Origin: a virus | Lineage: Duplodnaviria > Caudoviricetes | DNA: 64,000 nt | Direction: 5' to 3' (one strand) | Virus record (IMG/VR): IMGVR_UViG_3300023174_000037 | Part shown: positions 1 through 64,000 of the stretch, piece by piece | Layout of the letters: every line of letters begins with the position of its first letter | How positions within the stretch are numbered: the first letter of the stretch is position 1 | Program-made: the position numbers and the translations under genes | Notes under the pieces: generated by a model | What the model saw: the letters and a program-made list of their open reading frames with translations, nothing else | Databases searched by the model: none | What the model was told of the DNA's origin: nothing

Positions 1-20
1 GTCCACAAACTGAGCGTAGA

Positions 21-1244
21 ATGTGTTGTGCTTCAAGAGAGCCTGCACAGAGTTTTGAGCAGTATATAGACACATCATCTGGCACTGGCAGATATAATCC
101 GGTAACCTTAGACGAACATTGGAACAGTGAACACATGCGGTCTGTGCGTCGGCGCATGATGGCTGGTGAAACGCTTTCGGAATGTGAAGTATGCAACGAC
201 AAGCTATTAAACACAGATGTTTATCGCAGTTATTTCAATCGATTATTTGCACACAAATATGAACATGCCATGGCAAATACCCAGGCTGATGGATCAACTA
301 CTGTAAAACCTGTCAGTTGGGATTATCGCTTTAGTAACCTATGTAACTTTAAATGTCGCACCTGCGGAGATATGTTGAGTAGCAGTTGGGAAAGTGAACA
401 ACGTGCCAACAATATGATCAACTGGTCTAATCCTAAAAACAATTGGATGATACCCGTTGTCAGAGAAGAAATATCTAAATTTCAAGACACACAGATTGAA
501 GCAGAATTTGCTCAAGCAGTGGCAGAACATCGTGTAGAAGAAATATACTGGGTAGGCGGCGAACCTTTGATGTTTGAACAGCATTGGCGTTACATGAAAC
601 AAATAGTAGATCAAGGTGACGGACACCGTGTTTACGCTAGATATAATACAAACCTTAGTCGAGTTGATTATCGGGGCGTTAATCTTTATCGCGACATACT
701 TGCTTGTTTGCGAGACTGGCAAGTTTGTGCAAGTTTAGACGGAACTGGCCCGGTTGGTGAGTATATTCGCACTGGACTTGACTACAAACAATGGTTGGAT
801 AATTTCCGTCAAGGTGTGTCAATTGCCACTAATCGTAGACAAATGCGTATAGACTTTACACTTACTTTGCCTGGATTATTTGAAGTCGCAGCAATACAGG
901 CATTGGCCCAAGAGCTTGATGTAGACGTATTGGCCAAAGTGATATTTGGATTTACTCCGGACATCATAATGAGCCCATTGGCCTTGCCCAGAGAGTTGCT
1001 AGACAAAAAGGTTGATCAACTAGTGGCCAACTTAAATACAGGCGCACTCCGAGATATACTGCTACAGTTAAAGAATCGCCCCGTCTTTGCAGAGCAATGG
1101 CCGGATGAATATCGAGCAGGGTTAGTCAAAGGAAAAGAACGTATATTGCGACTAGAACAGGTACGCAATGACACTTATACTCTTAAAGATATTTTGAGTG
1201 CAGATTACGAAATTTTGGAATGGTATGAATCGATTGTTACTTGA
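21..1244 (+). CDS. Radical SAM protein with Cys-rich (SPASM/Twitch-like) N-terminal segment; probably starts before the window
   Basis: CNFKCRTC (CxxxCxxC), GGEP motif, N-terminal CEVC. Confidence 0.85.
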   Translation: MCCASREPAQSFEQYIDTSSGTGRYNPVTLDEHWNSEHMRSVRRRMMAGETLSECEVCNDKLLNTDVYRSYFNRLFAHKYEHAMANTQADGSTTVKPVSWDYRFSNLCNFKCRTCGDMLSSSWESEQRANNMINWSNPKNNWMIPVVREEISKFQDTQIEAEFAQAVAEHRVEEIYWVGGEPLMFEQHWRYMKQIVDQGDGHRVYARYNTNLSRVDYRGVNLYRDILACLRDWQVCASLDGTGPVGEYIRTGLDYKQWLDNFRQGVSIATNRRQMRIDFTLTLPGLFEVAAIQALAQELDVDVLAKVIFGFTPDIIMSPLALPRELLDKKVDQLVANLNTGALRDILLQLKNRPVFAEQWPDEYRAGLVKGKERILRLEQVRNDTYTLKDILSADYEILEWYESIVT

Positions 1245-2328
1245 TGTTATAGAAATGGATCTTGAAGACTTGACTGTATATATTGATGTATACGACTCAG
1301 GGCTTGGCCGTAAATGGCTAGCGGCATTGAACAATTTAATAGCCAACAATCTGCATCTTGAAAAGAACTATTGTTTCTTTGGATTTGCTGACGGACCTAG
1401 AAATGGTCAATTGATAATAAATGAAATAAATCGCAGTATCCAGGCTATTAATAGTGCCAATATAGGTTATACAATCGATGACAACTTTACCCTGGATAAC
1501 AGTGTTGTACCAGGAGATGAAGTTATCATTGTAGCAGATACCAATACAGCTCGACGTGATGTGATACCCGGCGATGTCAACCGTGAGCACTTTAATAATT
1601 TACACAGATACTTTGAAGATCTGCAAGGGGTAAGCGGACACATGAGTCCATACTATGAAAAAGCAGATCCAACTACCCGATGGCATATCAGGCAACTTAA
1701 CTTGTTATGCCATGAATTTGAGTCGTGGCAGTTGAGTTGGAAAAAGAAATATACTGCACCGGCTTGGCAAAGACCCAGTCAGCTCATGTGTTGGTTACAG
1801 GCACCACGGTTTGTATTAGATGATGGGGATTACGGGCTATTTGGAATAGAAACAATGAATCGCCCATTGGGTGGTGTTTATGTTGGAGTAAACAAAGCCA
1901 TTGGTAAACATCATTGGGAAGTATTTGTGGATGAAGCCAACTATAATCCTGACATGATCATTGACAATTTAACAACCACAACCATGCGTAGTCAACTCGA
2001 AGCTGCTGGAGATTTTGATATAGAGTGGGCAAACAATCCCGGCGCTCATGCTTGGCAAAAGAAACACTTGGCAGACTTTAGAACATGGCTAGAGCGCAAT
2101 GGGTTTGACCCTGAAGATAAAAGTTTAACTATTGGACATCCGCAAGTGGGCCAGGTTAATTTAGTTAAGAGTTTTGGAACAGAAGATTACCAGACTATAT
2201 GGGCACAGTTAAATACTAGGCTTAATGTGACAGCAATTCGCACCAGTGATGCCAGTGTTGAGTATCCGTATAACTGGTCTGACTCGGACTATATGCAACA
2301 ACAAATAAAATCATTACAAGGACGTTAA
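1225..2328 (+). CDS. Hypothetical protein (start placed at ATG 1225, MNRLLLD)
   Basis: Long ORF overlapping the upstream stop; no recognised motif. Confidence 0.75.
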   Translation: MNRLLLDVIEMDLEDLTVYIDVYDSGLGRKWLAALNNLIANNLHLEKNYCFFGFADGPRNGQLIINEINRSIQAINSANIGYTIDDNFTLDNSVVPGDEVIIVADTNTARRDVIPGDVNREHFNNLHRYFEDLQGVSGHMSPYYEKADPTTRWHIRQLNLLCHEFESWQLSWKKKYTAPAWQRPSQLMCWLQAPRFVLDDGDYGLFGIETMNRPLGGVYVGVNKAIGKHHWEVFVDEANYNPDMIIDNLTTTTMRSQLEAAGDFDIEWANNPGAHAWQKKHLADFRTWLERNGFDPEDKSLTIGHPQVGQVNLVKSFGTEDYQTIWAQLNTRLNVTAIRTSDASVEYPYNWSDSDYMQQQIKSLQGR

Positions 2329-2329
2329 T

Positions 2330-2431
2330 ATGAATTGGATTAAAAACTTATACAATAGAATTCGACTAGAAATCCGCTATCGTAAGAAGTTAAAAGAATT
2401 ACGTAAACGAGATCCATTTATCTATAAATGA
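2330..2431 (+). CDS. Small basic protein, 33 aa (MNWIKNLYNRIRLEIRYRKKLKELRKRDPFIYK)
   Basis: Hand-translated; fills the gap exactly, with ATGA overlap onto the next gene. Confidence 0.7.
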   Translation: MNWIKNLYNRIRLEIRYRKKLKELRKRDPFIYK

Positions 2432-3885
2432 AGTTACAACATATATTAGGCATCAGCGTTGGCTATCATGATGCGGCTGCCACTGTTATAAACAACCGTG
2501 GCGATATCTTATTTGCTGGACACGCAGAACGTTACAGCAAACAGAAAAACGATGCTGACTTTTGTCAGGGATTAATAGATGAAATTGCACAATACAAACC
2601 AGACGTAGTTGCATACTATGAACGTCCTTGGGCAAAACAAACACGACAATGGTATGCAGGCCAGGGCATTGAATGGAACAAGTTAACAGTTAAACAGATA
2701 TTAAAACAACAGTTAGGCGGCCAAATTGAACCAGAACGTGTGCGTAGTTTCAATCATCATTTGAGTCACGCGGCTGCAGGTTTTCAAACAAGTCCTTATG
2801 ATCGAGCTACAGTGGTGGTCATTGACGCAATTGGCGAATGGGATACTGTTAGCATATGGGGAGCACATTATGACAACGGACAGGCACAATACCACAGACT
2901 GTGGCGACAACAGTATCCCAGCTCAATTGGACTATTTTATAGTGCAGTTACTGGACGCATTGGTCTACGCCCACTAGACGAAGAATACATAACAATGGGC
3001 ATGGCTGCTTGGGGCAACCCTGAGCACACAGACGCTATGAATGAGTTGTTACGAGAAAATTTGCATGTGGGCATTGACCCAGGGTTTTTATCCCAAGCAA
3101 AAGATGTAGATATTGCCGCAAGTGCTCAGGCTGTTGCGGAACAAGAGATATATAAAGTGATGCAACGAGCCAGAGCGTTTGGTTGGAGCAGAAATCTAGT
3201 GTATATGGGCGGTGTTGCGCTCAATTGTTTAGCAAATAGAAAGTTGGGCGAGTATTTTGAAAAAATTTGGATTATGCCTTGTCCTGGTGACGCTGGCAGC
3301 AGTCTTGGTGCCGCTGCACTCACATACGGTAAACGAATTAACTGGAATAACGCATACCTTGGTACTAACATCAGCGGTGAATACCCTGTTGATGCCATCA
3401 TCGATTGCTTACAGCGTGATCGAATCGTTGGTGTGGCCAGTGGTAGAGCCGAGTTTGGTCCCAGGGCCTTGGGAAACAGAAGTTTGCTCGCAGACCCGAG
3501 AGGATCGGATATAAAAGATCGAGTAAATGAGATCAAACGCAGACAACAGTTCCGTCCGTTTGCTCCAGTGGTATTAGAAGAATATGCAGATCTTTATTTT
3601 GAAATGCCACGTGGCTGGGTAGACAGTAGATATATGCAGATTGTTGGACGTTGTAAGTTTCCTGATGTGTTTCCTGCTGTCATTCATGTTGACGGAACCA
3701 GTCGTATACAGACAGTGCCCAAGGATGGATCTGGAATACGAAAATTACTAGAACGCTGGATGGAGTTGACTGGTTGCCCTGTGCTGTTAAACACCAGTCT
3801 TAATATACGTGGCGAACCCATGGTCAATGATCGTGCAGATGCAGATCGCTTTGAACAGTTGTATCGTGTTCGAGTTTGTAGTTAA
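2428..3885 (+). CDS. Carbamoyltransferase (NodU/CmcH/TobZ family)
   Basis: HDAAA, HHLSHAA, DAIGE, GGVALNC, EFGPRALGNRS, FRPFAP, LLNTSLN motifs. Confidence 0.95.
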   Translation: MKLQHILGISVGYHDAAATVINNRGDILFAGHAERYSKQKNDADFCQGLIDEIAQYKPDVVAYYERPWAKQTRQWYAGQGIEWNKLTVKQILKQQLGGQIEPERVRSFNHHLSHAAAGFQTSPYDRATVVVIDAIGEWDTVSIWGAHYDNGQAQYHRLWRQQYPSSIGLFYSAVTGRIGLRPLDEEYITMGMAAWGNPEHTDAMNELLRENLHVGIDPGFLSQAKDVDIAASAQAVAEQEIYKVMQRARAFGWSRNLVYMGGVALNCLANRKLGEYFEKIWIMPCPGDAGSSLGAAALTYGKRINWNNAYLGTNISGEYPVDAIIDCLQRDRIVGVASGRAEFGPRALGNRSLLADPRGSDIKDRVNEIKRRQQFRPFAPVVLEEYADLYFEMPRGWVDSRYMQIVGRCKFPDVFPAVIHVDGTSRIQTVPKDGSGIRKLLERWMELTGCPVLLNTSLNIRGEPMVNDRADADRFEQLYRVRVCS

Positions 3886-5126
3886 ACAAACCAAGCCGCC
3901 CATTCTGGAACCACTTCACAAAGTGGTTTTTTGCTGGCTGTATCTTCTATTTTAATATGTTTAATAAAACGATCTAATGCGGCAGGGTTAAACTCAACGT
4001 GTTCTACTGTGCTAATTAATCTATCTATAGTTTGCACGTATCCGTATTCATAGTTTGTATACTTAGGATCAAGATAATGTTCGTAACGTTTGCGTCCTTC
4101 ACGCAGACGACTCAATGCCAACGCTTTTAATTCTGTAGGCATAGCTGCAACGCCTAAATGCTGTTGGAATACATGACTTATGCTGGCAAACTTTAAATCG
4201 TTAGCGTGACACCAATCAACAAAGTCCATGGCACTTAGTATATTAATAGCAGTGACCACATGATTGACTATTTCGTGAACTGGGCTTGCGTGTATCTTTC
4301 GAACATTTTCTTCAATGGTTGCCCATTGTGCTCCACGACGTTGATACTCTATTACATCACCTACACCGTCGATGCTCACAGTATACAATACTCGCTTAAA
4401 CTGTTTGAATTTCTCAACCAACCTGTCAGGAAAGTGGCTGGCATTGGTTAAGATAGTTATAATTATATCTTTGGCTAACCCTTGTTCAATCACATAGTCA
4501 ATCAAACGATTGACCTCGGGCTGTAAGATAGTTTCTCCACCGGTAAATCCCAAGATCTTTACATCTTTAATTACAGTTAAGAAGTCAGCGTCAACTGGAT
4601 TAATTTCGTATTTGGATTTAATGCCTTGTTTGATGTCAAATGCATAGCGTTGGCTACTAGCGCCCGAATAACACATTACGCAGGCATAGTTACAGTAGTT
4701 GCTGGGCATGTAGTCTATGGCATATACTTTATCAGCAGTTAACCCTGCATCAATAACACGTTCAACTTCGGCTAGAATATCTACATCTAAATGCTCAAAC
4801 AAATATTCGTTATTGAGTTGCCTAGGACTACTTGCTCCTGCACGTTCGGCATTGATACAAGTGCCGCATACATCTGTTAATTTCTTGTCAAGAAATGATT
4901 GTCGCAAATCTTTCCAAACTTGAGTATTTCTTGATTCAGTTATGTTGTTATTTTGTATATCCCATTGGGGTCCAGCCTGAATAACACTGCAAGGTCTCAC
5001 ATGGTTAACAACTGATTGGTCTGGTGCAACTACTCCGCAAGTAGAGTAAAAGCTATTGACAAATGGTGCCAAACACATTCGTTCGCCGTAGGCATCATAT
5101 AGCTGTTTTACATCTGCTTTGCTCAT
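3882..5126 (-). CDS. Radical SAM protein with N-terminal Twitch/SPASM-like Cys motif (start at MSKADV)
   Basis: CNYACVMC, FTGGE, N-terminal CLAPF...C...CGTC; ATG overlaps the upstream stop. Confidence 0.85.
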   Translation of the reverse strand: MSKADVKQLYDAYGERMCLAPFVNSFYSTCGVVAPDQSVVNHVRPCSVIQAGPQWDIQNNNITESRNTQVWKDLRQSFLDKKLTDVCGTCINAERAGASSPRQLNNEYLFEHLDVDILAEVERVIDAGLTADKVYAIDYMPSNYCNYACVMCYSGASSQRYAFDIKQGIKSKYEINPVDADFLTVIKDVKILGFTGGETILQPEVNRLIDYVIEQGLAKDIIITILTNASHFPDRLVEKFKQFKRVLYTVSIDGVGDVIEYQRRGAQWATIEENVRKIHASPVHEIVNHVVTAINILSAMDFVDWCHANDLKFASISHVFQQHLGVAAMPTELKALALSRLREGRKRYEHYLDPKYTNYEYGYVQTIDRLISTVEHVEFNPAALDRFIKHIKIEDTASKKPLCEVVPEWAAWFV

Positions 5127-6142
5127 AGATAAGTTTCTAGGCCACCCCGGCGACGTAGATCTTGTGTGCAACAACTAATGCCACCGTCCCAGAAATAGCT
5201 ATGACGCAGTTCGCTTATAATAGGATTAATTCTGTGCTTTTTACAAAAATCAAATACGTTTTTATTGTATGCTGAAAAGATAACATTTTCTTCATCTAGC
5301 ACTAAACAGTTGACATCAAACACTGTTTCGGCCACAAAGCCGGTCCATTTGTTGAGATACTTGTCCACAAAAGCAGTAAACTCTGGCGTAGGCGTTTGTC
5401 CTTGCACATACCACGCACCCGGATTACTTTCATACTTGAATTTGCCCACTTCCATTGCGGCCCAGATTGAGCTATCCCAAACCTTGCATACTTCCCATCC
5501 TGGAAAGTCCTTGGATAGGTGTAAATGCATGTCGTGTTTGCTGCTTAATATAACTCCGGGCTTGAGGATAGCAAATACAGCATCGCCATGCCCGTCGGTA
5601 ATGGCTTCGTGTATACGATACTCTGGACCTAATACATTATCCACAATCCAACGAGTTTGTTTGGGCTTTAAGTAATCACTGTTGTCAAAGAATACATCAC
5701 GTCCTACTCGCACAATGCAACTGGCACTGGCCCCGTTTAATATGCAATCTGGATCCCAGGCACTCTTGTGCGGATTAACAACTTGGTCGCTAAATGTTGC
5801 ACATATATCATCCAATTCTTGTATAGGCAACACACGTAGCAATTTATCTCCAAGGCTAATTTGCCAATCTCTTGGAGTAAGCGGTGGCAATGGCGCTCCA
5901 TCATTGAGTATTTGGCTAGTTTGAAAATTATCTTTGCTGTCGATGCCGGGACGTAATACCTTCGCACCATAAGTTTCAATTGTGCGCTGAAGGTTGGTTA
6001 AATCTTCTTCGGTTTCTGCCAGTATCTGTTGTAATTGATTACGGACCTGAGCATCTTCAATAAAATCAAAATAGTCTGGTGGATAAGCTCGCCCTACTAT
6101 AACTTCTTCCAAGGGTTGCCAACTGGTATAACTGCTAATCAT
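5123..6142 (-). CDS. Amidinotransferase (glycine/inosamine-phosphate amidinotransferase family)
   Basis: WQPLEEVIVGR start, GRD, HGD, C-terminal GGISCCTQDLRR with catalytic Cys. Confidence 0.85.
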   Translation of the reverse strand: MISSYTSWQPLEEVIVGRAYPPDYFDFIEDAQVRNQLQQILAETEEDLTNLQRTIETYGAKVLRPGIDSKDNFQTSQILNDGAPLPPLTPRDWQISLGDKLLRVLPIQELDDICATFSDQVVNPHKSAWDPDCILNGASASCIVRVGRDVFFDNSDYLKPKQTRWIVDNVLGPEYRIHEAITDGHGDAVFAILKPGVILSSKHDMHLHLSKDFPGWEVCKVWDSSIWAAMEVGKFKYESNPGAWYVQGQTPTPEFTAFVDKYLNKWTGFVAETVFDVNCLVLDEENVIFSAYNKNVFDFCKKHRINPIISELRHSYFWDGGISCCTQDLRRRGGLETYL

Positions 6143-7283
6143 TACGATCCTTTATAGTGGTAAATTCATTTAACATTGTGTTTAATTCCGTCCATAGTAT
6201 ATTAGCAAATTCACCTCGATAAAAATGATGATAATTGTGCTCAACTATGGGCAAACAGGCTTGGTGTATTTGTTGTCTTTCGTTTACAGATAAATTATTT
6301 AAGTCTTTTAATAACTGAGCAACTTTTTCAATGCGAACAATGTCGTTGGTTTCCAGGTCATAGCTTTCATCGAATATGCCCGCAAATGTTTTAAATCCGT
6401 ATTCGCGCAAGTATGCTAAACTACCGGCGGGTGCAACCAATACAAATGGCATTTCTAATGCTATGGCTTTAAAAGTCTTTTCGGTTATATGAATCCTACG
6501 TCCAAAGTAAACAGTTTCGGTTGGCACATATACTAGGCTGTCGGCTGCTTCGACAAAGTTGCCCAATTGATAACTGTGCATTTCTTGTTGATCTTCTCCA
6601 GCAAATAGTCTAGGAAGGTCTGCTCGGGTCAATACATCGGTTATGTCCTGGTATACATGAGCATATTTTTGTGCTATAATAGATATATCTACACGTTCGT
6701 ATTGGCACACCCTGGGTGCGCTGATATGATTTTGCTCTAGGCCTTGCTTAAAGATGTTGTATAAAAATAACACACGATGATCACGTTTACCTGCCACAAT
6801 GCGGTTTGGACTCATAAAAGTTCGAGTGGGTCGGCGATCTCTCGCTCTAGGAATTAAAAATGTTCGATCGTATCCGCGAAACCAATCTAAACAGGCCCAA
6901 CCATGATAAAAATAATAGTGTGGAGTCCATTCGTAACGACGGCAAAGATTCTCAACAAATTCGCCGCGCTCGCTTACAACAACATGACCAATTTGCTTGG
7001 GCTTTGCTGGCCGCGGTGTTGGAGGCGTTGTGTCTGGCCAAAATAAATCAGTATTTCTTCGATCTACTTCGTCGAACAACGGTTTAAAAATATCTAAATG
7101 CACAGGCTCTTGATCATGCATAAACACATAATTGTTTTCTATTATGCTATCATTGCCTAAGTTAAATAAAGAGTCTGGGCTGGTATTGCCCGGTGGATCA
7201 CAAAAGAACACTCGAGTTCCGGGCTGTTTATCTTTAAACCAAGGCCAAAATGTATGGTTGTAAATCTCATCTATTCTAATCAT
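6135..7283 (-). CDS. Putative glycosyltransferase-like protein
   Basis: ITEKTFKAI...PF...L...GFKTF...DESYD block typical of GT-B-like phage proteins; function inferred. Confidence 0.55.
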   Translation of the reverse strand: MIRIDEIYNHTFWPWFKDKQPGTRVFFCDPPGNTSPDSLFNLGNDSIIENNYVFMHDQEPVHLDIFKPLFDEVDRRNTDLFWPDTTPPTPRPAKPKQIGHVVVSERGEFVENLCRRYEWTPHYYFYHGWACLDWFRGYDRTFLIPRARDRRPTRTFMSPNRIVAGKRDHRVLFLYNIFKQGLEQNHISAPRVCQYERVDISIIAQKYAHVYQDITDVLTRADLPRLFAGEDQQEMHSYQLGNFVEAADSLVYVPTETVYFGRRIHITEKTFKAIALEMPFVLVAPAGSLAYLREYGFKTFAGIFDESYDLETNDIVRIEKVAQLLKDLNNLSVNERQQIHQACLPIVEHNYHHFYRGEFANILWTELNTMLNEFTTIKDRND

Positions 7284-9087
7284 GTTTGACGTATTTTATT
7301 CTGGAATTAAACCTAATCTATTTGCTCATGAGCAACAGGCAGATAGTATTGATCATGCTAGGGAGTTAAGCGGTACTAGATACTTCTGGTGGATAAACTA
7401 TTTAACTGACTACACAAAGTTTGATTTTTTATATGAACCTGTGCCCTGGGAAAGTCATCAACGTCATGCCTGGCCTAGTCAGTGGCAAAAGGATGCAGAG
7501 ACTTATCTAGTTCCTAAGCAAGGCTATTCAGAAACCAACTACAAGACTGGCCCTATCTTAATACGGCAACAGGATCGAACCAATTGGACTATTCCTGAAA
7601 CATTTGACCCAGATTCTTTTGATTTCTCCTGGCACCCAGATGCTACAGAACCAGGATACATATATCAATTTGGCACACAACATCAACGCACAGGCGGTCC
7701 ACAATATCGTGTAGCAGGCGCAACAGATTTAAAGTTTTGCGATCAAGTGCGTGGTAGCGTCAAGTCAGGTGCTACACCTATAGTTGAAATTAACCATATG
7801 GATGGTAACGCCGGGCAAGTAGCCGGAACAGTTGCTACTGTTAGATACTTTGACAACTATAAAGATATCTTAACTAGAATTGCTAATACCAGTGAACATG
7901 AGTATTTGTGGATCATTAGTAGCTGTTGTGACTACAGCAAGTTTGACTTCAGTTGGCATCCAGAGCTATGGCAAAATACTATGTTACATGTATTTGCATC
8001 AAGTGGAGAAAAGTTCGGTGATACATTCTATATGCATGTGCCTAGTTTTAAGAAACGCATAGGGCAATTTGAACTATTAGATTGGTATGATGTAAACTTT
8101 GTGGGTCCCGGAGTTCCACGTAGGCCCGTGCCTGTTATACAACACACGTATGATACACATGTAGAAGCAATTAAAACAATTGATTGGTCTGGTCCGCTAG
8201 CTGTGTTTAGCACAGATGATCAAGTAGGAGAAATACCCACTGTTCCGCTGTGGAGAGAAAAAACCAAGACCATTGTTCCATTAAGTGCTGGCGCCAGCAA
8301 GGTCATTGTGCCTAAAACCGCAGTTCCTTATATCAAACGTCAGGCATATGACTATCCCTACATAGATCGCACACAGCGTCATATGTATACAGATGAACCA
8401 TTGGACATTGTGTTTATTGACAACGGTGAACCCAATGCCGAACGCAATTACCAACACATGGGAGAAGTGGTCAGTCTGACTTGGCGTAATCGCATACATC
8501 GCAGCAGTAGAGTTAATGGGCGTGTAGCGGCCTATCAAGCTGCCGCTAAATTAAGTCAGACACCTTGGTTCTTTGCTGTATTTGCTAAGTTGCGTGTAAA
8601 CAAAGAATTTAATTGGTCGTGGCAACCAGACCGCTTACAAGAACCCAAACACTATATCTTTCACGCACTCAATCCCATTAACGGATTAACATACGGTCAC
8701 CAGGCCATGATTGCTTACAACAAGGAATTGGTCCTAAACAACCCAGGTATTGGATTAGACTTTACCTTAGATAGTGAACATGAAGTAGTTCCTATCTTAA
8801 GTGGAACAGCTGAATATGTCGATAGTGCCTGGTCAGCTTGGCGCACAGCATTCCGCGAAGTATTAAAGTTGAAAGGCAATACCGACGTTGAAAGCGAATA
8901 TAGACTTAATCGTTGGTGCGTTAATGGCGAAGGAGCCAACGCCCAATGGAGCAGTTTAGGCGCACAAGATGCTGTGGAATACTATGATGCAGTTGGTGGG
9001 GATTTTACCGAACTCAAGAAGAGCTATGACTGGGCTTGGTTGGCTAGCTATGCTTTGCTGAAGCGCAATCTAACACAGCATCAATAA
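7282..9087 (+). CDS. Hypothetical protein with C-terminal glycosyltransferase-like domain
   Basis: 601-aa ORF; internal FDFSWHP repeats; DIVFIDNGEPNA and AWRTAFRE segments; function inferred. Confidence 0.55.
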   Translation: MFDVFYSGIKPNLFAHEQQADSIDHARELSGTRYFWWINYLTDYTKFDFLYEPVPWESHQRHAWPSQWQKDAETYLVPKQGYSETNYKTGPILIRQQDRTNWTIPETFDPDSFDFSWHPDATEPGYIYQFGTQHQRTGGPQYRVAGATDLKFCDQVRGSVKSGATPIVEINHMDGNAGQVAGTVATVRYFDNYKDILTRIANTSEHEYLWIISSCCDYSKFDFSWHPELWQNTMLHVFASSGEKFGDTFYMHVPSFKKRIGQFELLDWYDVNFVGPGVPRRPVPVIQHTYDTHVEAIKTIDWSGPLAVFSTDDQVGEIPTVPLWREKTKTIVPLSAGASKVIVPKTAVPYIKRQAYDYPYIDRTQRHMYTDEPLDIVFIDNGEPNAERNYQHMGEVVSLTWRNRIHRSSRVNGRVAAYQAAAKLSQTPWFFAVFAKLRVNKEFNWSWQPDRLQEPKHYIFHALNPINGLTYGHQAMIAYNKELVLNNPGIGLDFTLDSEHEVVPILSGTAEYVDSAWSAWRTAFREVLKLKGNTDVESEYRLNRWCVNGEGANAQWSSLGAQDAVEYYDAVGGDFTELKKSYDWAWLASYALLKRNLTQHQ

Positions 9088-10129
9088 CGTATTCAACTTC
9101 TAAGTCACTAAGCTCTGGATAGATAGGCAAACTTAATACTCTACGAGCCATAGCACTGGCAACACTTAAAATATCTGGTCCTGTATAATCCGCATAAGCA
9201 GGCAACTCGTGCAATGGTTCTTTGTAATGAATTTTGGTTTCAATACCTTTGATGGCCAAGTTGTGAGCAAGCGTATCTCTGCTGTCTACATCAATCACAA
9301 ACTTGTGAAAACAATGCGTTTCAAAGTTGCCAGCATCAATTAAACATCTGATGCCCGATTTGTGTAAACGTTCCATCCAGTATCGTGCAATGGTTTTTCG
9401 GCGCAATTGCCAGGCATCTATGTAGCGTGTTTTGACCAACATTTGCGCTGACTCTGTTTCGCTCATTCTACTGTTAGTGCCTATACTGGTATGCTTGGGT
9501 TTACCGTTGTTGGTCCACTCACGTGCAAACTCCAGCAGGTCTATGTCATCAGTTACAACAGCACCGCCATTGCCATAGGCATTCAAGTTCTTCATTGGAT
9601 CAAAACTCAATGCAGTAGCATTGCCAACGCGAGTGTAATTATTGCTTAACCAGTGTTGAGCACCATCTTCGATTATCAAGTCTGTGGCCCAAAAGCGATC
9701 AGCATTGACTGCCGCACCATACAAGCCAACCAACACAGTGGCCTGCACACTTAGGTCATGTGGTATTTTTTCTTTATCTAGCAAGCCGTGATAGTCAGTA
9801 TCGCCAATATACACTTTCCAACCAGCACGTATAAATGCATTGGCGGTGGCCACGTAGGTCATTGCAGGAACAACTACAGTGGGTGGAACCACACTGGTTT
9901 GTAGTCTATAAAACTCAGCAATTATTTCTAGTGCCTGACTACCTGAATGGCAAGTTACAGCATATTTGCTGTGATTCTTTTGGGCTAACCAGTTTTCAAA
10001 TTCAGCAGTATAGTTACCTGCCATGAGTTGGCCACTACGTAACACCTCGTCGGTCACGTCCAGGATTTCTGTGCGAAGCGTGTTATACTGTTTTTTGAGA
10101 CCAGTAAACGGAATCTTTAAGCCATTCAT
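9044..10129 (-). CDS. DegT/DnrJ/EryC1/StrS PLP-dependent sugar aminotransferase
   Basis: SGSQALE, ATANA, IEDGAQ, SFDPMKNL (catalytic Lys), LSLPIYP. Confidence 0.93.
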   Translation of the reverse strand: MNGLKIPFTGLKKQYNTLRTEILDVTDEVLRSGQLMAGNYTAEFENWLAQKNHSKYAVTCHSGSQALEIIAEFYRLQTSVVPPTVVVPAMTYVATANAFIRAGWKVYIGDTDYHGLLDKEKIPHDLSVQATVLVGLYGAAVNADRFWATDLIIEDGAQHWLSNNYTRVGNATALSFDPMKNLNAYGNGGAVVTDDIDLLEFAREWTNNGKPKHTSIGTNSRMSETESAQMLVKTRYIDAWQLRRKTIARYWMERLHKSGIRCLIDAGNFETHCFHKFVIDVDSRDTLAHNLAIKGIETKIHYKEPLHELPAYADYTGPDILSVASAMARRVLSLPIYPELSDLEVEYVIDAVLDCASAKHS

Positions 10130-11063
10130 AATATATTTGAAATCCTTCGTCTATATCAACTTTAGGATCAAACCCTAAGTCTTGTCGTGCTGCGTTGATG
10201 TTTAATGCTCCGCGACTAGGAAAGTCTACATCTTTGTCACGAATCTCTATGGTACCTTTACCTACAATTTGAACGGCTAATCGAGCAGCCTCGAGCAAGG
10301 TTTTTGAATGACTTTTTGTAATGTTATATGTCTTGTTAATATGTTTGCTTAGTGTAGCCGCAACAATACCATCTGCGGCATCATCAACATAGGTAAAGTC
10401 CAAAGTTTCATTTGCGCCGTTTACTTTGATAGCGCCGCCGCGCATGGCAGTAAGAATAAATTTGCTAATAACACGGTCTTCAACATCCAGCGGACCATAC
10501 ACAGCACTGGGTCGAATAATCATGTAACTCATTCCGGTCCTACGGGCATAGTCTTTGACCAACCATTCTCCGGCCAGTTTCATAATACCATACTGTCCTT
10601 GTGGGCAACATACAGCATCTTCGGTGACATCATTGTCGAAGTCACCGTAAACCATTGAACTACTGATATAGACAAATTTTCTTACACTATGTTTTTTAGC
10701 GGCTTCGAGTAGGTTAAGTAGTCCTTCACTCATGGTTTGACTACCGCGCTGTGGATTTACATTGACTACTTTTTGTCTAGGAAAGCTGGCCAGATGTAAC
10801 ACAGTGTCTGGTTTATAGGTTTGCATTAACCAATCAATACCATCTTGATCTGCAATGTCAACTGCATGAATTCGAGTTGTTGCAATCTTTTTACGTCGTT
10901 CCTCTAACAAATAATCCAATTCCTCTTGTGGAACCATTCCGTAGTTGGTCTTTATATCTGTTATAAAGACTTCGTGTCCTAGCGATTCAAGACGCTGAAC
11001 AATGTTGTGTCCAATGAGACCTAGGCCTCCAGTTACTAAGATTTTTGCCATTTTAATGCCCAA
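10083..11063 (-). CDS. NAD-dependent epimerase/dehydratase (SDR)
   Basis: VTGGLGLIG, SSSMVYG, YGIMK (YxxxK). Confidence 0.92.
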   Translation of the reverse strand: MGIKMAKILVTGGLGLIGHNIVQRLESLGHEVFITDIKTNYGMVPQEELDYLLEERRKKIATTRIHAVDIADQDGIDWLMQTYKPDTVLHLASFPRQKVVNVNPQRGSQTMSEGLLNLLEAAKKHSVRKFVYISSSMVYGDFDNDVTEDAVCCPQGQYGIMKLAGEWLVKDYARRTGMSYMIIRPSAVYGPLDVEDRVISKFILTAMRGGAIKVNGANETLDFTYVDDAADGIVAATLSKHINKTYNITKSHSKTLLEAARLAVQIVGKGTIEIRDKDVDFPSRGALNINAARQDLGFDPKVDIDEGFQIYYEWLKDSVYWSQKTV

Positions 11064-11425
11064 TACGTTTGATCTTGCTCTCGAAGTCGAGCAATGATAT
11101 AATACTTGTATCCGTAAGTAGATGGATCCGTATGTCTATGCCAAAATGGTGTTTCGACCGCGTGTTCCATTACCCATTTGCCCATTTCACTTTCCTGCCA
11201 CTCGTATATAGGTTGTGCTGCATACAAGTCCGGATCTTCTACATCTCCCATAGTAAACGAGTAAACTATTACGTCAGAAAGTTTAACAACCTTATCACCG
11301 ATCAGTCGATACTCATCGGATTTAAATAGCTGATCGGCTTCAGCTGACCGATGTCTAGGATGCATTTGATTTATAGCATCAAACATATTACTGTTGTCGA
11401 AGAGCTTTGAATGTTTCTGCTTCAA
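11036..11425 (-). CDS. Hypothetical protein, member of the C-terminal LKW-motif family (start may be downstream)
   Basis: Ends EQDQTYWALKWQKS. Confidence 0.7.
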   Translation of the reverse strand: MKQKHSKLFDNSNMFDAINQMHPRHRSAEADQLFKSDEYRLIGDKVVKLSDVIVYSFTMGDVEDPDLYAAQPIYEWQESEMGKWVMEHAVETPFWHRHTDPSTYGYKYYIIARLREQDQTYWALKWQKS

Positions 11426-11864
11426 CTACACGTTTGCGTAAACTGCTACTACTAAACGAGTGATCGCGTCCGTTAAAGATAAGTTCAATATTACGCATAT
11501 AACATTCTTCACGCCCGGTGAACTCTTTGTCTTGGTATTCAACACCCAGCACTCGTATGTCCAACGGAAGTATCAACAACAAGTCAACTAGGTCTTGCTC
11601 TGTTTGATAAACAACCACTTCGTCAACATAACGACAAGCGGCCAATTGTATTTGCCGTTCTACAATACTTTGAACTGGATGATTTTTAGTATCAGGACGA
11701 TCAATTGTTGGATCTGTTTGTAAGCCAGCAATCAAGTAATCGCAATGATTCTTTGCTTCGGCCAACATGGCAATATGCCCAGCGTGTAGCATATCAAAGG
11801 TAGAAAATGTGATGCCAATCTTCTTACCATCTTCTTTGAGTTTTCTAATGTGGTTGAATATCAT
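11388..11864 (-). CDS. Cytidylyltransferase (glycerol-3-phosphate cytidylyltransferase/TagD-like)
   Basis: TFDMLHAGH (HxGH), GLQTDP, SSSSLR. Confidence 0.9.
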   Translation of the reverse strand: MIFNHIRKLKEDGKKIGITFSTFDMLHAGHIAMLAEAKNHCDYLIAGLQTDPTIDRPDTKNHPVQSIVERQIQLAACRYVDEVVVYQTEQDLVDLLLILPLDIRVLGVEYQDKEFTGREECYMRNIELIFNGRDHSFSSSSLRKRVVEAETFKALRQQ

Positions 11865-11882
11865 ACTACTATTATAACAGGT

Positions 11883-12551
11883 TTATTGCGCTTTTGCAAC
11901 GAATTCTTTGACCATTGGGAAGATACTTTCTAATGCATCAGCACAGGCTTGGGCTACTTGTCTATGTTCTTTTTGGGTTTCGGGACCACTACGCAATTCA
12001 ATATAGTGTAACCAGCTGCGTAAGGTGCCTTGCATATACAAGCGACTGGTAGTGATACCCTCTGGCAGAATAGCACGAGCTTGTTCTTTGGCAATGCCCA
12101 GCTCAATGGCCTTGTTATAAATCATACTGATATGAGTGCTAACAAACCCTTGTTGCGCTTGCCACCACTTGTCTAACTCTGGATCATCTGTGGCCAAACT
12201 GTTCTGGCGATTCTTTGTATCTTGTAGTCGAGTTTCTTTGAACTCAAATCCAAGATCAGCCACAGCATAACGCTGACTAAACTCTTGGAAGCTGAAGCTA
12301 CGATGACGCAGGATCTGTCTAGCAATGTCACGTGTGGTTTCAATTTCTAAACAAGCTGACACCATTTCAAGTGGGCTCCAGTGTTGATGCTTGATAAGGT
12401 AACGAATCAACTTTTCACTGGTGTCTGTGTTGGTTTGGTTAGCTGGATTGCTAACCCTAGCGCAGTAAGCAACCAATTCTTGAGCATTCACAATGCCCTG
12501 GCTTGCTAATTCTGCGCTAGGTTGGCTCGACGAAACTAAGGTTACTTTCAT
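11883..12551 (-). CDS. thyX: FAD-dependent thymidylate synthase
   Basis: HWSPLE, RHRSFSFQEFSQRY signature, EQARAILP. Confidence 0.97.
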   Translation of the reverse strand: MKVTLVSSSQPSAELASQGIVNAQELVAYCARVSNPANQTNTDTSEKLIRYLIKHQHWSPLEMVSACLEIETTRDIARQILRHRSFSFQEFSQRYAVADLGFEFKETRLQDTKNRQNSLATDDPELDKWWQAQQGFVSTHISMIYNKAIELGIAKEQARAILPEGITTSRLYMQGTLRSWLHYIELRSGPETQKEHRQVAQACADALESIFPMVKEFVAKAQ

Positions 12552-13678
12552 AATTGATAATCTTTACATTGTGCGGTCAATAACTCTTCAAGAGTTTTAC
12601 TGTAAAATAAATCCAAATTGGCCTGTCTACGTGCTGTTGTGTCATGAAAAATTTGGGCAAGATCTAATGACATAAGTTGATCTATTACTTGATGAATCAT
12701 ATCTATTCTTTTATTTAAGTTTGTTTCGTTATCATATAAATGATTGTGCATTATGTCATCAAACACATCAAACCCAATTAGTCTAAGAAAATTAACTGCT
12801 CCAGGATTTGATAACCACAGGCCCAGTTGTCCTGCCATGATAGGTTTCCAGGTTTTCTCGGTGACTGTAATTGTATTGTTTAATGTAGACGTTTCTGTTG
12901 CATAATTGACATAGCTGTTGGTGTAAGCTGGATGCGTAATTGCATGAGCATTAGGTTGATCATTCATTTGAGATGGTAATGTGGTTCTTAACAATTCAAA
13001 CTTTCTTATAATATCATCATTCCACCACTCTTTTGGTGTTGACTGGTTCTCTATTGTTTTGTTCCATTGATTGTGCATAGTAAACAACAACTGATCAAAA
13101 TATGATTTTTCTTTTAATTTAACAAAATTTTCAACACGATGATATCTAGCCTGACTATTCAATGAAGAAATTTTATATTGACAGTGATGGTCTGTAGCAG
13201 TAGTAGAAGTTTTATAAAGATATTTTTGCATTAGATACCAAAAAGGAAAAAAACAAATATGATCTTTTGGATTTAAAAAATAAGTAACATCTCCGGACAG
13301 CACAACAAAATTATTGGTTAATTTCAATAGTTCGCTGACTACAGTTTCTTCGTAGCAATTAAATGGATCTGCCGACATGTTAACAATTAACATGCCGTCT
13401 TTAAGACGTTGATTAACAATATCTGTTTCAAGGCGCCATCTACCTTGTTTTCCTGCTGGCGCCAATCTAACAAGCGAGTTAATATGCACAGATTTTAGCA
13501 GTAATTGATTCCATGGCTGGGTTAAATCAGAATATTTTCTTGAATCAAAAATATATTTACCCAGACATGGATCTTCTTTATCTGCTAATTTAGCATCCTC
13601 ATAGATATATTGTTGTTTAGAGTTTTCCAAGCAGTTTATCAGTTTCGGGTTGAACCAGGTTAGCCACGGCTGTAACAT
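12548..13678 (-). CDS. Putative glycosyltransferase-like protein, paralog of 6135-7283 (start uncertain)
   Basis: VTEKTWKPI...GFDVFDD...YD block. Confidence 0.55.
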   Translation of the reverse strand: MLQPWLTWFNPKLINCLENSKQQYIYEDAKLADKEDPCLGKYIFDSRKYSDLTQPWNQLLLKSVHINSLVRLAPAGKQGRWRLETDIVNQRLKDGMLIVNMSADPFNCYEETVVSELLKLTNNFVVLSGDVTYFLNPKDHICFFPFWYLMQKYLYKTSTTATDHHCQYKISSLNSQARYHRVENFVKLKEKSYFDQLLFTMHNQWNKTIENQSTPKEWWNDDIIRKFELLRTTLPSQMNDQPNAHAITHPAYTNSYVNYATETSTLNNTITVTEKTWKPIMAGQLGLWLSNPGAVNFLRLIGFDVFDDIMHNHLYDNETNLNKRIDMIHQVIDQLMSLDLAQIFHDTTARRQANLDLFYSKTLEELLTAQCKDYQL

Positions 13679-13919
13679 CTACTACAAAGTCAACATCTCG
13701 AATTTGATAATCGTTCTCATTGAAGTAGCGGGTGAGCATGGTTTCAACTTCTTCTAGGTCAAGACCTTGTTTAAGTAGGGTATGAACGTTGATGGTTTTC
13801 TGCTTGCCGCCGGCCAACTTGATTACAACTTTTTTAATGCACTCTAACGGTACATCAGTTTTGTTTACGTCGGCAAGAATCAGTTCCCATTGGCTTATAA
13901 AGTCATCATTGTGTTGCAT
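13617..13919 (-). CDS. Hypothetical protein
   Basis: ORF in an overlapping operon. Confidence 0.75.
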   Translation of the reverse strand: MQHNDDFISQWELILADVNKTDVPLECIKKVVIKLAGGKQKTINVHTLLKQGLDLEEVETMLTRYFNENDYQIRDVDFVVDVTAVANLVQPETDKLLGKL

Positions 13920-14652
13920 CTGCCGTCACAGTCTTTGGTTTGTTAGGACCACGGGTGCGGCGCTTTGGTGCTTCAAAAGACTCAGTTTCCGGTGCAACTG
14001 CTCTGGCTGTAACAGTAGGATCCATACGTTCGGCATCCTTTTTCATACGGGCAGCTTCTGCAACCATAGCACGGGCATTGATTTCCATAGCCTTGGCCTG
14101 TGCCAGCATGTTGGCCGCAATGTCTCGATCGCTTAGTGCGCCATCTTGTCCGGCTTTGAGTGTAGGAGGTGCAACATACGCAGTGTTGGCCTTGGCAGAT
14201 TGACCTGCCTTGTATTCTGCTTCAGCTTTGCGTTTGACTTCCGGAGCAACCATGCCACGGCTGGCATCGTTCTCGGCCATCTTCTTGATAGCTTGCTCGC
14301 CTTGTTTCATTTCGTTCAACATTTTGTTTAGTTCATCTAAACGAATTTTGGCATCACCGGTTGGAGTTACAATAACATCACTGGTACGTAGTTTTTTAAT
14401 CATACGCTCTTGGTGTAAGGTTTCTAACACTGGACGGCCATCTGGAAGGTAAGCACGATGCAATGCATCTGCTAGCTCTTCGCTTTGTTGAGCAACATCG
14501 CTTTCCAACGCCTTCTGGATTGAATCTTGCCAGTGTGCGTGTAAGGTATCTGGATAGATAACCAGGCACATGTGATCTTCACCGGGTACCTGACGGAACA
14601 GGATGCAGATCTTGCGATCTCCGTGCTTGCCTACGTGTTTCATAAATGCCAT
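13906..14652 (-). CDS. Hypothetical protein
   Basis: 248-aa ORF with RBS (AGGAG); helical C-terminus. Confidence 0.8.
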   Translation of the reverse strand: MAFMKHVGKHGDRKICILFRQVPGEDHMCLVIYPDTLHAHWQDSIQKALESDVAQQSEELADALHRAYLPDGRPVLETLHQERMIKKLRTSDVIVTPTGDAKIRLDELNKMLNEMKQGEQAIKKMAENDASRGMVAPEVKRKAEAEYKAGQSAKANTAYVAPPTLKAGQDGALSDRDIAANMLAQAKAMEINARAMVAEAARMKKDAERMDPTVTARAVAPETESFEAPKRRTRGPNKPKTVTADATQ

Positions 14653-14653
14653 A

Positions 14654-14861
14654 TTATTCTCCTTGGGTTTCGCCGGCTACAGCGTTTGATGCTTCTTGGG
14701 CTTTCGCCTGCTCGATTACTGCTTCTAAAAATACAGTGAGCTTGTCATAAACAGTGCCCACCATACTGAGTTCTTCGCCACGGAATGCACCACGCGAAGC
14801 AGCTAAGTTAATAATGTTCTTGATTGTGTCAAGATCAGAGATTGTAATTGTGTTGTTTTCC
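14654..14861 (-). CDS. Hypothetical protein (start at MENNTIT)
   Basis: ORF track; internal ATG chosen. Confidence 0.7.
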
Positions 14862-14905
14862 ATATAGATATTTACGACTAATCTATGCCGTTGATTTATT
14901 TTCTC

Positions 14906-14936
14906 AAACAAAAACACCCCGGTTTAGGGGTGTTTT
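14906..14936 (-). terminator. Intrinsic terminator
   Basis: AAAACACCCC-UAAACC-GGGGUGUUUU followed by UGUUU. Confidence 0.75.
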
Positions 14937-15047
14937 GGCTAAACTGACACTGACTAACCTTTTAAAAATCCCCATAGCCAACCAGAACAATCCAGCAACC
15001 ACATACGCATACGCCATCTGACGCTGCTACCACGTTCTTGTGCTTTT

Positions 15048-15308
15048 TTAAATCTCAGTTGATATATCGGATGCATTGATCTTTGCCTCATCAAGTGGGT
15101 GCATTTCACCTGGTGTTCTGTTGGTGTAGAACTTTTCGTCAGGCACAGCGACAACCATTATTTCATCCATGGTGTTGCAATATGGATCAAATGGATTGGA
15201 ATGTTTGACAATTGCACACTTGGTTTCATCACCTTGATCAAACCGTTCCAGCTTGCTGAGCAAAGTAAGCAGGTTTCTTTTAGACAAATAAATTCGTTCA
15301 TCGGTCAT
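15048..15308 (-). CDS. Hypothetical protein
   Basis: ORF, ATGA overlap with the upstream gene. Confidence 0.7.
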   Translation of the reverse strand: MTDERIYLSKRNLLTLLSKLERFDQGDETKCAIVKHSNPFDPYCNTMDEIMVVAVPDEKFYTNRTPGEMHPLDEAKINASDISTEI

Positions 15309-15547
15309 GTTCTCAATCCTTTAATTTCATTGTAGCTGACTCTGATATAGTTGTGCCACTCTGTGCCAATTTTCATAGGCAAGTCTAAATGAACACTGAC
15401 ACGAACACCTTCTAGTTCGTTACGCATGTTATCAGTGTAAGCCGTGCCCACATATGGAATCTTCATATATGTTCCTTCGACTCTGTCTCCAAACTTGTAT
15501 CTAGGCGTGGGACGATTGGCTTCAAAGTATTCTGCTAGGCTACTCAT
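15305..15547 (-). CDS. Hypothetical protein (start at MSSLAEY)
   Basis: ORF track; internal ATG follows the upstream stop. Confidence 0.7.
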   Translation of the reverse strand: MSSLAEYFEANRPTPRYKFGDRVEGTYMKIPYVGTAYTDNMRNELEGVRVSVHLDLPMKIGTEWHNYIRVSYNEIKGLRT

Positions 15548-15548
15548 T

Positions 15549-15701
15549 TTAATTGTAATCCTTAGGTAAACAAATATGATTTTTCTTTGTGCCTTGTGCA
15601 TTAATGCACTGTTGTTTGGTACGGTGTTCACTGACCACTTCCACGTTGGGATTAGGTAGCGGACCCGGTACAAGAATTAAAACCAACACCCAATCGTACA
15701 T
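15549..15701 (-). CDS. Small protein, 50 aa, hydrophobic N-terminus and two Cys
   Basis: Hand-translated; TGATG coupling to the epimerase stop. Confidence 0.55.
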   Translation of the reverse strand: MYDWVLVLILVPGPLPNPNVEVVSEHRTKQQCINAQGTKKNHICLPKDYN

Positions 15702-16486
15702 CATAATTTATCCAATGTAGTTAATGTTTTTGTCATGTCAGCACAGGTATATTTTTGATACGAATTTTCAAGTTCTTTCGGCATCGAAACAAATGATATC
15801 TGAGATGGATATTTTTTGCCAATCTCTGTTGCTACATCCAAAAATGTTCTAGTTGAACCTGTACCAAAGTTCCATGTGCCTGATTCTTTAACGTCTAAGA
15901 ATCTAAGGTGCATGTCAACTATTTGACCGACATGGATAAAATCTCTGTGATAATTGTTACTGCCATCAAACACTTGAATTTTTCCGATACCACCTCGGGC
16001 TTGTTTTGTAAATTTATAAAACGGACTGGCCTGGTCGCCTTTGTGTTCTTCGCCTTCGGGCCCGTATACATTGAAATATCTAAAAATTTGAGTGGTGTTA
16101 CCGCCCATGTGTCTGTTAATATAACGCTCGCTGAGGTATTTGCTCCAGGCATACGGAGTCTTGGGATCAACAGGTGCATCTTCTTTGAATGTGCTAGTCA
16201 ACCCATATACTGATGCAGAACTGGAAAATTGAAAGTTAACACCAAATGTTTTACAAGCATGATACAGTTGTTCAGTAAAGTCAACATTTTGTCGCATTAT
16301 TTTTTCTACATCTTTTTCAGTTGTAGAACTGATTGCACCCACATGAATCACCCAGTCTTGATCGATAACACTGGGCATAGCACCGTCACTCCACTCGTAA
16401 GTAGAAACACAGTGACCTTTTTCTTCTAATGCTTTGAGTAATTGTGAACCAATAAATCCATGATGACCAGTTAATAAAATATTCAT
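15701..16486 (-). CDS. hldD: ADP-L-glycero-D-manno-heptose 6-epimerase-like SDR
   Basis: HVGAISSTTE, SSASVYG, YAWSK, RYFNVYGP, RDFIHV; adjacent to HldE-like domains. Confidence 0.8.
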   Translation of the reverse strand: MNILLTGHHGFIGSQLLKALEEKGHCVSTYEWSDGAMPSVIDQDWVIHVGAISSTTEKDVEKIMRQNVDFTEQLYHACKTFGVNFQFSSSASVYGLTSTFKEDAPVDPKTPYAWSKYLSERYINRHMGGNTTQIFRYFNVYGPEGEEHKGDQASPFYKFTKQARGGIGKIQVFDGSNNYHRDFIHVGQIVDMHLRFLDVKESGTWNFGTGSTRTFLDVATEIGKKYPSQISFVSMPKELENSYQKYTCADMTKTLTTLDKL

Positions 16487-16839
16487 TTTTGACTATCGCC
16501 CTTCATAACTCGATAGTTATCTTCTATTGAGTCGGGTGTGCTTACTTCTATAACTGTGCCAGCTTCAACGCATTCCAATTGATGTGGTTTGCAAGGTTCG
16601 TTGTGCCATACCGCACCATCACGCAATTCTTTTTCGTGTAGTTCGGCAGTCCTGGTATCAATCCATCGCACAATAAATTTACCACTTTGAATATACCAAG
16701 TTTCTTCTTTGTTTCGATGAAAGTGCATACTGAATTTGGCACCGGTTTCAAAGTTCATGAACTTGCCGCAGTATTTGTCGTTGGTAGCCCAGATGTATTC
16801 AGAACCCCAACCTTTAGGAACTAACCCTTTAAGTTGCAT
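16483..16839 (-). CDS. Cupin-domain protein (sugar-phosphate isomerase-like)
   Basis: KGWGSE...SMHFH...KEETWY...G...H...EVST. Confidence 0.8.
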   Translation of the reverse strand: MQLKGLVPKGWGSEYIWATNDKYCGKFMNFETGAKFSMHFHRNKEETWYIQSGKFIVRWIDTRTAELHEKELRDGAVWHNEPCKPHQLECVEAGTVIEVSTPDSIEDNYRVMKGDSQK

Positions 16840-17599
16840 ATATTTCCTCTAAGCGTGGTGCATATACACCTACGTGTTGAACTGTTACTGCTGATGCCTT
16901 GTTTGCAAACTTTACAGCAGCTGGCATGTGTCCTGTGTTCAAAAACTCGTATACTAATGCTGCTAAAAATGTATCGCCGGCGCCGCATACATCAGTTACA
17001 TCGCCTACAATTTCAGCGGCATATACCCAACCATTCCATACTGCTCCGTCTCCACCATGTGTAACAATTAAATGCTCTAGGGAAGGTAAACTTGTTGCAC
17101 AACTTTTTTCTAATGCATTGATCTTAACATAACATCCTGCTAGTCTTGCCAGATCTGTTTTCTTTGTATCTACAAATATAGGACCTGTATACTCTTTACG
17201 TAATTCTTCAATCAGTTCGTAACTAACTGTGCCTTTATTATAGTCGCTGACAACAATGGCATCATACCCGGGTGGAATAAGTGTATCAAAAACAATAGGA
17301 TCGCTTTCGGTATCTCTATCTACTCTAAGTAAATGTTGTTTACTGCGCTCGTCAATCATACGTTGTTTTTTACTGACAGCACCGTGCAGGTAAGTTACTA
17401 TACATCCTAGTGCTTCGAGATTTTTGCATACATTACTGGCCATTCCGTCGCTTGTGATGTTATATCTTGGAACAAATACAGGTACAGGTGCCTCAGGACT
17501 AATACGTTCTACACTGCCATAGGTGTAGGTGTCTTCGCCGGCATCACCTATTAATAATATGTTGAATTGTTTTTGTTGTTGAATGTTCTGTTCTGTCAT
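16829..17599 (-). CDS. PfkB-family sugar kinase resembling the HldE (RfaE) kinase domain
   Basis: RISPEAPVPV, GMASNV, SDYNKG, KIN, DVCGAGDTF. Confidence 0.88.
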   Translation of the reverse strand: MTEQNIQQQKQFNILLIGDAGEDTYTYGSVERISPEAPVPVFVPRYNITSDGMASNVCKNLEALGCIVTYLHGAVSKKQRMIDERSKQHLLRVDRDTESDPIVFDTLIPPGYDAIVVSDYNKGTVSYELIEELRKEYTGPIFVDTKKTDLARLAGCYVKINALEKSCATSLPSLEHLIVTHGGDGAVWNGWVYAAEIVGDVTDVCGAGDTFLAALVYEFLNTGHMPAAVKFANKASAVTVQHVGVYAPRLEEIYAT

Positions 17600-17942
17600 A
17601 ATACATTACCTGTTTACATAAAGATTCTCCAACTACAGATTTATCTTTGTAGTCGGATCCTTTTACCATAACGTCTGGTTGATATAATTTGATCAGTTCA
17701 ATTAACTTTTCTTTGGTGTCAAACACCCGAACCATATCAACACACCTTAACGCACTTAAAATTTTAACTCGATCATCTTGGGTGTTGATTGGACGCGATT
17801 CTCCTTTGAGCTCTTTTACGCGGCTATCACTGTCTATACACACCAACAATTGGTTACCAAGACTTTTGGCATATTCTAACAATGCAATATGACCAACATG
17901 AAGTAAGTCAAATGTTCCATTGACTATTACTTTTTTGATCAT
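17544..17942 (-). CDS. Nucleotidyltransferase resembling the HldE (RfaE) ADP-heptose synthase domain
   Basis: NGTFDLLHVGH, DSDSRVKELKGESRPIN, KGSDY, HSTT. Confidence 0.9.
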   Translation of the reverse strand: MIKKVIVNGTFDLLHVGHIALLEYAKSLGNQLLVCIDSDSRVKELKGESRPINTQDDRVKILSALRCVDMVRVFDTKEKLIELIKLYQPDVMVKGSDYKDKSVVGESLCKQVMYYDRTEHSTTKTIQHIINR

Positions 17943-18295
17943 GATATTATTCCTTCTACACGCTTACCTTCTTTGAGAGTCTGCATCAGCTGACGGTTGC
18001 GTTCCTTTTGTTCACCAGCAGCACGTTTCTTGTCATCGCTAACACGCAATATCATGTCGTATTCTCTGGCCCAACGCACACCGTGTAGCCATGTTTCCAG
18101 TTGTTCTAGACTGCCCACATACAGTTCGGCATCTCGTGAATAAATGGGCAAGGCATCCGGATCTTTTGGTACAAGACTTAGGCCTCTTTCTTCGTTTTCC
18201 CAATCGCCATGACGGGGCTTGCTGAATTTGAAACCAAGCGCATCGACTTGTTCTTCTATGCGTTTAATTCTTTGAATTGTGTTCCAACCGCTCAT
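17939..18295 (-). CDS. Hypothetical protein
   Basis: ORF with ATGA overlaps. Confidence 0.75.
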   Translation of the reverse strand: MSGWNTIQRIKRIEEQVDALGFKFSKPRHGDWENEERGLSLVPKDPDALPIYSRDAELYVGSLEQLETWLHGVRWAREYDMILRVSDDKKRAAGEQKERNRQLMQTLKEGKRVEGIIS

Positions 18296-18489
18296 TCTTC
18301 AACTCCAATGTCTAAATCTTGTGTGACCATGTCGACTATGCTGCTATAACAGGTAGGACAAAAAGCAACAGGAAGGATACCAAAATATCCCACAACTCCG
18401 CCCTCGTCTTCGTTAAATTCACAACTGCATACATTACACTTGTGCTCATCACCTACGTGTTCAAAGCCTTTAATCATTTGTAACCTCAA
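18292..18489 (-). CDS. Small Zn-ribbon-like protein
   Basis: CNVC and CPTC pairs. Confidence 0.65.
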   Translation of the reverse strand: MRLQMIKGFEHVGDEHKCNVCSCEFNEDEGGVVGYFGILPVAFCPTCYSSIVDMVTQDLDIGVEE

Positions 18490-18584
18490 TTTTAATTAGC
18501 GGTCCTCTTACAATTTGTCGCTGTTTAGGAAAGTCAGTCCAGTTGATGTATAGTGCTACGAACATAACGACAATCACTATGGCA

Positions 18585-19232
18585 TCAACTGTTTTTCTCA
18601 TGCCGTTCAATGTGTTCTCGTAACACAGTTTCAACCAGCTGATTCAATGTGACATCACGTTCATGTGCCAACTTCATCAAGTCAAATAATTGATCATTGT
18701 CCAAAGTCAACGGCATCTGAACACGAGTGTCATAATCTTCGCCGGCTACAATGGCCTGTGCTTTTTCCAACCAATCTTCAACGACATCCAAATCAACAAA
18801 CTTGACATCGTCCCATGCTTGGTTCAAGTCAACTATTCGTTGTTTAGCTTCTTTTTCGTACGCCTTGACAAATCCAGGATTGATAATACGATAAGCACGA
18901 TTATGGGTATAATCGCACACTTCCGCTTCATACACAGTTTGATCCCGGGTATCAAAAATAATGCTACCACTTACACCACCGGCATCGTGAATGCCGTTCC
19001 ATGAATCCAAGGTATAGGCATTGGGCCCGTAACATTCCCAACCGTATTCGCTGCCTTCGGTAATGCGGTAACCAAATGTTTCAAAAAATTGTTTCAAGGT
19101 AATCATAGGTTCATTTCTATTAAAGGTCACAGGTTCTTCCCAAAATGCACATTCACACACATATTCCCCAGCTTGATGCGAAGCATTTCTCATATACCCA
19201 TGTGGTGCGTCTGGATGAGTTTTACAAGTCAT
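18585..19232 (-). CDS. Hypothetical protein
   Basis: 215-aa ORF with RBS AAGGA. Confidence 0.75.
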   Translation of the reverse strand: MTCKTHPDAPHGYMRNASHQAGEYVCECAFWEEPVTFNRNEPMITLKQFFETFGYRITEGSEYGWECYGPNAYTLDSWNGIHDAGGVSGSIIFDTRDQTVYEAEVCDYTHNRAYRIINPGFVKAYEKEAKQRIVDLNQAWDDVKFVDLDVVEDWLEKAQAIVAGEDYDTRVQMPLTLDNDQLFDLMKLAHERDVTLNQLVETVLREHIERHEKNS

Positions 19233-19241
19233 TTTATTTCC

Positions 19242-19421
19242 TTAATCAAACTGAACGTCAACAATTTGACCATTATGGATAATGTAATAACAATCAACAA
19301 GACCATAACTAACCCAAACACACTCGTTTCCAGGACGCATAGTGTAGTTGGTAACGCCTCGTTTCAATAAGTCATCAATGACCAATAACCTATCAAACGT
19401 GTTTACTTCTTGCAACATCAT
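19242..19421 (-). CDS. Hypothetical protein, 59 aa
   Basis: Hand-translated MMLQEVNTF...VDVQFD; ATGA overlap. Confidence 0.6.
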   Translation of the reverse strand: MMLQEVNTFDRLLVIDDLLKRGVTNYTMRPGNECVWVSYGLVDCYYIIHNGQIVDVQFD

Positions 19422-19600
19422 TCAACTCCGAAATGTTCACGAATCAAATCACCCTGCGTCCGGCCACCTTCAGCAAGTATCCAATCGACTTGGCTGGCAC
19501 ATTCCCGAACAATCAACCGGGCGAATTCTTCAAGACGCACATGGCTAATACAATGTTCTACTTGTGCTTTTACAGCAATCTCTTTAAGATGTTCGTTCAT
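19418..19600 (-). CDS. Hypothetical protein, 60 aa
   Basis: ORF coupled to the VWA gene stop. Confidence 0.65.
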   Translation of the reverse strand: MNEHLKEIAVKAQVEHCISHVRLEEFARLIVRECASQVDWILAEGGRTQGDLIREHFGVE

Positions 19601-20889
19601 TAGTGATTCTTTTCTTCTTCATAGTAAGCAAACTGACCAAATGGTGGAACAATCGTAGTGGTGCCATGCATGATAAACACCGTGTCGCAATAGTTCTCAT
19701 CACCCCAACTACCGCAAGGATATCCGTCTGTGAACATGATATGACGCTTGGGTTCAATTTCATTTTCTTTGAAATAGCGGAACACACAATCAAAGTCGGT
19801 GCCGCCACCACCCATGACTTCATATTCTGTAATGTCGTCTAAGTTCTCACTGTCAAACTGTTGCGGATTATACACTTCAGTATCAAAGCTCACCACATGA
19901 ATACGATAGTTAGGGAACTGTTCCATAATACCAGCTACCTCACCCAGCACATCTTTCAGTATCTTTTCGCCCATTGAACCTGACGCATCAATACTGATAG
20001 CAATGTCAATCATTGGTTCCAGTTTCATACCCGGCATAACAGCATCCATGTGCCAACCTCTACGACTGCTACGCAACCAGGTATAGTCACTTTTGATAGT
20101 GCTCTCCAATTGCATACGAATAAGCTCACGCCAATTCATTTTAGGTGCAGTCATATCTTGGATGATGCGTTTGACACCAGCAGGCAAGTTACCAGCACCA
20201 TCACTTGCAGCCGCGGCCGCCAGCACTGCTTCTTTGATTTCGTCACGGATCTTTTGTTTTTCTTCTGCACTGTATTTGGGACGGCCTCGGCCTTTTTCTT
20301 TACCGTCGCCATCCTTGTCGCTACCTTCACCGTCACCTTCGCCATCCAAGTGCTCGTCCAGCATTTTTTCAATCAAACTGCCGATGTCAATCTTTTCAGC
20401 GTTCTCGTACAAGATATCATAGATTTCTTCTGAACTCATGTCTTGATACTTGGCATCGTACAGGCATGGTACCGTGGTAATAAACTCGCCTACACGATGT
20501 TTCTTCAAGTCAGCATTGACACAATAATCATTGGCAATGTTAAACAATTGCGGATCGCGATCGCCTCTGCGGCCAAAGTGATCATACACACAATGCAGGA
20601 CCTCGTGTCCAAACAAGAACTCAACCTCTTTGGGTTTGAGCATGTTGACAAACCGACTGTTATAGTAAAAATTACGGCCGTCTGTGGCGGCAGTAGGACA
20701 CCATTCGTCAGCATTTACCAACTTAAGACGGGTGGCCAAGTTGCCAAAGAAGCTGGCACGGAGTAGCAGGCCCACACGGGCAGTTATCAATTTTTCGCGA
20801 ATCTCGCGATCTAATTTAGGGTCCGTGGCACCCACTAAATTCTTAAATTTATCTGCTTCTTTTTTATTTGCTGTAGTGGCTGTGCTCAT
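19600..20889 (-). CDS. Metallopeptidase-VWA domain protein (DUF2201-type MoxR partner)
   Basis: TAATDG, HEVLH (HExxH), IDASGSM (MIDAS), GGGGTDF, FTDG. Confidence 0.9.
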   Translation of the reverse strand: MSTATTANKKEADKFKNLVGATDPKLDREIREKLITARVGLLLRASFFGNLATRLKLVNADEWCPTAATDGRNFYYNSRFVNMLKPKEVEFLFGHEVLHCVYDHFGRRGDRDPQLFNIANDYCVNADLKKHRVGEFITTVPCLYDAKYQDMSSEEIYDILYENAEKIDIGSLIEKMLDEHLDGEGDGEGSDKDGDGKEKGRGRPKYSAEEKQKIRDEIKEAVLAAAAASDGAGNLPAGVKRIIQDMTAPKMNWRELIRMQLESTIKSDYTWLRSSRRGWHMDAVMPGMKLEPMIDIAISIDASGSMGEKILKDVLGEVAGIMEQFPNYRIHVVSFDTEVYNPQQFDSENLDDITEYEVMGGGGTDFDCVFRYFKENEIEPKRHIMFTDGYPCGSWGDENYCDTVFIMHGTTTIVPPFGQFAYYEEEKNH

Positions 20890-20917
20890 AAGTGTCCTAA
20901 ATTTTTACTATACTAAT

Positions 20918-20946
20918 ATTATACAATAAAGGCCTTTTCCGGTCAA
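20918..20946 (-). promoter_or_regulatory. sigma70-type promoter
   Basis: TTGACC-17-TATAAT. Confidence 0.8.
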
Positions 20947-21377
20947 CCAGCAAGAATCTTGTAAATTCTACTGGCTAGCACCCGTTCTCTGCGCCATGCT
21001 TCCTGCTCCCAGGGCTGATCCCAATAACCTGCTTGGACCTTTTTACCCATCCAATAGAATGTGGGTTTTTCGCCACGGTATTTAACCTGCGTTTGACCCA
21101 GTGCAAATTGCTTGACATGCACCATTTCGTGACATAGGGTAGAGATCAATAACTCACTATCCAATGCAGAATCCAATAACATTATAATAGAAGTTGGAGT
21201 ATCTGGATCCAGTCCAACAACTCCACGCATACCGTCTCTTTTGACCAGTCCACGATCACTTCTGATAAGCAAATTAAAACGACTGCGAGTGAGTTTCAGT
21301 TCTGGAATCAATACTCGTACCAATGAATCAATTAGAGCTCGACGACCTTTACTACGACATACTATTTGGTACTGCAT
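20943..21377 (-). CDS. Zn metallopeptidase-like protein
   Basis: HEMVH (HExxH) and PWEQEA. Confidence 0.7.
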   Translation of the reverse strand: MQYQIVCRSKGRRALIDSLVRVLIPELKLTRSRFNLLIRSDRGLVKRDGMRGVVGLDPDTPTSIIMLLDSALDSELLISTLCHEMVHVKQFALGQTQVKYRGEKPTFYWMGKKVQAGYWDQPWEQEAWRRERVLASRIYKILAG

Positions 21378-21402
21378 TTACTTCCTTGGTGTTTAAGTTT
21401 AT

Positions 21403-21431
21403 ATTATACAATAAAGGACTTTCCTGGTCAA
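21403..21431 (-). promoter_or_regulatory. sigma70-type promoter
   Basis: TTGACC-17-TATAAT. Confidence 0.8.
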
Positions 21432-21434
21432 CCG

Positions 21435-21737
21435 CTAGGTGTTTAGGTATTTTAGTGCAAACCAAGTTTGCTGGGCTTCGTTGTAAAAATCAAGATGCAC
21501 TTGATCTTCATAATGATAACGATGTGTCCAACCTTCTTCTTTCATTGATTCCCATTCTATGGGATTGTGCGGAACTAGACCTTTATGATGTCTAACAGTA
21601 AATCCCAACTCTCGTTTGCATTTTGCAGATATAAGCATGATACTAATACCATATTCGTTCCTGAGTCGCTCGGCTAGGTCGTACCATTCATACGGTTTAT
21701 GGAATATGATCAAATTTTTCTTAACGGTTATTTTCAT
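21435..21737 (-). CDS. Hypothetical protein, LKW-motif family
   Basis: Ends FYNEAQQTWFALKYL. Confidence 0.75.
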   Translation of the reverse strand: MKITVKKNLIIFHKPYEWYDLAERLRNEYGISIMLISAKCKRELGFTVRHHKGLVPHNPIEWESMKEEGWTHRYHYEDQVHLDFYNEAQQTWFALKYLNT

Positions 21738-21945
21738 TGGGTAAACCTTTGACTAAATCGATAGCACGTTGAGCATACGTACCCATTCGACCGCCCTGAT
21801 CCATACGTGCTATATCTTCTAGTGCAGTCATCATAATTTCGGCCTCTTCGGCCATTTTAAAACAACGATTGCGTAGGTTGCCAGCTTCTATCCATGACAT
21901 ACACATAGATATAAACTTGGCAATTAGCACACTCCAGTTAATCAT
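21721..21945 (-). CDS. Hypothetical protein
   Basis: ORF in overlapping operon. Confidence 0.7.
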   Translation of the reverse strand: MINWSVLIAKFISMCMSWIEAGNLRNRCFKMAEEAEIMMTALEDIARMDQGGRMGTYAQRAIDLVKGLPNENNR

Positions 21946-22166
21946 AAAAATTTTAATCGAAACATCAGAGCGTCTCGCTCGTTAGCAAACCAATAACAAT
22001 CTTCGTGCGGCCCTTCTACAATCACCGCCATGGCAATATCTGGAAAGTCTTTCCACCAAGCAATATTCCATTCACCTATGTTGGCCAAACACCAAGGCTC
22101 GCACTCTTTATAATGAGTGTAAGTTTTGACAGGAATAGTCAAGTGTGGATTTCGATCTATGGCCAT
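21942..22166 (-). CDS. Hypothetical protein, LKW-motif family
   Basis: PWCLANIG...W; ends FANERDALMFRLKFL. Confidence 0.75.
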   Translation of the reverse strand: MAIDRNPHLTIPVKTYTHYKECEPWCLANIGEWNIAWWKDFPDIAMAVIVEGPHEDCYWFANERDALMFRLKFL

Positions 22167-22414
22167 TACTTAAACCGCAATCTAAACAAGGTAGCATCCG
22201 CAGGATCAATAAAATAAAAAGCCGATACTTCATCAAAATACACACTGACATCGGTAGTTTCTACCAACTCTGACCAGACCAAACTTAGGTTCTGTTCTCG
22301 GCAATACCGCTTCATTTGCCACATCCTAAATGCAGGATCTCCAATCAATACCTGATGGCATTGGCTCAGCACTTCTTCAGGAGGTCTAGGTAGTGTCCAG
22401 TTATTGGTATGCAT
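22166..22414 (-). CDS. Hypothetical protein, LKW-motif family
   Basis: Ends FIDPADATLFRLRFK. Confidence 0.75.
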   Translation of the reverse strand: MHTNNWTLPRPPEEVLSQCHQVLIGDPAFRMWQMKRYCREQNLSLVWSELVETTDVSVYFDEVSAFYFIDPADATLFRLRFK

Positions 22415-22695
22415 TATTGTCCAAACTTCAATAGGAATACAGTGTATTTCTTTTCATCCACTACTACATAATCAAGATCGATGCCACCCAGCTTGTGATT
22501 TACAGTGAGCTTGACACCGTAGTATTCTCGCATGTAGTCTTCAAAGGTAAGGAATCCTTGGCCTATTGGAACGGCCTCAGCCAACTGATCCCATTCTTTT
22601 TTAGCCTGTTGTAGTCGTGCAAAATTTTGGGTATCGCCGCCAATGACAGTGTCTAAACGAGCCGCGGTGTTGCGATAGTATTCGTCTTTACTCAT
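22414..22695 (-). CDS. Hypothetical protein, LKW-motif family
   Basis: Ends VVDEKKYTVFLLKFGQ. Confidence 0.75.
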   Translation of the reverse strand: MSKDEYYRNTAARLDTVIGGDTQNFARLQQAKKEWDQLAEAVPIGQGFLTFEDYMREYYGVKLTVNHKLGGIDLDYVVVDEKKYTVFLLKFGQ

Positions 22696-23096
22696 AAACT
22701 TAGATAATCTATTGCTGTCTTTAAACGGTCAATATCATCGTTAAAATTACCAATTGCTCTGTTGCAATCGTGACACAACCAACCACGAAATTGGTTAGTA
22801 TCGTGATCATGATCACAACACCAAGTGCCTGATTTTTTTCCGCCACGGCCACGAACCTGTTCTTCCGTTCTTTTACAAATTGGACATGCATGATTCACCG
22901 GTACAGGCGGAGCAGTTTCTTTGATCAGTTTACGCACTCGTCCTAGTTCTTTTTCACAGGCACGGCATTCAGATCTTAGATAGTTGCCACCGCTGGCCTT
23001 ACAAAAACTTCCTAACGGCAAGTCTTGGTCGCAGATTCTACAAACTTTGGTTTCGTCGTCAAGACCATCAAATAGTTGAGCAATATTATTCATCAT
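22692..23096 (-). CDS. Endonuclease VII-type (His-Me finger) nuclease with N-terminal Zn finger
   Basis: CPIC...DHDH.T..FRGWLCHDCNRAIG; N-terminal CRIC and CRAC. Confidence 0.88.
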   Translation of the reverse strand: MMNNIAQLFDGLDDETKVCRICDQDLPLGSFCKASGGNYLRSECRACEKELGRVRKLIKETAPPVPVNHACPICKRTEEQVRGRGGKKSGTWCCDHDHDTNQFRGWLCHDCNRAIGNFNDDIDRLKTAIDYLSL

Positions 23097-23376
23097 CCCA
23101 CCACTTGATTACTTTTGCTTTGAGTTTGACTAATGTAAACTCGCGTGGATCTACCCACCGATGTCCATGCCACGCTGGATGCACTTGATATACACCGTTA
23201 CGATTCTCCAACCATACACGACTGCTACGGGCTACAAACTCGTCGTGTGTTTTAAAACACATCTTACCGTTGTCCGCAGGGCTACAATTGGCCATGCACC
23301 AATAACGCCATTTGTCGCCAAAAACTGTAACTTCGTATTTAGGATCTATTTCGTAATAGTAATCCATTATCCCCAC
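23086..23376 (-). CDS. Hypothetical protein
   Basis: ORF in operon. Confidence 0.7.
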   Translation of the reverse strand: MGIMDYYYEIDPKYEVTVFGDKWRYWCMANCSPADNGKMCFKTHDEFVARSSRVWLENRNGVYQVHPAWHGHRWVDPREFTLVKLKAKVIKWWDDE

Positions 23377-23537
23377 CTCAACATAAACAACACATAATCA
23401 CTGTCTAACTCAAACTCAAACACACCTTCTGAGATAAACAACCAAGGTCCTTCACAAGTTTGGCTACACCAATCAATGCAAGGTTGCCAACCTTGATATG
23501 GTGTCTTGTTCGGTGGCATGATACTGGCTATTTTCAT
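23367..23537 (-). CDS. Hypothetical protein, 56 aa, LKW-motif family
   Basis: Hand-translated; IDWCSQT...FEFELDSDYVVFMLRWG. Confidence 0.7.
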   Translation of the reverse strand: MKIASIMPPNKTPYQGWQPCIDWCSQTCEGPWLFISEGVFEFELDSDYVLFMLRWG

Positions 23538-25051
23538 TTAAGCACTAATAACCTGGCCTGTTCTAGTTCTGGAATGTAATTGCCTAATTGACTTCCTCTA
23601 GCTTGATCTAATTGATCATTGTATCGAAAAAATTCAATAAGAATGTTAGGGTCATAATCGTAATTTTTAAATCGATCAATAATTTCATTTATAACATAAC
23701 TGGTATTTCTTCCGCCGTTGTAATAAACTTTAGTCTCTCGGCAACGATACATTGATTCTAACACTTGTTCTCGCAATGGATTATGCCAGGGTCCTAGATA
23801 TGATCCTACACCGCCTGCAGGTTGAACTAGACTATTACATTTAGGAAAATCTCTATCATAAAATTCGTAAATTTCATGAACACGGGTAGCATTCCACATA
23901 CTAATTACTGTTTGAAATCCTATAGTATGCCCTTGTTCTAGTATACGGAAGCAATTGTCTCGCATGGTATCAAAGTTGCTGCCCCATCTAACGTAGTCAT
24001 TAATCTTTTTGTAACCATCAAAACTTACGCTAAATGTTACACTGGGAAATTCCTTCAAGAGGTCTAACAAGGTATTACTGATTTTTTGTGCATTGGTTCC
24101 GATGTTTAAGTCAAATTCAGTTTGATTTTGTTTGATACAGCGTCTTAGGAACGCATAAAACTCAGGAAAAATAGTAGGTTCTCCTCCTGCCCAGTATATA
24201 CGTTTTACAGTATCAAAATCAATTTTATCATATGGAAACTCTTGGAAATTCCAATTGTCTGTGACCACTGGAATACCGAGTCGTATATTTTCTTCTTCAA
24301 TCAGATGACTGTGCTTGTCATCGCACATGCGGCACATTATATTACACTTATTACTAGGACGTATTTCATAATTAACAGGATATTTTATATTTTTTAAATC
24401 TTCCTTGTCAGTTAATCTGAGATCTACGGCCCATTCTAAAGATTCAAATTGTCTAGCACTTTCACCGTTGTGTTCTTCTCGTTCATAGCAGATGTTGCAT
24501 TTCTCTGGCATTTGAATTCCAGACAACATGTTATTTCTGATAGGAGCAAAAGCCGAGTCGGTTGACCAATCTTCAATTAGATCAATTTTGGTTACAGGAT
24601 CTGGGCATTTCGGGCACATAACTGCTGATCCGTAATCGTTTATTAAATTTAAAAAAGGCAATGCACACAATGCCTTATTGGTCCTTAGTAAATTATACCA
24701 ATACAAGATATCCTTGTTACTGCTATTGTTTTTGAATACAGTGTTATATCCTTTTTCCTCTAGTTCTATCATGAGTCTAAAGGTGTTTACAAATGATTTC
24801 CAATGTGGATACAAATCTACGCTTAGATCCAACATTACAATTGAATCAAATTTTGGCGCAAGGTTAAGAACAATATCACCGGGTGAAACATCGGCTATGC
24901 TAGTATGGTAATAACCGAATTCATTAATGGAAAAATTATCAGAAGATATCAATCCGTGATTGGTGGTTGCATCCTTGGCAGCAAGTGTGCTGGTCAGTTG
25001 GTCTGTTAGTTCTGTTTCATTACCGATACATAAGATTTTTTTATTAAACAT
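23534..25051 (-). CDS. Radical SAM protein with extra N-terminal domain and Twitch-like segment
   Basis: CNIMCRMC, AGGEP, CALPF...CNIC. Confidence 0.88.
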   Translation of the reverse strand: MFNKKILCIGNETELTDQLTSTLAAKDATTNHGLISSDNFSINEFGYYHTSIADVSPGDIVLNLAPKFDSIVMLDLSVDLYPHWKSFVNTFRLMIELEEKGYNTVFKNNSSNKDILYWYNLLRTNKALCALPFLNLINDYGSAVMCPKCPDPVTKIDLIEDWSTDSAFAPIRNNMLSGIQMPEKCNICYEREEHNGESARQFESLEWAVDLRLTDKEDLKNIKYPVNYEIRPSNKCNIMCRMCDDKHSHLIEEENIRLGIPVVTDNWNFQEFPYDKIDFDTVKRIYWAGGEPTIFPEFYAFLRRCIKQNQTEFDLNIGTNAQKISNTLLDLLKEFPSVTFSVSFDGYKKINDYVRWGSNFDTMRDNCFRILEQGHTIGFQTVISMWNATRVHEIYEFYDRDFPKCNSLVQPAGGVGSYLGPWHNPLREQVLESMYRCRETKVYYNGGRNTSYVINEIIDRFKNYDYDPNILIEFFRYNDQLDQARGSQLGNYIPELEQARLLVLK

Positions 25052-25063
25052 AGATTATTATAC

Positions 25064-25393
25064 TTATAGTGGATCACCGTAGCGTATTTTAAACCACGAC
25101 AATTCTTCATCACCTCTTAGGTAGATTTTGTGTAACTTCCAATTAATAGTAAATGCCCAATATGGGTTGATATCGTGTTGATCTTTTTTTATATCTTCGG
25201 TGTATCCATATGTTTCGCTCATCCACTTTCTTACATCGTGAAAGTCCAATACTCGTCCTATATCAATGATATATTTAAAATGGTCATTTGGTATGGTATC
25301 TTCTAAGGTATATCTCATTGCTTTACTTGCCGCGGCCATTTCTGCCATAACCTGGTCGTGGACTTCTTTCCAGTAGTCGTATTGTGTTTTCAC
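25064..25393 (-). CDS. Hypothetical protein, LKW-motif family
   Basis: RKWMSETYG; ends YLRGDEELSWFKIRYG. Confidence 0.7.
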   Translation of the reverse strand: MKTQYDYWKEVHDQVMAEMAAASKAMRYTLEDTIPNDHFKYIIDIGRVLDFHDVRKWMSETYGYTEDIKKDQHDINPYWAFTINWKLHKIYLRGDEELSWFKIRYGDPL

Positions 25394-25472
25394 GATTGCC
25401 CCTTATAAAAGGCAGGAGGGCAGTGCGAACACAGCCCGTGTTATAAGATAACACCACCCTCCTTAGACCATC

Positions 25473-26561
25473 TTACTTGTCGCTGGCTTGCAAAATATAC
25501 TTGCCATAACGCTGATGGAACTCGTCGAAGTTCTTCAGCTTGGTAGGTTGGAACGGTAAGTTGTATGTGGTAAGTGCAATACGGGCACCCATCACAACCA
25601 ACTCAGTTTCAAAGTTCTTCATCATATAAGCAAAGAAGTTATCTGCCATCTCATGGAACTGTTTATCCGACACCTTGCGTTCAATGGCACCTTTGAGCTC
25701 GTAGCACATACTAATCACTAAACTATACATGGCCGATACTTCTTTGACATTCAGTTCTTTTTCCTTGCCAGCTAAGATGTCTTCGGGCTTGGGCATACGA
25801 CCTGCAATCTTACGATGGGCCATAAACTTAACAGCAAGTCCTTCGCCTACAGTACCAGCAATCAGGTTCATAATTGTATCGTCATCGCCTTCTTCGTCTT
25901 CTAGCAATTCTGACACAAAGGTCCAGGTACGTGGTGTAGCAAAGGCACGGCTTGCTGACTTGGCATCAAAGTCATACAAGTCTTGCTTGGCAAAACTCAA
26001 ATAACCAACCACGTCTTTGTGGATGTTCTTGTTTACAGCCCACTCTTGCCAAGGACCGAACTCGACCTTCATCTCTTGGTGGATGAAACGATTTGCCAGT
26101 GGTGTCGGCATACGATATGTAACACCTTTATCGCTTTCACGATTACCTGCGGCAACTAGAACTACATTCTTAGGCATGTGATACTTGCCAATACGACGGT
26201 TAAGAATTAGTTGATAAGCCGCGGCTTGAACACTGGGTGCGGCACTATTAAGTTCATCCAAGAATAGGACTACAATAGGATACTGGCTGGCAAGTTCTTC
26301 GTCAGGCAGTTCAATTGGCGGAGCCCAATCCATCTTGCCAATTTCTTTATTGTAAAAAGGAATGCCACGAATGTCTGTGGGCTCCATCTGACCCAACCGT
26401 AGATCGATCATATAACCGCCCAGTTCTTCGGTAATGTCTGCTACTAGCTCACTTTTACCAATGCCGGGGGGACCCCACAGGAATAGTGGGCGTTGTTTTT
26501 TAAATGCTTTGAGCAAACTCTTGCGAGCTTGAATTGATGTTACTGTTCTTGTTTCTGACAT
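25473..26561 (-). CDS. MoxR-type AAA+ ATPase
   Basis: GPPGIGKS Walker A, LFLDE Walker B, AAGNR, PLANRF. Confidence 0.93.
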   Translation of the reverse strand: MSETRTVTSIQARKSLLKAFKKQRPLFLWGPPGIGKSELVADITEELGGYMIDLRLGQMEPTDIRGIPFYNKEIGKMDWAPPIELPDEELASQYPIVVLFLDELNSAAPSVQAAAYQLILNRRIGKYHMPKNVVLVAAGNRESDKGVTYRMPTPLANRFIHQEMKVEFGPWQEWAVNKNIHKDVVGYLSFAKQDLYDFDAKSASRAFATPRTWTFVSELLEDEEGDDDTIMNLIAGTVGEGLAVKFMAHRKIAGRMPKPEDILAGKEKELNVKEVSAMYSLVISMCYELKGAIERKVSDKQFHEMADNFFAYMMKNFETELVVMGARIALTTYNLPFQPTKLKNFDEFHQRYGKYILQASDK

Positions 26562-26603
26562 GGCTGTGTCCTTAGGTTACGGTTAAAAAATTACTATATG
26601 TTT

Positions 26604-26632
26604 ATTGTATATTAAACAGACTTCTGCGTCAA
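26604..26632 (-). promoter_or_regulatory. sigma70-type promoter
   Basis: TTGACG-17-TACAAT. Confidence 0.7.
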
Positions 26633-26821
26633 TCGGTCAATGATCTGTTGTTGTAAAATCGCAACATCTTCGCGGTCTACATAGAAATCAGTGCGTGGGT
26701 CATAATACTCACCTGCTTTGGAATCGTAATACAAGACAGCACCACTAGGGTAGTGAAACGGGCCTTCCAGTCCCTTGCGGGGACCGTATTCTTGATTATG
26801 CTTGAAAACGGTATAGGCCAA
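26612..26821 (-). CDS. Hypothetical protein (start uncertain, possible TTG)
   Basis: LEGPF...YYD..AGEYYDP.TDFY segment. Confidence 0.6.
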   Translation of the reverse strand: MAYTVFKHNQEYGPRKGLEGPFHYPSGAVLYYDSKAGEYYDPRTDFYVDREDVAILQQQIIDRLTQKSV

Positions 26822-26822
26822 T

Positions 26823-27089
26823 TTAAACTTCCATTTCGTAGAATGTAACAGTAGGATCAATGCTGAGCAATTCTTCGGCACAACGGGTTAAACGGCGCAT
26901 CTTGTCACGTACCATTGCAGGAGGCAATTCACCATCACATGTAAGATTTTCAGGACTCATGTCGCTGTCAATACTGTTGGCAATTGTCTGGCGGTCCTTG
27001 GCGTTGAGCAAGCTCAATTCCTTTCCTTTAAAGATTCGAGTCCACTGATTCTTCTGTGCCACATAGGCTTCTAGTGTGCTGATATTCAT
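26823..27089 (-). CDS. Hypothetical protein
   Basis: ORF with RBS AGGAG downstream of a promoter. Confidence 0.8.
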   Translation of the reverse strand: MNISTLEAYVAQKNQWTRIFKGKELSLLNAKDRQTIANSIDSDMSPENLTCDGELPPAMVRDKMRRLTRCAEELLSIDPTVTFYEMEV

Positions 27090-27118
27090 CTGTGCTCCTT
27101 TTTAGTTTCTATACAAGT

Positions 27119-27147
27119 ATTATAGCAAAATGGGCATTTCTGGTCAA
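27119..27147 (-). promoter_or_regulatory. sigma70-type promoter
   Basis: TTGACC-17-TATAAT. Confidence 0.8.
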
Positions 27148-27377
27148 CCAAATGCTTTGACTAGACCCGTAAGCCCAATTGCCAGTGCTACAATGTTCAC
27201 TAGCAACTGTGGTTTATTTGCAACACGGATTGACCAGGCCATAAACAGAATTGTGCCTAAAAAGAAGGCAAGGATATTGTAAGGGTAGGCCGCTGGGCCC
27301 ACGGCGTTGAGACTGTGACCTGCTATAATAAACACGGCCCCGGTCCACTGTAGTATTTCATTGATTTCTAACTTCAT
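27144..27377 (-). CDS. Small membrane protein (three hydrophobic segments), probably on a leaderless mRNA
   Basis: Second ATG lies at the expected transcription start of the 27384-27412 promoter. Confidence 0.7.
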   Translation of the reverse strand: MKLEINEILQWTGAVFIIAGHSLNAVGPAAYPYNILAFFLGTILFMAWSIRVANKPQLLVNIVALAIGLTGLVKAFG

Positions 27378-27383
27378 ACCCAT

Positions 27384-27412
27384 ATTATAGCAAAATAGGT
27401 ATTTCGGGTCAA
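27384..27412 (-). promoter_or_regulatory. sigma70-type promoter
   Basis: TTGACC-17-TATAAT. Confidence 0.8.
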
Positions 27413-27421
27413 CCGCAAAAA

Positions 27422-27439
27422 GTAATACTCAAGTATTAC
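27422..27439. promoter_or_regulatory. Palindromic operator-like site, copy 1
   Basis: GTAATAC-TCAA-GTATTAC, 9 nt upstream of a -35 box. Confidence 0.55.
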
Positions 27440-28419
27440 AGTTTAACAAAGTGCTTCTCTTCAAGATTTCTGTATAGCGGTTTCATGTGCGAGCTAAAAG
27501 ATAGGGCATCTCTGAATCGTTGATTGGCTGGACTACATGCATCAACCCAGCGACTATCACCGATCTGTAAAATCAGACTGATAATTTCTAACAAGATATT
27601 CTTACTCTGTGTATATTGTGTATTTCTACGATGCCAAAAATTGTCCGACGGTGTGACAGTATGCACTGATGCCAGATTGTCTTGCCACATCATCAACAAT
27701 GCTGAAACAGACAATCCTAATTTCTTATAATCATAATCAACATTGATATTGGTGTGTTTAATATATTCTCCAAGATCTTGATACAACGACATTACAATTC
27801 CGAGATAGTTGGTTACAAAACAATAGTCACTCATATTAGTGATATGGAAAAATTCTGGAGAATTCTCGTGATATTTTCTATAACCTAAGATACTATTAAC
27901 TGGCAACTCATAACGGTCTAGAGTAATTGATCCTGGCCGTGCAATTTGCATACCAATTGGTGTAGTGTAACTCATGTCAATGGCAGGCCCGGCCTCTGCA
28001 AAGTCAATCATTACATAAGCTTCGGTGTCATCTACTGGTACACGAAAAATTCCAAAGTCGGCACGATCCACTAGAGAAATCCATTGCTTGGTTCCTGACA
28101 CTACGTTACCATCCAACCGCATTGAGTCGGCCGCTTTGAAATTGCTAAAACATCCAATTTGATTTTCATATGTAGGATCGTAAAACTCTGGCAACTGATT
28201 TTGAAACTTGGTTTCAATATGTAAACGTGGATAATGGTTGTGTTGAACACAATGAGCAATACTGAGATCATATTTGGCCAAGGTCAACAAATTATGAAAC
28301 CACTGCTCGCGTTTGGTTGTAGTTGATCGAGCAATATTCAAATCAAAGTAAGGCTTTAACTTTTTTAAAGTGTCTCGATTAAAATCAGTTACATCAGTTT
28401 GTATTAACGTTTCTATCAT
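27436..28419 (-). CDS. Divergent acyl-CoA dehydrogenase-fold protein
   Basis: DLSIAHCVQHN, VSGTKQWIS...ADF, PIGM...G.I; resemblance judged by eye. Confidence 0.5.
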   Translation of the reverse strand: MIETLIQTDVTDFNRDTLKKLKPYFDLNIARSTTTKREQWFHNLLTLAKYDLSIAHCVQHNHYPRLHIETKFQNQLPEFYDPTYENQIGCFSNFKAADSMRLDGNVVSGTKQWISLVDRADFGIFRVPVDDTEAYVMIDFAEAGPAIDMSYTTPIGMQIARPGSITLDRYELPVNSILGYRKYHENSPEFFHITNMSDYCFVTNYLGIVMSLYQDLGEYIKHTNINVDYDYKKLGLSVSALLMMWQDNLASVHTVTPSDNFWHRRNTQYTQSKNILLEIISLILQIGDSRWVDACSPANQRFRDALSFSSHMKPLYRNLEEKHFVKL

Positions 28420-36576: not shown

Positions 36577-36668
36577 TGGTACCCCCGGCGGGAATCGAAC
36601 CCACATGAACCAATTATCTGTTGCTTACGGGATATAAATCCGCCGTTTTACCGTTAAACTACAGGGGC
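36577..36668 (-). tRNA. tRNA-Ile(UAU) with a 22-nt variable region
   Basis: Loop UUUAUAU, A31.C39 mismatch, canonical T-arm, CCA. Confidence 0.8.
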
Positions 36669-36673
36669 AAATT

Positions 36674-36747
36674 TGGTGCTCTAACGTAGAATCGAACTAC
36701 GATTACTGTCATACCAAGACAGAGTTCTGCCATTAAACTATAAGAGC
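36674..36747 (-). tRNA. tRNA-Thr(GGU)
   Basis: Loop UUGGUAU, CCA. Confidence 0.93.
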
Positions 36748-36752
36748 AAACA

Positions 36753-36827
36753 TGGAGCAGGATATCGGGGTCGAACCGATGACCTACACGTTGGCAACGT
36801 GTCGTTCTTCCACTGAACTAATCCTGC
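36753..36827 (-). tRNA. tRNA-Gly(GCC)
   Basis: Loop UUGCCAA, U73, CCA. Confidence 0.95.
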
Positions 36828-36832
36828 ATGAT

Positions 36833-36920
36833 TGGCGGAGAGTATCAGATTCGAACTGATGCGCCTCTTTCGAAACGACAGTTTAGCAAACTGCTGGTTT
36901 AACCACTCACCCAACTCTCC
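36833..36920 (-). tRNA. tRNA-Ser(GCU)
   Basis: Loop UUGCUAA, long V-arm, G73, CCA. Confidence 0.95.
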
Positions 36921-36927
36921 GTTATCT

Positions 36928-37002
36928 TGGTAGCCACGGTTGGGAACGATCCAACGGCCTAACGCTTATCAAGCGTTTGCTCTACCACTGAGCTACGCGG
37001 CT
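36928..37002 (-). tRNA. tRNA-Ile(GAU), atypical T-loop AUCGUUC
   Basis: Loop UUGAUAA, CCA. Confidence 0.92.
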
Positions 37003-37010
37003 ATATTGAA

Positions 37011-37230
37011 TTTGTTAAAGTAGCAGCACCACATTATTGCTGCCATTCACCCGAATTAACAAGCTCGAGCGGGAGTCGGTAAGTTACTTGGGATACCGGT
37101 CCAGTTTAGTCGCCTCAATGGACCCCTGCAGTTTCCCGCAGGGTGGGTGTCGAACCCATCACCTTCTACTGCGTTGGTCCTTCGAAGAAACCTAGACAGC
37201 GTGACTTTCTCTTGCTAACACTCTAACAAA
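37011..37230 (-). ncRNA. Unclassified 220-nt structured RNA between tRNA-Val and tRNA-Ile
   Basis: 11-bp terminal stem, GAAA and GCGA tetraloop hairpins, T-arm-like UGGG-UUCGACA-CCCA; no credible ORF. Confidence 0.7.
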
Positions 37231-37233
37231 ACT

Positions 37234-37309
37234 TGGTACCTGAGACTGGACTCGAACCAGTATCGCTCTCCTTGTAAGGGAGACGTATAACCTCTCTACG
37301 CACTCAGGC
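37234..37309 (-). tRNA. tRNA-Val(UAC)
   Basis: Loop CUUACAA, CCA. Confidence 0.95.
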
Positions 37310-37337
37310 TTTATATTCTCTAAGAACGACCCATGTA

Positions 37338-37416
37338 TGGTCCGAGTAGAAGGATTCGAACCTTCGATCTCCTGCTCCCAAAGCAGGCGGATTAAACCAG
37401 ACTTTCCTACACTCGG
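37338..37416 (-). tRNA. tRNA-Pro(UGG)
   Basis: Loop UUUGGGA, CCA. Confidence 0.95.
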
Positions 37417-37418
37417 AG

Positions 37419-37462
37419 AAAAGAAAAACCACCAAGCTGTCCCCGAAGGCAACAGAAGGTGG
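37419..37462 (-). terminator. Terminator-like hairpin directly upstream of tRNA-Pro
   Basis: CCACC...C-UUCG-G...GGUGG followed by UUUUUCUUUU. Confidence 0.55.
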
Positions 37463-37476
37463 CCGTATTAAAAAGG

Positions 37477-37595
37477 TGAACAAGTCGTTATCACTGCCAC
37501 GCCCGGATATAATTACTCGCTCGGCAAGGGTACGTCACTAGACGGTTAGGAAAGGTAACCCGTGTGCATTTAACACTGCTCAAACAACTTGTTCA
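37477..37595 (-). ncRNA. Unclassified 119-nt multi-branch RNA downstream of tRNA-Met
   Basis: 13-bp terminal stem UGAACAAGUUGUU/AACGACUUGUUCA; inner hairpins GGUUA/UAACC and CGUC/GACG. Confidence 0.6.
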
Positions 37596-37599
37596 TAGT

Positions 37600-37674
37600 T
37601 GGTGGAAATAAGTAGATTCGAACTACTGACCTGCGCCGTATGAAGGCGATGCACTACCGCTGTGCTATATTTCC
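37600..37674 (-). tRNA. tRNA-Met(CAU), probably elongator
   Basis: Loop UUCAUAC, G1-C72 paired, CCA. Confidence 0.85.
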
Positions 37675-37678
37675 AAAT

Positions 37679-37753
37679 TGGCGGTCTGTGGGGGAATCGA
37701 ACCCCCGTAAGTGGATAGACAATCCACAGTAATAACCTCTATACGAACAGACC
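37679..37753 (-). tRNA. tRNA-Asp(GUC), U at position 37
   Basis: Loop UUGUCUA, G73, CCA. Confidence 0.93.
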
Positions 37754-37759
37754 TAAAAT

Positions 37760-37837
37760 TGGAGCAACGGGCGTGATTTGAACACGCGGTTTTACGGATT
37801 TGCAATCCGTTGCATTGGACCACTCTGCCACCGTTGC
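37760..37837 (-). tRNA. tRNA-Cys(GCA)
   Basis: Loop UUGCAAA, U73, CCA. Confidence 0.95.
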
Positions 37838-37844
37838 ATAAAAT

Positions 37845-37921
37845 TGGCTCCCCGTCGTGGGCTCGAACCACGGACATCGACATTAACAGTGTCGCGCAAC
37901 TACCAACTGTGCTAACGGGGA
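37845..37921 (-). tRNA. tRNA-Asn(GUU)
   Basis: Loop CUGUUAA, U1-A72, G73, CCA. Confidence 0.95.
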
Positions 37922-37929
37922 ATAAAAAC

Positions 37930-38003
37930 TGGAGCGGAGTGAGAGAATCGAACTCTCGACCGAAGATTGGAAATCTGCTGTTTTGCCATTAAACTAACCC
38001 CGC
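37930..38003 (-). tRNA. tRNA-Gly(UCC)
   Basis: Loop UUUCCAA, U73, CCA. Confidence 0.93.
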
Positions 38004-38011
38004 AAAATGCT

Positions 38012-38249
38012 TTCTGTCCGTCGTGGTAATTATAGTGTATCAGAAATTTGGTCAGGCTTTACCCCAATTAATCTTTCATCACTTACACCCTCCACCCACT
38101 CGCCACGGACAGAACTCTCGTGTTGCCAACGCTGGTTTGGTCGACCCCATGGATGAACCCATGTCCTCTAATTTAATAGAGAAGAACCACCCTACTGAGG
38201 ACAACTCAGTTTCATTTCCTCTGGGTCAGAGTAGCAGTTGTGAAGCTGC
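38012..38249 (-). ncRNA. Structured leader/ncRNA between a promoter and tRNA-Gly
   Basis: Five short hairpins followed by a 10-bp stem UUCUGUCCGU/ACGGACAGAA enclosing about 80 nt. Confidence 0.55.
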
Positions 38250-38264
38250 ATGTTCAATAATACA

Positions 38265-38293
38265 ATTATACTTGATTATGGTTACAATGTCAA
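38265..38293 (-). promoter_or_regulatory. Consensus sigma70 promoter inside the tRNA array
   Basis: TTGACA-17-TATAAT. Confidence 0.88.
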
Positions 38294-38304
38294 GCATACT
38301 TTTT

Positions 38305-38389
38305 TGGTGCGACTGGCCGGAATCGAACCGGCACACCCGAAAGCGAGAGATTTTAAGTCTCTTGTGTCTACCTATTTCACCACAGTCGC
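38305..38389 (-). tRNA. tRNA-Leu(UAA), long V-arm
   Basis: Loop CUUAAAA, CCA. Confidence 0.95.
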
Positions 38390-38399
38390 ATTTTATCAC

Positions 38400-38476
38400 T
38401 GGTGCCCAAGGAGAGACTCGAACTCTCAAAATACGGCTTCTAAGACCGGCATGTATACCAATTCCATCACCTGGGC
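38400..38476 (-). tRNA. tRNA-Leu(UAG), short variable loop
   Basis: Loop CUUAGAA, 5-nt V-loop, A73, CCA. Confidence 0.9.
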
Positions 38477-38500
38477 CTGAATTTTTAAAGAACAAGCGCA

Positions 38501-38529
38501 ATTGTAGCGTTTATTCTTTATGTTGTCAA
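38501..38529 (-). promoter_or_regulatory. sigma70-type promoter
   Basis: TTGACA-17-TACAAT. Confidence 0.75.
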
Positions 38530-38999
38530 CCGTTAACTATCTTAAGGCCTCTTATTCTGTCTGCTGCATAGCTGGCCGCAAATGCCTGTGGCTTTACTAA
38601 CGGAACAACATTACAGGTGCCTTTGATGTAGCCAATCGCTTGTGCGACTACATTACTGCTGGCATGATGATCATCTGGATTGATATCCAGGTGAACTTCA
38701 ACTGCTCTATCTTCCAGCACTTCGGCAAGTTTCAAGTATAGTTCGCTTACTTTATACACTTCGATCATTAGTCTTGTGTTAGGTTTGTTTACACGATCGT
38801 AATCACGTTCACGTGTAACTTCGCCAAACAATTTACAACCATTGTTACCGTTGATATGAACCACAATGGCCGCAGTATAAATGCCATACCATTGCTTATC
38901 GTGACCTCTGACACGCTCGCTATCCACACCAATATAGATACGTGTGTCTGGGCCTTGCGCTTCTATAAATTGTTTAATGTGTGGGATATCAAACTTCAT
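38526..38999 (-). CDS. RNase H-like YkuK (DUF458) family protein
   Basis: IYIGVDS, RLMIEV, VHLDIN, KPQAFAASYAAD. Confidence 0.8.
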   Translation of the reverse strand: MKFDIPHIKQFIEAQGPDTRIYIGVDSERVRGHDKQWYGIYTAAIVVHINGNNGCKLFGEVTRERDYDRVNKPNTRLMIEVYKVSELYLKLAEVLEDRAVEVHLDINPDDHHASSNVVAQAIGYIKGTCNVVPLVKPQAFAASYAADRIRGLKIVNG

Positions 39000-39027
39000 T
39001 ATTATCTTTCTATATATTAACTACATC

Positions 39028-39119
39028 TGGCGGAAAGCAGAGGAGTCGAACCCCATCCCATTTCTGAGAACCTGGTTTTCAAGGCCAGTCGCAGGACCAT
39101 CCCCGCTGCATTACTTTCC
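39028..39119 (-). tRNA. tRNA-Ser(UGA) with 8/4 acceptor/T-stem fold
   Basis: GGAAAGUA/UGCUUUCC 8 bp, T-stem GGGG/CCUC 4 bp, loop CUUGAAA, V-arm, G73. Confidence 0.85.
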
Positions 39120-39124
39120 ATATT

Positions 39125-39198
39125 TGGCATACCCCCAGGGACTCGAACCCCGACTAATAGTTTTGGAGACTAGTGTGCTGCCATTACACTAGGGGCAT
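39125..39198 (-). tRNA. tRNA-Trp(CCA)
   Basis: Loop CUCCAAA, G73, CCA. Confidence 0.93.
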
Positions 39199-39205
39199 AT
39201 TAAAC

Positions 39206-39280
39206 TGGTACTCGGAAGGGGAATCGAACCCCTCTTCCCGCCGTGAAAGGGCGGTGTCCTAACCGATAGACGACCCGAGC
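39206..39280 (-). tRNA. tRNA-Glu(UUC)
   Basis: Loop CUUUCAC, CCA. Confidence 0.95.
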
Positions 39281-39287
39281 AAAAACT

Positions 39288-39376
39288 TGGTGGAAGTGGT
39301 TGGATTCGAACCAACAATGTTTCTTATGTGGCGGATTTACAGTCCGTTGCCTTCAACCAATTCAGCGCACACTTCC
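39288..39376 (-). tRNA. tRNA-Tyr(GUA)
   Basis: Loop CUGUAAA, long V-arm, A73, CCA. Confidence 0.95.
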
Positions 39377-39381
39377 CAACT

Positions 39382-39457
39382 TGGTGGAGGATATCGGACT
39401 CGAACCGATCACCCCTAGCTTGCAAAGCTAGTGCTCTCCCAGATGAGCTAAACCCCC
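39382..39457 (-). tRNA. tRNA-Ala(UGC)
   Basis: G3.U70, loop UUUGCAA, CCA. Confidence 0.95.
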
Positions 39458-39459
39458 AA

Positions 39460-39657
39460 TTATTTCTTATCTAGCTTTGGTTCTTCATAAACCATTGCTT
39501 CTTTTTCTACATAGACTGGAAAAAATTTCCAACCAAAACTTTTCCAATACTTGTGAATGATATTGTTGATAACAACTGCTGTTACTACAACAACAATAAA
39601 CCCAAGTCCTGTCAAAATTGAACCTGCTAAAAATACTGCTGCTTGATCAATGTCCAT
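39460..39657 (-). CDS. Small membrane protein, 65 aa (MDIDQAAVF...)
   Basis: RBS AAAGGAG; one long hydrophobic helix. Confidence 0.75.
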   Translation of the reverse strand: MDIDQAAVFLAGSILTGLGFIVVVVTAVVINNIIHKYWKSFGWKFFPVYVEKEAMVYEEPKLDKK

Positions 39658-39671
39658 GCTTACTCCTTTAA

Positions 39672-39746
39672 TGGTTGCGGGGGAAGGAATCGAACCTCCG
39701 GCTTCCAGGTTATGAGCCTGGCGGTCTACCGCTGACGTACCCCGCG
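39672..39746 (-). tRNA. Initiator tRNA-fMet(CAU)
   Basis: C1.A72 mismatch, loop CUCAUAA; A29-U41 replaces the first of the three G-C pairs. Confidence 0.9.
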
Positions 39747-39812
39747 ATATTAGGTGTAGGGCTTCCACCTACTCCCACCTCGTTTTAAAGTCCGCGTGTC
39801 CAGGACTTGATC

Positions 39813-40397
39813 TTACATGGTAGGACCATTTCCGTTCTTAAATCCCACCACACCGCCTTCTGCCTCAATACGTTTGATAACGTCTTCAAACAGGATAGGT
39901 GCAAAGTCAGTTTGTTCTACACAAACACAGTGATACCTAGTATCAACAATGTCAGTGATCTTGCCATTGAATCCTGGCAACATGACACGATTGGCATGCA
40001 AGTGTCCGTGGATGTTGACGCCAAAACGACCCAGACTTTCCGAGTGGATAGGAATGTGACTCAGGATCATTCCATTCATAACATGGTAAGCACGAAGTTC
40101 ACGAAAGTGTTCACGGTATTCACTGTCTCTGAAGATATCATGGTTACCACGGATCAACACCTTGTCACCGTTTAACCTGCGCATGATGCCTAAGGCTTTA
40201 CGGTTGATAACAACGTCACCTAAATGATAGACCTTGTCAGTGGGTTTTACCCGTTCGTTCCACGCCTTGACCATAGCTTCGTCCATCTCCTCTGCGGAAT
40301 CCCATGGACGAAGTTTTGTAACACCATCGTTACGTGTGAAGCGGCATACACCTGTGTGTCCAAAGTGCGTGTCGCTTACTAAAAATACACTAGGCAT
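39813..40397 (-). CDS. Calcineurin-like metallophosphoesterase
   Basis: SDTHFGH, HLGD, GNHD, SH, HGHLH. Confidence 0.93.
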   Translation of the reverse strand: MPSVFLVSDTHFGHTGVCRFTRNDGVTKLRPWDSAEEMDEAMVKAWNERVKPTDKVYHLGDVVINRKALGIMRRLNGDKVLIRGNHDIFRDSEYREHFRELRAYHVMNGMILSHIPIHSESLGRFGVNIHGHLHANRVMLPGFNGKITDIVDTRYHCVCVEQTDFAPILFEDVIKRIEAEGGVVGFKNGNGPTM

Positions 40398-40908
40398 CTT
40401 GCCCTCCTTTCTTATCTGTTAAATGCTGTCTATAATCGGCTCTCCAACTGTGAGTCGAATCCTCACTATCGTAAGTCCACCCCAACAAGCGCATCATTTT
40501 ATGCTTGACCAACAAGTTAGGACTACGAAATCTTTCACAATCTCCAAATCCCATCATTACACCTATCTCGCACACTGCACCCGACCTGCAAATGCCAGCA
40601 TGACAGTGAACAACCACATTCATCCGATTTTCCCAGGCATGTTGCAACAATCGGACAAGTTGTTCTGCTTGCTCATCTGTGATGGCAAATTCACTGAGGT
40701 CAATTGTTCGACCGTCACCGGTGGTTGTTACACCTTCTTCTTCTTCTATATCCAAAAACGTAAATTGATGAATTTCTTTAAACGTATGCTTGGGTGTAGG
40801 GAACGCCATGTCGTGGTCTGAAATCTGTATCAGCATACTGTTGGCACCACAATCGTGATGCCTTCCTGTTGCTACATTTTCTAAAGGTATATTTTCAATC
40901 CACGGCAT
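40390..40908 (-). CDS. Cys-based (PTP/dual-specificity) phosphatase
   Basis: HCHAGICRS (HCx5R). Confidence 0.85.
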   Translation of the reverse strand: MPWIENIPLENVATGRHHDCGANSMLIQISDHDMAFPTPKHTFKEIHQFTFLDIEEEEGVTTTGDGRTIDLSEFAITDEQAEQLVRLLQHAWENRMNVVVHCHAGICRSGAVCEIGVMMGFGDCERFRSPNLLVKHKMMRLLGWTYDSEDSTHSWRADYRQHLTDKKGGQDA

Positions 40909-40928
40909 AATTGTCTCTTTCTAACTGT

Positions 40929-40957
40929 ATTATAGCTGATTGGCTATTTTGGGTCAA
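40929..40957 (-). promoter_or_regulatory. sigma70-type promoter
   Basis: TTGACC-17-TATAAT. Confidence 0.8.
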
Positions 40958-40968
40958 CCAACTAATTT

Positions 40969-40986
40969 GTAATACGTTTGTATTAC
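40969..40986. promoter_or_regulatory. Palindromic operator-like site, copy 2
   Basis: GTAATAC-GTTT-GTATTAC, 11 nt upstream of a -35 box. Confidence 0.55.
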
Positions 40987-40988
40987 GA

Positions 40989-41315
40989 TCATGCAGTCAT
41001 CCAGCGTTCCTCTGATTCGAGCACCAAACTTTCTGAACCATCATACTCGTCTATGCGGAACCTGGCACCCACTGGCACCCATTCTACTTGTAAATCTTCT
41101 GCCCCTCCGCAGTATGCTTCAGGATATTTTAACTCCATGTAGGTAAGAATTTTATCAAGTTCTTTGTTTTCAATCCAGGTCACAACACAAGGATCGTAGA
41201 CTAGTTCTTCGATATGGTGCCAAGTATACCAACCAGCACCGTATCCTGGACTTACCAACACAGCTACTCGACCATCACGAATTAATTTATTTGGCAATGA
41301 CATGATTTTCTCCAT
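40989..41315 (-). CDS. Hypothetical protein
   Basis: VAVLVSPGYGAGW...FRIDEYDGSE. Confidence 0.8.
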   Translation of the reverse strand: MEKIMSLPNKLIRDGRVAVLVSPGYGAGWYTWHHIEELVYDPCVVTWIENKELDKILTYMELKYPEAYCGGAEDLQVEWVPVGARFRIDEYDGSESLVLESEERWMTA

Positions 41316-41336
41316 AACACACTCTTATGAATGTGT

Positions 41337-41404
41337 GTATTAAAGCACACTCACCCGAATGGACCTTGTCACCTCCGCCTACTGTCGGAAGTGTGCTTTA
41401 ATAC
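41337..41404 (-). ncRNA. Stem-capped 68-nt RNA cassette related to the 55-nt spacer RNA
   Basis: 16-bp stem GUAUUAAAGCACACUU/GAGUGUGCUUUAAUAC; shares GUGAGUGUGCUU with 36241-36295. Confidence 0.55.
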
Positions 41405-41510
41405 GCTGTGATTTTTCGCTCCACAAAAGGAGTTTCATCCCACAGGCCGCCCGTTTGTGCTTGTTTATAGTGTAGCACAGGACCTCGTTTCCTGCAACCA
41501 CTTTGTGCTG

Positions 41511-41675
41511 TTAGTTTACACTAAACGTTGGTGCTTTTGCTAACGCTTGGTGATACACTCTGGCACGTTCGAACTTATCTTGAATAAGTTTCTGAAGTTG
41601 TTCTTTATTCAAAACAGCTTCATAAGCCTGTTCAATGACACGTTCATTTAATTTTGTATGATCTATCTTTTCCAT
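41511..41675 (-). CDS. Small protein, 54 aa (MEKIDHTKLNERVIEQAYEAV...), first gene after the attenuator
   Basis: Hand-translated; RBS AAAGGA. Confidence 0.65.
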   Translation of the reverse strand: MEKIDHTKLNERVIEQAYEAVLNKEQLQKLIQDKFERARVYHQALAKAPTFSVN

Positions 41676-41687
41676 TTTTCCTTTTCT

Positions 41688-41781
41688 AAAAACAAAAAAC
41701 CCCAGGGTTTTTAATCCTAGGGTTCTTTAAGTTTGAGTAGTATCTGCTATTTAAGCGTACCCACTTCCCTTCAAGAACCCT
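41688..41781 (-). terminator. Attenuator: mutually exclusive antiterminator (2:3) and intrinsic terminator (3:4)
   Basis: Seg2 AGGGUUCUUGAAG (41769-41781), seg3 CUUAAAGAACCCUAGG (41716-41731), seg4 CCUGGGGUU plus UUUUGUUUUU. Confidence 0.8.
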
Positions 41782-41906
41782 GAGCTAATATAGCCCTCTG
41801 GTGTGCGATCTAATGATAGACTATTGTTCGCAAACCAAGAGGTCAGCGTCAAGCATACCTGTTTGGCTATGGAACTAAATTGTCTATGTAAAGATAGCGA
41901 TTTCAT
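41751..41906 (-). CDS. Putative attenuator leader peptide, 51 aa
   Basis: MKSLSLHRQFSSIAKQVCLTLTSWFANNSLSLDRTPEGYISSGFLKGSGYA; stop lies in the antiterminator loop. Confidence 0.65.
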   Translation of the reverse strand: MKSLSLHRQFSSIAKQVCLTLTSWFANNSLSLDRTPEGYISSGFLKGSGYA

Positions 41907-41962
41907 TTTTGTTTCTGGTTTCCTAAAATTTTACAAACAGCATCATTGCTGTCTATGTGTTT

Positions 41963-41991
41963 ATTATACAGTTATTTAGTCTCGTTGTCAA
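41963..41991 (-). promoter_or_regulatory. Consensus sigma70 promoter of the leader/tRNA operon
   Basis: TTGACA-17-TATAAT. Confidence 0.88.
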
Positions 41992-42046
41992 CCTCTAAGT
42001 TTGTTTTTTTATCTTTTTCTTAAAAATATTTTTCAACTAAGTGTCA

Positions 42047-42075
42047 AGTATACACTGGATGTCATTCAAGGTCAA
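42047..42075 (-). promoter_or_regulatory. sigma70-type promoter
   Basis: TTGACC-17-TATACT. Confidence 0.65.
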
Positions 42076-42083
42076 CCAGCCGT

Positions 42084-42110
42084 AAAAAAAGACACCTAGG
42101 TGTCTTTTTA
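42084..42110. terminator. Bidirectional intrinsic terminator
   Basis: AAAAAGACAC-CTAG-GTGTCTTTTT. Confidence 0.75.
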
Positions 42111-42129
42111 TTTCTAGTAGAGTTAACTA

Positions 42130-42855
42130 TTAGAATGCTTTGCCTACTGAAAAGACTGCGGCATTGCGATATAGCTTTTGACCATTCACGGTGTTGGCTG
42201 TGTTGAATGTGCTAGTCTTGTCGCCGTTGGTGTAATACTTAGCGGCCAAGTTCCAACCTTGTAGGTTGTAACCTACACCAAAATTGTAATCATTGTAGTC
42301 CAATGAAGAACTGTTAGCAACATTAGTCTTACCTGCGTGAGCAAGCAAACTGATCTTTGATCCAGCGATTGGATATGCTACATCAGCTTGGTAGTATGCT
42401 GTGCCTTGTGCATTGGCTGTACCAAAATAACCATTGCCTAGTGTACGATTATACTTGACACTAACTGGACCATAACCTAGACCAACATAACCTTCGTATG
42501 TGTCAAAGTTTGAACCTGTCTTAGCTGAAGTAGTAGAACGTGGATAAAAATAGTTATAAGAACCAACATCAAGTGTTAGGCCTTTATAAATGTCTTTCTT
42601 CCAACCCGCATATACATCAGACTCAACACCCGAACCGTTTGTGTAAACTTGTGAGCTTACTGAACTGTTCCAGTTACCGATATAGAAACCGCTGGAGTGA
42701 TTGTAGTCAATGCCGCCTTGGACAGCAGGAGCATTTTGGGATTGACTGATGCCGCGGAAACGGTAGTCACTTGTCAAGCCTAAATTGCCAGATACTTGAG
42801 CATGAGCAGAAGTAATGCCAGCCAATACGAATAATGCTAATAGTAATTTCTTCAT
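42130..42855 (-). CDS. TorF-type putative outer-membrane porin (TIGR02001-like)
   Basis: Signal peptide; SGNLGLTSDYRFRGISQS, PAVQGGIDY, GFYIGNW, C-terminal F. Confidence 0.88.
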   Translation of the reverse strand: MKKLLLALFVLAGITSAHAQVSGNLGLTSDYRFRGISQSQNAPAVQGGIDYNHSSGFYIGNWNSSVSSQVYTNGSGVESDVYAGWKKDIYKGLTLDVGSYNYFYPRSTTSAKTGSNFDTYEGYVGLGYGPVSVKYNRTLGNGYFGTANAQGTAYYQADVAYPIAGSKISLLAHAGKTNVANSSSLDYNDYNFGVGYNLQGWNLAAKYYTNGDKTSTFNTANTVNGQKLYRNAAVFSVGKAF

Positions 42856-42974
42856 TTGTTTTATTTCCTTTTAAAAGTAATGCTTAGAATAATATTTAGT
42901 GGGTTTCACGAGTGGCCTGTAATTTTTGCACACTTTCCTACCACTTTTATAGTTAACGGCATAGTTAACTGGCT

Positions 42975-43000
42975 AAAAAAGAGCCCACCGAAGCGGGCTC
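42975..43000 (-). terminator. Intrinsic terminator after the tmRNA
   Basis: GAGCCCGC-UUCG-GUGGGCUC-UUUUUU. Confidence 0.88.
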
Positions 43001-43345
43001 TTGTTATTTTCTGTTACGAGGTATAACTACCCTATCGCGGTGATTAAACTGCGAAAGATGTGGCTTTCACTGTACGAGCAGAGAACTTGACGTTCTTACC
43101 TGAAACAGTTACTTCGCCTGTAGATGTTTTTGCATTTACATTATTTGCTTGATTTACAGTCATCGCCTACTGTGTTGCCGTCTCTATTATCTCACCCTGT
43201 CGAAACCATGGCAGGCCCATTATGAAGTATACTCACGTTTCTTATGTCTCTGTTGGCTATGTGCCAACCGAATATACTTTATGGTGGACCTGGCGGGAGT
43301 CGAACCCGCGTCCAGAATGCCTTCACTTTGAAGGGATTACAACAA
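43001..43345 (-). ncRNA. ssrA: Circularly permuted (two-piece) tmRNA
   Basis: Acceptor piece ...GCGGGUUCGACUCCCGCCAGGUCCACCA (3' end 43282) precedes the coding piece starting GGGCCUG (43218); G3.U70; tag ORF 43133-43044. Confidence 0.92.
43225..43279 (-). ncRNA. 55-nt structured RNA, copy 2 (tmRNA intervening sequence)
   Basis: 10-bp closing stem, GUUGGC/GCCAAC hairpin, AGAGACAUAAGAAACGU. Confidence 0.8.
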
Positions 43346-43349
43346 TTCT

Positions 43350-43589
43350 TTAATACACTGCAACAGGTATTGCGGGACTAAATCCTGCTAGTAGCGACTG
43401 ATAACCGTTTGCGCTTTCGGTGCTACTCCACATTCTAACATTTGTTGTAGTATCAGCAGTGTTGCTCCATATGTATACCTGTCCGTTGGTTGTTCCTGCA
43501 GTTGTTTGTGCGCTGATATAGCTAGCTAACTGGGAAGTTTCAGCCTCAGTGAGCACTCGAGGTACAGTTATTTCTGTAAAATATGCCAT
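43350..43589 (-). CDS. Hypothetical protein
   Basis: RBS AAGGAG; lies between csp and ssrA. Confidence 0.75.
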   Translation of the reverse strand: MAYFTEITVPRVLTEAETSQLASYISAQTTAGTTNGQVYIWSNTADTTTNVRMWSSTESANGYQSLLAGFSPAIPVAVY

Positions 43590-43644
43590 TTAAAAACTCC
43601 TTTTTTAGTATGTGCTATCAAATACAAATAGCACTATTAACTAC

Positions 43645-43848
43645 TTATGCCGGCACAATATTTGATGCCTGCTTGCCTTTTGGGCCCTGAACCAAGTCAA
43701 ATTTTACCACTTGGTTTTCTTTTAATGTTTTAAATCCATTAATATTAATTGCTGAAAAATGTGCAAATACATCCTCGCCGCCGTCATCTGGTGTAATGAA
43801 TCCAAAACCTTTTGCATCATTAAACCATTTTACTTTACCTACTACCAT
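43645..43848 (-). CDS. Cold-shock domain protein (CspA family)
   Basis: [15 protein letters not shown] (RNP1), DVFAHFSAI (RNP2), KGKQASNI. Confidence 0.97.
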
Positions 43849-43882
43849 ATATTACTACTTCCTTTTAAATTAAACATGAGTG

Positions 43883-44062
43883 CTAATTATAGCCTTTTAC
43901 AACATTTTTGTCAACCTTGGGATTACCTTTTGCATGGGCATCTTGATGTGATTGCCTCATGCGATCACGTTCGGTTGGCAACTTTCCACAACCCAACCGA
44001 TCCCATTCTTTTTCAGAATAGTAATACTGGTCAACGGGTTTTTTCTGCTGCTTCACGATCAT
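43883..44062 (-). CDS. Hypothetical protein, 59 aa
   Basis: Hand-translated; YYYSEKEWDRLGCG. Confidence 0.55.
   Translation of the reverse strand: MIVKQQKKPVDQYYYSEKEWDRLGCGKLPTERDRMRQSHQDAHAKGNPKVDKNVVKGYN
43886..43914 (-). promoter_or_regulatory. Consensus sigma70 promoter of the csp-orf79-ssrA unit
   Basis: TTGACA-17-TATAAT. Confidence 0.85.
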
Positions 44063-44077
44063 ACTATTTAGCTTGTT

Positions 44078-44154
44078 TGGTGGGCCAGGTGGGATTCTAA
44101 CCCACGATCAATGCTTTATGAGAACACTGCTTTAGGACACTAAGCTACTGGCCC
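44078..44154 (-). tRNA. tRNA(CAU), probably Ile2 (lysidine type); degenerate D- and T-loops
   Basis: GGGCCAG acceptor, loop CUCAUAA, T-loop UUAGAAU, CCA. Confidence 0.75.
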
Positions 44155-44162
44155 GGATACGT

Positions 44163-44191
44163 AGTATAGCACTAAGGCTCGTAGTTGTCAA
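44163..44191 (-). promoter_or_regulatory. sigma70-type promoter directly before tRNA(CAU)
   Basis: TTGACA-17-TATACT. Confidence 0.75.
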
Positions 44192-44543
44192 GGAATTGTT
44201 TGAGATTTCCGTATAAATTTACCATAACTGCTTCTCGGCTGCCAAAAAATACAATCTTTTTAGGTATGCCTTTGACAGCATGAATGTAGTAAGGCATTTG
44301 CATTTTACGGTCTAATTTTAGAATCAATTGTTTATTAAACGTATGTGGATCGTCGATACTGTATGAGTAATGTTCTAGATCTAGGTCTTCTGAAAGTGTT
44401 TGATAACCAGTGCCGGTCAATCTCATGCCACCGTTACGCCGCAAATTAAACCACCAACTGGGAACGGCACTTTCTACACTAATCCGTTGTTCGTCAGGTA
44501 ATAGTGCAATTAGCTCTTCTGTGAGTTTTCTTTTATCACGCAC
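44172..44543 (-). CDS. Hypothetical protein
   Basis: ORF in operon. Confidence 0.75.
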   Translation of the reverse strand: MRDKRKLTEELIALLPDEQRISVESAVPSWWFNLRRNGGMRLTGTGYQTLSEDLDLEHYSYSIDDPHTFNKQLILKLDRKMQMPYYIHAVKGIPKKIVFFGSREAVMVNLYGNLKQFLDNYEP

Positions 44544-44544
44544 A

Positions 44545-44832
44545 TCAAGGATAAACCTGATTGCCTGCAGTCAACAAAACCACAGTGAACTTTTCAGTTT
44601 TAAATTGTGTGTTTAATTTTTTTGCCAAGTTCTTGGCATGCCCAGGATTACTAAATGAAACTTTTTTGTATTTGGGGCCTGGATATTGGACCAGTAAGTT
44701 TGACGTTTTGAGATTGATAGGTTTAGCATCATAGAACACAGCCCATACACCTTCCGAAGCCAAAACCTGCTCACTCTTATAGGTGGCCTTGTTTGTGTGC
44801 TCGATCAATACATTGGGTTTTGGACGACTCAT
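44545..44832 (-). CDS. Hypothetical protein
   Basis: ORF with RBS AGGAG. Confidence 0.8.
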   Translation of the reverse strand: MSRPKPNVLIEHTNKATYKSEQVLASEGVWAVFYDAKPINLKTSNLLVQYPGPKYKKVSFSNPGHAKNLAKKLNTQFKTEKFTVVLLTAGNQVYP

Positions 44833-44877
44833 ATCATTAAACTCCTATATTTTATTTATCTAGAAATATAGGTAGTT

Positions 44878-45093
44878 TTAGAATGTGCCACCATCCATTT
44901 TTACGGTAATTGTTTCTGTGTCTTTTTGGAGGGTTTTAACTGTGTGTTCACGTAAAGCCTGAAGTTCTAGTAGTAGTCTAGTGATATCGGCGTGTAGGTC
45001 CTGGGCATCTTTCAAACTCATAATAAAGTCTCGGGCTCCACGAGCTTGCTGACCTTGAACTCGCTCAATAAATTTACTTAGATGAATTGTCAT
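44878..45093 (-). CDS. Hypothetical protein (start at MTIHL)
   Basis: ORF track; internal ATG. Confidence 0.7.
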   Translation of the reverse strand: MTIHLSKFIERVQGQQARGARDFIMSLKDAQDLHADITRLLLELQALREHTVKTLQKDTETITVKMDGGTF

Positions 45094-45532
45094 GAGCTTC
45101 TTGTTCTGAGTAATACGGGCCTTGATATGGATAGCGTTGCAACACAATTAATTTTGGCGCCAGCACTGTTCGCCAATGACGGCCTTTACGCACATTATAC
45201 CATCCGGCTGAGAACCACGATTTACTTTTATTGGTCTTGGTGTAAACTGGTAACTGTTGACTAACGTCCCACATGGGATTGTATACTCGGCCTGCCACCG
45301 GATAGCCATGAACATGAGCCACGGTTGTCTTGGGACGGGTAACGGTTACCGCTGGTTCAAATATAATATTAGCATTTCGAGCCGCTAACTTTATGGTCTT
45401 GTATTGTGCAATCTGATTATTGATCTTTACTTGATAACCACCTGCACAGGCTTCTATGTTTCCGACCTTTTGATTATTTTCTTGTAATATCCAAAATTGT
45501 TTGTCTATTACGGGTTTTGCTATTAATGTCAT
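45074..45532 (-). CDS. Hypothetical protein
   Basis: ORF in operon. Confidence 0.8.
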   Translation of the reverse strand: MTLIAKPVIDKQFWILQENNQKVGNIEACAGGYQVKINNQIAQYKTIKLAARNANIIFEPAVTVTRPKTTVAHVHGYPVAGRVYNPMWDVSQQLPVYTKTNKSKSWFSAGWYNVRKGRHWRTVLAPKLIVLQRYPYQGPYYSEQEAHDNSSK

Positions 45533-45720
45533 TTGTTACTCCTTTTTCTACATTCTTCTTGTACCTTAACAGGTACATCAGGATGCCATCCCCCGATGAG
45601 AATCCTGCAATCGTACTGCACAACAACTACATTGCCTTTACTGCTGGGCCAAAATGCCAAGACCAATGACCCAATTGCAATACTAACTACTACTGCGGCC
45701 CAGACAATATCCTTAGCCAT
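45529..45720 (-). CDS. Small membrane-anchored protein
   Basis: N-terminal hydrophobic helix; YDC...C. Confidence 0.7.
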   Translation of the reverse strand: MAKDIVWAAVVVSIAIGSLVLAFWPSSKGNVVVVQYDCRILIGGWHPDVPVKVQEECRKRSNK

Positions 45721-46714
45721 TTAACACACCTTTGTATGTTTCGTTCATCCAACGACCAAACGAGTCGGCACTTTCACTACATTTGTTCAATTCATACTTG
45801 CCACAGAACTGCATAAAACGCACACCAACTTGGCCAATGTCTTTGTGACTGATCTGCTCACGTATGGCAGCATCTACTGTATCTTTAATAGATTGTGGTT
45901 GTGCTGTCAGATCAATCAGTTCTCGATTACGTTCGTAATCATCTAACACTCTATGCTCTACACCATCTGGATCACTCCAGCGTTGCAGCATCATGTTGTT
46001 CCAATTATATCCTCGAGTCTTGCGATCTTTAAACGCCTCTTGGAGACCAACTTTATTTTTTGTTCCTTTAGTTCGAACACCTGGATAAGCCGAAAACACA
46101 TTGTCACTGCTGTCTCCTCGCATACACTTTTCAAAAAGTAGCCACTCCGGATTGGGAATTGTTTTTGGTTCTTTGGTTTTTTTATCAATGACGGCCTTTC
46201 CTTTGGCATCAAAGATTCCATCTATAGTGATTAGTTCGTCTGTGATACCATTATATTGTTTGACATTGGGTGCTACCAATTGAACAAAGTCTGTGTCACT
46301 GCTGATAACAATATGTTCATCTTGGGGGTGTAGTGCAATCCAGCGAGCGATGATATCGTCGCCTTCTGCTGTAGGACATCTTACAACTGAGCAGTTGGTT
46401 CTTTCACTCAAGTATTTAGTCAAACTATCATAAGTTTCCCAAAACATTTTATCTTCATCTGCTTGTGCTTCTGTCAGCGCAGCCCGGGCTACAGCACGGT
46501 TGTTTTTGTAGGGTTTATAGTAGTCTTTGCGCCAACTGCGTCCTTCCAAGGCAAATACCACATGATCAGCTTCAAAACGTCTAGCGACCTTGTTGGCACT
46601 CATTAGGGTTACATGGAGGGCAAATCCAATTTTCTCCCACGTGTCAGCGGCACGAAAAGCACCGTGTCTAGCACGAAAGAACATATTAGCCGTATCTATA
46701 AGAACATATTTCAT
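45713..46714 (-). CDS. 5'-3' exonuclease / RNase H (T4 rnh, flap-endonuclease family)
   Basis: LIDTANMFFR, AEGDDII, SSDTDFVQL, GDSSDNV. Confidence 0.92.
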   Translation of the reverse strand: MKYVLIDTANMFFRARHGAFRAADTWEKIGFALHVTLMSANKVARRFEADHVVFALEGRSWRKDYYKPYKNNRAVARAALTEAQADEDKMFWETYDSLTKYLSERTNCSVVRCPTAEGDDIIARWIALHPQDEHIVISSDTDFVQLVAPNVKQYNGITDELITIDGIFDAKGKAVIDKKTKEPKTIPNPEWLLFEKCMRGDSSDNVFSAYPGVRTKGTKNKVGLQEAFKDRKTRGYNWNNMMLQRWSDPDGVEHRVLDDYERNRELIDLTAQPQSIKDTVDAAIREQISHKDIGQVGVRFMQFCGKYELNKCSESADSFGRWMNETYKGVLNG

Positions 46715-46720
46715 ACTGCT

Positions 46721-46749
46721 AGTATAACAGAAGTTATCTATTATGTCAA
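46721..46749 (-). promoter_or_regulatory. sigma70-type promoter
   Basis: TTGACA-17-TATACT. Confidence 0.75.
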
Positions 46750-47450
46750 ACGAATTTATTGGTCATTAGGTAATTGAGTAGATGTTTAAACCACCAACTA
46801 TGCCCATCGCGCCCATAATGGTATGAATCGGGCATGACCGTTTCAATTCCAGCGGCTTGTAATTGAGCATGATAGGTGCCGGCTGGATCGTATGGTCCAA
46901 TGTAATTAACGCCCCAATCTTTTTGGTCTGTAACGGAACTAAAGTCATTGTTACCATTAAAGAACACATGCGGAATATTCTGGTCTAGAAGTTCTTGGTG
47001 AAATGCCCAAATATCGTTGTGGGCTTGTTGAGTTTTGGCTCGCCAATCAAGACCGATTATATAGTTACGATATCTTTCTTGAGCTTCGACCGGAACTTGA
47101 TCAATGCCGCTGCCATTGACTTGGTAAGTAACACCATTGTATTCCCATTCTTCACGCTCCCAGGTACTCCATTGAATAACAACTAAAATATTTTGCAGGT
47201 TATTTTTTTGTTTTGCAATCCAAGCCCGGGTAGTTCTTAATATTCTAGCATTTGAGCTAGCACTTTCAGCTTCGCAATGAAATCCGGCACTAAGAGCAAG
47301 ACTCAACAGTTTTCCCCAAGTGACTTGGAGATTCTCTGGATGCGGTAGTCGTCCTAAATAATATAACGCAGGATCGTCTTCGGCAAATGCATGAGAGTTT
47401 ACTGCTTCTGCGCCGGCGGTGTGACTGTCGCCATTAACATACAAAATCAT
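46746..47450 (-). CDS. SGNH-hydrolase-like protein
   Basis: LYVNGDSHTAG, SN..I.R, DSYHY. Confidence 0.6.
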   Translation of the reverse strand: MILYVNGDSHTAGAEAVNSHAFAEDDPALYYLGRLPHPENLQVTWGKLLSLALSAGFHCEAESASSNARILRTTRAWIAKQKNNLQNILVVIQWSTWEREEWEYNGVTYQVNGSGIDQVPVEAQERYRNYIIGLDWRAKTQQAHNDIWAFHQELLDQNIPHVFFNGNNDFSSVTDQKDWGVNYIGPYDPAGTYHAQLQAAGIETVMPDSYHYGRDGHSWWFKHLLNYLMTNKFV

Positions 47451-48097
47451 AATACATTTTCTTTGGTATAGCGACTCAGTTCAATACCCCACGCCGCTTG
47501 AGCATCGGCACCATAATGGTATGGGTCGCCTTCGTTGGCCGAAATATAATTTGATTCAAACCATTTGGCCATGCATCCGTTAGGGTCGTAGGGCTTGTAA
47601 AAATTTCCATGCCAATCATGTTGATCGGTAATGGTGTTAAAATTATTATAGGTAGTCCAAAACAAATGTGGGATCCCACGTTCACGTAATTTTAAATGCA
47701 TGGCATAAATTCTGTCGTGCCACAACTGTGTCATTTTACGATAGTATTCACCAGTTAACGTTTTTTTCCATTCATTAAATCTAGCCTTCATTGGCTCGGG
47801 CATACCAAAGTCTGGTCCGCCACATACACTAATATTATTATAGAGCCAAGGCCATTCTTCTCGTTCAAAACTGGTCCAGCCAACAAACAACATTGTACCA
47901 GGGTCCCAACGATTGTCGGCTAAGAAATAGTCTATATGATTCTCAATCCAATAATTACTAGCACCATTTTTAGCCCAACAACTGAATGACTCACTAAATT
48001 GCCGGCTAAACACCACAATCATGTTGTCAATGTCTACTGGCTGTTCAGATTCAGTGCAAGCCGGATATAAGTTACTGTCACCAATGGCCAGGATCAT
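47447..48097 (-). CDS. SGNH-hydrolase-like protein
   Basis: ILAIGDSN, GASN, DPYHY. Confidence 0.6.
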   Translation of the reverse strand: MILAIGDSNLYPACTESEQPVDIDNMIVVFSRQFSESFSCWAKNGASNYWIENHIDYFLADNRWDPGTMLFVGWTSFEREEWPWLYNNISVCGGPDFGMPEPMKARFNEWKKTLTGEYYRKMTQLWHDRIYAMHLKLRERGIPHLFWTTYNNFNTITDQHDWHGNFYKPYDPNGCMAKWFESNYISANEGDPYHYGADAQAAWGIELSRYTKENVL

Positions 48098-48480
48098 GAC
48101 ACTTCGGACCTTCCATCACCAATGTTACGTGACTTGACTACTCGATCACGTTCTGGATCCATAGCCTTGTATTGCTCGTATGTTTCCAACACAACGTTAC
48201 GACACACCGCAGTAAACCAACGATCTACAATGTCACTGTCGGTATCTTTTGGATTCATTTGATAACCAGCACGAACAAGATTGGCCACAAACTTATCATT
48301 CCAGTCAAGCTCGAATGCACCATTTTGCATATTCTCAGGATCAACCTCCATACTGAGAATATTCACATAAGGTTCGCCTTTTTCAGTAGCCAACTCCTTG
48401 GCAGTTTTTTCTGCCTTCTTGGGTCGGGGTTCAGCCTTGACTTCTGGCGGTTTCTTTTTAAAGCGATCAAATAATCCCAT
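48094..48480 (-). CDS. Hypothetical protein
   Basis: ORF with RBS AAGGA. Confidence 0.8.
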   Translation of the reverse strand: MGLFDRFKKKPPEVKAEPRPKKAEKTAKELATEKGEPYVNILSMEVDPENMQNGAFELDWNDKFVANLVRAGYQMNPKDTDSDIVDRWFTAVCRNVVLETYEQYKAMDPERDRVVKSRNIGDGRSEVS

Positions 48481-48488
48481 ACTGTCCT

Positions 48489-49727
48489 TTAGGTTCTTGT
48501 ATTGCCGTAATGCAACACAGCAATGCCGGGCATGTCAAATGGTAACTTGCGCCATGGATCAACAATGATACTGCCGGATTGAATTTCGCAGTATGGTTGT
48601 GTGTCAGGAGTGTTACCGGTATATTCGTAAGTGATCTTGCGATTGTGTGCCCATAAAAATATTGCAGGACCATCTACGGTATCCAAGCAACGATCTCGAT
48701 CATCAGCCAGTGGATCAACGTAGACCACAGGCAATCCAGCTTCTCGAACGTAGAATCCCACCAAGGTGCTGTAACTACCGATACAATATTCAACATCAGG
48801 CTTGTAGGCCTTGCCGTGAATCACAATGGGTAAACTGTATCTTTGTGCCTGATCAACTAAGAACAGGGCCAAGTTCTTGGCCTGAATTTCTCTGGCATGC
48901 ATTACTGTGTCAAACAAATCGTAACCAATGTTGTATTCTTCTGCTAACCAACGCAGGGCAATGTTATCTCTTGGATGGCAAGCACCAGCATCGCCCATGC
49001 CTGCTGTCATGTATTTAGGACCCATGATACGCATTGTGCTTCGTGCTAGAGCATTTGTAACTACGTCAACGTTGATGTGGCCAATCTTCATAGCAAAGTC
49101 TTGAATCATGTTTACAAGACCAACCTTGGCTGAAATAAATGTGTTGTAGAAAATTTTAATGGCTTCGCATTCATCCCATGTGCCAATTTCATAACGTGGA
49201 TTGTTCTGCATGATTGTTTCGTACAAGTCTCGCAGCTCACCAGCTACTCCAGTTAGGTTGCCATCTTCGGTACCTAACATGATCATTTCTGGATTGACCA
49301 TGTCCCACTTGACTGACCCCATGGCAATCAAATAAGGATTGTAAACAAACTGATGTTTTTTATCCAGCAACGGAACAAACTTGTTACGAGTCGTTCCGGG
49401 TAGCACTGTTGAAATTAGCACTACTTTTTTAGGTGTAATGGCGTGTTGGTTTACTTTGTTGATAGCATCAATCACTGCATCATGCCCAAAATCTTTGGGG
49501 GTCATGTGGCTTGACGGAACTGATCCATCGTAACCTTCAGCGTGTGGAGTAGGCACGGCAATAAAAATCCATTCGCTTTCGTTGACTACTTCACTGATGT
49601 CACATACTTTTACCGTATTGCTAACCCGTGGATGAATATCGTAACCACGAACTTCGTGCTTTTCAGCAAACACTTCTGCACAGTCTAGGCCTAATTTTCC
49701 AATTCCAACAAATCCAATTTTTTTCAT
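48489..49727 (-). CDS. UDP-glucose/GDP-mannose 6-dehydrogenase family
   Basis: VGIGKLG, IAVPTP, STVLPGT, NP, K..YN, GACHPRD (catalytic Cys). Confidence 0.92.
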   Translation of the reverse strand: MKKIGFVGIGKLGLDCAEVFAEKHEVRGYDIHPRVSNTVKVCDISEVVNESEWIFIAVPTPHAEGYDGSVPSSHMTPKDFGHDAVIDAINKVNQHAITPKKVVLISTVLPGTTRNKFVPLLDKKHQFVYNPYLIAMGSVKWDMVNPEMIMLGTEDGNLTGVAGELRDLYETIMQNNPRYEIGTWDECEAIKIFYNTFISAKVGLVNMIQDFAMKIGHINVDVVTNALARSTMRIMGPKYMTAGMGDAGACHPRDNIALRWLAEEYNIGYDLFDTVMHAREIQAKNLALFLVDQAQRYSLPIVIHGKAYKPDVEYCIGSYSTLVGFYVREAGLPVVYVDPLADDRDRCLDTVDGPAIFLWAHNRKITYEYTGNTPDTQPYCEIQSGSIIVDPWRKLPFDMPGIAVLHYGNTRT

Positions 49728-49780
49728 GTAAGTCCTTAAAGATAAATGATATAATAATTTATCCGTGTTTTGACCGGTGA

Positions 49781-50572
49781 TTAAGATTTCTTGAACACAG
49801 GAATAGGATTCATTTTGTGTAGGCTACGGGCACGGATAGCACGATATTTTTTTAAGATATCTTGCATAGATGGACTGTCGGTTATTAGTTCACCAGTGTC
49901 CATACGCATAGCGGCTTCTAACTCAACATATTTAAGTCCGCCTAGTTGATCTTGATCTGTGCGACCGTCATCCCATAGTCCATCTGTAGGAGCCGCATCA
50001 ATAATATCTTGTAGTATTCCCAACTCACGACCCATTTGCCATACTTCAGTTTTGTAACAGTCAGCAATGGGACTGATATCTACACCACCGTCACCGTATT
50101 TGGTATAAAATCCCACACCAAAGTCTTCTACTTTGTTACCGGTACCTACTACAATACCTTGAACCGTTTGAGCAATTTGATATAGTGTAACCATACGCAG
50201 GCGACTACGGCTATTGGCCAATCCTAGCAAGTTTGGATAGGTAGCAAGACGCTGTTCAAACTCATCAAAGGTTGAAGTTAAATCAATGATATCATGACGC
50301 ACGTTGTCAAAGCGTTCGGTTAACCAAGCACCTTGACGCATACTAAGATCATGCAAGTCTGGACGTTGACGGATCGGCATGGTCACTGCCACGGTGTTTA
50401 ATCCAGTTCTAGCACATAGCGCACTGACCACAGCACTGTCAATGCCTCCACTAATACCTACTACCAAACTTTTCATACCAGCCTGTTGGGCATAGTCTTT
50501 GATCCAGGCAGTGATACGATCCTGTAATGATTCTGTTGCTGATACTCGATCTTCAGTTGTAAATGTTGTCAT
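49781..50572 (-). CDS. nadE: NH3-dependent NAD+ synthetase
   Basis: GISGGIDS, SRLRM, GTGNKVE, TKYGDGG, PTDGLW..TD. Confidence 0.95.
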   Translation of the reverse strand: MTTFTTEDRVSATESLQDRITAWIKDYAQQAGMKSLVVGISGGIDSAVVSALCARTGLNTVAVTMPIRQRPDLHDLSMRQGAWLTERFDNVRHDIIDLTSTFDEFEQRLATYPNLLGLANSRSRLRMVTLYQIAQTVQGIVVGTGNKVEDFGVGFYTKYGDGGVDISPIADCYKTEVWQMGRELGILQDIIDAAPTDGLWDDGRTDQDQLGGLKYVELEAAMRMDTGELITDSPSMQDILKKYRAIRARSLHKMNPIPVFKKS

Positions 50573-50574
50573 TT

Positions 50575-50928
50575 TTACTTAACCAAATGTTGTGCTAGTA
50601 CCATCAGGCTCAACCATACCCACATGGTATTAAAACCCACTAACGTTGGTAAGAACTTTTTGTTACTGGCCCAGATAAGTGTTAGGCTGGTAGCCAAGGT
50701 TAAAAAATACAACCACCATAGTTGAATACCGAACACCAATCCCGGAATAATGATAATGGCCTTGGCCAACCAACTGACAAACTCTACTGTATTGTAGTCA
50801 GTCCAGTATGCACGGGTGAACCACATGCCGTAGCACTCTTTGACTTTATCCCAGCCAATGTGTGTGTAACTAACACCGATTAATATTGCCCATACACCTA
50901 CTGCCGCTACAATTTGTATTGTTGTCAT
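50575..50928 (-). CDS. Membrane protein
   Basis: Four hydrophobic segments. Confidence 0.75.
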   Translation of the reverse strand: MTTIQIVAAVGVWAILIGVSYTHIGWDKVKECYGMWFTRAYWTDYNTVEFVSWLAKAIIIIPGLVFGIQLWWLYFLTLATSLTLIWASNKKFLPTLVGFNTMWVWLSLMVLAQHLVK

Positions 50929-50940
50929 TTTGTTTCCTTT

Positions 50941-51147
50941 TTAAGTTTTTAACTTGACCCATATTTCGTAATATGGATCGTACCGCCATCCTGTTGGAGG
51001 ATCTAATGGATTATAAAATTCTGGATGTGTTTGTGGAGTCATTTTAGGAGCATACCTTTGTTGATACTCTCGAACAATCATTGATCTGGTATTTTCATCA
51101 GTATACTGATCAGCATACATGCTTTCTATCAATTTTTCAAATTCCAT
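50941..51147 (-). CDS. Hypothetical protein
   Basis: ORF in operon. Confidence 0.65.
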   Translation of the reverse strand: MEFEKLIESMYADQYTDENTRSMIVREYQQRYAPKMTPQTHPEFYNPLDPPTGWRYDPYYEIWVKLKT

Positions 51148-51365
51148 ATTAAATGTTCCTTTGATTCGTGATATCTAAATTCAAACACAGTCTCACCGGG
51201 TCCTGTATACATTGCGGTTCCTTCGTAAACTGTGCGTAACCATAACCAACGTCCTGTTATAGCACTACGCTTGGGCCACCAAATAAACTTTAGCCGCCAT
51301 ACCGCTTTGTGATAAAAATGATCATATGTATCCACACCGGGATTATAATAACCAGTGCCCATCAA
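51129..51365 (-). CDS. Hypothetical protein
   Basis: ORF in operon; WWPKRS.ITGRWLW. Confidence 0.65.
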   Translation of the reverse strand: MMGTGYYNPGVDTYDHFYHKAVWRLKFIWWPKRSAITGRWLWLRTVYEGTAMYTGPGETVFEFRYHESKEHLIWNLKN

Positions 51366-52223
51366 TCAAGTGCCCCACTCATTTTTAAATAATGGCACTT
51401 GTAAGCGATCGCTGTAACGAAGTCCGTGTTTCATTGCCAACAATGCTACATTACGATTGTTTAGTGCATAAACACTTTCAACACCGCCTACTGGCATTAG
51501 ATAAACATGTCCGTTAAATCCTGCTCGACGATATGCAGCAACGGCACACTCAGCATCGGCAAAGTCTTGTTCAGTAGCAATAACAAACTTCAAATATGCT
51601 GTGCCATATTCTTCATAGTCACAAACTACTGTGGGTAGGATGGCTTCTTCCCACTTCTCACCACTGCATGGCAGTTTGGCACTGACACTAAATGTAATCT
51701 CTCGCCAAAAGTCTCGGTCATGATGTGATTTCCAAGTGTGCAAATACGAAGAAAATTCTGGGGTAAGTTTCTGAGTACCGTTGGTTTCGAAGGTAATTTC
51801 TTTTAGTCCGGCCATCTTGGGATGATTCAGCAAGTCTGGATAAGCACGTTGCCAACCCAGCAATGGCTCGCCACCAGTGATGACCAAGTGTTCATCACGC
51901 CATTCACCGTGCGGAAGTATTTCCATAATGCGTTCCACAATGGCGTCTGTTGTGAGCACTGGACTTAAATTCTTAAAACTAGGATGCCAACTAGCATAGC
52001 TGTCACAACCAGTGCTGACTAATGGCAATTCTTCATATCGGTTATATAGGTGTGCAACCTCACTGAGCTCTTCGGCTTCTGCACTCAACTCACCACGTGG
52101 CATGCCAAAGCCAGCACATTTAAAGTTACAACCAAATGTGCGTAGGAACACAGAAGGAACGCCCATATAGCGTCCTTCGCCTTGCACTGAATAGAATAAT
52201 TCTGCTATTTTTAATTTACTCAT
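51366..52223 (-). CDS. queE: 7-carboxy-7-deazaguanine synthase (radical SAM)
   Basis: FYSVQGEG, VFLRTFGC, CDS, ITGGEP, ETNGT, SDRLQ. Confidence 0.9.
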   Translation of the reverse strand: MSKLKIAELFYSVQGEGRYMGVPSVFLRTFGCNFKCAGFGMPRGELSAEAEELSEVAHLYNRYEELPLVSTGCDSYASWHPSFKNLSPVLTTDAIVERIMEILPHGEWRDEHLVITGGEPLLGWQRAYPDLLNHPKMAGLKEITFETNGTQKLTPEFSSYLHTWKSHHDRDFWREITFSVSAKLPCSGEKWEEAILPTVVCDYEEYGTAYLKFVIATEQDFADAECAVAAYRRAGFNGHVYLMPVGGVESVYALNNRNVALLAMKHGLRYSDRLQVPLFKNEWGT

Positions 52224-52419
52224 TGTTGACCTTTAATGGAATGCCTCTAAACATGTATTGCACGGAATTGTCTCGTTGAAATGCTTTATCAAAACTACTA
52301 AAGTGTTGATTAAATTCTTCGGGTGTCAGTTCAAAATGATCAATGGGTTCTTTGCTGTCAGCAATGGCCTTTTTCATTTCTTCTAATAAATCGGGTTTTC
52401 TATAATGTATTTTCATCGC
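52216..52419 (-). CDS. Hypothetical protein (start at MKIHY)
   Basis: ORF track; internal ATG. Confidence 0.65.
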   Translation of the reverse strand, partial: AMKIHYRKPDLLEEMKKAIADSKEPIDHFELTPEEFNQHFSSFDKAFQRDNSVQYMFRGIPLKVNNE

Positions 52420-52946
52420 CACCAATCCTCCCAAGGAAAAACAATCCACACATCTTCTTCGGCTTTATTTAGATCAACTGCACTATAACTAATTTTTAAT
52501 TCACTCTTACTTGCTTCATTATCTACTAATGCCGCAACACGAACATTATTACCCCACACTTCTGCCCAGCGTTCATCATCGGGTAAGCAACCTGATTGCC
52601 AATCTTGTTTGATCCAGTTTAGTGTAGCACCTGAGTCGTTAATATCGTCAACAATAAGAATACGTTTACGACCATTGCCAGAGCACATGGCATCATAAAC
52701 AGGGTATCCGAATGCATCCTCGGCCATCCACAAGTTACTTTCTGGTCCGTGTTCACTATCACGTAAACTTACTTTAAGGCATTCCATTGGAATTTCTAAG
52801 TATTGGCTAATAAGATTAGCCGGCACCAATCCACCACGTGTAAGACCTACTACATAATCGGGTAGCCATGCATCACGTTGTAGTTGACGTAGAATTTCTT
52901 GTGTTTGATTTTCGATATCTTGCCAAGAGTAGTATATTTTCTTCAT
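52413..52946 (-). CDS. Type I phosphoribosyltransferase (purine PRT/gpt-like)
   Basis: VGLTRGGLVPA, LIVDDINDSGATL, WIVFPWE. Confidence 0.92.
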   Translation of the reverse strand: MKKIYYSWQDIENQTQEILRQLQRDAWLPDYVVGLTRGGLVPANLISQYLEIPMECLKVSLRDSEHGPESNLWMAEDAFGYPVYDAMCSGNGRKRILIVDDINDSGATLNWIKQDWQSGCLPDDERWAEVWGNNVRVAALVDNEASKSELKISYSAVDLNKAEEDVWIVFPWEDWWR

Positions 52947-52951
52947 ATGCT

Positions 52952-52981
52952 ATTATACAGTAGTTCACTGCTGTCTGTCAA
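52952..52981 (-). promoter_or_regulatory. sigma70-type promoter
   Basis: TTGACA-18-TATAAT. Confidence 0.75.
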
Positions 52982-53920
52982 CTATCTTGTAAGCCATTCA
53001 GGGTTATTGATATACCAATTGACCGTTTGATTTAACCGTTGTTCATAGGAGTCGGGTGCTTGCCAGCCTAGCGTGTATAATCGGCTAGGATCAACACTAA
53101 AGCACAAGTCGTGTCCAGGACGATCAACTGGAACCAAACGATAAGATAATTCACGACCCATTATCTGAGCAATGTTCTGAGCAAATTCAAGATTATTGAT
53201 AAACCTATCTCCAGCACTGTTCCATTTTTCACAACGGGTCAATTGTGTTTTCAATACAAATCGAGTATGGCTGGCTACATCTCCAGCATAGAACCAACGA
53301 CGTCCACCAATCCGATCACTGGGCCCCACATGTATGTCCAAGGTTTCGTTGTTGAGTAATTTGCGTATGATAATCACGGGCAAACGATTACTTTGGCAAC
53401 GTGGACCAAAGGTATTGTTAATATGTATAATGCTTGTAGAAACATCAAACGAGTTGGCATAGGCAAGGCACAGTTCTTCACCGGCGGCTTTGCTGGCCGC
53501 ATAAGGACTATTGCTGTTGTAGGCATCAGTTGTTTGACTGTCTTGACCAATTGGAACAGGACCATATACTTCTCCTGAACTATAGTAGACAAATCGATCA
53601 ACACCGGTATGGCGGGCATATTCTAGTAAGTTTAGTGTGCCCAACACATTGTCCATAACGGAGGCAGTAGGGTCGCTCAAGCTATCAGCGGCGCTGGGAT
53701 TAGCTCCTGCATGTAATACGATATCAGCTTTTGGAAGATTATCACAAGGATTTTTAATATCGTGTTCAATGATTTCAATGTCATTGACAAATTCTTCTAG
53801 TCTAATCATGTTGGTAGATCCAGGACGGACCACACAAATCACACGATAATCTTTAAGAAATTCCTCCACTAGGTAGTGTCCAATAAATCCATTGGCACCA
53901 GTGATTAAAACTGTTTTCAT
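52982..53920 (-). CDS. NDP-sugar 4,6-dehydratase-like SDR
   Basis: ITGANGFIG, SSGEVYG, PYAASKAAGE, DRPGHD. Confidence 0.9.
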   Translation of the reverse strand: MKTVLITGANGFIGHYLVEEFLKDYRVICVVRPGSTNMIRLEEFVNDIEIIEHDIKNPCDNLPKADIVLHAGANPSAADSLSDPTASVMDNVLGTLNLLEYARHTGVDRFVYYSSGEVYGPVPIGQDSQTTDAYNSNSPYAASKAAGEELCLAYANSFDVSTSIIHINNTFGPRCQSNRLPVIIIRKLLNNETLDIHVGPSDRIGGRRWFYAGDVASHTRFVLKTQLTRCEKWNSAGDRFINNLEFAQNIAQIMGRELSYRLVPVDRPGHDLCFSVDPSRLYTLGWQAPDSYEQRLNQTVNWYINNPEWLTR

Positions 53921-54597
53921 GGTTGGTATTTGTAAACAGTATCAGAATGTTCGTGCATAATTTCTTGATAGCCTCGATCACTGAGAAACTTGTTAAACGT
54001 AGTTTTATCGATTCCGTATCTAGCAGACCATGCATCAAACCACTCTACTATGATCACAGGATGATATTGTTCAATAGTACCAACAGCACCTTGTAAAGCA
54101 AAATACTCATAGCCTTCTATGTCCAATTGAATAAGATCGCACCCGGGCAGATTCAGGTCATCAATACGCACAGTGGGTATATTTCCTTTTTGTCCCACAT
54201 GCATACCACCTGCTTCTAAACCATCGTCACTGACGTGCCCGTCTAATTCTATAAAGATTTTTTCCTTACCTAGGCATGCTTGAGTCTTTATTACATTCCT
54301 AGGACTGTTCAATGTAAGGCACAGAAAGTTTATTGGATCTGGTTCAAATGTATACACTGTGTTAAACCACTTTGCGTATTCTCGAACGTATTGTCCACAA
54401 TTTCCTCCTGCTTGAATCATGATATTACGATTGGGAATATGATCCATTAATGTTTTTAAAAACGCTGGTGTCACTGGGAAGTCATGCATGGCCCTCCAAG
54501 TTCCTCGATCATATTTAGGCCAAAACAACGGATCAACTTCCGGTAACCGCTCGGACGTTCTAACTTCAACAATGTTATTTAATTCTTCATTGGTCAT
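53917..54597 (-). CDS. FkbM-family SAM methyltransferase
   Basis: IQAGGNCG, FEPDPIN, LDIEGYE..AL.GA. Confidence 0.88.
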   Translation of the reverse strand: MTNEELNNIVEVRTSERLPEVDPLFWPKYDRGTWRAMHDFPVTPAFLKTLMDHIPNRNIMIQAGGNCGQYVREYAKWFNTVYTFEPDPINFLCLTLNSPRNVIKTQACLGKEKIFIELDGHVSDDGLEAGGMHVGQKGNIPTVRIDDLNLPGCDLIQLDIEGYEYFALQGAVGTIEQYHPVIIVEWFDAWSARYGIDKTTFNKFLSDRGYQEIMHEHSDTVYKYQP

Positions 54598-55073
54598 GTT
54601 CTTCTCACATTTAAATACGTTGGCTGGTTGCTATATAAAAACTCCGGCCACATGGATTCTAGTTCAGCTATACTATTGGGCTGATAGATCTTGATGTTGG
54701 GAAATACCGCAACAGCATGAGCAGCATCTTCGGCCCAATGACTAAAACCCAAATGTCCATAATCCTGATCACGCCCTACACCTACCAACTTAACTGGAGC
54801 CAGCTCATGATCTAGATAATTGCGTAGCCACTCATACGGACGAAAGATTACAAACGGAGTAATGCTGTAGCAAACAGGTATCTTGCCACAGTGTGTAAGT
54901 CCTACAGCGGTGCCCAACATCAGCTGTTCTGCAGCACCTACATTAAGAGCACGATCGGGTGCCACTTCTCTTGATCGGTTAAGCACACCAAAGCCAAGGT
55001 CGCCTGACAACAACCATACATTAGTATCTTTGGCCAACGAGTCAGCCATGAGTTCACCAAATCTATTTCTCAT
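54594..55073 (-). CDS. Transketolase-like TPP enzyme, pyrimidine-binding subunit (truncated)
   Basis: GDLGF, NVGAAEQ.M.G.A.GL, RPYEWLR, G.SH. Confidence 0.85.
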   Translation of the reverse strand: MRNRFGELMADSLAKDTNVWLLSGDLGFGVLNRSREVAPDRALNVGAAEQLMLGTAVGLTHCGKIPVCYSITPFVIFRPYEWLRNYLDHELAPVKLVGVGRDQDYGHLGFSHWAEDAAHAVAVFPNIKIYQPNSIAELESMWPEFLYSNQPTYLNVRRT

Positions 55074-55678
55074 AGTTGATCCAAATCTTCTGGTTTTAAC
55101 ACATAGTAATGCGTGAGTATTCCTTGGGCAAACGGCCAGTTGGGTGGTGCGGTTTCACGTATATTGATTCTTGGCAAAAATGCCTGTAACCTACGAATGA
55201 TATATTCTTTATCAATAAAGTCATAAGCAATCATGCCGTTGACGTTTACATATACTTCTAGGTTGTCTAATTTAGCTTCGTAAATAAAACGCAGTGCTTC
55301 CCATATGCTACCTTCGCCACACTCACCGTCACTGATTAAACAATGAACTCTACGACTGCGATCAGCCAAGGCATATCCACAAGCCACTGTAAGTCCCATG
55401 CCTAGGCTACCAGAACTACAAGGCAAGCCGTCTTCAATATTTCTATGTGGATGAACTCCGTGTTTGTGGAACAGGTGTTCAGCATCCTTGCCTAGGTATT
55501 TTTCCAATACTACATACCAAGCCAAGGCCGCATGACCTGAGCTTAAAATAAACGGCTCGTTGGGCTGACGATTTTTGTAAATTTCTTCAATGATATTAAC
55601 TGCGTTAAGATTAGAACTTAGATGTCCAATCTTTTCGCGATAGCTGATATCAATGATTCTTTGTTCAACATCGTTCAT
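55070..55678 (-). CDS. Transketolase-like TPP enzyme, N-terminal subunit
   Basis: GHLSS, LSSGHA, GVHP, SGSLGMG, SDGECGEGSIWE, VNVN. Confidence 0.9.
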   Translation of the reverse strand: MNDVEQRIIDISYREKIGHLSSNLNAVNIIEEIYKNRQPNEPFILSSGHAALAWYVVLEKYLGKDAEHLFHKHGVHPHRNIEDGLPCSSGSLGMGLTVACGYALADRSRRVHCLISDGECGEGSIWEALRFIYEAKLDNLEVYVNVNGMIAYDFIDKEYIIRRLQAFLPRINIRETAPPNWPFAQGILTHYYVLKPEDLDQL

Positions 55679-56994
55679 AGATATAAGCTCATGAATCCAT
55701 CAACCTTTTCGCCAATATAGGCAATTTGTTCTGGAGTGATAACTGGACTACATCCATGGAAGTAGGTGTTCTTCATGGTAAATGTGGCCACAGGATAGTT
55801 GTCACGTGCTGTTGCAGGATTCATCAAATGACTATATGCAGGTTGCAACATGATATTGCCAGCAAAGTAAGGGCGTGTTTGTATCAAGTTTTCTTCTAAA
55901 TAGTCAACAATGTCCATGCGAGAGAACGGAGCATCTGCACGTATGGTCAATGGAAATGCAAACCAACTGACATCGGCCTTGTCTCTAGCACGTGGCAAGT
56001 GGAAGAACTCCTCGTACTTTTCATAGATGGCAAACAATAGATTGTAGTTGCGTTGACGTAAAGCATGTATCTCTGGCAATTTTTTAAGTTGTTCAAGTCC
56101 CATTGCGGCTTGTAGTTCTATAGGTTTCAAGTTGTAACCAATTTCATCATACACATATTTGTGATCAAAAATCTGATCCGGCATCTCAGGAATCCACTCA
56201 TTGAATCGTTTGCCGCACGTGCCGCATTTTAACTTGTTGGCTTCGGGCCCTACACAATAGCAACCACGTCCCCATTCACGTAGGCTACGCACAATGATTT
56301 CTTGCTGTGGATCGTTCATGGCCACAAAGCCACCTTCGCCCATGGTCATGTGGTGTGCTGGATAAAAACTACACGACGCCATTAAACCAAAGCTACCCAA
56401 AGGTTTACCATCATAGTTGGTGCCAAGACCATCACAACAATCTTCAAGCAATACAAGATTATGTCGATTAACCAATTCCATCACACGATCCATATTGGGC
56501 GGATTACCTAACACATGTGCAAAGGTTATAATTTTGATTTCTGGATCATTGGCAAGTATTTGTTCTGCTTGATCTAGATCGATGTTTAAAGTATCAATTT
56601 CAATGTCGCAGAACACTGGTGTAAATCCATTTTGTAAGGTTGGATTAAGTGTGGTCGGGAAGCCGGCAATGGGCATCAACACTTTAGTGCCCGGTGGAAA
56701 GTTATAACCACGCTTGCTTTTCATTGCCGTCATCATCAGCAGGTTAGCACTGCTACCCGAGTTGGTTAACACTCCGCGAGTCTTGCCAAATTCTTGAGGG
56801 AACTTTTGTTCAAAGCGCAGGCTCTTGTTGCCCATAACCAACCACCCATTCAGCAAGGCTTCAGCGGCTGCCACATACTCACTAGAATCAAAATGTGGAC
56901 CTGCATAGTTAACAAAATCTTTACCAGCTACCCAGGTTTTGTCTGCTTGTTTAGCATCGATGTATTTTTTAATATCTTCTAATATTTGTTTCAT
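55675..56994 (-). CDS. rfbH: CDP-4-keto-6-deoxy-D-glucose 3-dehydrase (RfbH/DdhC, E1)
   Basis: SFYPAHHMTMGEGG with His in place of the catalytic Lys; WGRGCYC.G...KCGTCG Fe-S cysteines; HKY. Confidence 0.9.
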   Translation of the reverse strand: MKQILEDIKKYIDAKQADKTWVAGKDFVNYAGPHFDSSEYVAAAEALLNGWLVMGNKSLRFEQKFPQEFGKTRGVLTNSGSSANLLMMTAMKSKRGYNFPPGTKVLMPIAGFPTTLNPTLQNGFTPVFCDIEIDTLNIDLDQAEQILANDPEIKIITFAHVLGNPPNMDRVMELVNRHNLVLLEDCCDGLGTNYDGKPLGSFGLMASCSFYPAHHMTMGEGGFVAMNDPQQEIIVRSLREWGRGCYCVGPEANKLKCGTCGKRFNEWIPEMPDQIFDHKYVYDEIGYNLKPIELQAAMGLEQLKKLPEIHALRQRNYNLLFAIYEKYEEFFHLPRARDKADVSWFAFPLTIRADAPFSRMDIVDYLEENLIQTRPYFAGNIMLQPAYSHLMNPATARDNYPVATFTMKNTYFHGCSPVITPEQIAYIGEKVDGFMSLYL

Positions 56995-57716
56995 AGTTGA
57001 ATACCTAGTTGATTACAAAGTTCTTTCATGATTTTTATTACTGCCTGGCTTCCACGACTACCATGAAAATGTAATATATGTGCTTGATCCATAGATAATC
57101 CGTTCCATTGATTATGCCACTCTATACTGCCTTGATCTAATGTTCTGAGATTCATAGCTTGATAAGCCATCTCTGGATGCAGTCTATCAGACTCATCAAT
57201 ATCTTGACTCCAGAACATAGCATTATGTCTTAGCTGATCAAATCCCCAATTACGGTCTGGATGAGTTTCTCTTTGAGTCAACCACTCTTCTCCAAGGTTC
57301 CATACATCGTCTGACATGGTATGTGGATAATATTGTATGTCATCGTTGAAATGATGTGCAAAATCTTTATAACTTCGTGGATCAGTATAATTGAACAATC
57401 GGTATTCCGGAAACCTACTGGAAAACAATTCTGTAGGTTTAATCATAAGCGTATCGGCACCTGCCCAAAATATGTTACAAGGTTCTTTGTGCCATAATTC
57501 TTTGATATCCAACCAATTTTGATAAGTGCAAGTATCGCTATTGGTGGCAGGATCTGTCCATACTACTGCTTCAAACGGTTCTTTTACAAAGTGTTGAAAA
57601 CTGGCCAATCTTAAACGATACATTTCTTGATAGTCCAAGTGCAGTTGTGAACTGTTTTGATTCATCCAATTTTCTGAAATAGGACGCACCGAACACACCA
57701 AATAGTTTTTTACCAT
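56991..57716 (-). CDS. Putative glycosyltransferase-like protein
   Basis: WAGADT, DQ, ILHFHGSR; inferred from context. Confidence 0.5.
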   Translation of the reverse strand: MVKNYLVCSVRPISENWMNQNSSQLHLDYQEMYRLRLASFQHFVKEPFEAVVWTDPATNSDTCTYQNWLDIKELWHKEPCNIFWAGADTLMIKPTELFSSRFPEYRLFNYTDPRSYKDFAHHFNDDIQYYPHTMSDDVWNLGEEWLTQRETHPDRNWGFDQLRHNAMFWSQDIDESDRLHPEMAYQAMNLRTLDQGSIEWHNQWNGLSMDQAHILHFHGSRGSQAVIKIMKELCNQLGIQL

Positions 57717-58660
57717 ACAAAATTATTCCTATAGTAGTTGACTATCTGTTCTAGTTCTTGATCAAAATTGGCTGTAGGTAACCACCCTAGTTTTTTTAAT
57801 TTGCTGTCATCAATTGCGTAGCGAACATCTTGCCCTTGTCTGGCACTGAAAGTAGTAAATGTTTCCCAATTGTCGTTGTGCTCGACTCCGTAATATAAAT
57901 GTAATATTTTTTTAATCACTTCGCGGTTGGGCAATTCAGTATTGCCACTGATATTATATATTTCATTGGCACACCCAGCATCGATGATAGACATTACAGC
58001 CCTGGCAGTATCTGCGGCATGCAACCAAGTTCGTACCGGATTACCGTGATTGTGCAAATCAATTAATTTTCCTAATTCAAGGAACTTAATACTTTTAGGT
58101 ATAAGTTTTTCAACATATTGACCAATGCCATAGTTGTTGGTAGGACGCACAATTACATATTTAATGCCATAAGTTCTTGCCCAGGCCATGACCAACATGT
58201 CGGCAGCGGCTTTTGATGCTGAATAAGGATTGCTAGGTTTTAAAAGATCGGTTTCAGTGTGGGCTCCGGACTCGATATCTCCATAGACCTCGTCGGTTGA
58301 AAAATGCAACAGGATTGGTTGCCGTTGAACCGGTTGTTGTTTGATCAATTCCAACAAGCGATGCACACCATTGATATTACTACGCAGGAACACTTCAGAA
58401 CTCATGATTGAATTGTCTACATGAGTTTCGGCAGCTGTGTTAATTATATAATCACAGTCATGCAGTCGATCAAGATCGTTGATGTCTTTGTGTATAAATT
58501 TAAATGTATTGTATTTTTGAAACTCGTCTAGAAAATCAAAATTACTAGCATAAGTGCCCTTGTCCACACCAATAACATGCCACCCACGTTCTAGACATTG
58601 TCTTGTGACATGCACTCCTATAAACCCTAAACACCCAGTCACATATACAATTTTTTTCAT
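57710..58660 (-). CDS. dTDP-glucose 4,6-dehydratase (RmlB-like)
   Basis: VTGCLGFIG, TYA, AAETHVDNSI, STDEVYG, PSNPYSASKA, NNYG. Confidence 0.92.
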   Translation of the reverse strand: MKKIVYVTGCLGFIGVHVTRQCLERGWHVIGVDKGTYASNFDFLDEFQKYNTFKFIHKDINDLDRLHDCDYIINTAAETHVDNSIMSSEVFLRSNINGVHRLLELIKQQPVQRQPILLHFSTDEVYGDIESGAHTETDLLKPSNPYSASKAAADMLVMAWARTYGIKYVIVRPTNNYGIGQYVEKLIPKSIKFLELGKLIDLHNHGNPVRTWLHAADTARAVMSIIDAGCANEIYNISGNTELPNREVIKKILHLYYGVEHNDNWETFTTFSARQGQDVRYAIDDSKLKKLGWLPTANFDQELEQIVNYYRNNFVW

Positions 58661-58663
58661 TGA

Positions 58664-59485
58664 TTATTTGACCTTTAGTGTAAATTGACGCATTTGACTA
58701 TTAGGATCGTTGTTTCGCAAATGTTCCCATGGATCTTGTTTGCCTGCCTTGACACGATCCCACCAGTCTGACGCCACTCCTATACTTTTCAAGTATACAT
58801 GAATCATTTCAACTTCGTTCATGCGAAGAACTGACATGTTGGGATTATGAAAATCTCTAGGGTTGCTAGGATTACCTTCTAGTAATTCTCTTTCTTTAAA
58901 AGTGGCATCTAAATTGTTACCAGTTAGGTCAGCACGATCGTGCAACACGTTGATGTCAATGCGTTCCCAGATATCTAGTAGATAGGCGATCTGACTTAAC
59001 CAAGCATCAGTCATACTGTGTAAACTTAAATGACCTACAAGATCCAACCACCGCCTGGGCACTATGGGAAATATACTATAAGGATGATCGTTATGGGTAT
59101 GCACAGCCAACAACTTAAACTCGCCTGTGTGCTTGACTATTTCTAAATCCCAATTGTTGCTTTCCATTATGGCATCATCGTTCCAGAAAAATATCCAGTC
59201 TGCATCTGAATTTTTACTTAAAGTGTTAATGTATTCGTTAAGACGGCTGTATCCCAGCGGTTCAAATGTCATAGCAGTGTATGACACTCCTATCTCATCT
59301 AGCTGAGGCTGTAAGGATTCTTGAAAATGGGCAATGCCCACGGTGTCGTCGGTGTCTAATCCCAACAACACTTGTATCGTGTCTAGATCTGCGGCTTTTT
59401 CAAGCAGGCCAATAAGACTACGTGTCAGGGCTTTTGTTCGACCTCGGGTGGGCAATACGATTGCTATTTTGTATTCATGTGGCAT
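58664..59485 (-). CDS. Glycosyltransferase family 2-like
   Basis: IVLPTRGR, LDTDD, WNDDA (DxD), FPI, DAW. Confidence 0.8.
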   Translation of the reverse strand: MPHEYKIAIVLPTRGRTKALTRSLIGLLEKAADLDTIQVLLGLDTDDTVGIAHFQESLQPQLDEIGVSYTAMTFEPLGYSRLNEYINTLSKNSDADWIFFWNDDAIMESNNWDLEIVKHTGEFKLLAVHTHNDHPYSIFPIVPRRWLDLVGHLSLHSMTDAWLSQIAYLLDIWERIDINVLHDRADLTGNNLDATFKERELLEGNPSNPRDFHNPNMSVLRMNEVEMIHVYLKSIGVASDWWDRVKAGKQDPWEHLRNNDPNSQMRQFTLKVK

Positions 59486-59493
59486 AGTGCGAA

Positions 59494-59501
59494 TATTTAT
59501 A
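59494..59501 (-). promoter_or_regulatory. T4-type late-promoter-like TATAAATA box
   Basis: Exact TATAAATA 8 nt before an ATG. Confidence 0.5.
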
Positions 59502-59535
59502 TACGTATATTATTACGCAAATAAATCTGTGTTGA

Positions 59536-59736
59536 TTACCAATGACGTATAACGCCGGCTACAATAAAACAGTTAGTGATAATGTATGTTAATAAAACTA
59601 CGGTGCGAATGTAGGCAACACGATCTGCGTCCAAATCAGTATTGCCTGCTTTATCACCTAGTGCTTTGGCCCATAAGCGCCAGAATTGTTTAACCTTCGT
59701 ACGTAGCCGAATTAGCACCATGTTCGAATACTTCAA
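59536..59736 (-). CDS. Small membrane protein (start uncertain)
   Basis: WRLWAKALG...ADRVA.IRT...IVAGVIRHW. Confidence 0.55.
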   Translation of the reverse strand: MKYSNMVLIRLRTKVKQFWRLWAKALGDKAGNTDLDADRVAYIRTVVLLTYIITNCFIVAGVIRHW

Positions 59737-60175
59737 CTGATTTAACTCTTACTGTGGGATTGATTGGATAGCGCATGTCACCACTAGCTAAAAGTTCTGC
59801 CATTTTGTCGTAACACATTTTGGCAAACATTTCACAGCCTACACCTGGCACAATACGTAGATCGCAAATGCCACTGTCGTTGAATCCACCTTTGATTTGG
59901 TTCATTTCTTTAAAAAACTCAATTTGAGGATCATCCTCAGCAACAACCAATGTGTGATCAAACATCGAGTCTGCCCATGTTTTAAATTCTTTAAGACCGC
60001 CAAAGTCCATACACCAGTTTTTGTCATCCAGTGTGTCGCATTCAAAGATTAGTTTGATGCCAATTGAGTAACCATGCAGTGTTGAACAGTGGCTATGAGT
60101 GGCACGCCATTGTCTAAAACAGCATGACAGTCCTCTGTCGTTTCCGTAAGTTTTTGTTGAATAATACTTTGCCAT
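59690..60175 (-). CDS. queD: 6-carboxy-5,6,7,8-tetrahydropterin synthase
   Basis: H..CSTLHGY, MDFGGLK, FDH, E.FEHGANSA. Confidence 0.9.
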   Translation of the reverse strand: MAKYYSTKTYGNDRGLSCCFRQWRATHSHCSTLHGYSIGIKLIFECDTLDDKNWCMDFGGLKEFKTWADSMFDHTLVVAEDDPQIEFFKEMNQIKGGFNDSGICDLRIVPGVGCEMFAKMCYDKMAELLASGDMRYPINPTVRVKSVEVFEHGANSATYEG

Positions 60176-60183
60176 TTGTTTCT

Positions 60184-60246
60184 CCTATGTTAGATTATAG
60201 CATAGGCGGCAGAATTTGTAAAGCGGGATGAACGCCAGAGACCGCT
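60184..60246 (-). promoter_or_regulatory. Candidate cis-regulatory RNA (pseudoknot plus SD-sequestering hairpin) overlapping a sigma70-type promoter upstream of queD
   Basis: AGCGG/CCGCU stem, GGCG/CGCC pairing, CCUAUG/CAUAGG hairpin; TTTACA-17-TATAAT at 60194-60222. Confidence 0.5.
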
Positions 60247-60250
60247 GGGT

Positions 60251-60490
60251 TTATTTTTTCTTGGCTGGCGCTGATTTTCTAGCTGACTTGGTTTCTGTGG
60301 TATCAGCAGTTGAATTAATCAATTGTTCTAATGTATCAAGAGCCTCTGTGGTAACAAACATCTGCCAGAGTTGATTTCCGGTAGCAGAAATGGGTGAGAA
60401 CTTAAATTCGATCACTGAATCATTTTTTAATTGTATTTGGAAGGTACGTTCTTGCGGCGTATTTAAGTTTACTGTGCGGAGGTTAGTCAT
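60251..60490 (-). CDS. Hypothetical protein
   Basis: ORF track. Confidence 0.65.
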   Translation of the reverse strand: MTNLRTVNLNTPQERTFQIQLKNDSVIEFKFSPISATGNQLWQMFVTTEALDTLEQLINSTADTTETKSARKSAPAKKK

Positions 60491-60514
60491 GTTGTGTCTT
60501 TCGTTATGATGAAT

Positions 60515-60673
60515 TTATTTATTGTCTTTATTTGCGGTGTTAGTGTTTGTAGGCTGTACCTCAGCCTTGTCAAACACAGGGTTGATATAGGGTTCCACTA
60601 CTGTTTTTTGTGCAACTCCCCAGCCCACCGCTGAAAAGAAACCAACTACTATCCATGTTGCAACTAATACCAT
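60515..60673 (-). CDS. Small membrane protein, 52 aa
   Basis: Hand-translated MVLVATWIVVGFFSAVGWG... Confidence 0.5.
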   Translation of the reverse strand: MVLVATWIVVGFFSAVGWGVAQKTVVEPYINPVFDKAEVQPTNTNTANKDNK

Positions 60674-60686
60674 TTTATCATTGCCC

Positions 60687-63302
60687 TTATTGAAACGTGT
60701 ATCTATATTCGGCCATTGCTCGATACTGTCCTGTTTGTGTAGTCATTCCTGACAATCTATAACTGTTATGTCGATCAATAACTCCAGTGTATAGCGCACG
60801 AATATACGGAGTGGTCTGACTTACTACACCCATCTTAGTATTAGTATATACTATATTGCCAGCATTGTCAACACCGGTTGGTATAGTAGCGGTTATACTA
60901 CCGCTTAATACTACCGGTTTCACACCCACATAAACACCAAGATCTCCAAATCCTACCTCATTGTATCGGTAACCGGTTTCAGCCCATGCCGCCATAATTG
61001 GACTTACATCAGTTACAATGCCGGATTTAAAATTAGTAGTGGTCATCATAAGTGCGCCTTGCATACTAAATCCATTCTTTCTATAGGTCATCACTTGTTC
61101 TACGGTGCTACTATTATTAACCGAACCAAACGATCCAGTGAAGTTTAACCATGGATTGGTATTCAAACTGGTAAACTGTGTTCCGGTAGAGAAGTTGCCA
61201 CTTTTATAAATTTCTGGTAAACCAAAACTCCATTGTGTTGGTCTAGGCACACCTATATACATACCTTGAGTTGATTGATCGCCAAATTCTTTTGGTAGTG
61301 GAGGAGGGCCGATAGTGTTGAATTGATTACGAGTTTCAGCTCCTAATCTCATGGCCATTCCTTGCTGGTTATACACAGTGTTGGTGTTGCCATTCAACAT
61401 ATACTCAGTATGGCTGGTAAGATTATGTTGGTCAATGTGTTCTGTATTAAATGTAAAACCATTGGGACCAACTGAGCTGCTGGTTCCAAAGTTCAAACTG
61501 TAATTGCGTCCTATCGAATCAAATGCCTGCATCTGGTTTAGTCCTGACATATTAACGCCAGAAACACTGCCGGTCAATCCGCTCAATGGTATCGCACCTG
61601 ACTTGGTAGCAATACTCAGTGCGCCTACTGGACTTAACAGTTTGTCCGGATTTAACACTAGGCCTGCGCCAGCATCAGTCATATAACTGCTGGAAGTTTG
61701 TGCCAGAACCTGATTTACTTGTGCTGGACTCATCCAGGGCCATGTTGCCTTGACTGCATTGAATGCGGCCTGTGCTGTAGTGGTGTTTAGATTTGTACCC
61801 ACAAGACTCAAATATGTGGCCATTCTTACTGGACTTGTGGCATCAGTCTGATATTGCAAGGTGGTCACAAGATAAAGATTTTTACTAGCATCTGTAACTA
61901 CAGCTACTTGATTGCCTCTATTGCCAGTGCCAGCAATCAAGTTGGCCTGACTTGCAAAATCAGTGATAATATTTTGAAATGCCGCCACATAAGGTCCAGT
62001 AGCACTTTGTTTAATTAAGAATTGTGTGCTACTATTTGTTCCAGACCAATCAGTTCCGCTTACAATCATGCTCTTAAAGCCGTTACCAAGATCTACAAAC
62101 TGTGGACGGTAAGTGCCGTGAGTATTGGTGTTATAACCTTTTAACATAGTAGCGGTTACATCAGTAAAATTACCCGCACCATCATTTTGTAAAAATTGTA
62201 TAGCTGATTGTTTCACACCACCACTGGTACCAGGCGAGCTGAACAAAATTAAACTTTGATTGCCACTGGCATTAAAGTCATAATTTATGACCAAATAATT
62301 GTGACTGCTATTGCCCAGGATCGGAGCCGGTAAATCTTTTGCCCAATTGATACTGAGTTTATTAGTAGTTGAATCTATCGCCCAGGTATACATTTTAGTA
62401 GTGCTACTACCACATCCATTCCACCCGGTGTCGCCAACACATGCTCTACTGTCGGTGGCTACCAACTGAGTCTTTCCATTATTTAAAAAGTCAGCGGCCG
62501 CAATACTAGACGTACCCCAAAATAGATCGTTGTTGCCTCGGGCTTGATATACTGTAAAACCGTTTACACGATTATTCATTAAGAATGTAGTGTTTGGGCC
62601 ATAGTCAGTGATAATAGCATCTATCCAACCTGTTTTGGTCAAGTCAGCCATCGTGGTGCCGTGCCCCCATACCTGAGCACCAAGTTCTATAGTGCTACGA
62701 GTAAATTGGCTTCCGTTGTTTCGAAACAACCAGGCTTGGCTGGATCCAGTTGGACCATAGTAGTTCATGTCAGTGGACGCACTGACCAACATATCAGTTC
62801 GTCCAGACTTAAAAAAGTCAGCAAACTGAATATTAGGATCTGTTCCTAAAATTGAGTTACTACCAGCAGTGAACCATGTGGCGGTGTCGTTGACAAAACT
62901 TCCGTTTTTCCAAGTGAATAATTGTATGCTACTGTTAACCCACTCGCTACTAGTAGCTGGCTGACTCATACGCCCGGCTACAATCATACTGTCGGTGCCA
63001 TTGCCGGTCAAGTCGTTTACTACATATTGTTGACTAACCGCAGTTTTAGTAGAATCACTGGTGTAAGGATTAAATGTGCTGACCTGAGCAGGAGTAGCAT
63101 AAGGAACTGTGGTTCGAGTCCCAGGAGTAAAACCGTAACCGGCCAATGTTCCAGAACTATAATATGGATTGTCTGGTTTAATATACGGATTGCCACCTCC
63201 GCCACCACCACCACCGCCACCTCCACCACAGGCTGTGAGTAAGAAAACAACCGACACAGCAACGGCTATAGACGTCTGTCTAATCACACGCTGTTTTTTC
63301 AT
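60687..63302 (-). CDS. Large lipoprotein with FG-GAP/VCBS-like repeats and beta-rich C-terminal domain
   Basis: Lipobox LTAC, Gly run, DxxxxGxxD repeats, alternating aromatic strands ending YRYTFQ. Confidence 0.8.
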   Translation of the reverse strand: MKKQRVIRQTSIAVAVSVVFLLTACGGGGGGGGGGGGNPYIKPDNPYYSSGTLAGYGFTPGTRTTVPYATPAQVSTFNPYTSDSTKTAVSQQYVVNDLTGNGTDSMIVAGRMSQPATSSEWVNSSIQLFTWKNGSFVNDTATWFTAGSNSILGTDPNIQFADFFKSGRTDMLVSASTDMNYYGPTGSSQAWLFRNNGSQFTRSTIELGAQVWGHGTTMADLTKTGWIDAIITDYGPNTTFLMNNRVNGFTVYQARGNNDLFWGTSSIAAADFLNNGKTQLVATDSRACVGDTGWNGCGSSTTKMYTWAIDSTTNKLSINWAKDLPAPILGNSSHNYLVINYDFNASGNQSLILFSSPGTSGGVKQSAIQFLQNDGAGNFTDVTATMLKGYNTNTHGTYRPQFVDLGNGFKSMIVSGTDWSGTNSSTQFLIKQSATGPYVAAFQNIITDFASQANLIAGTGNRGNQVAVVTDASKNLYLVTTLQYQTDATSPVRMATYLSLVGTNLNTTTAQAAFNAVKATWPWMSPAQVNQVLAQTSSSYMTDAGAGLVLNPDKLLSPVGALSIATKSGAIPLSGLTGSVSGVNMSGLNQMQAFDSIGRNYSLNFGTSSSVGPNGFTFNTEHIDQHNLTSHTEYMLNGNTNTVYNQQGMAMRLGAETRNQFNTIGPPPLPKEFGDQSTQGMYIGVPRPTQWSFGLPEIYKSGNFSTGTQFTSLNTNPWLNFTGSFGSVNNSSTVEQVMTYRKNGFSMQGALMMTTTNFKSGIVTDVSPIMAAWAETGYRYNEVGFGDLGVYVGVKPVVLSGSITATIPTGVDNAGNIVYTNTKMGVVSQTTPYIRALYTGVIDRHNSYRLSGMTTQTGQYRAMAEYRYTFQ
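63200..63229 (-). repeat. GGN microsatellite encoding the poly-Gly tether after the lipid-modified Cys
   Basis: (GGT/GGC/GGA)n. Confidence 0.8.
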
Positions 63303-63335
63303 ATAGTTACTCTAAGAATAATTGATCGTACAACT

Positions 63336-63364
63336 ATTATAGCAGATAACTATTTTTGGGTCAA
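63336..63364 (-). promoter_or_regulatory. sigma70-type promoter
   Basis: TTGACC-17-TATAAT. Confidence 0.8.
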
Positions 63365-63687
63365 TCTCGTTTTAGATACTGTAGTTTATTAGCAACACCG
63401 GTCCATTTTTCATGTTCGGGCATGGCGTCTTTGGATTTGGTAAGAGGCTTCCATAGTCGAGCTAATTCGGCATTGATCTCAACAAACTGTTTTTGGTCTT
63501 CTGGAACATCATCAAGAGCATAGATAGCATCTTCTGGACATTCTGGAACGCACACAGCACAGTCAATACATCCGTCAGGATCAATGGCTAGAAAGTTTGG
63601 ACCTTCTACAAAACAATCCACTGGACAAACATCTACACAATCGGTATGCTTACAAAGAATACATCCTTCTGTTACAACATAGGTCAT
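63361..63687 (-). CDS. fdxA: 7Fe ferredoxin (Azotobacter FdI type; start at MTYVV)
   Basis: MTYVVTEGCILCKHTDCVDVCPVDCF...CIDCAVCVPECP. Confidence 0.93.
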   Translation of the reverse strand: MTYVVTEGCILCKHTDCVDVCPVDCFVEGPNFLAIDPDGCIDCAVCVPECPEDAIYALDDVPEDQKQFVEINAELARLWKPLTKSKDAMPEHEKWTGVANKLQYLKRD

Positions 63688-63908
63688 GCTCGCTGGCCTT
63701 CGAGCCATTCATTAACACGTTGTTCGGCCTCTTCCTGACTAATAGCCGGAACAGTGATTTCTACTGGTCCGCCCATGGCGTGGTTCATCGTGTATGGAAT
63801 TGGATTACCATTAAAAATAATTTCTTCCATGTCTCGAAATACCAAAAACTCTTGTAGGTTTTTGGCACGTTCAATAGCCTGGTTGGCCATTATTTGTGGA
63901 TTGTTCAT
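63684..63908 (-). CDS. Hypothetical protein
   Basis: ATGA overlap with the ferredoxin gene. Confidence 0.7.
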   Translation of the reverse strand: MNNPQIMANQAIERAKNLQEFLVFRDMEEIIFNGNPIPYTMNHAMGGPVEITVPAISQEEAEQRVNEWLEGQRA

Positions 63909-64000
63909 TGTTTGCCTTTCTCTCTTTGTGTTTTGCCAATGCGTCTGCGCTACGTTGTTGAAAGTCTACCATATTGTGATAGCCCATTTGATAGCATGGA

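Follow-up and report, generated by a model that had tools for sequence, protein, structure and literature searches.

Why do large phages carry tRNA genes, and how is the expression of those genes regulated? The finding reported here bears on both questions and concerns a giant phage of freshwater metagenomes, present in lake and freshwater sequencing runs, of which we analyzed a stretch of 64,000 nucleotides (referred to as the window). The window's p54 protein, introduced below, is encoded on a 349,716-base contig. Recent work ties phage tRNAs to escape from host defences that cut tRNAs. A preliminary description, made from the letters alone, had interpreted a promoter, short ORF and terminator upstream of the tRNA array as an attenuator of trp/his geometry, whose leader peptide would sense tRNA depletion or translation arrest in general and not the supply of one amino acid. 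Two questions follow, namely whether this element is built as a switch operated by ribosomes and, if it is, what it senses and which genes it controls. A full-text literature search found no paper on tRNA genes, or phage tRNA arrays, controlled by leader-peptide attenuation.

Anatomy of the leader region

The module lies entirely on the minus strand and comprises a promoter, an ORF and a 2:3 pairing set against a 3:4 terminator (Table 1). The perfect sigma70 promoter and the 51-codon leader ORF of the preliminary description were both recovered, as were the AGGA motif 14 nt from the ATG and the internal promoters at 40929, 38501 and 38265. With a 5' UTR of 56 nt, the start in the window is not leaderless, unlike that of most of the family, and the AGGA is badly spaced.

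Table 1 Coordinates of the proposed attenuator element and of neighboring features in the window
Feature	Position	Strand	Basis or remark
Sigma70-type consensus promoter, TTGACA-17-TATAAT	41963..41991	-	12/12 matches, promoter scan
5' UTR hairpin ACAGCA-AUGA-UGCUGU, relic ATGATG inside	41937..41952	-	Sequence and fold
AGGA, Shine-Dalgarno-like	41921..41924	-	14 nt upstream of ATG
Leader ORF, 51 codons	41751..41906	-	ORF list; stop codon 41753-41751
Segment 2, AGGGUUCUUGAAG, antiterminator 5' arm, within ORF codons 42-46	41769..41781	-	
Segment 3, CUUAAAGAACCCU, antiterminator 3' arm, overlapping terminator 5' arm	41719..41731	-	
Predicted intrinsic terminator, 10-bp stem, 9-nt A-rich loop, UUUUUUGUUUUU tract	41688..41725	-	-14.2 kcal/mol
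p54, 54-aa helical protein, first gene past the terminator, good ribosome-binding site	41511..41675	-	
Conserved structured RNA, ~190 nt, between p54 and a 108-aa ORF	41312..41508	-	
Promoter before phosphatase genes	40957-40929	-	Promoter scan
Two phosphatase genes behind own promoter	39813-40908	-	Between attenuator unit and tRNA array
tRNA array, 29 tRNA genes, all 20 amino acids	32947..39746	-	Begins 1.9 kb downstream of the switch
Internal promoter feeding the array	38529-38501	-	Promoter scan
Second candidate leader: perfect promoter and, 13 nt on, a 19-codon ORF	38293-38265 (promoter); 38251-38192 (ORF)	-	
Porin-like Gcw_chp outer-membrane protein, signal peptide	42130-42855	-	Pfam E = 1e-49; upstream of leader
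Two-piece (permuted) tmRNA, betaproteobacterial type	43101-43394	-	RF04321 123 bits, RF01850 119 bits; upstream
67-aa ORF with cold-shock-domain motifs KGFGFI and VFAHF	43645-43848	-	After perfect sigma70-type promoter 43914-43886

Segments 2 and 3 pair at 12 of 13 positions, as had been described, and this pairing is used in the minimum-energy fold of the whole leader. Segment 3 can alternatively enter the terminator stem with segment 4; because ACCCU is common to segment 3 and the terminator 5' arm, the antiterminator and the terminator are predicted to be mutually exclusive. The terminator stem spans 41725-41697, and the U-tract runs to 41688. The stop codon sits in the 2:3 loop, again as first described, 28 nt ahead of the terminator CCC, and segment 2 precedes this codon by 15-27 nt, which places it just behind, not under, a terminating ribosome. 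Folded alone, the antiterminator region of the window reaches -28.3 kcal/mol and the terminator -14.2 kcal/mol, and the leader RNA as a whole folds with z = -4.9 relative to 200 shuffles.

Metatranscriptome contigs match 41744-41906 without mismatch and cover the terminator region more deeply. As assembled contigs they show presence in RNA libraries only, giving no transcript ends, strand or level, and they were not counted as expression evidence.

A family of leaders with an open frame and a fixed stop position

Searches with the neighboring genes led to 47 viral contigs, a 23-nt terminator pattern led to 60 more, and the window's own subfamily was reached through p54 homologues. The resulting family set, drawn from viral and metagenome contigs, comprises about 50 unique elements together with 10 different leaders of that subfamily, one of them the window's. 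DNA similarity between the window and the first related loci ends at the leader ORF, and the 51-aa peptide had no tblastn hit in those loci; the reading of the leader as an orphan ORF was rejected as a problem of sensitivity. Alignment by position, at loci with the same neighbors, revealed a promoter, a small ORF, a conserved-loop terminator and then a p54 homologue, with homologous leader ORFs in relatives L108-L121.

Every element of the family has a promoter and an ATG, and the ORF, of 20-51 codons, is open throughout; in the relatives, the distance from promoter to terminator is 126-217 nt. The ATG lies 6-11 nt past the -10 hexamer in most members, which implies that most are transcribed as leaderless mRNAs. 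Members of the window's subfamily instead have a 5' UTR of 29-58 nt, in which there is a small hairpin whose stem sequence is member-specific (read by eye), and 6-17 nt separate a UUAGGA-like motif from the AUG.

The stop codon was found 24-34 nt before the terminator CCC in all elements, independent of ORF length. A ribosome at a stop codon represses a nearby intrinsic terminator, with termination full again beyond ~30 bp (PMC4824070). The spacing agrees with that measurement, in that the stop would be far enough away for the terminator to form and near enough for the ribosome to hold segment 2.

Peptide sequences are far less constant than this geometry. The window peptide is 36-90% identical to the other leader peptides of its subfamily, in which W24, D33, R34 and P36 are invariant, and a W together with an N-(S/N)-D-R motif is widespread in long leaders, where the nucleotides are also kept (AAU AGU/AAU GAU CGU). 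Differences between close pairs numbered 164, 114 and 207 at codon positions 1, 2 and 3, respectively, and the codon changes comprised 107 synonymous and 222 non-synonymous ones. Judged by these substitutions, the leader reading frame is preserved and the peptide sequence is drifting.

These patterns bear on the possibility that the element acts as RNA only, either as a small RNA or as a switch that a protein or tRNA would work by binding the conserved A-rich terminator loop, with the ORF incidental. The leader RNA is indeed strongly structured (z = -4.9), the terminator loop (of the ACUAAACAC type) is unusually conserved, and in other systems terminated attenuator RNAs are reported to act in trans (PMC6614838). 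The loop conservation, however, is partly an artefact of searching with the loop sequence, and an incidental ORF would not account for about 60 diverged members that keep an open frame, a start at or near the 5' end and a fixed stop register, nor for a third codon position that is the most variable. The link between leader composition and downstream tRNAs, described below, is sensible only if the frame is translated. Moreover, no Rfam family, T-box included, matched 41688-41991 at up to E = 1 in a search covering 32000-46000. We regard an RNA-only element as very improbable.

A conserved and covarying antiterminator

In most relatives, segment 2 includes the stop codon and forms 12-17 bp with the stretch up to and including the terminator CCC. 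Among 22 representatives with segments 3 less than 80% identical, cognate segment 2/3 duplexes had a mean of -14.4 kcal/mol versus -9.3 kcal/mol for permuted partners (z = -9.4, 0/20,000 permutations). When pairs were compared in a fixed register, pairs 1-3 were invariant G-C, pair 5 was U-A in 25 elements and C-G in 18, and pair 6 was C-G in 25 and U-A in 17. RNAalifold on MAFFT alignments of the antiterminator region returned the GGGU/ACCC core at most, or nothing, because bulges and spacer lengths move the register. On the strength of the duplex energies and compensatory pairs, we take the 2:3 helix to be real, conserved and covarying. Together with a terminator hairpin kept in >60 contigs, this helix is what the preliminary description had expected homologues to retain.

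The antiterminator was predicted to be stabler than the terminator in 43/47 elements (means of -18.3 and -14.5 kcal/mol, respectively). Its GGG core precedes the stop by 3-13 nt in 46/58 elements and by 19-25 nt in those of the window's type. When transcripts ending before segment 3 were folded, no consistent partner of segment 2, and hence no conserved 1:2 hairpin, was found (mean core pairing probability of 0.59). With no consistent upstream partner found for segment 2, the design looks, in these folding models, like a two-state switch rather than the four-segment trp design, with read-through as the default in the absence of a ribosome. The trp/his geometry originally proposed is therefore retained for its two exclusive structures, which are conserved and covary.

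Leader composition follows the downstream tRNA set

A recount of the window leader agreed with the preliminary figures: 41 different codons, among them all six for Ser, and the full set of 20 amino acids. With the start codon set aside, the remaining 50 codons are of 40 kinds. Uniform codon use predicts 34.3 ± 2.3 of 50 (P = 0.01 for 40), close to an earlier hand estimate of about 35 for 51 codons; the phage's own codon usage sets a lower expectation of 31.1 ± 2.4 (P about 1e-4), and a count of 40 was not attained in any of 1166 real 50-codon gene windows. Of the 27 distinct anticodons among the phage tRNAs, 26 are represented in the leader, compared with 20.9 ± 1.9 for gene windows (P = 0.006). 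The leader is not enriched in codons that phage tRNAs can read, at 42/51 (82%) versus 85% in genes. The element had been called pan-codon, a term that these percentages do not bear out; the match between leader and array is at the level of amino acids or tRNA species, not of codons, and pan-amino-acid, matching the array, is the better wording. Each amino acid has few codons in the window leader, and these are mostly not in tandem.

The same correspondence extends across the family. Over 33 elements, only 6 amino-acid types of the arrays were absent from the leaders, compared with 42.3 ± 4.1 expected for random leaders with an equal number of types; in the informative subset of 10 leaders that lack three or more types, there were 5 misses versus 24.3 expected. 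Short leaders, in which L, N, G, T, A, E, D and P predominate, are followed by Gly, Glu, Leu, Ile, Asp, Asn, Thr and Ala tRNAs. The 12 downstream tRNAs of one relative read 17 of the 21 leader codons, and the leader in front of a set of Trp-Pro-Cys-Met-Thr-Ser-Gly tRNAs has three Cys and one Trp. Across the family, the amino acids of a leader track those of the tRNAs behind it.

Complete leaders were also in excess. All 20 amino acids occur in 10/50 leaders (0.4 expected), the excess of amino-acid types amounts to a Stouffer z of 5.0 over 17 peptide clusters, and 10/10 distinct subfamily leaders of 38-51 aa, which were chosen solely via window-type p54 genes downstream, hold all 20 (0.4 expected), although these completeness statistics overstate independence because relatives share ancestry. 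One complete subfamily leader has just 38 residues. Among subfamily members, Cys, Tyr, Phe and His fall in differing alignment columns, which argues for selection on presence, not position. The idea of a broad decoding sensor, as opposed to a sensor of a single amino acid, holds up better than expected, through a composition that tracks the tRNA set and the presence of all 20 amino acids throughout the subfamily.

Composition also weighs on an alternative in which the leader is a ribosome-arrest peptide comparable to TnaC, SecM or antibiotic leaders, responding to one ligand or factor, with its breadth of composition secondary. W24, D33, R34 and P36 would fit such a peptide, as would the recurrence of W and N-(S/N)-D-R in most long leaders at both the amino-acid and nucleotide levels. 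Yet leaders of 20-22 aa that stand directly before tRNAs lack both the W and the motif with the switch intact, and the conserved nucleotides could equally serve an RNA helix within the ORF. An arrest peptide would leave unexplained why composition tracks the array and why 20 amino acids are kept with shifting rare residues, and we consider it unlikely. The invariant W, D-R and P and the N-(S/N)-D-R motif nevertheless suggest an extra constraint, specific to peptide or RNA, beyond what an attenuator would impose, and this leaves the arrest-peptide reading some weight.

Genes behind the proposed switch

Same-strand tRNA genes were found within 1.5 kb in 43/51 elements, and in 5 of the remaining 8 the contig ends within about 300 nt. 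The first tRNA begins 9-30 nt after the terminator hairpin in six elements; this gap leaves no space for a promoter, so that read-through is the one visible source of transcription for the tRNAs of these six. Elsewhere in the family the terminator is followed first by p54, by the structured RNA or by both, and in some relatives the structured RNA directly follows the terminator.

In the window, the minus-strand order after the terminator is p54, a non-coding stretch of ~190 nt, the 108-aa ORF, a second promoter, two phosphatase genes and the tRNAs. The first controlled products would be p54 and the structured RNA, the array being 1.9 kb away with promoters of its own. Control of the tRNA array, as originally proposed, is supported by the relatives, in which the module heads arrays, and would be less direct in the window, where another promoter intervenes.

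The 377 relatives of p54 are all proteins from metagenomes, without an informative name among them; p54 matched no Pfam or PHROG family, and the ESM Atlas gave no lead. The structured RNA, which almost every related locus carries between the attenuator and the tRNAs, shows compensatory changes at 22 of 42 predicted pairs and includes a hairpin with the loop AACGAGR. It matched no Rfam family in the search over 32000-46000. A 55-nt RNA that occurs twice (36241-36295 and 43225-43279) has only the GUGAGUGUGCUU stem end in common with the structured RNA, and a true third copy was rejected. One metatranscriptome contig (run X18) joins 41457 to 41685, passing from the terminator region to the structured RNA and skipping p54, an arrangement that agrees with the relatives in which the structured RNA comes directly after the terminator.

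The gene order and spacing can be set against another reading in which the ORF is an ordinary micropeptide gene and a leaky terminator sets the ratio of products, ribosome position having no regulatory role. The ORF is conserved under weak protein-level constraint, and gene callers annotate it in some metagenomes, both in favor of such a gene. It would, however, offer no reason for a 2:3 helix that covaries and takes in both the end of the ORF and an arm of the terminator, or for a stop-to-terminator spacing fixed at 24-34 nt over ORFs of 20-51 codons. Leader composition that tracks the tRNA arrays, and the dependence of tRNA genes on read-through in some relatives, 9-30 nt after the terminator, also speak against it. 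We judge a plain micropeptide gene to be quite improbable.

Proposed mechanism

Taken as a reading of sequence patterns, the element is probably (at roughly 0.65) a ribosome-mediated transcription attenuator of a phage translation-supply operon. For this attenuator we infer leader translation, termination, the polarity of the switch and its physiological trigger. Host RNA polymerase would initiate at the consensus promoter, and a ribosome would translate the leader ORF behind the polymerase. A ribosome that keeps pace to the end of the ORF would unwind or block segment 2, given that the stop lies inside segment 2 in most relatives and in the 2:3 loop in the window. The freed segment 3 would then form the terminator with segment 4, and transcription would stop at the U-tract. 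If the ribosome is slow, stalled at a hungry codon or absent, the stabler 2:3 helix would form first and the polymerase would continue into p54, the structured RNA and eventually the tRNA genes.

As every amino acid of the array (here 20) is present in the leader, the transit of the ribosome would integrate decoding over the whole tRNA set. Phage tRNA production would probably be turned up when ribosomes slow, amounting to a demand-driven negative feedback on phage tRNA supply. We give an even chance to a stronger version, in which phage tRNA arrays operate on demand, the leader has been selected to contain every amino acid of the array (all 20 where the phage has a complete set), ribosome and RNA polymerase run a kinetic race on it, and any shortfall in decoding switches on tRNA transcription. 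Such a shortfall might come from codon-usage mismatch, starvation, host tRNA decay or defence nucleases that cut tRNAs. Host tRNA nucleases, the trigger suggested in the preliminary description, are plausible but hypothetical.

Comparison with known attenuators and implications

In the trpL, his, leu and phe leaders, a ribosome that arrives at the stop promotes termination, and one that stalls promotes read-through. The phage element resembles these systems in its promoter-proximal ORF, in a terminator that precedes the regulated genes and in an antiterminator that shares a strand with that terminator and has its other arm at the ORF end. It differs in its targets, which are tRNAs, a structured RNA and a small protein, whereas the enterobacterial ones are biosynthetic enzymes. 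Moreover, the phage leaders have no run of a single codon and contain many or all amino acids, showed no conserved 1:2 hairpin in the transcripts folded and are mostly leaderless. Classical attenuators gain sensitivity through runs of codons. The thr and ilvGMEDA leaders sense two or three related amino acids via clustered codons, and the phage leaders are like them in that several amino acids would be sensed by one leader, but they hold 9 to all 20 types, matched to the tRNA array.

T-box riboswitches bind one uncharged tRNA directly and do not need translation. Read-through of a terminator controlled by tRNA status would be common to both, but the phage element carries a conserved ORF and has no T-box match in Rfam. 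In the leader of mef/mel(msr(D)) (PMC4335068), any strong slowing of the ribosome turns a terminator into an antiterminator, making the leader a sensor of translation stress. A short leader ORF on which a slowed ribosome leads to an antiterminator is the shared feature; the difference is that the mef/mel(msr(D)) leader responds to drug-bound ribosomes at peptide motifs and controls resistance proteins, while the phage element has tRNA targets and no known ligand.

If the attenuator reading is true, the phage gauges decoding capacity directly and makes tRNAs only on need. Leader-peptide attenuation, known from amino-acid biosynthesis and for one to three amino acids, would thereby reach tRNA genes, all twenty amino acids and leaderless mRNAs. 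The on-demand version, if true, would amount to a general principle of how viral tRNA genes are controlled, and would give the phage an inbuilt means of sensing attack on translation. The element would also be a compact natural part that reports global elongation speed.

Phage, host and neighboring genes

No DNA match to the attenuator region was found by blastn, and no match to p54 by tblastn, in searches against cultured-phage records; on this basis no laboratory phage with the module is known. The type of the two-piece tmRNA encoded upstream suggests that the host is a betaproteobacterium. This tmRNA, whose tag-peptide frame was called by ARAGORN, is an additional phage investment in translation. 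The Gcw_chp porin-like gene adjoins the attenuator in dozens of related phage contigs. Of the two phosphatases, one is dual-specificity/PTP-like and the other a calcineurin-like metallophosphoesterase (PHROG 547).

Within the array, ARAGORN made two odd calls, namely a tRNA-Ser with anticodon ACU (33235-33324, minus strand) and a 92-nt tRNA-Ile with anticodon UAU (36577-36668, minus strand), the latter over-long and possibly containing an insert. The 19-codon ORF of the second candidate leader has its final codons and stop inside the 5' arm of a terminator-like hairpin (38207-38184); it is followed by tRNA-Gly, Asn, Cys, Asp, Met and Pro, and its peptide has N, C, D, M and P. Further upstream of the attenuator, an 11-codon mini-ORF overlaps the start of the 67-aa cold-shock-like ORF.

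Follow-up and report, generated by a model that had tools for sequence, protein, structure and literature searches.

The present analysis concerns a 64,000-nt stretch of viral DNA, referred to here at its full length as the window, in which positions 42975-43344 of the minus strand carry a circularly permuted (two-piece) tmRNA gene, as identified by ARAGORN, by Rfam and by direct reading of the strand. A preliminary description, made from the letters alone, had proposed such a gene, and the proposal is borne out by an ARAGORN call of a permuted tmRNA at 42953-43374 on the minus strand, with a predicted tag identical to the one described before, and by two Rfam models scoring above threshold: RF04321 tmRNA_permuted (123.2 bits, threshold 47, E 1.3e-23, 43344-43101) and RF01850 beta_tmRNA (119.2 bits, threshold 84, E 1.1e-35, 43394-43101). 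The call lies within an array of about 30 tRNA genes that ARAGORN places at 32947-44154 of the window, all on the minus strand. Two ARAGORN calls in the array are themselves unusual, a tRNA-Ser with anticodon ACT (33235-33324) and a 92-nt tRNA-Ile with anticodon TAT (36577-36668).

All parts of the tmRNA gene are read on the minus strand, beginning with the acceptor piece (43282-43344). This comprises the 5′ strands of helix 2, a T-arm (43309-43293) recognized by direct reading, ARAGORN and Rfam alike, and, both on direct reading, the acceptor-stem 3′ strand CAGGUCC (43292-43286) and the sequence ACCA (43285-43282), i.e. the discriminator A followed by an encoded CCA. A related gene (L134, 776-1160) has an acceptor 3′ end of ...CUCCAAAAAG in which CCA is not encoded, and post-transcriptional addition would be needed there. 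Next comes an intervening segment at 43219-43281 that forms a stable stem-loop, is hypervariable among relatives and would be removed on maturation; direct reading (43281-43219) gives it the same 63 nt by which the two pieces had been reported to be separated. The coding piece (42975-43218) contains GGUUUCGAC, the helix 2 3′ strands, the PK1 hairpin (43173-43156), the tag frame, helix 5, a trailer hairpin and a terminator. Its 5′ acceptor strand GGGCCUG (43218-43212) starts with G1 at 43218, and G3 pairs with U, so that the G3.U70 pair of the preliminary description is present in the window. Helix 2 had likewise been said to pair across the pieces, and both of its parts, CAGGGUG/CAUUCUG and GCAAC/GUUGU, form on direct reading. 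The tag frame (43044-43133) runs from the resume codon GCA (43133-43131) through 29 codons to the stop codon UAA (43046-43044); the 29-aa tag previously read after the resume context UAAAU-GCA is returned unchanged by ARAGORN, and GCA aligns with the UAAAUGC of the beta_tmRNA consensus. Helix 5 (CGCAGU/ACCGCG, 43036-43053), whose loop contains the stop codon, and a post-tag hairpin GGGUA-GUUA-UACCU (43019-43032) both show covariation among relatives. The gene ends in an intrinsic terminator (42979-43002), a palindrome scored on the plus strand with a U run to about 42975 and with compensatory stem changes in relatives. The terminator mentioned in the preliminary description is thus present at 43002-42979, but the boundary drawn there at 43001 cuts into its stem.

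The flap endonuclease (FEN) encoded at 45713-46714 shares just about 50% identity with the PA5oct protein and 47-48% with those of Rak2-like jumbo phages. No close relative was found among cultured phages at the DNA level, where only the T-arm region matches, and near-identical DNA is present in freshwater or lake metagenomes of at least three studies, with about half of the sampled words found in two more. Because of the FEN relationship, the metagenome matches and the lack of a close cultured phage, the window is assigned from its sequence to a freshwater jumbo phage that is uncultured and has PA5oct and the Rak2-like phages as relatives; the preliminary description had not placed the gene in a phage. 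When IMG/VR was scanned with two patterns and the matches were passed to ARAGORN, a family set of 33 loci was obtained, representing 29 distinct genes, the window's included. These loci share one tag family of 28-33 residues, mostly ending [F/L]AV, and at one of them (L168) the tag is exactly equal to that of the window. They are syntenic, with FEN, ORF123, often a cold-shock gene, the tmRNA and a porin-like gene in this order, and their FEN proteins share 82-97% identity with that of the window, so that the genes are orthologues within a single phage lineage. Its complete members are 344 kb and 355 kb long, with terminal repeats. A cellular source for the signature was sought with a 26-nt pattern that covers the resume codon together with tag codons 1-5, and in one genome for each of 185,579 prokaryote species this gave 17 matches, none of them a tmRNA.

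The secondary structure is supported by covariation. RNAalifold applied to the 29 genes recovered the T-arm, acceptor stem, helix 2, PK1 hairpin, post-tag hairpin and terminator, with compensatory changes in 31 of 60 predicted pairs. Such changes affect four of the five T-arm pairs and occur in the acceptor stem and helix 2 as well, and the G.U at acceptor position 3 (alignment columns 102/246), the identity pair for alanine, is found in 29/29 family genes. In the PK1 hairpin an A-U pair is replaced by G-C in 13 genes; for a second PK1 stem there is a weak 5-bp candidate without covariation. Helix 5 is closed by a C-G, A-U or U-A pair, matching a Phe/Leu codon of UUC, UUA or UUU, and a distant member (L044) has a different helix 5 that is fully compensated; throughout the family the stop codon sits in the loop of this helix, as in canonical tmRNA. 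The middle pair of the post-tag hairpin is U-A in 15/29 genes, C-G in 12/29 and G-C in 2/29. A further hairpin within the tag frame, AGAAC/GUUCU (alignment columns 411-423), keeps its pairing through G.U in variants.

The tags of the family start A-[K/N/T]-[A/T]-S-T, have a core GEVTVS-[G/A]-K-x-[V/I/L]-KF and a variable middle, and end S-[F/L]-A-V. They are 28-31 residues long except in two distant members, one with 28 residues ending LAA and one with 33 ending AFA. The tag of the window departs from the canonical ssrA degron in that it ends SFAV rather than LAA and is without an ANDE motif or an AANDENY-like SspB site. A long tag with a non-canonical ending, as reported for this locus before, is no artefact of a single sequence, because it is conserved across the phage lineage. 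Taken together with the intact structure, the findings indicate that the window carries a real, conserved and probably functional phage tmRNA with an unusual tag. In the wider related jumbo-phage group, with FEN proteins 58-97% identical, tags are of three kinds: canonical with 10 residues, of 23-31 residues and ending LAA or VAA, or of 28-33 residues and mostly ending [F/L]AV. There is also a sister set of phage permuted tmRNAs with long tags on contigs of 200-383 kb (L002, L021, L047, L073, L119, L129 and others), the tags of which have 22-31 residues, start A-[K/N]-[A/T]-[S/N/D]-T-F-[E/D]-[Y/F] and end LAA, IAA, VAA or VA.

Upstream of the tmRNA on the minus strand lie a cold-shock domain protein of 67 aa (43645-43848; Pfam CSD, E 5e-29) and ORF79 (43350-43589), a small protein with no Pfam family whose gene ends 5 nt before the acceptor piece. 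Directly downstream, on the same strand, is a Gcw_chp (PF09694) outer-membrane porin-like protein with a signal peptide (42130-42855). This arrangement recurs, with the cold-shock gene upstream of the tmRNA and on the tmRNA's own strand in 12 related loci, ORF79 homologues of 56-70% identity immediately upstream in four relatives, and the porin-like gene in its downstream position in at least 12 relatives. A sigma-70-type promoter, TTGACA-17-TATAAT, with 12/12 hexamer matches lies upstream of the cold-shock gene (43886-43914, minus strand). The window has no good promoter directly before the acceptor piece, a position at which the relative L044 has one, and a search for terminator-like sites on the minus strand over 42800-44300 found none, the sole match being the palindrome at 42979-43002 that is scored on the plus strand. 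It is plausible from this layout that a single transcript from the sigma-70-type promoter covers the cold-shock gene and ORF79 and may extend through the tmRNA precursor. Freshwater metatranscriptome contigs from four studies, whose ends are not to be equated with RNA ends, cover parts of the tmRNA, much of this evidence coming from relatives. One contig of 62 nt equals 43282-43343 with zero differences; another of 229 nt (X17) covers 43051-43220, including most of the tag frame, with three differences; and the stretch 43144-43201 has very deep coverage. The same contigs provide no coverage of ORF79, and the pattern of a covered tmRNA beside an uncovered ORF79 therefore argues against carried-over DNA.

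Rates of change differ markedly along the gene. The message part (PK1 and tag) is 88-93% identical to the window in most relatives, and the tRNA-like parts often just 59-87%. In the locus L170 (10053-10437) the tRNA-like half and the intervening segment are strongly diverged, with a message half of about 90% identity and a FEN that is 96% identical. This is the opposite of the pattern in bacterial tmRNAs, in which the tRNA-like half is usually the conserved one, and the alignments suggest that in this lineage the tRNA-like half is either exchanged as a module or evolving fast. In 27 of the 28 relatives the alignment columns of the intervening segment are just 18-58% identical to those of the window, and the length of the segment ranges from about 20 to more than 130 nt. 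The window's own segment has a stable fold, at -16.7 kcal/mol (z -4.9), and is a paralogue, 85% identical, of the spacer between tRNA-Phe and tRNA-Lys at 36235-36300 on the minus strand. Both stems are compensated between the two copies, with z about -4.5 to -4.9, and the pair looks like a reusable processed spacer element.

Partner proteins were looked for in the window and in related phages. The preliminary description had listed no smpB in the window, and in agreement with this none occurs among the best 25 of 28 Pfam families matched by 36 ORFs of 100-260 aa. SmpB was also found in none of ten related phage records, three of them complete, and since the phage lineage is without SmpB, that of the host must be used. 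Proteases present a different picture. Genes for ClpX, ClpP and ClpA are seen in relatives, not within the 64-kb window, and all three are encoded by each of G006 (complete, 344 kb, FEN 91% identical), G007 and G001. The ClpP of these relatives is a true ClpP (E 1e-81 in G006), and the ClpA matches E. coli ClpA over its full length (E 1.5e-175 in G006). Their ClpX is likewise a true one, with a zinc finger as well as GYVG and IGF loops. The RKH loop, which in E. coli ClpX helps in recognition of the ssrA tag, reads RKQ in G006 (L213), RKS in G007 (L214) and KKH in G001 (L215). Lon was considered as an alternative protease and rejected, with none found in five related phage records searched, the complete ones of which carry ClpX, ClpP and ClpA.

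Clp genes were already known in Rak2-like jumbo phages (PMC6102473, PMC7824862), and a specific link between them and the long tag was rejected, because relatives with short tags carry them too: G016, with a 10-residue tag, has ClpX and ClpP, and G012, with a canonical tag and a FEN 78% identical, has ClpP. The narrower idea that ClpX is tied to the [F/L]AV end is weakened by the same G016. Among four sister long-tag phages with LAA or VAA ends, ClpP is present in all four, ClpA in three and ClpX in none, and in Xanthomonas phage XacN1 neither ClpX nor ClpA was found. Engineered ssrA variants ending AAV are still substrates of ClpXP, if slower ones (PMC9382460), and because of this it is unlikely, by analogy, that proteins bearing the phage tag escape proteolysis altogether, one of the outcomes raised in the preliminary description. 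The presence of phage ClpX, ClpP and ClpA in complete relatives makes a different protease route, another of the outcomes raised there, possible.

We consider it likely that the locus encodes a functional, phage-borne, beta-type permuted tmRNA that is processed by the host, depends on host SmpB and appends a tag that is likely to be a Clp-type degron. Transcription of the precursor would probably start at the cold-shock gene's promoter, and host tRNA-processing enzymes would cut the transcript, with RNase P predicted to act at G1 (43218) and 3′ trimming to stop at the encoded CCA (43282). After loss of the 63-nt intervening segment two RNAs would remain, the acceptor piece with about 62 nt and the coding piece with about 245 nt, joined through base pairing in the acceptor stem and helix 2. 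Host AlaRS could charge this molecule through G3.U70, and host SmpB with EF-Tu would deliver it to stalled ribosomes. Translation would then resume at GCA, so that Ala and 29 encoded residues, 30 in all, would be appended, ending SFAV. The RNA would likely serve to prevent ribosomes from being tied up during infection and to label incomplete proteins. The hydrophobic C-terminus is most likely still a degron of the Clp type, possibly read by phage ClpXP or ClpAP.

Several alternative explanations were weighed. If the long frame were kept mainly as RNA, its extra 60 nt or so would represent a structured insertion, and the peptide beyond its first and last few residues would be without function. 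Third codon positions vary hardly more than the first two (variable columns 12/10/13 by position; pS just 0.17), pN/pS rises to 1.14 over codons 18-29, and the mid-tag AGAAC/GUUCU pairing is maintained through G.U, all of which speak for such an insertion. The frame has nevertheless stayed open in 29 distinct genes with all indels being multiples of three, the Ser at codon 11 is written both as TCN and as AGT across the family, substitutions are conservative (V/I/L, F/L) with the terminal S[F/L]AV fixed, and pN/pS is 0.51 over codons 1-17. The distant members L015 and L044, moreover, arrive at similar tag residues from different nucleotides. A dN/dS argument was tried as proof that the tag is translated and set aside, since the ratio over the whole tag is 0.78 and not decisive. 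Conservation of the frame mainly as RNA appears quite unlikely, and we conclude from the alignment that the long frame is probably translated, with modest constraint on the peptide, and that part of its conservation lies at the RNA level, as the unusually conserved synonymous sites show.

Another view is that the RNA is a decoy that soaks up host SmpB or competes with the host tmRNA, its own tagging being secondary or absent. This would fit a phage lineage without SmpB in which the tRNA-like domain is the fast-changing part, and there is a parallel in mycobacteriophage DS6A, from which a tmRNA-like domain without a tag frame is known, such molecules inhibiting tmRNA (PMC4131195, PMC11915505). 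A decoy would need no frame, however, yet a frame altered by in-frame indels only is found here in every distinct gene, together with a canonical resume context, a stop codon placed in the loop of helix 5, and a retained G3.U70 and CCA end, and we regard a decoy as very unlikely. The gene might also have been copied from a host as a passenger that does nothing for the phage, an idea with some appeal in that integration at tmRNA genes is common and prophages contain pieces of such genes (PMC9004378). Against it, synteny of the locus is maintained throughout a jumbo-phage lineage of lytic type, the structure is intact with many compensatory changes, and no tmRNA carrying the resume and tag signature turned up in the prokaryote genomes scanned, making a passenger origin most improbable. 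A bolder proposal accepts the function and goes further, with the long tag as a phage-specific degron that co-evolved with phage Clp proteins, including the changed ClpX RKH loop, which reads RKQ or RKS in the two nearest relatives with complete or near-complete genomes. Truncated proteins made during infection would on this view enter a tagging and degradation route that is under phage control and orthogonal to host ClpXP and SspB, and the tRNA-like half would be swapped rapidly to fit or escape hosts; this is conceivable and for now rather unlikely.

The reading preferred here, a working tmRNA that relies on the host for its processing and delivery, can be compared with several known systems. 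It resembles the betaproteobacterial two-piece tmRNA (RF01850) in gene order, helix 2, tRNA-like domain and the resume context UAAAUGC. The RF01850 molecule is bacterial, however, with a tag of about 10 residues that has ANDE and ends LAA, whereas the present one is from a phage, with 29 residues, no ANDE and a FAV end, and the 3′ hairpin of the model is displaced in the window gene by the longer frame. Two-piece tmRNAs of phages have been described, a set of 18,146 phage genomes yielding 53 unique ones (PMC9004378), and the tmRNA database of 2025 holds 79 phage sequences (PMC11915505). Melnitz and the pelagimyophages (PMC9004378) likewise have a permuted tmRNA in lytic phages, often beside tRNA genes, but the Melnitz tmRNA is alpha-type with a glutamine riboswitch and those of the window lineage are beta-type. 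The mycobacteriophage Bxz1-type tmRNA and the DS6A gene consisting of a tRNA-like domain only (PMC4131195) are also phage-borne and must also use host SmpB; they differ in being one-piece or without a tag frame, in having actinobacterial hosts and in a sequence unrelated to that of the window.

For the tag itself the nearest precedent is in mollicutes. The tag of Mesoplasma florum is longer than that of E. coli, ends NYAFA and is read by Lon (PMC9382460), so that mollicute tags are also long with a hydrophobic end other than LAA and offer a precedent for tag and protease changing together; the family member L044, ending AAFA, resembles them. Mollicute tmRNAs are, in contrast, one-piece and bacterial, in cells without active ClpXP, whereas complete relatives of the window carry ClpX, ClpP and ClpA, with no Lon found in the five related phage records searched. 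As far as the literature was searched, three features appear to be new: the conserved family of 28-33-residue tags mostly ending [F/L]AV, the diversification of tags within one jumbo-phage group, and the fast-changing tRNA-like half. Normally tmRNA tags are short, end LAA and are read by host ClpXP. Jumbo phages of this lineage come equipped with tRNAs, a tmRNA and Clp proteases and lack SmpB. If the tag is read by a phage protease, this would be a natural orthogonal degradation system and would show the takeover of protein quality control by a large phage; if it is not, it would be a clean case of the evolutionary freedom of a tag sequence outside the cell genome.

Beta-type permuted tmRNAs that are not annotated were also noted in two cultured phages whose hosts have one-piece tmRNA, Xanthomonas phage XacN1 (AP018399.1; L121, 1482-1902) and Pseudomonas phage PA_L9 (PP869205.1; L122, 1479-1899). 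Their tags have 12 residues and end LAA, as against 28-33 residues and mostly [F/L]AV in the window lineage. In PA_L9 the hypothetical CDS PAL9_106 overlaps the tmRNA call by a few bases, and the Pseudomonas phages SM1, PaMx31, UF_RH6 and FBPa45 have matches to the same region.
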